A DNA stretch of 63,701 nucleotides from Heterodontus francisci (GCF_036365525.1 NC_090396.1:66689488-66753188), one strand, 5' to 3'. Counted from the first letter of the stretch, positions 1 through 63,701 are shown. Made by a program: numbers and translations. Notes: a model not told the origin generated them from the letters alone.

Positions 1-13700: not shown

Positions 13701-16700
13701 AGAGGCTTTTTCCCCAGAGTGGGGGTTTCAATTACTAGAGGACACGAGTTCAAAGTGAAAGGGGAAAAGTTTAGGGGGGATATGCGTGGAAAGTTCTTTA
13801 CGCAGAGGGTGGTGGGCACCTGGAACGCATTGCCAGCGGAGGTGGACAGATACATGAATGGGCAGGAAGAAAAAAGAGATACAGAACCTTAGAAAATAGG
13901 CGACATGTTTAGAGAGAGGATCTGGATCGGCGCAGGCTTGGAGGGCCGAAGGGCCTGTTCCTGTGCTGTAATTATCTTTGTTCTTTGTTCTTTATAACTT
14001 CCCTATTTTTGTATTCAATTCCCCTCACAATAAACTATAACATTCTATTAGCTTTTCTATTTGTTAGGCATTGTTTGCCCGGTCACCAAAATCTTGTCTT
14101 TTTGCCCCTCTTCTTCTGAAATCACTCATTCTTGCTAGAGTTAAAGAACTTCCATTCATACAGTGCCTTAGGTGTCTCAGAGGTATCCCAAAACATTTCA
14201 CTTAGAATAAATTACCTGATGTAGTTACGGTTATGTGGGTAAGCGTGGCAGGCAATTTGTGCACTGCAAGGCCCCATAAACAGTAATTAAATGAATGACT
14301 GGTTAATTTGTTTTTAATGGTGTTGATTGAAGGAGGAATGTTGGTGAGAACACCAGAAGAACTCACTGCTTTTCCAATAATGCCACAGGATCTTTAAAAA
14401 TCCATCTGGACCACTGGAACATGCAGACATATCCGCAGTTTAAGTCTCATTTGAAGAATCGTATTTCTGACTATACAATATTCCATCAGTTACTACAGTG
14501 AAGAATCACGGAGTGAGGTTTGAACTCATGACATTAACTCAAAAGTTAGTGTGCTACCAACTGACCCAAGGTGTACAAAGCTCTATAGGCCCTCACCCAG
14601 GAGGACATTCACAGCCATTGTTAGTATCAGTTTCACAGCTGAACCAAAATTCTGTTCTTACTTGTGATTCACACACATGCAGTTTCCAGTTGGAGTTGCT
14701 TAGAAAGAGAAGAGCAAACCCTAGCTGATTTTTGCCTCTTTAGCCCATAGTAACTGCTACTCTTGGCAAGATCAGATAATTCAGCAATTGTGAGTAGTTA
14801 CTGATGGAAAAATACCAAACTTGAAAACTATAGACAATTATTTTAAAAATCAGAAGTTATCCTGTATAGAATTTAGCATTCTTTAATCCCACTTTCTACA
14901 TTGCAAGTGAACAAAGTTTGCACGCATACTTTTAAGTTTGATTTGTTTCCATGGTGCTCAAGCACAAGGTCCTTGTATCCCAGATTTAGCAGCGTCTCAA
15001 TTGGCTCTTTTCCCCATGGAAAATTGAAATACAGTGCGGTTCCTTTAGTTCCGTCGTCATCCTGGAAATCACCAGTTGTAAAACTGGACGGACTTTTGGC
15101 AAACTACAAGACAACCAAATAACACTTATAAAATAAAACACAAGAAGATATTAGACAATTAATCCAGCTCTTCTCTTTCCCACCACTTCTCAATACAAAA
15201 AAAACAAGTAACAGTGGGACAGAAATTGGTTAGTGTCTGAATCTCAGCAGAAAATGGATACAGCCCATTTTACTCGCCTGAAGATGTAAACCAGAGAATA
15301 ACTCTAAATTGGTCCTCTGACCTCATTATCACAAAACTGCCACATTGCAGATAGCAATTACGTGTCCCAGTACAGCTTGCCAGTTGGGCCCAGAGCAATA
15401 TTGGCCAGCCCAAACACAAGCAGCAGAGATCAGGTATGCCCTGCTAGGGTTGAGCATGTGCCGACAGCAGTATCCCAAGCGAGAAAAAGTTTACTTACCT
15501 TCTCTTCAGCAACCTCCAGTGGATCTTTAAAGACCATTGGCGAGGCCTGAAAAACTGGTCAGAGTTTGCATATTGCAAGCTCCCTACAGTTTTTGACCAA
15601 TTTCAGAGCAGGATATTTAAATGGGCATTAGGCCCGCATTGACAGATGTGAGGAACCCAATGCCTGTTTCAGGCAGCTGTCTGGGATGCATAAATATGAC
15701 CCAAGCCAGTACGGTGACAGACGTAGTTCAAGCGCAGGTTGCTACGCTGCTAAATTGGTTATTTACACCTGGAAAATCGCTCCAATTTCTTCCGCTTTTA
15801 TTGTCCACAAAACTTAGCTGAAAAATGTTGTTAGGAAATCATTTTAATTAACGTCCTTGCTCCACTGCACAAGCAGCACAGATGCAATTTGAACAGAATA
15901 GAGCGATGTTATGGGCATTTTTAAATGTTTTTGAAAAGAATTGAGCAATTGATTGGTTTCTTTTCTCCTTGCTAAGAAATCAGCATACAATATCCAAAAA
16001 TTTATTTTTGTCAGATATAACTGGCTCTTTTTAATAAATGGAAATTTTGAAATAGAATAAATGTGTTTGCCATTAGTTGCTTTTTATTGAATATGAAATT
16101 TTAGCCATCTTCAGATGTGATTGGCACAAAACATTTATTCAGCTAGTTATCTGAATCACAATTAATGTACTATCAATCCCAGGTATTCAATTTCTCTATT
16201 TATGGACATAATAAAAGGACAGAAAGATGCTTTCAAGCTCAGCTTACTCATTGGAACAATGCAATTTACATCACTTCCTTCCCAGGGCCATGCCCTGACA
16301 CATTCAACCCACAATGGACTTTTGATTACCAGACGTTGAGGGTGGAGGAGCTTGCATTCCAGGCTGACTGCTAAGATGGCCGAATACACAAAGAGACGTG
16401 GTCACACCCCTTAGTCACATGACTAACCTGCTGGGTAACCTGAGTTTTTTGAATTTGAACTTGCCACAGAGAATTTGAACTCAAAGCTCCTGACCCCTGG
16501 ATTGAGAACATCTCTCTCCTGTCTGCTTCCATCTCTTTCTCACGGAACTGAAAACCACTGAAGACATACGAACCCCAAGAGAGGAAAGTCTCCTACAGTG
16601 AACACAAGGTTTAAGAATAATACTGGGCCCCAATGAAAAGCAAGATCTACCTAAAAGCAAGGACTACAGCGAGCTCGAAGCACAGTAACAAAAACCCCTC

Positions 16701-19700
16701 TTCAGTGATTCCTCAAACCTCTCCATTATTTTTCTTCTGTTCTGTTCGGTCTCTATTTGCATGTGCGTATAGCGTATGCATGCTGTCGTGGGGCGTGGCA
16801 TGTATCCGTAAGCATTAACCAAATTAGAGTTTAAGTTTTAATAAATTTCACTTTTCTTCTTTAAACCTAAGAAAACCCATTTGTGCTCATTTCTTTGCCT
16901 TATAATTGGAAAGCGGTGAACAAGGATTCACCAAAGGGGAAGCTCAAAACACTGTTTAAAAACTAAATCCTGTTACAGTAAAACCAGGTGAAGGATGAAA
17001 GAGACCCCTAGGCACCTTTCTCACAATCTCATATGTTTCAATAAGATCAACTCTCGTTCTTCTAAACTCCAAGGAGTATAGGTCCAACCAGCTCAACCGT
17101 TCCTCATAAGATTTCCCCTTCATCCCAGGAATCAACCTAGAGAACCTTCTCTGAACTGCCTCCAATGCAAGTATAGCCCTCTTTAAGTAAGGAGGCCAAA
17201 ACTGTGCACCGTACTCTAGGTGTGGTCTCACCAATGCCCTGTACAGTTGTAGCAAGACTTCCCTACTTTTAAACTCCATCCCCCTTGCAATTAAGGCCAA
17301 CATTCCATTTGCCTTCCTAATCAGTTGCTGTACTTGCATGCTAACTTTGTGATCAGTGTACAAGGACTCCCAGTTCCCACTGTACCGCAGTATTCTGTAG
17401 TCTCTCCATTTAAATATTTTACTTTTCTATTCTTCCAACCAAAGTAGATAACATTGTCCCACATTATACTCCATCTGCCAAATTTTGTCCACTCAGTTAA
17501 CCTATTTACATCCCTTTGCAGACTGCATCCTCCTCACATAATATAAAAGCAAAATACTGCGGATGCTGGAAATCTGAAATAAAAACAAAGTGCTGGAAAT
17601 ACTCAGTAGGTCTGGCAGCATCTGTGTTAAGAGAAACAGAGTTAACATTTCAGGTCTGTGACCTTTCATCAGAACTGTGTCCTCCTCACAACTTGTGTTC
17701 CCTTATCTTTGCCTTGTCAGCAAATTTGGTTACAATACACTATCCCTTCACCCAAGTCATATCAGATTGTTAATAGTCGTGGCCCCAGCACCGATCCCTG
17801 TGGCACCCCAATGGTTACAGTTTGCCAACCTGAAAATGATCGATTTATCCTGATACTGGTTCCTGTTAGTCAATCCTCTACCCATACTTATATACTACCC
17901 TCAACACAATGAGCTCTTACCTTATGTAGTAACTTTTTACACAGCACCTTATCGAATGTCTTTGGGAAATTCAAATACACTACACCTACTGGCTCCCCTT
18001 TACCCACCCTGCTTGTTGCATCCTCAAAGAACTCTAATAAATTTGTCAAACACGATTTCCCTTTCATAAAACCATGTGGACTCTGCTTGACTGTATGATG
18101 ATTTTCTAAGTTACCTACTACTTCCTTAATGATGGATTCCAGCACTTTCTCATTGACAGATGTTTGGCTAACTGGCCTATAGTTTCCTGCTTTTGTCTCC
18201 CTCCTCTCGAATAGGGGTGTTACGTTTGCAATTTTCCATTCGCTGGGACCTTTCAAGACTCTAGGGAATATAAGAACACAAGAAATAGGAGTAGGCCATT
18301 CAGCCCCTCAAGCCTGCCCCGCCATTCAAGATGATCATGGCTGATCTGTCCCAGGCCTCAACTCCTCTTTCGGGCCTGCTCCACATAACCCTCGACTTCC
18401 CGAGATTTCAAAAATCTATTTACCTCCTCTTTAAATACATTTAGTGACCTAACCTCCACAACTCTGAGGTAGAGAATTCCAGAGATTCACCACCCTCAGA
18501 GAATAAATTCCTTCGCATCTCAGTTTTAAAAGTGTGACCCCTTATTCTGTAACTACGTCTCCAATTCAAGATCCTCCCACCAGTGGAAACATTCTCAACA
18601 TCTACCCTGTCAAGCCCTAAAATCTTATATGTTTCAATAAGATCACCTCTCATTCTTCTAAACTCCAATGAATAAAGGTCTAACCTGTTTAGCCGTTCTT
18701 GATAAGATAACTCCTTCATCCCAGGAATCAGCCTAGTGAACCTTTTCTGAACTGCCTCCAATGCTAGTATATCCTTCCTTAAATACAGGGACCAAAGCTG
18801 TACGCAGTACTCCAGGTGTGGCCTCACCAACACCCTGTACAGTTGTAACAAGACTTCCCTATTTTTAAACTCTAACCCCCTAGAAATAAAGGCCAAAATT
18901 CCATTTGCCTTCCTAATTACTTGCTGCACCTGCATGTTAACTTTTAATGCTTCATGTACAAGAACACCCGGATCCCTCTGTACTGTAGTATTTTGTAGTC
19001 TTTCTCCATCTAAATAATAATCTGCCTTTTTATTCTTCCTATCAACGTGGATGACCTCACACTTTCCCACATTGAACTCCAACTGCCAAGTTTTTGCCCA
19101 CTCACTTAACCTATCTATATCCCTTTGCAGATTCTTTGTGTCCTCATCATAACATGCCTTCCCACCTATTTTATATTGTCAGCAAATCTGGATACACTAC
19201 ACTCTGACCCTTCCTCCAAGTCATTAATATAGATAGTAAATAGTTGAGTTTCTCGGACCGATCCTTGTGGTACTCCACCAGTTACGGCTTTCCAACCTGA
19301 AAAAGACCCATTAATCCCGACTCTCTGCCTTCTGTGTGTTAGCCAATCCTCAATCCATGCCAACACGTTACCCCAATACCCTGAGCTCTTACTTTGTGCA
19401 ATAACCTTTTACGTGGCACCTTATTGAACACCTCCTGAAAATCTAATACACTACATCTACCAGTTCCCCTTTATCCACTCTGCTTGTTATATCCTCAAAG
19501 AACTCTAACAAATGTGTCAAACATGATTTCCCTTTCATAAAACCATGTTGACTGTTTGATTTCATTATGTTTTTCTAAATGTCCTGCTATTTCTCCCTTC
19601 ATAATGAACTCTAGCATTTTCCCAATGACTGATGTTAAACTAAATGGTCTATAATTTCCTGCTTTCTGTCTCCCTCCTTTCTCATATAGGGGTGTCACAT

Positions 19701-22700
19701 TAGCGGTTTTCCAATCCGCTGGTACTCTACCGGAATCCAGTGAGTTTTGGTATATTATGACCAATGCCTCCACTATCTCTGCAGCTACTTCTTTTAAAAC
19801 CCTTGGATTCAGGCCATCAGGTCCTGGCGACTTGTCTGCCTTTAGTCCCATCAGTTTGTCAAGCGCCTTTTCCCTTGTGATAGAGACTGTTACAAGTTCC
19901 TCCCTCCCATTTACAGCTTGCTCATCTATTATTGTTGGGATGTTTATGGTGTCCTTCACTGTGAAGACCTATGCAAAATATTGGTTTAAATTATCTGCCA
20001 TTTCCCTGTTATTAATTCCCCAGTCTCATCCTCTAAGGGTCCCACACTTACTTTAGCTACTCTCTTCCTTTTTGTATACCCGTAGAAGCTCTGTTTGTTT
20101 TTATATTTCTTGCCAATTTACTCTCAATCAATTTTCTCCCTCTTCATTAGTTTTTTAGTCACCCACTGCTGGTTTCTAAAAGATTCCCAATCCTCTGGCC
20201 TATCACTAGCTTTCGCTGCTTTGTACGCCTTTGTTTTTGATTTGATACTCTCCTTAACTTCCTTTGTTATCCACGAGTGGTTCATCGTTCTCATCAAGTC
20301 CTTCCTTCTGAGCGGAATAAATGTTTGCTGAGTGTTATGAAATAGCTGCTTAAAAGTGAATTTTGGAAGATTATAACCAATATAGCCACTTTCTCTGCAT
20401 CCACTTCTTTTAAGACCCTAGAATGCAAGCCATCAGGTCCAGGAAATTTGTCAGCCTTTAGTCCCATTAGTTTTCTCAGTTCTATTTCTCCAGCGATAGT
20501 GATTTTTTGAAGTTCCACCCTTCCTTTTGCCCCCGAATTTCTATTATTGGGATGCTTGAGTATCTTCTCCGTGAAGACAGATATGAAATATTTGTTCAAA
20601 GTCTCTGCCAATTCTTTGTTTCCCCGTTAGTAATTCCCCAGTCTTGTCCTCTAAGGGGCCAACGTTTACTTTAGTCTTCTTTTTATATATTTGTAGAAGC
20701 TCTTTATCTTTCTTGCTGATTTACTCTCATTCTAATTTCTCCCTATACTTTTTTTTTTTAAAAAAAGTCATCCTTTGCCAGTTTCTAAAATTTTCCCAAT
20801 CTTCGTGGAATTGTACGCCTTTTCTTCCAGACTGATACCTGTATGGAGTTTAAAATATTAATTTACATATCTAGCCCATCATTCTGAAGCTGTGCAGTTC
20901 CTCAAAATATTGTATGAAACAGTTTTGCACCAGTTAAAATTAGTGTGATTTAGTGAATAGCAATCTGAAATGAATTGCGTTCAAGTAAATGAGTAGTTCT
21001 TACCTGCCTCCACCACAGTAAACGCTGGCGTACCCAGTAGTCTAGCCATTGTCCTGAAGTTCGAGGAGAGCTAAACCATACTAGCGATGCCATATCCACC
21101 TCTCCTGTTCTTTAAAGTAATGGGAGATTAGAACTATCATACAGCAACTAGAGTAATTAATTTGTACTTTACATTACATTACAGCCCTTTCATTCAACTA
21201 GCTTTTTCTTCACACCTTGTCTTTCTCCCTTTCCCCTTCCCAAATTTTGCATGTAAAAAAAAAAGAGGCAGCCGGATATTTTTCTTTAAAAGACTGAATT
21301 CTGATGGCAGGGTAGTCAATTGAATTGGGTTATTAACCTTCACAGAGGATACTAAAACAGAAGCCACAGTGCACAATTCTGAGGACTGAAGGAAGTTGCA
21401 AGAGGATATTGATATGACAGTGACAGAATTCAATGTTTGTAACTGCAAGGTGGTACACATTTTGGTTAAAAAAGCACAATTATTGAATTGGGAAAGCTGG
21501 GTGTAGTAGAGGAGAGCAATTTGGTGTTCATAATATATTAAAGGCAAAAACTCAAGTGGGTATAAATAAACTAAAGTACTAGGTTTAGGGCAAGAAGTAC
21601 AGAATATAAAAGTTGGGATATAATGGTGAACCCATAGTAAACCTCAAAACCAAAGCTGTGTGTGCAGATTTGAGATCTAAACTATCGTAAGCACGTTGCA
21701 GCAATACAGGGTCGAATACAGATTCACCATAGTGAGACTTTGTTAAAAACTAAGATTTTGGTTTATGTTTGAGATTAAATAATGACATTTTGCAATTGAA
21801 CATGAATTTAATGTATGTCAAATAGAGTCTCTCACCTTACCGCAGTGCATGCAGTTGGGTGTTTATCAGCAAGAATGGGCTGATAACACACCCCGATCTC
21901 AGCCAAACCAAAAGGTAACTTCCTGTTCACAAGGCTCAAAGACCTAGTATATTCTTGAACAGCTCCTGTAGAAGATCATAAGAAACAGATGTGCATTTCA
22001 GACTTCAAAATTTTTTTAAATCTATGATAAGATTCTAGAGATAAAACCTCTTACTAATCATGGCTAGCTTTAACTTTGAATACCTGTCTTCAAGACAAGA
22101 AAGAAATTACATTACATTTTGTGCACAGATATCCCAATACACACCCATCAGTCTTCAATATCAACTGCTAACCACCCCCACAGGACAAACATGCATCCTA
22201 AAATCACCTTTCCCATTTATATGCCTTGTATCCAAGTTTTCACCCATTCGTCACTACCACATGGAGTAGTTGAAGTGAATAGCATTTAGATATATTCAAG
22301 GGTAAACTAGATAAGCACATGGGGAAGAAAAGAACAGAAGGATATGCCAATAGGATTAGATGAAGATGGGTGGTTAGAAACCTGTGTGGAGCATAAGCAA
22401 CGGCATGGGCCTTGGGGTGAATGGCCGCTTTCTGTGCTGTAAATACTATGCAATATATCCTATGTAATTTTATGTAGTTCACCCATGGGCACTTCTAGTA
22501 CAGCCAATGGAAAGCAACTGGTAGAGGGAGCCCTGCTCAAGTTTACCAGTCCTAAGCCAGAATACTATGACCAATTGTGGTACATCTATCATTACCTTGA
22601 CTGAGATAAACCAACTCAGCACACACTAGTGACTTAGTTTGGGACTTTCTTGGTCTGTAAAGCTCAGAAGGCAACTTTACCTCAGCGAGAGGCAAATTAA

Positions 22701-25700
22701 TTATGTTGCCCTCAGAAGTTCTCTCTCTTCCCCTCATACAAACAGTGTTGAAATCAAGACTCATCACATCTCTTACAGTCATTCTTTCCCTTCTCATAAA
22801 TGTCAGTCTTTCCCCCCCCTCCTACAACTTTCAGACTTTTAAAACCCGATCACCAACACATAATCTTGATTTCCTGATTTACCCAATTTTTCTATTCTAC
22901 TCTTTTCAACTTGAGTTTAAACTGTGAAAGTACATTCCTATATTTGTGTTAGAAATTGAGCTGGAAATCGAGCTATTTGTTTAAACCACAACTGAAGATC
23001 AAGATAAATAGCTCAGTACTGCCATCAGCTGGTGCTGTACTGGTATCTTTATGGTTTTATTATTTTCCACCCTTTACTGCAATTTCCTTGCCATTGTAAA
23101 CAATATCTGGAGCTTGCCATTGATGAAAGTGCATGGAAATTCTCACATCCTATTACTTTATAGTTCAGTGCACATAGTTGGGATGAAATTTAATAATTGG
23201 AAACCCTTTTATGGCACAGAACATTAACGCCAGCTTTTCACCTCTGGAACATAGATTCAAATTCAGCCTGTACGCATTAGTCAAAATCTTATTTCTTGCT
23301 GGACATTTTGGAGAGTTGAAGGTTAATAATCAAATTAAACTATAGTAGCCACAACTAGCCAGTGGACGAGCAGGTTGGATATGAAACAAGAGAGTACGAA
23401 TCAAGGGATACTATTCCACTCTCAGATGATTGCTTATCAACTGGAATGCAAGGGAGTGCAGGCTACAAACGAACATTGACCATGAATGATTAGTGTAGAA
23501 TAATGTTGCTCTGAAATATCTAGAGTTAGCAGTCTGACGGTATGCCTACATGTGTTATAATCTTTATACACTGGTGGCCTGCCACGAAGTGTCAATTTGC
23601 AAGGCTATATCAGGCAGTTGGAGACTGAGAAAGAAACCAAAATGGTACCTTTTGTATTATATAGACTGATCATCTTTACTACAAGTCTGTTCCATATACC
23701 CAACTGCCTCATGCTTACTCAGAGCACTTTGAAGAACCAGAAGGAAGAAGGTTGACTAATTTTTTTTCTGCTGCACAGGTTTGGGCATTCAATATGCTGA
23801 AACAGATTTCTGCAGTCAAACTTTCAGACATCTTCATAATGAAAATCATTTTAAAAACCACAACAAGTGGACTTCTTGATCTTTAACCTGGGGAGAGTTA
23901 TTTACAAATTAAATTTTATAAGGGATAGCTAGTTGCCTTGCATGCACAAACACATTTGTCAAATCAGGCTACTGAATCTTATTTTTTTGGGAATTGACAT
24001 CCATTGTTATTGGAATGGAGTGAAAAGAATCCAAACTCAGTGACAGATGTGCCCATCTAGGTCTCATGGATGAAAAGCATTAGCCAGAGTAGGCGAGATA
24101 TGCATCCCTTAGCTATTATAGTCAAATCTGCCACAGGGAGCTGACGTAATGACAATCTTTCTTCCCATGTCACTTTCTTCCCATCATTACCTCAAATTAC
24201 TACAACAAGACATAAAACCAGATAGATAACCTTCCTTGGGTACATTTCCAGGTACATCTCATCTTCACTCCAACTCCGATAACATTAGTTGATAAGCAAA
24301 AAGCACAAGCTTGAGTTCTCACTAAGCAAACAGCAGATACAAGAAGTTTGTAGTGAAAATGGCCTAAAAAGTCATGTCCTGTTTTAAACCCCACAGTTGA
24401 ATTCTGGGAACTAAAAGACTACTAAACCTACAATTCTGAGAAAATGAAACAACACTCTCAGCAATGAGACAAACAAAAAATGTCTTATATAAAAGCAAAA
24501 TACTGCAGATGCTGGAAATCTGAAATAAAAACAAGAAATGCTGGAAATACTCAGCAGGTCTGGCAGCATCTGTGGAGAGAGAAGCAGAATTAACGTTTCA
24601 GGTCAGTTCTGAAGAAGGGTCACTGTCAAATATTCGAAATATGAAAGGTTATAAGCAAGTAAAGCGGGGGTGGGGCAAAAAATGTCTTATAGTCAGTAGC
24701 TAATTGATAATGGCAAGTGAAAAACACAGGTCTGTCAAGGTCATTGGATAATTGGGCCATGGTGTCTGACCAGGGAATTATTAGAAGTGTCCCCAAGGAA
24801 GGCTATTTTTAATAAAAACAGAAAGTGCTGGAAATACTCAGCAGGTCTGGCAACATCTGTGGAGAGAGAAGCAGAGTTAACGTTTCAGGTTGGTGACTTT
24901 TCATCAGTACTGGGCTATTTTTATCTTGCTTACTATCTTCTTGTAGCAATTTGATACTGAGAAAAGAAAGGGCATTGAGCAGCTTAGCAGCAACCAGGCC
25001 TTTCATGAAATAATTAAAACATAATAAGCCAGATACATAAGCCCCAAGTGAGTAACACCGGCTCCACCAGAGCCACTTGGCTCCAGCCCTCATTAGAGCC
25101 AAACATGGACAAAGAGCTGAATTCCAGAGGGAAAGTGACTGTAACTGCCCTTGACATCGAGGCAGCATTTAACAGAGTGTAGCATCAGGCAGCCCTAGCA
25201 AAATTGAAGTCAATGGGAATCCTTGGGGTGGCGAACTCTCCACTGGTTGCAGCCAAACCTAGCACAAAGGAAGAGGTTTGTGTTTGTTGGAAGCTAATCA
25301 TCTCAGACCCAGGACTTCCTCAGGGTAGTGTCCTCAGCCCAACCATCTTCAGCTGCTTCATCAATGACCTTCCTTCCATCATAACATCAGAAGGAATATT
25401 TGCTGATGATTGCAATGTTTAGTACTATTTGCAACTCCTCAGATACTGAAGCAGTCTCTACCCGCATGCAGCAAGACCTAGACAACATTCAGGCTTAGGC
25501 TGATAAGTGGCAAGTAACATTCATGCCACACAAGCACCAGGCAATGACGATCTCCAACAAAAGAGAATTTAACCTTCTCCCTTTGACATTCAACAGCATT
25601 ACCAATGCTGAATCCCCCACCATGAACATCCTATAACCAGTAGAGAGACATGGTTAGAAGGTGACCAAGGTTGGGGACTGAATATTCAGGGGTACTTGAC

Positions 25701-28700
25701 ATTTCAGAAGGTTGGCAGAAAAGGAGGTGCAGAAGGTTTATTAATAAAGGATGAGATCTGCACCGTAGTGAGAAATCATCTTGGTTTGCAAGATCAAGAT
25801 GTAGAATCAGTTTGGGTGGAGATAACAGCAAGGAACAGAAGTCACTGGTAAAGTGGTCTATATGCCCCTAACAGTAGCACAGTGTAGGACAGAGTATAAA
25901 CCAAGAAATAATAGGGTTTGCAAGAAAGGTACTGCAATAATCTCGGAGGACTGTAATCTTCATATAGCTTGTACAAATCAAATGGTCAAGGATAGCCTTG
26001 AAGACTAGTTCATAGAGTATATTCGGGACAGTTTTAGAAAGCGACTTCTTTCCCTTGCTCTCTAAAATGGTTCCAGCACAGGAGGCCGCCATTTGGCCCA
26101 TCTGGTCTGCGCCTGCTTTCTGTAGGCAACTCAACCAGTCCCGCTCTCCTGCCTTTGCCTCACAGCCCTGTAAATTTTCTCTTCAGATAATTATCCAATT
26201 TCCTTTTGAAAGCCACGATTGAATCTTCCTCCATTACACTCTAAGACAGCACATCCCAGTTCCTAACCGCTCACTGCGTAAAAGATATTCCTCATGTCGC
26301 TGTTGGTTCTATGGCCATTCACCTTAAAATTGATGTTCTCTGGTTCTCAACCTTTTTGCCAATGGGAACAGTTTCTCCCCATCTATTCTGCCCGGACCCC
26401 TCATGATTTTGACAAAAAGATATTTCATAATTCTCAACAAAAATATATTCCACTGAGAAATAAAGACTCTATGGGACAGATGAGCCATCCGTAGCTAAAT
26501 AAGGAGGTCAAGGATGGTATCAAATTGAAAGAAAAGGCATACAATGTTGCAAAGATTAGTGGTAGACCAGAAGATTGGGAAAATTTAGAAACCAGCAAAG
26601 GATGACCAAATAAAAAAGGAGAAAATAGAGAGTAAGCTAGCAAGAAATAAAAAAAGACAGACAGTAAGAGCTTCTAGATTAGATTAGAGATACAGCACTG
26701 AAACAGGCCCTTCGGCCCACCGAGTCTGTGCCGACCATCAACCACCCATTTATACTAATCCTGCACTAATCCCATCTTCCTCCCAAACATCCCCACCTGT
26801 CCCTATATTTCCCTACCACCTACCTATACTAGTGACAATTTATAATGGCCAATTTACCTATCAACCTGCAAGTCTTTTGGCTTGTGGGAGGAAACCGGAG
26901 CACCCGGAGAAAACCCACGCAGACACAGGGAGAACTTGCAAACTCCACACAGGCAGTACCCAGAATCGAACCCAGGTCCCTGGAGCTGTGAGGCTGCAGT
27001 GCTAACCACTGCGCCACTGTGCCGCCCTACAAATATATAAGTAGCTAAAGTAAACATGAGGATGAAACTGGGGATTAATAGTGGGAAACAAGGAAATGGC
27101 AGCAACTTTGAACAAGTATTTTGTATCTGTTGTCACGGCAGAAGACATTTCCCCCCTGATTTTCTATTATTGGGATAAAGGGAGGGAGAGACTTAAAACA
27201 AATCACTAGAGAGAAAGTGCTAGTAAAACTAATGGATCCAAAGGCTGACATGTCCCCCGGACCTGATGACCTGCAGCCTAGGGTCTTAAAAAATGTGGCT
27301 GCAGAGATAGTGGATGCATTGGTTAGAATTACAAGAATTCTAGATTCTCAAAAGGATTGGAAAACTGCAAATGTAATGCTCCTAGTCAAGAAGGGAGTAA
27401 GCAGGAAACTATAGGCCAGTTAACCTAACATTTGCCATTGAGAAAACATTGGAATCCATGATTAAGGAAGTAGTAGCAGGACATTTATAATTTCATAAAA
27501 CAAAGCAAACAGAGTCAACATGGTTTTATGAAAGGAAATAGCATTTAATTAATTAAAGTACTTTGAGGATGTCATGAGCAGGGTGGATAAAGGGGAACCA
27601 GTCTATGTAGTGTATTTGGATTTCCAAAAGGCATTCGATAAGGTGCCACATAAAAGATTACAACACAAGATAAGAGCCCATGATGTTGGGTCTCACATGG
27701 ATCAGTGCTGGGGCCTCAAATATTTGCAATCTATATGAATGACATAGATGAAGGAACTGTGTATTGTAGCCATATTTGCTGACAGTACAAAGATAGGTAG
27801 GAAAGCAAGTTGTGAAGAGGACTCAAAGTCAGCAAAGGGATATAGATAGGTTAAGTGAGTAGACAAAAATTTGGCAGATGAAGTACAGTATGGGAAAATG
27901 TGAGGTTATCCACTTTGGCAGGAAGAATTTAAAAAAAGCAAATTATTTCAAATGGAGAGACTACAGAATGCTGCAGTACAAAAGGACCTGGGTGTTCTTG
28001 CACATGAAACACAAAAAGCATGCAGGTACAGCAAGTAATTAGGAAGGCAAATGTAACACTGGCCTTTATTGCAAGGGGACTGGAATATACAAGTAGGGAA
28101 GTCTTTCTACAACTGTACAGAGCTTTGGTGAGACCACACCAAGAGTACTGCGTGCAGTTTTGGTCTTATTTAAGGAGGGCTATAGTTGCATTGGAGGTAG
28201 TTCAGATAAGGTTCACTGGGTTGATTCCTGGGAAAAAGGGATTGTCTTGAGTAGAGGCTCAACCTTTCCTCATTAGAATTTGAAGAATAAGAGGGGATCT
28301 TGACATGGTAGATGCCGAGAGGATGTTTCCTCTCTCGGGTGAATCTGGAACGAAGGGTCATAGATTCAGAATAAGGGGTCTCCCATTTAAGACAGTGATA
28401 AGGAGGCATTTCTCTGAGGGTCTTGAATCTTTAGAATTCTCTACACCAGACAGATGTGAAGCCAGAGTTATTAAATGTATTCCAGGCTGAGATACAGACA
28501 GATTCTTCAACTATAAAGTCAAGGGTTATGGAAAACAGGCAAACAAGTGGAGTTGAGATCAAGATCAGATGAGCCACGATCTCATTGAATGGCAAAGCAC
28601 GACTGAGGGGCCATATGGCCGACTCCTGCTCCTATTTATGTTCTTATAAATACTGTGGCAAGAATGGCAGGTCAGAGGCTGGGAATTCTGCGACGAGTAA

Positions 28701-30275
28701 CTCACCTCCTGACTCCCCAAAGCTGATATCCACCATCTACAAGGCACAAGTCAGGAGTGTGATGGAATATTCTCCACTTGCCTGGATGAGTGCTATTCCA
28801 ACAACACTCAAGGAGCTCGACGCCATCCATGACTAAGCACACCACTTGATCAGCATCCCTTCCATCACCTTAAACATTCACTCCCTTTACCAGTGACACA
28901 CAGTGGCCGCAGTGTGTGCCATTTACAAGATGCACTCCTTCAACAGCACCTTCCAAACCTGCGACCTCCGACACCTAGTGGAGCAAGAGCAGCAGACACA
29001 TGGGAACACCAACACCTGCAACTTCCCCTCCAAGCCACACACCATCCTGGACTTGGAACTATATTGCTGTTCCTTCACTATCACGGAGTCAAAAACCTGG
29101 AACACCCTTCCGAACAGCAGTGTGGGTGTATCTACACCACATGCGGGCAATTAGGGATGGGCAACATATGCTGACCTTGCCAGCTATGCTCACATCCTAT
29201 AAACAAAATAACTCCTGCTCCATCCAACAACAGAATAGATGGAACAGGTATCTTCCTTTGTGAAATCAAATGTATAAAAGATCGTGCTTTGAAAGTCAAA
29301 AATCAAAACAGAGAAATGTTTTAGAAGCATACAGAAAGGTTTTAGGTTTTGAAGAGATGCAAGTTTTAGTAAATCTAAGATAAAAGCCAGGGATTCAATC
29401 TCAATTCTAACTCATTTTTCATCTTTGCAGCTTGAGGCATCATCACCCTACATAAATGCAAAGTCAGTACTGCTGAGTACATGTACTACATCACTGCCAC
29501 AGTGCTGTAACATCTTCTAGAATTAGTAACACTACCTGTGTGCTGGACCAGGGCTCACAGTTCAGGAGACAACTAAGGCAGAGGGGATGTAGGTGATTTA
29601 GAACAAACAAAAGTATAAACTGAAAGAAAATTCAATCAGTTACATTATTTTATTCTAGTCAAAAGGTTCTGCAACTCATTAGGGAATATTCTAGGAAGGA
29701 CTACAGGAAATAGAGTGAAAAAAGAATAGTTCAGAAAACAATTGTGATGCCATTGTACCTTGCAAGAGATTAGGACGTAGTGTTGTACTCTCCTTCAAGT
29801 CTTTTAGTAAAGCAGCAATTTCTTCCTTAGTCAAATCCTTGTTGCCTAATGGCATTTGCAATGCCGCAGTGTCCATCAGCCTCACTGACCTGTTGTCTGA
29901 ATTCTGACAGCTTACCAACTTATGAGGAGTCTCCACTCCAAATATCTGCTCTCTAGTTAATACCATTGAATCCCACCACTTACTGGCCAAGTTCTTCTTG
30001 AGTTCCATTCCCAAATGTCCATAATTGTACCAACCATTGATGAGAGAGTCTTGGGTAATTACATCTCCAGTTATAAAATGCCTACTCTGGCAAAGCTCAA
30101 TCAGCGTTTCAGTGAATCCTGAAAGGTCAGAGGTGGATTTATTGTATTTTCTTGACACCAGACAAAAGCCAAAGATATGCCAATCTTGTTGAAACACTAT
30201 ATTGGAGATCTTCCATTGCTTCAGGAATGACTGAACAGGAAATTTCATAATCAATCCCATGATGGTGAGTTTCAT
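4640..30275 (-). CDS. POLG2: DNA polymerase gamma accessory subunit POLG2, 3'-partial; exons complement(29759..30275,21836..21965,21004..21109,14930..15103,12013..12153,6755..6835,4640..4740); final exon not found in window
   Basis: All exons have GT-AG boundaries and consistent phases. The spliced peptide contains recognisable POLG2 motifs: [51 protein letters not shown] and VWPGYLET. Lies downstream of DDX5 on the same strand, as in mammals. Confidence 0.95.
6755..6835 (-). CDS. POLG2: POLG2 coding exon 6 (81 nt) [27 protein letters not shown]
   Basis: tttag| acceptor, |gtgtgt donor. Confidence 0.95.
7480..7990 (+). mobile_element. CR1 (HER1-like) LINE 3' fragment
   Basis: ORF 7491-7844 [15 protein letters not shown]...[13 protein letters not shown]; tail gggccgaagggcctgtttctgtgctgta. 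Confidence 0.9.
8301..8650 (-). mobile_element. HE1 / V-SINE
   Basis: tRNA-like head (TGGCGCAGTGG ... GGTTCAATTC), V-domain gtgtggagtttgca.gttctccc.gtgtctgcgtgggttt, CR1-type tail with (tctaaa)n. Confidence 0.88.
8860..10893 (+). mobile_element. Nested cluster: old CR1 (8860-9180 + 10648-10893) containing SINE B (-; 9181-9357 + 10465-10647), itself containing a young CR1
   Basis: The split halves of each host element resume collinearly across the inserts. Confidence 0.8.
9358..10464 (+). mobile_element. Young 5'-truncated CR1 LINE with open RT C-terminal frame
   Basis: ORF 9419-10228 contains [18 protein letters not shown] and RPHLEYC; ends in a (tgttctt)n tail. Confidence 0.93.
10891..11220. 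mobile_element. Possible non-autonomous DNA transposon (Harbinger/MITE-like) end
   Basis: Abrupt CpG-rich block starting GGGCTGAATTTT. No matching second terminal repeat seen. Confidence 0.35.
12013..12153 (-). CDS. POLG2: POLG2 coding exon 5 (141 nt) [47 protein letters not shown]
   Basis: aaaag| acceptor, |gtatgt donor. Confidence 0.95.
12200..12757 (-). mobile_element. CR1 LINE 3' fragment (resumes at about 13994-14060)
   Basis: ORF 12448-12756 [17 protein letters not shown]; tail ctcgaggggccgagtggcctactcctgctcc. Confidence 0.88.
12760..13993 (+). mobile_element. Young 5'-truncated CR1 LINE with long open RT frame
   Basis: ORF 12800-13738 ([25 protein letters not shown]); (tgttctt)n tail; inserted into an opposite-strand CR1. 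Confidence 0.95.
14160..14570 (-). mobile_element. Old Deu-domain SINE (SacSINE1/AmnSINE1-like)
   Basis: Reverse complement resembles the clearer copy at 63215-63455 (gatcc...ggcattattggaa...agttctt...tggtgttc; ttgcagtgcacaaattg). Confidence 0.6.
14930..15103 (-). CDS. POLG2: POLG2 coding exon 4 (174 nt) FAKSPSSF...[18 protein letters not shown]...SNLK
   Basis: ttgtag| acceptor, |gtatgc donor. Confidence 0.95.
15216..15793. mobile_element. Possible MITE / non-autonomous DNA transposon
   Basis: Imperfect terminal inverted repeats GGGACAGAAATTGG (15216) and CCAATTTCTTCC (15782-15793); no coding capacity. Confidence 0.4.
16290..17025 (+). mobile_element. Probable LTR fragment
   Basis: Non-coding block with AATAAA near 16840 followed by a motif shared with 149-689. 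Confidence 0.35.
17539..17679 (-). mobile_element. Short Penelope-derived element with hammerhead-like core; 11-bp TSD TCCTCCTCACA
   Basis: Matches the terminus of the 31995-34332 element. TSD copies at 17528-17538 and 17680-17690. Confidence 0.85.
17640..17677 (-). ncRNA. Minimal type-I hammerhead ribozyme motif
   Basis: Minus strand reads CAGTT CTGATGA A AGGTC ACA GACCT GAAA TGT T AACT: conserved core, stem II, stem I AGTT/AACT. Confidence 0.65.
21004..21109 (-). CDS. POLG2: POLG2 coding exon 3 (106 nt) [35 protein letters not shown]
   Basis: taaag| acceptor, |gtaaga donor. Confidence 0.95.
21836..21965 (-). CDS. POLG2: POLG2 coding exon 2 (130 nt) [43 protein letters not shown]
   Basis: ctacag| acceptor; the AAG|gtgaga donor is the one that keeps the frame. 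Confidence 0.93.
24490..24675 (-). mobile_element. Short Penelope-derived element; 16-bp TSD CAAAAAATGTCTTATA; internal micro-inversion
   Basis: Collinear with 31995-32185. TSD copies at 24474-24489 and 24676-24691. Confidence 0.85.
24812..24912 (-). mobile_element. Short Penelope-derived element with hammerhead-like core; 11-bp TSD GGCTATTTTTA
   Basis: Minus strand CAGTA CTGATGA AAAGTCACCAACCT GAAA CGT T AACT. TSD copies at 24801-24811 and 24913-24923. Confidence 0.82.
25060..29200 (+). mobile_element. Mosaic of decayed LINE-B (25060-25630, 28655-29200) and CR1 fragments (25633-28630, with a minus-strand piece at about 26060-26410)
   Basis: [29 protein letters not shown] and [12 protein letters not shown] remnants. 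Confidence 0.8.
26675..27027 (-). mobile_element. HE1 / V-SINE, full length
   Basis: GGGCGGCACAGTGGCGCAGTGGTTAGCA head, V-domain, CR1-type tail with (tctaa)n. Confidence 0.9.
29759..30275 (-). CDS. POLG2: POLG2 first coding exon (start ATG 30275, or downstream ATGs at 30260/30248)
   Basis: ORF 29691-30275 contains [32 protein letters not shown] and LRPNLLQG. Phase-1 donor G|gtacaa; upstream acceptor ctacag| at 30376. Confidence 0.9.
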
Positions 30276-32095
30276 TTATAAGGATTCATAAAGGAAGAAC
30301 GATCCGAGTGATTTGTCATATTGGAATTCTTGGCACCAATCATGCTGGCAAGAGTAGTCTTAAAGTTACAAAACATCTGTAGCAAAATAAACAGAATTTG
30401 TAAATAAAAGTACATTTTATTCACAGTAATAAACACATTTTCCCCCCTTTTCCAAACTCTATAAAAACAGAACTATAGGTTCTCATTAATCACTGCCATG
30501 ATAATCAGAAGGTTATTCAGCTTAGTTCAGGATAAGAACACAACTACAAATTAAATATTTAATAGACCCTCTAAAGAGTTCAGTGATTATATATATTTTA
30601 CAGTACAGTACTACGCTACAGGTTTATTTGTACTCTGCGATGAATTAGAATTAATCTCAGCTAACAGCAGCTACGGCTATAATTTATCATGGCAGCCCTG
30701 CGGTAGGGAGTGGAGAGGGGTGGGGATGGGGGGATGGGGGGAGGGGGGACATCATCCAGGGTTCCCACTCCTAATTACAATCCAATGAATCATGTTGGAA
30801 ATCATCTATTTGGATATCAGGTGAGGAAGAAAATCAGTCTTTGCTGTGATTCCACTAGATATATCTAGGCTCACACATAAAACAAGCAAACCCTCACTAA
30901 GGTGAGGTATACAATGGCTGTCTTCCCAGTCCCATAGCCCCTTCCACACCCACTTTCCTCTGCAGCAGAAAACATTGCAATCTAACTGCTCTCAACAGGC
31001 AAAGGAAGAACAAACTCTCAGAATCATTACAGTGCAGGAGACGACATTCAGCCTACTGTGTCTTCACCAGCTCTTCGCGACACCACCACCTTCTCCCCAT
31101 AACCCTGCACATTCTTCCTTTTCAGATAACAGTCTAATTCCCTTTTGAATGCTTCAATTGAACTTGCCTCCATCACACTCTCAGGCTGAGCATTTCAGAC
31201 TTTAACCACTCACTGCGTGAAAGTGTTTTTTCTTGAATCGCTTTTGCTTCTTTTACCAATTACTTTAAGTCAGTGCCCCCCCTCGTTCACAATCCTTTCA
31301 GGAGTGGAAACAATTTCTCCCTATTTACTCTGTCCGAACCCCTCATGATTTTAAATACCTCTATCAAATCTCCTCCCAGCCTTCCTTTCTCCAAGCAAAA
31401 GAGTCCCAACTTCGCCAATCTACCTTCATAACTGAAGCACCTCATCCCCAGAACCACTCCTGAATCTTTTCTGCATTCTTTCCAATGCATTCACAATCTT
31501 TCCTAAGTGTAGTGCCCAGAATTGGATGCAATACTCCAGCTGAGGCCGAACTAGTGTCTCATACAAGTTCAACATAACCTTCTTGCTCTTGTACTCTATA
31601 CCCTTATTAATAAAGCCCAGGATACTGTACATTTTATTAACCACTCTCTCAACCTGTCTTGTAACCTTCAATGACTTATGCACATATATACCCAGGTCCC
31701 TCTGCTCCTGCACCCCCTTCAGAACTGTGCCCTTTATTTTATATTGTCTCTCCATGTTCTGCCCCCTGTCCGCCCATTCCACCAACTTGTCTATGTCCTT
31801 TTGAAGTTCTACACTATCCTGCTCACAGTTCACAATGCTTCCAAGATCCGTATCATCTGCAAACTTTGAAATTGTGCCTTGTACACCAAGTTCTAGGTCA
31901 TTAATATATCACAAAAAGCAAGGGTCCCAACACTGACCCGAGGAACTCCACAACAAACCTTCCTCCAGCCCAAAAATAAATCAATTAACCATTAAAATAA
32001 AAGCAAAATACTGCGGATGCTGGAAATCTGAAACAAAAACAAGAAATGCTGGAATCACTCAGCAGGTCTGGCAGCATCTGTGGAAAGAGAAGCAG

Positions 32096-32133
32096 AGTTA
32101 ACGTTTCGGGTCAGTGACCCTTCTTCGGAACTG
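32096..32133 (-). ncRNA. Minimal hammerhead-like motif in PLE terminus (core variant CCGAAGA)
   Basis: Reverse complement of 34231-34268. Confidence 0.55.
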
Positions 32134-34230
32134 ACAAATATTAGAAAAGTCACAGATTATAAGCAAGTGAGGTGGGGCTGGGGCAAGAGATAACAAAGGA
32201 GAAGGTGCAGATTGGACCAGGCCACATAGCTGACCAAAAGGTCACGGAGCAAAGGCAAACAATATGTTAATGGTGTGTTGAAAGACAAAGCATTAGTACA
32301 GATTAGGTGTGAATACACTGAATATTGAACAGCAAGTGTAAACCTGAAAAAAAACCTGAAAAAAACAGTAGGTAAGCAAACTGAACAAACTAAGATGAAA
32401 TGAAATAAATGCAAAAAAAGATAGTAAAAAATGTAAAAAAGAATGTTAAAAAAAAAAAGAAAAAATAACTAAAAATGAAAGTAAAATGGGGGGCTGTCAT
32501 GCTCTGAAATTATTGAACTCAGTGTTCAGTCCGGCAGGCTGTAGTGTGCCTAATCGGTAGATGAGATGCTGTTCCTCGAACTTGCGTTGATGTTCACTGG
32601 AACACTGCAGCAATCCCAGGACAGAGATGTGAGCATGAGAGCAGGGGGGAGTGTTGAAATGGCAAGCAACCGGAAGCTCAGGGTCCTGCTTGCGGACTGA
32701 GCGGAGATGTTCCGCAAAGCGGTCACCCAGTCTGCGCTTGGTCTCCCCAATGTAGAGGAGACCACACTGTGAGCAGCGAATACAGTATACTACATTGAAA
32801 GAAGTACAAGTAAATCGCTGCTTCACCTGAAAGGAGTGTTTGGGGCCTGGGATAGTGAGGAGAGAGGAGGTAAATGGGCAGGTATTACACCTCCTGCGAT
32901 TGCAGGGGAAGGTGCCCTGGGACGGGGACGAGGTGGTGGGGGTAATGGAGGAGAGGATCAGGGTGTCACGGAGGGAACGATCCCTTCAGAATGCTGACAG
33001 GGGAAGGGAGGGGAAGATGCGACTGGTAGTGGCATCACGCTGGAGGTGGCGAAAATGGCAGAGGATGATCCTTTTGGATATGGAGGCTGGTGGGATGAAA
33101 AGTGAGGACAAGGGGAACCCTGTCACGGTTCTGGGAGGGAGGGGAAGGGGTGAGGGTAGAGGTGCGGGGAATGGGTCGGACACGGTTGAGGGCCCTGTCA
33201 ACCACAGTGGGGGGAAATCCTCGGTTGAGGAAAAAGGACAGGGTTCCCCTTGTCCTCACTTTTCATCCCACCAGCCTCCATATCCAAAGGATCATCCTCC
33301 GCCATTTTCTCAACCTCCAGCGTGATGCCACTACTAAACGCATCTTCCCCTCCCTTCCCGTCAGCATTCCGAAGGGATCGTTCCCTCCGTGACACCCTGG
33401 TCCACTCCTCCATTACCCCCACCACCTCGTCCCCGTCCCAGGGCACCTTCCCCTGCAATCGCAGGAGGTGTAATACCTGCCCATTTACCTCCTCTCTCCT
33501 CACTATCCCAGGCCCCAAACACTCCTTTCAGGTAAAGCAGCGATTTACTTGTACTTCTTTCAATGTAGTATACTGTATTCGCTGCTCACAGTGTGGTCTC
33601 CTCTACATTGGGGAGTCCAAGCGCAGACTGGGTGACCGCTTTGCGGAACATCTCCGCTCAGTCCGCAAGCAGGACCCTGAGCTTCCGGTTGCTTGCCATT
33701 TCAACACTCCCCCCTGCTCTCATGCTCACATCTCTGTCCTGGGATTGCTGCAGTGTTCCAGTGAACATCAACGCAAGCTCGAGGAACAGCATCTCATCTA
33801 CCGATTAGGCACACTACAGCCTGCCGGACTGAACACTGAGTTCAATAATTTCAGAGCATGACAGCCCCCCATTTTACTTTCATTTTTAGTTATTTTTTCT
33901 TCCTTTTTTTTTTAACATTCTTTTTTACATTTTTTACTATCTTTTTTTGCATTTATTTCATTTCATCTTAGTTTGTTCAGTTTGCTTACCCACTGTTTTT
34001 TTCAGGTTTTTTTTCAGGTTTGCACTAGCTGCTGTTCAATATTCAGTGTATTCACACCTAATCTGTACTAATGCTTTGTCTTTCAACACACCATTAACAT
34101 ATTGTTTGCCTTTGCTCCGTGACCTTTTGGTCAGCTATGTGGCCTGGTCCAATCTGCACCTTCTCCTTTGTTATCTCTTGCCCCAGCCCCACCTCACTTG
34201 CTTATAATCTGTGACTTTTCTAATATTTGT

Positions 34231-34268
34231 CAGTTCCGAAGAAGGGTCACTGACCCGAAACGTTAACT
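34231..34268 (+). ncRNA. Minimal hammerhead-like motif in PLE terminus (core variant CCGAAGA)
   Basis: CAGTT CCGAAGA A GGGTC ACT GACCC GAAA CGT T AACT; palindromic ACGT in place of helix III. Confidence 0.55.
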
Positions 34269-35010
34269 CTGCTTCTCTTTCCACAGATGCTGCCAGACCT
34301 GCTGAGTGATTCCAGCATTTCTTGTTTTTGTTTCAATTAACCATTACTCTTTGTTTCCTGCCACTCAGTCAATTCCGTATCCATGTTACTACTGTCCTGT
34401 TTATTCCGTGAGCTATAACTTTGCCCATCGGTCTGCTGTGCGGCACTGCATCAAATGCCTTTTGGAACAGCACATCAACTGTATTGCCCTCATCAACCCC
34501 TTTACCTCATCAAATAAACTCCAGCAAGTTAGTTAAACATGATTTTCCCTCAAGAAATCCATGCTGGCTTTCTTTAATTAACTCACATATGTTCATGTGA
34601 CTATTAATTTTTGCCCCAAATTATTCTTTCTCGAAGCTTCGCCACCACCATAGTTAAACTGACCAGCCTGTAGTTGCTGGGGGTAATTTTAAACCAACCA
34701 CAATAGGTGGGGGCGTTAAACTGTCAGATTTGCAAAACGCTTTAACTACAACGAGTTTCGGGGAAGCCAACTGACCTGCCTTGCAGAGGCGGGTCTGTAA
34801 TTATAATATTCAAATAAAGCTCCGTTCCTGAAATGTTTGCAGCAATTCGAAGTTAATGCCTCCTGGATGTGTTTCCCAGGGGGTCAGGAGCAGCAAGAGG
34901 TGTTTCTTTAAAGAGCACAGCTTGTGGGCCAGGAGAAGCAAGAATGCTTTCCCCAACTCTAAAGCAAATCTCTGCCAACTCAATGCCCACAACGTTTCAA
35001 GTGTCCTTAC

Positions 35011-35330
35011 CTGCAGCTGAGGAAAACCACCTCACACACTTAAAAAGAAATTTTTAAATATTTACCACCGATTGCCGGCGCCGCTCTCTGAGCTGACGGT
35101 TGAACGGTGCTGTTCAAATGCAGCGCGCGCCACCTACAGCCTGCCTTTCCGTTCCGCGCGACTTTCATGACATCACTTCCCGGATGTCATCATCAGCCAC
35201 GCATGCGCGGTTGTCCCAATCGCACCCATCCCTCCCGCTTGGTAAAGGAGATGTGTCTGCCATATTGGTAAAGGAGCGACCATCTTACCATCCGCGAGAG
35301 CCCCGTCCCAGCGATGTCCGCATAGTATTT
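35011..35330 (-). promoter_or_regulatory. Candidate POLG2 promoter / non-coding first exon (CpG-rich; NRF1-like and ETS-like motifs)
   Basis: Locally CpG-dense. CACGCATGCGCG at 35198-35209, ACTTCC/CCGGAT at 35175-35185, CCAAT at 35216-35220. Candidate donors at 35066 (GTG|gtaaat) and 35011 (CAG|gtaagg); an acceptor exists at 30376. Confidence 0.5.
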
Positions 35331-35426
35331 TGAGATTCCAGCAAATTAAACGCCTATAAAACATTCAGTATTAGTGTAGTAACTCTTATCCTTGTGGAGG
35401 GTAAAAATTGATTTTTCATGAGTACA

Positions 35427-38364
35427 TTTTTTTTATTCATTCATGGGATGTAGGCGTCACTGGCCAGGCCAGCATTTATTGCCCATCCCTAATTGCCCTT
35501 GAGAAGGTGGTGGTGAGCTGCCTTCTTCAACTGCTGCAGTCTATTTGGGGTAGGTATACCCACAGTGCTGTTAGGAAGGGAGTTCCAGGATTTTGACCCA
35601 GTGACAGTGAAGGAACGGCGATATAGTTCCAAGTCAGGATGGTGTGTGACTTGGAGGGGAACTTGCAGGCGGTGGTGGTGTTCCCATGTATTTGCTGCCC
35701 TTGTCCTGCTAGTTGGTAGAGGTTGCGGGTTTGGAAGGTGCTGTCTAAGGAGCCTTGGTGCATTGCATCTTGTAGATGGTACACACTGCTGCACTGGAGG
35801 GAGTGAATGTTTGTAGATGGGGTGCCAATCAAGCAGGCTGCTTTGTCCTAGATGGTGTCGAGCTTCTTGAGTGTTGATGGAGCTGCACCCATCCAGGCAA
35901 GTGGAGAGTATTCCATCACACTCCTGACTTGTGCCTTGTAGATGGTGGACAGGCTTTGGGGAGTCAGGAGGTGAGTTACTCGCCTCAGGATTCCTAGCCT
36001 CTGACCTGCTCTTGTAGCCATGGTATTTACGTGCCTACTCCAGTTCAGTTTCTAGTCAATGGTAACCCCTAGGATGTTGATAGTGGGGGATTCAGCGATG
36101 ATAATGCCGTTGAATGCCAAGAGGAGGTGGTTAGATTATCTCTTGTTGGAGATGGTCATTGCTGGCACTTGTGTGGCGCAAATATTACTTGCCACTTATC
36201 AGCCCAAGCCTGGATATTGTCCAGGTCTTGCTGCATTTCTACACGGACTGCTTCAGTATCTGAGGAGTCACGAATGGTGCTGAACATTGTGCAATCATCA
36301 GCGAACATCCCCACTTCTGACCTTATGATTGAAGGAAGGTCATTGATGAAGCAGCTGAAGATGGTTGGGCCTAGGACACTACCCTGAGGAACTCCTGCAG
36401 TGATGTCCTGGAGCTCAGATGATTGACCTCCAACAACCACAACCATCTTCCTTTGCGCAAGGTATGACTCCAACCAGCGGAGGGTTTTCCCCCTGATTCC
36501 CATTGACCTCAGTTTTGCTAGGGCTCCTTGATGCCATACTCGGTCAAATGCTGCCTTGACGTCAAGGGCAGTCACTCTCGCCTCACCTCTTGAGTTCAGC
36601 TCTTTTGTCCATGTTTGATCCAAGGCTGTAATGAGGGCAGGAGCTGAGTGGCCCTGGCGGAACCCAAACTGAGCGTCACTGAGCAGGTTATTGCTAAGCA
36701 AGTGCCGCTTGATGGCACTGGGTGACACCTTCCATCACTTTACTAATGATTGAGAGTAGACTGATGGGGCGGTAATTGGCCGGGTTGGACTTGTCCTGCT
36801 TTTTATGTACAGGACAAAACTGGGCAATTTTCCACATTGCAGGGTAGATGCCAGTGTTGTAGCTGTACTGGAACAGCTTGGCTAGGAGCGCAGCAAGTTC
36901 TGGAGCACAGGTCTTCAGTACTATTGCCGGAACATTGTCGGGGCCCATAGCTTTTGCAGTATCCAGTGCCTTCAGTCGTTTCTTGATATCACGCGGAGTG
37001 AATCGAATTGGCTGAAGTCTGGCATCTGTGATGCTGGGGACTTCAGGAGAAGGCCGAGATGGATCAACTCGGCACTTCTGGCTGAAGATTGTTGCAAATG
37101 CTTCTGCCTTATCTTTCGCACTGACATGCTGGGCTTCCCCATCATTGAGGATGGGTATATTTGTGGAGGCACCTCCTCCAGTTAGTTGTTTAATTGTCCA
37201 CCACCATTCATGGCTGGATGTGGCAGGACTGCAGAGCTTAGAGCTGATCTGTTGGTTATGGGATCGCTTAGCTCTATCACATGCTGCTTATGCAGTTTGG
37301 CATGCAAGTAGTCCTGTGTTGTAGCTTCACCAGGTTGACACCTCATTTTGAGGTATGCCTGGTGCTGCTCCTGGCATGCCCTCCTGAACTCTTCGTTGAA
37401 CCAGGGTTGGAATCCAGCTTGATGGTAATGGTAAAGTGGGGGATATGCCGGGCCATGAGGTTACAGATTGTGGTTGAGTACAATTCTGCTGCTGCTGATG
37501 GCCCACAGCACCTCATGGATGCCCAGTTTTGCATTGGTAGATCTGTTCGAAATCTATCCCATTTAGCACGGTGATAGTGCCACACAACACGATGGATGGT
37601 ATCCTCAATGTGAAGGCGGGACTTCGTCTCCACAAGGACTGTGCGGTGGTCACTCCTACCAATACTGTCATGGACAGAAGCATCTGCGGCAGATTGGTGA
37701 GGATGAGGTCAAGTATGTTTTTCCCTCGTGTTGGTTCCCCCACCACCTGCCGCAGACGCAATCCAGCATCTCTGTCCTTTTGGACTCAGCCAGCTCGGTC
37801 AGTAGTGGTGCTACCGGGCAACTCTTGGTGATGGACATTGAGGTCCCCCACCCAGAGTACATTTTGTGCCCTTGCCACCCTCAGTGCTTCCTCCAAGTAG
37901 TGTTCAACATGGAGGAGAACTGAGTCATCAGCTGAGGGAGGGCGGTAGGTGGTAATCAGTAGGAGGTTACCTTGCCCATGTTTGACCTGATGCCATGAGA
38001 CTTAATGGGGTCCGGAGTCGATATTGAGGACTCCCAGGGCAACTCCCTTCCTACTGTATACCACTGTGCCACCACCTCTGGTGGGTCTGTCCTGCCGGTG
38101 GGACAGGACATACCCGGGGATTGTGATGGCAGTGGCTGGGACATTGCCTGTAAGGTATGATTCCGTAAGTATGACTATGTCAGGCTGTTGCTTGACTAGT
38201 CTGTGGGACAGCTCTCCCAACTTTGGCACAAGCCCCCAGATGTTAGTGAGGAGGACTTTGCAGGGTCGACAGGGCTGGGTTTGCCATTGTCGTTTCCGGT
38301 TCCTAGGTCAATGCCGGGTGGTCCGTCCAGTTTCATTCCTTGATTTTGATCTTTAGGGTTTGAT
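35427..38364 (-). mobile_element. Near full-length decayed LINE (family B, CR1/L2 group) with APE endonuclease and RT
   Basis: PDIVILTESYL..IPGY..DR..RGGG (APE); [39 protein letters not shown] and FADD (RT). Multiple frameshifts; tail ...cccatgaatgaataaaa. Confidence 0.93.
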
Positions 38365-38402
38365 GATCTTTTTTTTGCTAATGTATATATATTCAATTGA
38401 TT

Positions 38403-38500
38403 ACTTGCATCTATATAGCACTTTTCACGGCCACCGATCGTCTCAAAGCACTGTAGAGCCAATGAAGTACTTTTGAAGTGTTGTCACTGTGGTCATGTAG
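38403..38500 (-). mobile_element. Deu-SINE / L2-type 3' tail fragment
   Basis: Minus strand cacttcaaaagtacttcattggct...gctatatagatgcaagt. Confidence 0.6.
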
Positions 38501-38679
38501 TTCTATAAAGCTATATTCCCAAAACCCTACTTTGACTTGTTTCCTGTATGCAAAAATATGTGGAAAATGAATTGCATGTTACATTTTGAATTTTTTATTT
38601 TATGCTAGATATGTTCAGCTTCAATAATTGTTCCCAAAAGCTCACCCTCAGAATTATCTGATTATACCGACCAGTATCC

Positions 38680-38946
38680 AGACTTAAAACAGAGACGAGG
38701 AGAAATTACTTCTCTCAAAGGGTCGTGAGTCTGTGAAATTCACTCCCCCAGAGTGCGGTGGATACCGGGATATTGAGTAAATTTGAGCCAGATTGATTTT
38801 TATTTAGAAATGGGTTGAAGGGTTATAGAGAAAGGGCAGGAAAGTGGAGTTGAGGCCAAGATGAGATCAACCATGATCGTATTGAATGGCGGAGCAGGTT
38901 CGAGGGGCTGAATTGCCTACTACTGCTCCTAGTTCTTATGTTCTTA
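38680..38946 (+). mobile_element. CR1 3' end fragment
   Basis: FSQRVV..NSLP remnant and gaggggctgaattgcctactactgctcc tail. Confidence 0.8.
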
Positions 38947-39152
38947 TCCAGATAAATGTAATGAGATCCAGAGATTGAACAGAGAACTAGTATTACTGGT
39001 TGTTCAAATATAATCACACATGACACCACATGACCTGATCTTCAGTAGGCAAATTAGAATACATACTGTGATGCGGCTGAAGGTTATTCTATAAACAGAC
39101 TGATTTCAAGAACAGTTGTGACAGTTATGATTGATGATTTTAAAACAGTGAT

Positions 39153-39265
39153 CCTGACTGGAAACATCAACTTTGCTTCTCTCCACAGATGTTGCCAGAC
39201 CTGAATATTTTCCAGCACTTTGCTTTTATTTCAGATTTCCAGCATCTGCAGTATTTTGCTTTTAA
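39153..39265 (+). mobile_element. Degenerate short Penelope-derived element
   Basis: ctctccacagatgttgccagacctg...tttcagatttccagcatctgcagtattttgctttta matches the PLE terminus; hammerhead core decayed. Confidence 0.75.
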
Positions 39266-40615
39266 TTGTTCGAGTGAACCTGGGCAGAGACTTCTGGTTG
39301 GCCATTGGGCCTTGCCATCCTCACTGGAGGTCAGCATTTAGTCCCCATCAGGGATTACTTGATGGTTGAGCAGCAACCCTGGTTGATTTTCTAGTCCCTG
39401 CTCCAGGAGCAAATGGACTGCATTGTTAAGGCTGCTTTGGATGTGACGAGTTCATTTGAGAATTGGAATTAGTGATATTTCTGGTAAACAAAGGTAAATT
39501 GGTTAGCCTGCAGTATCCCAACATTAAGACCAGTTTTAGAATCAATCATAACTGCCATCTACAACAACCTGTATTAAGTAATTTCTTTAGGATGTGATTT
39601 CAAATTTAGCTCAGACCATATGTGACTTACAGTTCAACAGAGAAAGATTTTGGACAGTCTTGATTCAATTCCCAGGCAAGAGTTCACATCACAATTTCTG
39701 CACTAATTGACTCTAAAGTGGCTGTTTTACTGAGATCACTAAATAATTGACCATGTCACAATGGTACATGGAGGTTCTGCAATTGAAACTATTTCACTAT
39801 GTCCAAACACACTTTATTTTGGGTTTAGAATAAATGGAGTTTTACTCTGCATCTAAACATACTCTATCAGACAAGATTTTAAAATGGTCCCCTTCGGCAA
39901 CTGTTTCACCCTACCAATTTTAAGGTAGTTTCGAATGATCGAGTGACAAGCCAAATTCTCTTTCCATTACCAGATCCATAACAGCAGCAAATTCAGCCAA
40001 GTTTTCTTCTAGATGCTTATTTGCTTTGCAGGGTAGGTTTGGAGTGCCAATACCTCACAGCAGGTGTACTGCTATTCAGCAGGAGGGAAATAAAGTCAAA
40101 GCTGAAGATGACCATGTGGTTCATCCATCCAGCAACTTAAACATCCAATCATCTGTGGGGAAAGACTTCGATGCTCGTCTTAAATTTGCCTTACACAATT
40201 TTGAGCCTGTGTCCCACAGCTGTGGTTTAATTGTTCTGAAATCACATTTCCTATGTTGTCATATACCTCTTTCCAGTCTTTTATAAGCAAAAAAACTGCA
40301 CTTTACTTAGCATGGATCAGTTTCATGTTTCTTCCCTGACCTGCCTTAGAGACAGTAACCACAAGTGTGCAGTCTGACTAGAGCATTTTACAGTTTAAGG
40401 GTGGAAGAATGACTTCAATATGTGTCAGTGTACCCTTAAACAGCTTTATGATGCATGCACATATACACACATTTGAGTCTTGTTCAACATTTTAGTCTAA
40501 ACATGAATAAATTAAAAAGGTACCAGCTATTTGTTCAGGAGATACAATTAGTCCAAATGTGTAAACTTGTGTATTATCAATCAAGTACAAGCCAAGGAAT
40601 CCACTTTTTTTAAAT

Positions 40616-40621
40616 TTTATT
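40616..40621 (-). terminator. Candidate DDX5 polyadenylation signal AATAAA
   Basis: AATAAA on the minus strand about 350 nt after the stop codon, followed by U/GU-rich sequence. Confidence 0.45.
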
Positions 40622-40970
40622 TAAAATGACACTTTGGCAGTTACATACATACAGAACTCCAAGATTTTCAAACTTCCTTATTGGAAGGACATGCATCTTT
40701 ACATACACTGTGGTACTTTATGCATAAGTTAAACTTGTATAATATTAATCTGCCATTCTAATAGAAAAATCACTAACAAAAAATTTCCAAGGAATGTAAA
40801 GTAACAAATTAAATAGTGGGGAAAGTGCACCAATCCTACTGCTGCACTGCAGTCTTTCCTGGAATATCAATGGTTTCTATTAAAGAACTTTCTCATCCTC
40901 TCCTCAAACAAAAAAAGTTACAGTACAAGTCAGAAGAGAATGAAAAAACTCAACATCTAGGTTCAATAAG

Positions 40971-51251
<10,281 letters not shown>

Positions 51252-52054
51252 TAAAAGGCTGAATAAGGTACTTGACACTCAATGAAGAGCCCTACACGAA
51301 AAAGGGAGAAAGCCAGGTGGAGGCTGAAGCTAAAATGCCGGTTCCTTGTCCGCCTTTAGTCAAAGCCGGCGAGAGTGCGAGCCCGGAACTCATTCCCCAA
51401 CCGCATATCCCTCCGCAATTCAAAAACTACGTAGCAACTCTGACCCAAATATCCTTTTCCTCCTTTCATCCGCTTCCCACTTCACTCCTGTATTCTTAAT
51501 CTACATTACAAACGAATTTAATCCATCTCCCTCGCATCAAAGTGGTCTTCAAATAATTTCTCCACGCCCCATCTTTGATTTGACAGGACCTACTTTGTCT
51601 CGCTGATGATTACAAATGAGCGAGCAGAGACTCTTTTTTCCCCTTGACGACGGGATGACGTCAATAAAGCTTTGGAGTGGGAAACGTACAAATAAACATA
51701 TAATGATTAAAGAAGAAATATTCCGGCGAATGCTGTTTATACATGGTTGCTGATGGATGAAAAAATATATATACGATTTTTTTTAAAAAAAAGAACTGCT
51801 TCGGGGGCGTTGCCGCACTGCTAACGCAGTTCCGCGGGTGGGCGGTTGGTGACGTCATGCTCTGAGCCAATCAGCGGAGAGAGACGGTTTAAATGTACAG
51901 GGCCCACTGGCTATGGAAGTTAGCTGACAGCAACATGACTGAGTTATAGTTAATGTGAGGGATTGGCATTTTTATTTATTCTTTCTTTAAAAAGCAGAAG
52001 AAATTGCATTTCGTCGAAGGGGAGAATTATAACAGTTACATTTCGAGTGGCAGA
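51252..52054. promoter_or_regulatory. Bidirectional DDX5/CEP95 promoter region
   Basis: CpG-rich. Perfect CRE TGACGTCA at 51656-51663 and 51850-51857, GC box GGGCGG near 51840, CCAAT at 51867-51871. Divergent ATGs about 800 bp apart. Confidence 0.75.
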
Positions 52055-52076
52055 ATGGAAGCGCAGGATGAGAGAG
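52055..52076 (+). CDS. CEP95: Probable CEP95 first coding exon (MEAQDER + G, phase 1); exon 2 not found in window
   Basis: AGAATGG Kozak context and AG|gttggt donor. Resembles the recalled short fish CEP95 N-terminus (M.xQ.ERDW). Head-to-head position to DDX5 as in other vertebrates. Very short, so mostly inferred from synteny. Confidence 0.55.
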
Positions 52077-53494
52077 GTTGGTTATTGTTGACTTGCCTTC
52101 AGCACTAGGCCAGCTTGTGACCCTGCAATAGCACTGACAACTTTAACAAACTTTGCCAGTCTTATTAAACCACGTCAACTGCCACCTCTTTTAATTTCCA
52201 TCGTACTCTTTTGTTTAGTAGGGTTTTTGAGTTGTGTAAACCAGGAAATGTTTTTGCTTCTCTCTCAGCTGTGTAGTAACAGTGTCAAGGTAACCATAAG
52301 CTTGTTTGTAGGTACCAATTGAAGCGGCTAAAAATGGGCGTGGAGGGTCTCGCCCAGCATATTGTGTTGATTAAACTCATTTCCAGTCAAATATGGTAAA
52401 TAACGACTCAATGTATTTTATTCTCCATGTGTTACTATTTTAATATCAGCTCTCGCTGTGTTTTCCTTGTAGTGTTAAGGTGGCTGAGGGGGGTTGCTGA
52501 TGTTGTAGTGTGATACCAATGGACAATTTTTTTTTCAAAGATTTTGATCTGTTAAAAGTATTGAAATGGAATCTGCTGGGTTCGATCTCTCCTGCCTTCG
52601 CCTAAGGTGGGTGAGATGCTGCGCCTTCCGTGTTTGTCGAATCGAAAGTGCTAATGCTGGTCTGTGACGCAACATATTGAATGTTCCTTCTAGTCAGGCT
52701 GTCTTTGTCAGGATTCTTTTCTCAGTCCTTTGGTTACTACTCTTCCATGCCTGTTTGACTTTGGTGTGATTTTTATTCTTGAGACCTGATTAAATATAAT
52801 AGGAGCTAAACTATTTATTTAAATTATGGAGCTCCAAAATGTTCGTTCTTATATGTTGTAGCTAATTGTTATAATGTACTCGTGTGAAATAATGATCCTG
52901 GTGATATATTGAACTTGGGGAACTGGTATTACTAGCCGGCCTTCTGGATTAAAATTCACTTGTAATTGAAACTTTTGTAACTACTGTATGTTTATAACGT
53001 CTGGTAAAGTTTGCCTTACAAAAATTGTCAGTACTGGATTTTTGCAAAAGGCAAAGCTGTTAGAAAATATTTGTTTAAATAATAAACTGGGAAATAGCAA
53101 TTAGTGTAAATAAACTCCTTCTCCTTCTATGCAGTGACCTGTGCACTAGAGCCCACACAAATAACTTAACTAGTCTAATATGCAATTAGAATACTGTATA
53201 TCTAACTAACATCTGTGCTATGAGTCTAGCAATAATTGGTCAAGTAATAAATTGCTTAATCGGGACTCCTCAGTGACTTCAATCCTATTGCTCTTGGTTC
53301 ATAACTGTTTGAAATGCGTACTACCGCCTGTTAGCTGCGCACCGGCTAGTTTTTTGCTTTCTGTCGAGGAGCAGTGGAGATGCAGTTCTTTTTGTCATGT
53401 TTCCTTACGCCCCAGTGAACCATATGACTACCATCTACTATGTGCCCTTAATAGAGTTTAATTCCAAGCGTGAATGGTAGTGGGTAACTAAACA

Positions 53495-55290
53495 AATAAC
53501 TGGAGGAGGTGGCTCTACAAATATCCCCATCCTCAATGATGGAGAAGCCCAGCACATCAGTGCGAAAGATAAGGCTGAAGCATTTTCCGAGTTGATGATC
53601 CATCTCTGCCTCCTCCTGAAGTCCCCAGTATCACAGATGCCAGACTTCAGCCAATTCGATTCACTCCGCGTGACATCAAGAAACGACTGAAGGCACTGGA
53701 TACTGCAAAGGCTATGGGCCCTGACAATATTCCAGCAGTAGTACTAAAGACTTGTGCTCCAGAACATGCCGCACCCCTAGCCAAGCTGTTCCAGTACATA
53801 CAACACTGGCATGTACCCGGCAATGTGGAAAATTGCCCAGGTATGTCCTGTACACAAAAAGCAGGACAAGTTCAACCTGGCCAATTAGCTCCCCTTCAGT
53901 CTACTCTCAAACATCAGTAAAGTGATAGAAGGTGTTAGCGACAGTGCTATCAAGCGGCACCTCTTAGCAATAACCTGCTCAGTGACACTTAGTTTGGGTT
54001 CCGCCAGGGCCATTCAGCTCCTGACCTCATTACAGCCTTGGTTCAAACATGGACAAAATAACTGAGCTCGAGGTGAGGTGAGAGTAATTGCCCTTGACAT
54101 CAAAGCAGCATTTGACAGAGTATAGCATCAAGGAGCCCTAGCAAAACTGGAGTCAATGGGAATCGGGGGGGAAAACTGTCCGCTGGTTGGAGTCATCCCT
54201 AGCACAAAGGAAGATGGTTGTGGTTATTGGACGTCAATCATCTGAGCTCCAGGACATCATTGCAGGAGTTCCTCAAGGTAGTGTCCTAGGCCCAACCATC
54301 TTTGTTCGCTGATGATTCCACAAGGTTCGGCACCATTCGCAACTCCTCAGATACTGAAGCAGTCCGTGTAGAAATGCAGCAAGACCTGGAAAATATCCAG
54401 GCTTGGGCTGATGTGTGGCACAAATGTTACTAGCCACTTAAGTGCCAGGCAATTACCATCTCTAACAAGAGAGAATCTAACCATCTGCCCTTGATATTCA
54501 ATGGTATTAGAATCGCTGAATCCCCCACTATCAACGTCCTGGGGGTTACCATTGACCACAAACTGAACTGGAGTAGCCATATAATACCATGGCTACAAGA
54601 GCAGGTCAGAGGCTAGGAATCCTGCAGTGAGTAACTCACCTCCTGACTCCCCAAAGCCTGTCTACCATCAACAAGGCACAAGTTAGGAGTGTGATGGAAT
54701 ACTCTCCACTTGCCTGGATGGGTGCAGCTCCAACAACACTCAAGAAGCTCGACACCATCCAGGACAAAGCAGCCCGTTTGGCACCCCATCTACAAACATT
54801 CACTCCCTCCACCACTGGCACACACCGTGGCAGCAGTGTGTACCATTTACAAGATGCACTGCAGCAACGTTATTCGTGTAGGATTAGTATAAAATGGGTG
54901 GTTGATGGTCGACACAGACTCGGGCCGAAGGGCCTGTTTCAGTGCTGTATCTCTAAACTAAACTAAACGCACCAAGGCTCCTTAGCACCTTCCAAACCCA
55001 CGACCTCTACTAACTAGAAGGACAAGGGCAGCAAATGCATGGGAACACCACCACCTGTAAGTTCCCCTCCAAGTTGCACACCATCTTGACTTGGAACTAT
55101 ATCGCGTTCCTTCACAGTCGCTGAGTCAAAATCCTGGAACTCCCTTCCTAACAGTACAGTGTGTGTACCTACCTCACATGGACTGCAGCGGTTCAAGAAC
55201 GCAGCTCACCACTACCTTCTCGAGGGCAATTAGGGATGGGCAATAAATGCTGGCCTGGCCAGCGATGCCCACATGAATGAATGGGGAAAA
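53495..55290 (+). mobile_element. LINE family B, RT and 3' end (contains an HE1 tail insert at about 54875-54966)
   Basis: GPDNIPAVVLKTCAPE and [29 protein letters not shown]; shared tail. Confidence 0.92.
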
Positions 55291-56065
55291 AAAATTGAAA
55301 ATGTTTAATTATATATCAAGAGGAAATCTTCCAGTAATCTGCAAGATCAACCAGTTTGTTAACTGAGGTAGAAAAGTTTAGCAGCAATCTGCTGCACAGT
55401 ATTGAGATCTGGTGTAGATGAAAGAAAGATGTAATTTTGCATAGTGGCTTTTGTGACTGCAGGTTGTTCCAAAGCACTGTACAGCCAATGATGTACTTTT
55501 GAAGTGTAATATTGTAATAAAGGATCGATGGAGATGGGTTAGAATCTGTTTGGAGACTGGTCACAAGTGGTGTCCTGCAAAGATCACTATTGGGACTGTT
55601 GCTGTTGACTATTTTTATTAAGTTTTTGTCATGCTATATACCAGACTATAGATCAATTATACAAGCAGATCTAGATGAGCTGGGTGATTGGGTTTGTGAC
55701 TGACAGATGATTAATTTGGAAAAATGCAGTGTTATGTAGGTGAGCAGGGTGAATGCTAAACATGTATACATGCAATAATTACTGAAGCTGGTGGAAAAAG
55801 ACAGACAAGTGGGAATTCTAGGGCATAATCTTGGGTTTTCTTTTTTGATTGGCTATTAAGGTTTATGATTTGACGTTGACCCATATCGGTGGAAGTGTTT
55901 TTTTTATTATTCAGCATAAATGAGACTTGATACAATAGCTGACTAATTTACATGGTATGATTGAAAGTTGTATTATCCTGTTTATGCCTTGGGTAAAAGG
56001 CGCAGTAATAAATGCCTACACTCCCTGGTCTGAACCCCTGTCTTATCCTCAGTGTCTCTTGAAGT

Positions 56066-59000
56066 CATAGTTATACAGCACAGAAATAGGCCCTTCGGCC
56101 CACCGTGTTCATGCCGGCCATCAAGCCTATCTATGCTAATCCCATTTTTCAGCACTTGGCCCTTAGCCTTGTATGCTATGGCGTTTCAAGTGTTCATCTA
56201 AATACTTCTTAATTGTTGTGAGGGTTCCTGCCTCTACACCCCTTCAGGCAGTGTGTTCCAAATTCCAACCACCCTCTAGGTGCAAAAACGTTTCCTCACA
56301 TCCCCTCTAAACCTCCTGCCCCTTACCTTAAATCTATGTCCCCTGGTTATTGACACCTCCACTAAGGGAAAAAGCTTCTTCCTATCTATGCCCCTCATAA
56401 TTTTGTATACCTCAATCGGGTCCCCCTTCAGCCTTTTCTGCTCTAAGGAAAATAACCCTAGCCTATCCAGTCTCTCTTCATAGCTGAAATGCTCCAGCTT
56501 GGGCAACATCCTGGTGAATCTCCTCTGCACCGTCTCCAGTGCAATCATATCCTTCCTATAGTGTGGCGACTAGAACTGTACACAGTACTCCAGCTGTGGC
56601 TTAACTAGCGTTTTATACAGCTCATAACCTCCCTGCTCTTGTATTCTATGCATCGGCTAAAAGAAATGTAGAAAATAGGAGCAGGCCATTTGGCCCTTCG
56701 AGTCTGCTCCGCCATTCATTATGATCATGGCTGATCATCCAACTCAGTAGCCTGTTCTGGCTTTCGCCCCATACGCTTTGATCCCTTTAGACCCAAGAGC
56801 TATATCTGACTCCTTTTTGAAAACATACAATGTTTTGGCCTCAACTGCTTTCTGTGATGGCGAATTCCACAGGCTCACCACTCTCTGGGTGAAGAAATTT
56901 CTCCTCATCTCAGTCCTGAAAGGTTTACCCCTTATCCTTAGACTATGACCCCTGGTTCTGGACTCTTTATTTCACCCCCCCCCCCCCCCCCACCACCATC
57001 AGGAACATCATTCCTGCATCTACCCTCTCAAGTCCTGTTAGAACTTTATATGTTTCTATGAGATTCCTCCCCCGCCCCTTCTTCTGAACTCCAGCGAAAA
57101 TAATCCTAATCAACTCAATCTCTCCTCATACGTTAGTCCCGCCATCCCAGAAATCAGTCTGGTAAACCTTCGCTGCATTCCCTCTATAGCAAGAACATCT
57201 TTCCTCAGATAAGGAGACCAAAACTGCACACGCTATTCCAGGTGCCGCCTCACCAAGGCCCTGTATAATTGCAGCAAGACATCACTGCTCCTGTACTCGA
57301 ATCCTCTCGCTATGAAGGCCAACATACCATTTGCCTTTTTTACCGCCTGTTACACTAGCATGCTTACCTTCAGTGACTGGAGAACACCCAGGTCTTGCTG
57401 CATATTCCCCTCCTTCAATTTATAGCTGTTCAGATAATCTGCCTTCCTGTTTTTGCTACCAAAGTAGATAACTTCACATTTATCCTGCATTAGCCCACTC
57501 ACTCAACATGTCCAAATCACCCTGAAGCCTCTCTGCATCCTCCTCACAACTTATTCTCCCACCCAGTTTTGTGTTCTTTGCAAATTTGGCAATATTACAT
57601 TTAGTTCCCTCATCTAAATTATTAATATATATTGTAAATAGCTGGGGTCCTAGCACCGATCCCTGTGGTACCCCACTAGTCACTGCCTGCCGTTCGTAAA
57701 AGACCCATTTATCCCTACTCTTTGTTTCCTGTTCACCAACCAATTTTCTATCCATCACAATAAACTACCCCCAATCCCATGCGCTTTAATTTTACATGCT
57801 AATCTCTTATGTAGGACTTTGTCGAAAGCCTTCTGAAAGTCCAAATAAACCACATCCACTGGCTCCCTCTCATCAACTCTACTGGTTACATCCTCGAAGA
57901 AGTCTAGTGGATTTGTCAAGCATGATTTCCCTTTCATAAATCTATGCTGACTCTGCCCAATTCTACCACTGTTCTCTAAATGCTCTGTTATAAAATCTTT
58001 GATAATGGACTCTAGAATTTTCCCCACTACCGACGTCAGGCTGACTGGTCTATAATTCCCTGCTTTCTCTCTACCTCCCTTTTTAAATAGTGGGGTTACA
58101 TAAGCTACCCTCCAATCTGTAGGAACTGTTCCAGAGTCTATAGAATCTTGGAAAATGACCATCAATCGATCCACTATTTCTAGGGCCACTTCCTTAAGTA
58201 CTCTGGGATGCATACCATCAGGCCCTGGGAATTTATCGGCCCTCAATCCCATCAATTTCCCCAACACCATTTCTCTACTAATACTGATTTCTTTCAGTTC
58301 CCCTCTGTCACTAAGCCCTGTGTTCCCCAATATTTCTAGTATGATATTTGTATCTTCCTTTGTGAAGACGGAACCAAAATATGCATTTAGTTGGTCAGCC
58401 ATTTCTATATTGCCCATAATAAATTCCCCTCTTTCTGACTGTAAGGGACCTACATTTGTCTTCAATCTTTTTCTCTTCACATACCTATAGAAACTTTTAC
58501 GGTCAGTTTTTATGTTCCCCGCCAGCTTGCTCTCATACTCCTATTTTCCTCTTCTTAATCAATCCCTTGGTCCTCCTTTTGCTGAATTCTAAACTGCTCC
58601 CAATCCTCAGGTCTGTTGGTTTTTCCTGGCAAATTTATATGCCTCTTCCTTGGATCTAATGCTATCTCTAATTTCCTTTTGTAAGCTATGGTTTGGCTAC
58701 CTTTCCCATTTTACTTTTGCGCCAGACAGGGATAAACAATTGTTGCAGTTCATCCATGCGCTCTTAAAATGTTTGCCATTGCCTATCCACCGTCATCCCT
58801 TTTAAGTAACGTTCCCCAATCCGTCATGGCCAACTCGCACCTCATACTAAGATTCAGGACCCTTGTCTCGGAATCAACTACGTCACTCTCCATCTTGATG
58901 AAGAATTCTATCATATTATGGTCGCTTGTCCCCAAGGGGTCTCGCACCACTAGATTGTCAATTATTCTTCTCTCATTACACAATATCCAGTCTAGGATGG

Positions 59001-63701: not shown

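Follow-up and report, generated by a model that had tools for sequence, protein, structure and literature searches.

Short hammerhead-bearing insertions at the Heterodontus francisci POLG2 locus: probable stubs of a Penelope-like element with 5′ ends at the front edge of the ribozyme motif

Three short insertions in introns of POLG2 raise the question of whether a mobile family can be built around a minimal hammerhead ribozyme. They lie in the 63,701-nucleotide stretch of the Heterodontus francisci genome that we analysed (NC_090396.1:66689488-66753188; hereafter the window), which also holds a Penelope-like element whose terminus they resemble. The first-pass annotation had suggested that they may be a non-autonomous, ribozyme-bounded family mobilised by the Penelope enzyme. 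We asked what these units are, where copies of this kind begin and end, and which copying process could leave such ends.

Short units in POLG2 introns and their parent

Position 0 of our numbering is the T that directly follows CAG in the right arm of the parent element, at window 34234 (+) and two bases before core C3 (+2); on this scale stem I starts at -2 and the predicted cut, after GUU, falls between +30 and +31. The three proposed insertions do carry TSDs of their own, all exact (11, 16 and 11 bp), and together with a fourth, degenerate copy they are 82.5-88.3% identical to the parent terminus. The unit at 17539..17679 (minus strand) belongs to the older CUGAUGA subfamily, is flanked by an 11-bp exact TSD (17528-17538 and 17680-17690) and spans -5 to ~+136, while that at 24812..24912 (minus strand; 11-bp exact TSD) spans -3 to ~+98 and has the shorter of two 3′ end classes; they start 3 and 1 nt before stem I, respectively, close to where they had been said to begin. 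The third (24490..24675, minus strand; 16-bp exact TSD) is a 5′-truncated copy that starts near -52, ~50 nt upstream of a hammerhead core that is inverted in place (~24602-24625). The degenerate terminal copy noted at 39153 is present at 39154..39267 (plus strand; ~+16 to +135), where it runs antisense to POLG2 and lies beyond the coding span of the gene; neither a TSD nor CUGANGA, the first core box, was found there.

An intact hammerhead core had been quoted. A descriptor that requires pairing in the stems recovered three intact motifs in the window, one in the 17539 unit and one in each arm of the parent; the copies at 24490, 24812 and 39153 did not match, and among the units the quoted core holds for 17539 only. 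The predicted minimal type I hammerhead there (17640..17676, minus strand) has a 4-bp stem I, CUGAUGA, a bulged A, a 5-bp stem II, GAAA and a decayed loop 3 (UG, the ACGU palindrome having become AUGU), with the predicted cut after GUU at 17644/17643; the imposed fold has an energy of -5.9 kcal/mol, against an MFE of -6.6 kcal/mol. In the 24812 unit, substitutions have broken one stem I pair and two of the five stem II pairs. Across 1.38 Mb of the genome the descriptor gave 20 hits, compared with 0, 0 and 1 in shuffled sequences. Stem I was invariant in 19 of these 20, and the stem II variation, in a set for which the descriptor itself demands pairing, comes down to one outer pair (A-U in 6, G-U in 5 and G-C in 9) that varies along subfamily history. 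No hammerhead appeared among the seven matches of an Rfam scan at E<=5; minimal motifs of this type probably fall outside the Rfam models.

The first coding exon region of POLG2 (29691..30275; PDB match, E 1e-22) and two internal exons (21841..21965 and 4640..4740) are all on the minus strand, and the last coding exon probably lies ~6 kb to the left of the window. Because these exons flank the three units, the units are intronic and in sense, and the ribozyme strand is, as proposed, the POLG2 sense strand; the first coding exon is downstream of both the parent and the copy at 39153. An orientation in sense for three of three units is compatible with chance. Since the intact motifs in the window are confined to the 17539 unit and the parent arms, the POLG2 introns hold at most one half-ribozyme with a foldable core, rather than the several envisaged for the pre-mRNA. 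We saw no indication of an effect on POLG2 and no sign of a set of ribozymes acting on it.

The parent is a young Penelope-like insertion (31995..34332; 14-bp TSD) made of two head-to-head, 5′-truncated arms, the left (31995-33238, minus strand) ending at ~+136 and the right (33237-34332, plus strand) at ~+100. Both arms contain an intact predicted minimal type I hammerhead with helices I and II and a palindromic loop 3 (left arm, 32096..32132, minus strand, recovered by the descriptor; right arm, 34232..34268, plus strand, with the CCGAAGA core variant and the ACGU palindrome). A C-terminal frame at 33229..33861 (plus strand), with a mirror copy at 32497-32985 (minus strand), encodes a CX4CxxC linker followed by a GIY-YIG endonuclease (Pfam match E 2e-4, 22 bits, just below the 22.6 cut-off). 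Full-length units are ~3.3 kb long, with a coding region in one frame in some copies and in two in others; loci L191 and L194 have an RT frame of 794 aa, for which the RVT_1 match is weak (E 1.7e-4, below the cut-off). The order of RT and then GIY-YIG endonuclease is that of an EN+ Penelope-like element (PLE). L194 has a pLTR, L196 a partial tandem, inverted 5′ copies occur in 33 TSD-bounded inverted pairs, and the 3′ ends, in two classes at ~+97 and ~+135, correspond to a 30-40 bp optional tail. In L194, L196, L207 and L022 the terminal sequence joins the ORF leader directly, and the sequence of a short unit therefore serves the element twice, as its 3′ terminus and as its 5′ leader.

On sequence grounds we classify the parent as a Penelope-like element with a Neptune-type linker, the Neptune assignment being by the CX4CxxC motif only; the motif named for Neptune is CX2-5CxxC before the endonuclease (PMC8557442). 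Like the Neptune type EN+ PLEs described by Craig et al. (2021, PMC8557442), it combines RT with a C-terminal GIY-YIG domain and a cysteine linker, shows 5′ truncation and partial tandems, can have an inverted copy next to it, and bears a hammerhead in the pLTR and an optional tail of 30-40 bp. The tails and inverted copies of PLEs have been published already (PMC8557442; PMC3846280). The element is abundant: the 122 terminal copies in 1.379 Mb extrapolate to ~530,000 genome-wide, and one 36-base word of the young subfamily occurs 41,671 times in the genome.

Where the copies begin

We mapped 5′ ends in two samples. An unbiased sample comprised fourteen 100-kb blocks (1.379 Mb without N, of the 6.0-Gb genome). 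A young-arm sample comprised 53 arms, each anchored at +21 and following one another as matches along the first 7 Mb of C1, and is blind to 5′ ends further downstream than that anchor. Loci L051-L080 were excluded from the end and G counts because of a bias from the first bases of the query. Among the 99 unbiased copies that reached the 3′ region, 36 ended in -12..+7, 18 beyond -105, 11 between -99 and -28, and 34, many of them old, further downstream. A TSD of at least 8 bp, which arose by chance in 7 of 600 mismatched flank pairs, bounded 17 of the 81 shorter unbiased copies; 11 of these 17 start in -5..+5, and two of the 17 are apparent artefacts. Of the 53 young arms, 20 were long, 23 started in the 12-nt window -5..+6 at the front of stem I, 10 more started in -28..+16, and none started between -154 and -29 (23 of 33 short arms in -5..+6; binomial p 8e-20).

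Because the 5′ ends cluster sharply in both samples, a random distribution of ends is refuted, in line with the first-pass annotation; the cluster marks the front edge of the motif and not the cut. The ends spread over ~12 nt, several stubs keeping 2-3 templated bases upstream of the A, to -5. None of four complete-leader copies starts at the cluster; these carry more upstream sequence. Apparent 5′ clusters near -225 and -356 proved to be artefacts of extension stalling in T runs, and a -97..-91 cluster of selected long loci was absent among the 53 young arms. In the PLEs of Craig et al. (PMC8557442) truncation is variable, whereas here it forms a sharp cluster at the hammerhead edge. We found no published 5′ end cluster at a PLE hammerhead in the literature searched, which covered subscription journals poorly and did not include Repbase.

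If ribozyme self-cleavage or circular RNA set the unit ends, as in the retrozyme route, 5′ ends would be expected at +31. The minimal hammerhead is conserved, with a palindromic loop 3, and head-to-head pairs place two motifs close together in DNA, on opposite strands. However, none of the 17 TSD-bounded copies starts at +31 (the nearest are at ~+19 and ~+39), the predicted cut is ~32 nt downstream of the ends, and the units are monomers with the whole motif. We regard this route as hardly credible, and the claim that the ribozyme sets the ends is not borne out. Non-LTR retrozymes (Li, Clavereau, Pollet, bioRxiv 10.64898/2026.07.22.740005; PMC7761336) are likewise non-coding, pLTR-related, hammerhead-bearing and PLE-dependent, but they are tandem and thought to move via cleaved circular RNA (bioRxiv 10.64898/2026.07.22.740005; PMC7761336; PMC6765202). 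The units here are dispersed monomers or head-to-head pairs whose start is not at the cut site, and no head-to-tail tandem hammerhead units occur among the copies listed, all single or head-to-head. The minimal hammerheads that Cervera and De la Pena (2014, PMC4209133) described in metazoan PLEs share with those found here a short helix I, a bulge before stem II, G10.1-C11.1 and a palindromic 15.2/16.2; they, too, occur in pLTRs but are mostly dispersed singles, ascribed to truncated PLEs, and have low activity. Stem II is shorter here (5 bp), and copy-end positions are not analysed in the available text of that paper.

The base immediately before stem I bears on what lies at the front edge. 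Genome-wide it is C in 24,667 copies, G in 3,269 and A/T in 3,746, as against 20,161, 46 and 1,893, respectively, at a C that lies eleven bases further upstream and served as control (of the first 100 A/T bases there, 96 were T, probably a variant in a T run). Thus, G precedes stem I in 10% of young copies versus 0.2% at the control position, and it makes up 46.6% of the non-C bases before stem I versus 28.4% expected. From the base counts there and at the control, about one-fifth of these copies break exactly before stem I. Among 14 inspected copies that end at -1 or -2, a set from which five mutated long copies had been removed, 8 had G as the next base. This excess is consistent with copying of the RNA cap, by analogy with L1 and SVA, whose untemplated 5′ G has been ascribed to cap copying (PMC3287187). 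In three of the eight inspected G-preceded copies, however, the G lay inside the TSD or at its end, so that part of the excess could stem from target bias or microhomology.

Where the copies end, and their ancestry

In 32 of the 33 TSD-bounded inverted pairs, a mixture of unbiased and query-selected loci, one arm belongs to each 3′ class. These classes would fit two internal start sites and two-strand extension of the kind described for Poseidon, the Anolis carolinensis element (Frangieh et al. 2024, PMC11167929). In vitro, that element primed at two neighbouring internal sites, both downstream of the hammerhead, and extended both strands; uncut RNA was the main substrate, insertion persisted in ribozyme mutants, and none of the reads terminated at the cut (PMC11167929). 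There are also differences: the Poseidon ORF starts inside the hammerhead, whereas the first ATG of the long ORF here is ~170 nt downstream, and no 5′ end cluster is reported for it in the available text of that paper. Partner arms mostly resemble each other more than they resemble random family members, the pair in the window showing one polymorphic difference compared with a median of 10 for random members. This closeness rules out, as a rule, that the two arms come from unrelated RNAs (L278 and L207 are exceptions); a pair thus probably derives, in most cases, from one source locus.

Are the short units a lineage of their own? In a tree that combined 34 short with 29 long copies, of low power with its 104 columns, we counted 21 short/long label changes, compared with 20.9 after shuffling, and 310 of 500 shuffles were as low. 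The outer stem II forms A-U, G-U and G-C and both core variants are common to short and long copies, no downstream position distinguishes the two in the young set, and neither the low-power tree nor the variants revealed diagnostic changes private to short copies. With short and long copies intermixed and core variants in common, the notion of an independent non-autonomous family finds no support; derivation from the Penelope terminus, with Penelope-type insertion marks, is borne out. By sequence comparison, the short units are stub-sized copies of a very abundant Penelope-type element, following the parent subfamilies, with no separate lineage seen.

All or some short units might still propagate themselves as a non-autonomous family: one that begins at the transcription start may contain both priming sites and an internal promoter, and could be copied again. 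The copies number hundreds of thousands and have TSDs of their own, which would suit such a family, as would the internal promoter of D. virilis Penelope, which lies in its pLTR (PMC2377424); among young arms, the CCGAUGA core occurs in 6 of 33 short and 1 of 20 long ones (p 0.23). Against this, short copies do not cluster on the low-power tree, core and downstream variants are all common to long copies, 3′ ends are mixed, and no tandem arrays occur among the inspected copies. We consider self-propagation quite improbable.

How the stubs may be made

The stubs hold the terminal 100-135 bases of the element, and we consider it reasonably probable that they were copied by run-off from the capped RNA of the parent, along its uncut 5′ leader. 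The cluster at the front edge of the hammerhead likely marks the start of the element RNA. Transcription would start at or beside the A of CAGTT, a sequence that we take to resemble the initiator consensus. The enzyme would then prime at either of the two internal leader sites, as the anole element does in vitro, and copying would go back through the uncut hammerhead and fall off at the cap. Every subfamily wave would make stubs afresh, and ribozyme cleavage would not be the maker of the ends. Several observations count against this reading: the spread of ends with templated bases upstream of the A, the complete-leader copies that start away from the cluster and, in D. virilis Penelope, a start site ~120 nt before the hammerhead (PMC2377424) and an intron that ends at helix I (PMC4209133).

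That intron would suit a different origin, with a 3′ splice site (CTAAY, pyrimidines, CAG) at the boundary and spliced or splicing-intermediate RNA as the source of the stubs; the motif is kept in young and old subfamilies. However, the TSD-bounded copies lack a common upstream exon, several retain intron-side bases, and no GT-AG joint to the site is seen among the joints listed (15 of 36; weak evidence, from assembled contigs). We judge splicing very unlikely.

The cluster could also reflect a stop or hand-over on a longer RNA, through a hammerhead-bound protein or snap-back of new DNA on a short hairpin. Fold-back junctions run through two hairpins, one of 6 bp at -5..0/+15..+20 (L275, L290 and window 24490) and a very small one, CAG-TT-CTG; the spread of ends and the requirement of the anole ribozyme for an element protein (PMC11167929) also favour a stop. 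Yet free folding of the end-cluster region gave no stability beyond shuffles (z -0.9 to +0.6), an older subfamily without the 6-bp hairpin has the same cluster, and a stop does not predict the G excess. This explanation seems unlikely to us.

Run-off at the cap might belong to a Penelope counterpart of the retroviral strong-stop reaction, which we hold to be rather doubtful: priming near the RNA 5′ end, run-off at the cap and normally a jump to the identical 3′ repeat, from which the rest would be copied, the failed jumps being the stubs. If so, the pseudo-LTR would be restored by repeated jumps, which would also account for the partial tandems, and the hammerhead, located where the RNA begins, would be a landmark or pairing site and not a cutter.

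The element class and the ribozyme are known; the short units are genuine insertions that belong to this class and do not form a new mobile family. What is of use is the map of ends, in which tens of thousands of young copies mark the points at which a vertebrate Penelope element begins and stops being copied. This map indicates an uncut RNA template, names one candidate transcription start, and makes testable the role of the minimal hammerhead and the way in which pseudo-LTRs get rebuilt.

Reading frames of young copies

The C-rich run at the junction between the reverse transcriptase (RT) and endonuclease regions was 2 bases shorter in about half of the young copies of the Penelope-like element that we scored (34 of 67; loci L161–L208 and other young copies), a change that places the endonuclease in a different reading frame from the RT. 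Apart from this junction shift, the long RT frames of the young copies were intact. The shift may have arisen by repeated slippage or be a case of programmed frameshifting, or it may mark a defective subfamily that is spreading.

Unusual 5′ junctions and starts

Three loci (L274, L286, and L296) had a recurrent 5′ junction, in which the +20 to +24 sequence lay ahead of the −2 start (position 0 is window 34234 on the plus strand, and stem I of the hammerhead starts at −2). The junction looks as if the enzyme, at the end of the RNA, had switched back into the hammerhead core. An identical inverted junction, consisting of a −17 arm, TA, and a −4 arm, was present in two independent insertions (L292 and L294). 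A single near full-length copy (L191) started at +137 (5844 in the oriented locus), the exact end of the leader tail.

Repeats and the POLG2 neighbourhood

Matches to repeats in the sampled genomic blocks made up ~52% of the window, LINE-like RT fragments accounting for a large share of this sequence. A mir-3064-like match lay on the minus strand at 42387–42449 (E 1.3e-8); its 50.5 bits fell short of the gathering threshold of 76. The adjoining frame (40971–41489, minus strand) had no Pfam match; we take it to resemble the DDX5 C-terminus. This arrangement fits the vertebrate POLG2–DDX5 neighbourhood.

Splice-site-like motifs

The terminus (window 34214–34335) and the ORF leader (examined in L194) contained five 3′-splice-site-like motifs (pyrimidines followed by AG), the last of them immediately 5′ of the ORF ATG. 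Sense-oriented intronic copies could disturb splicing.
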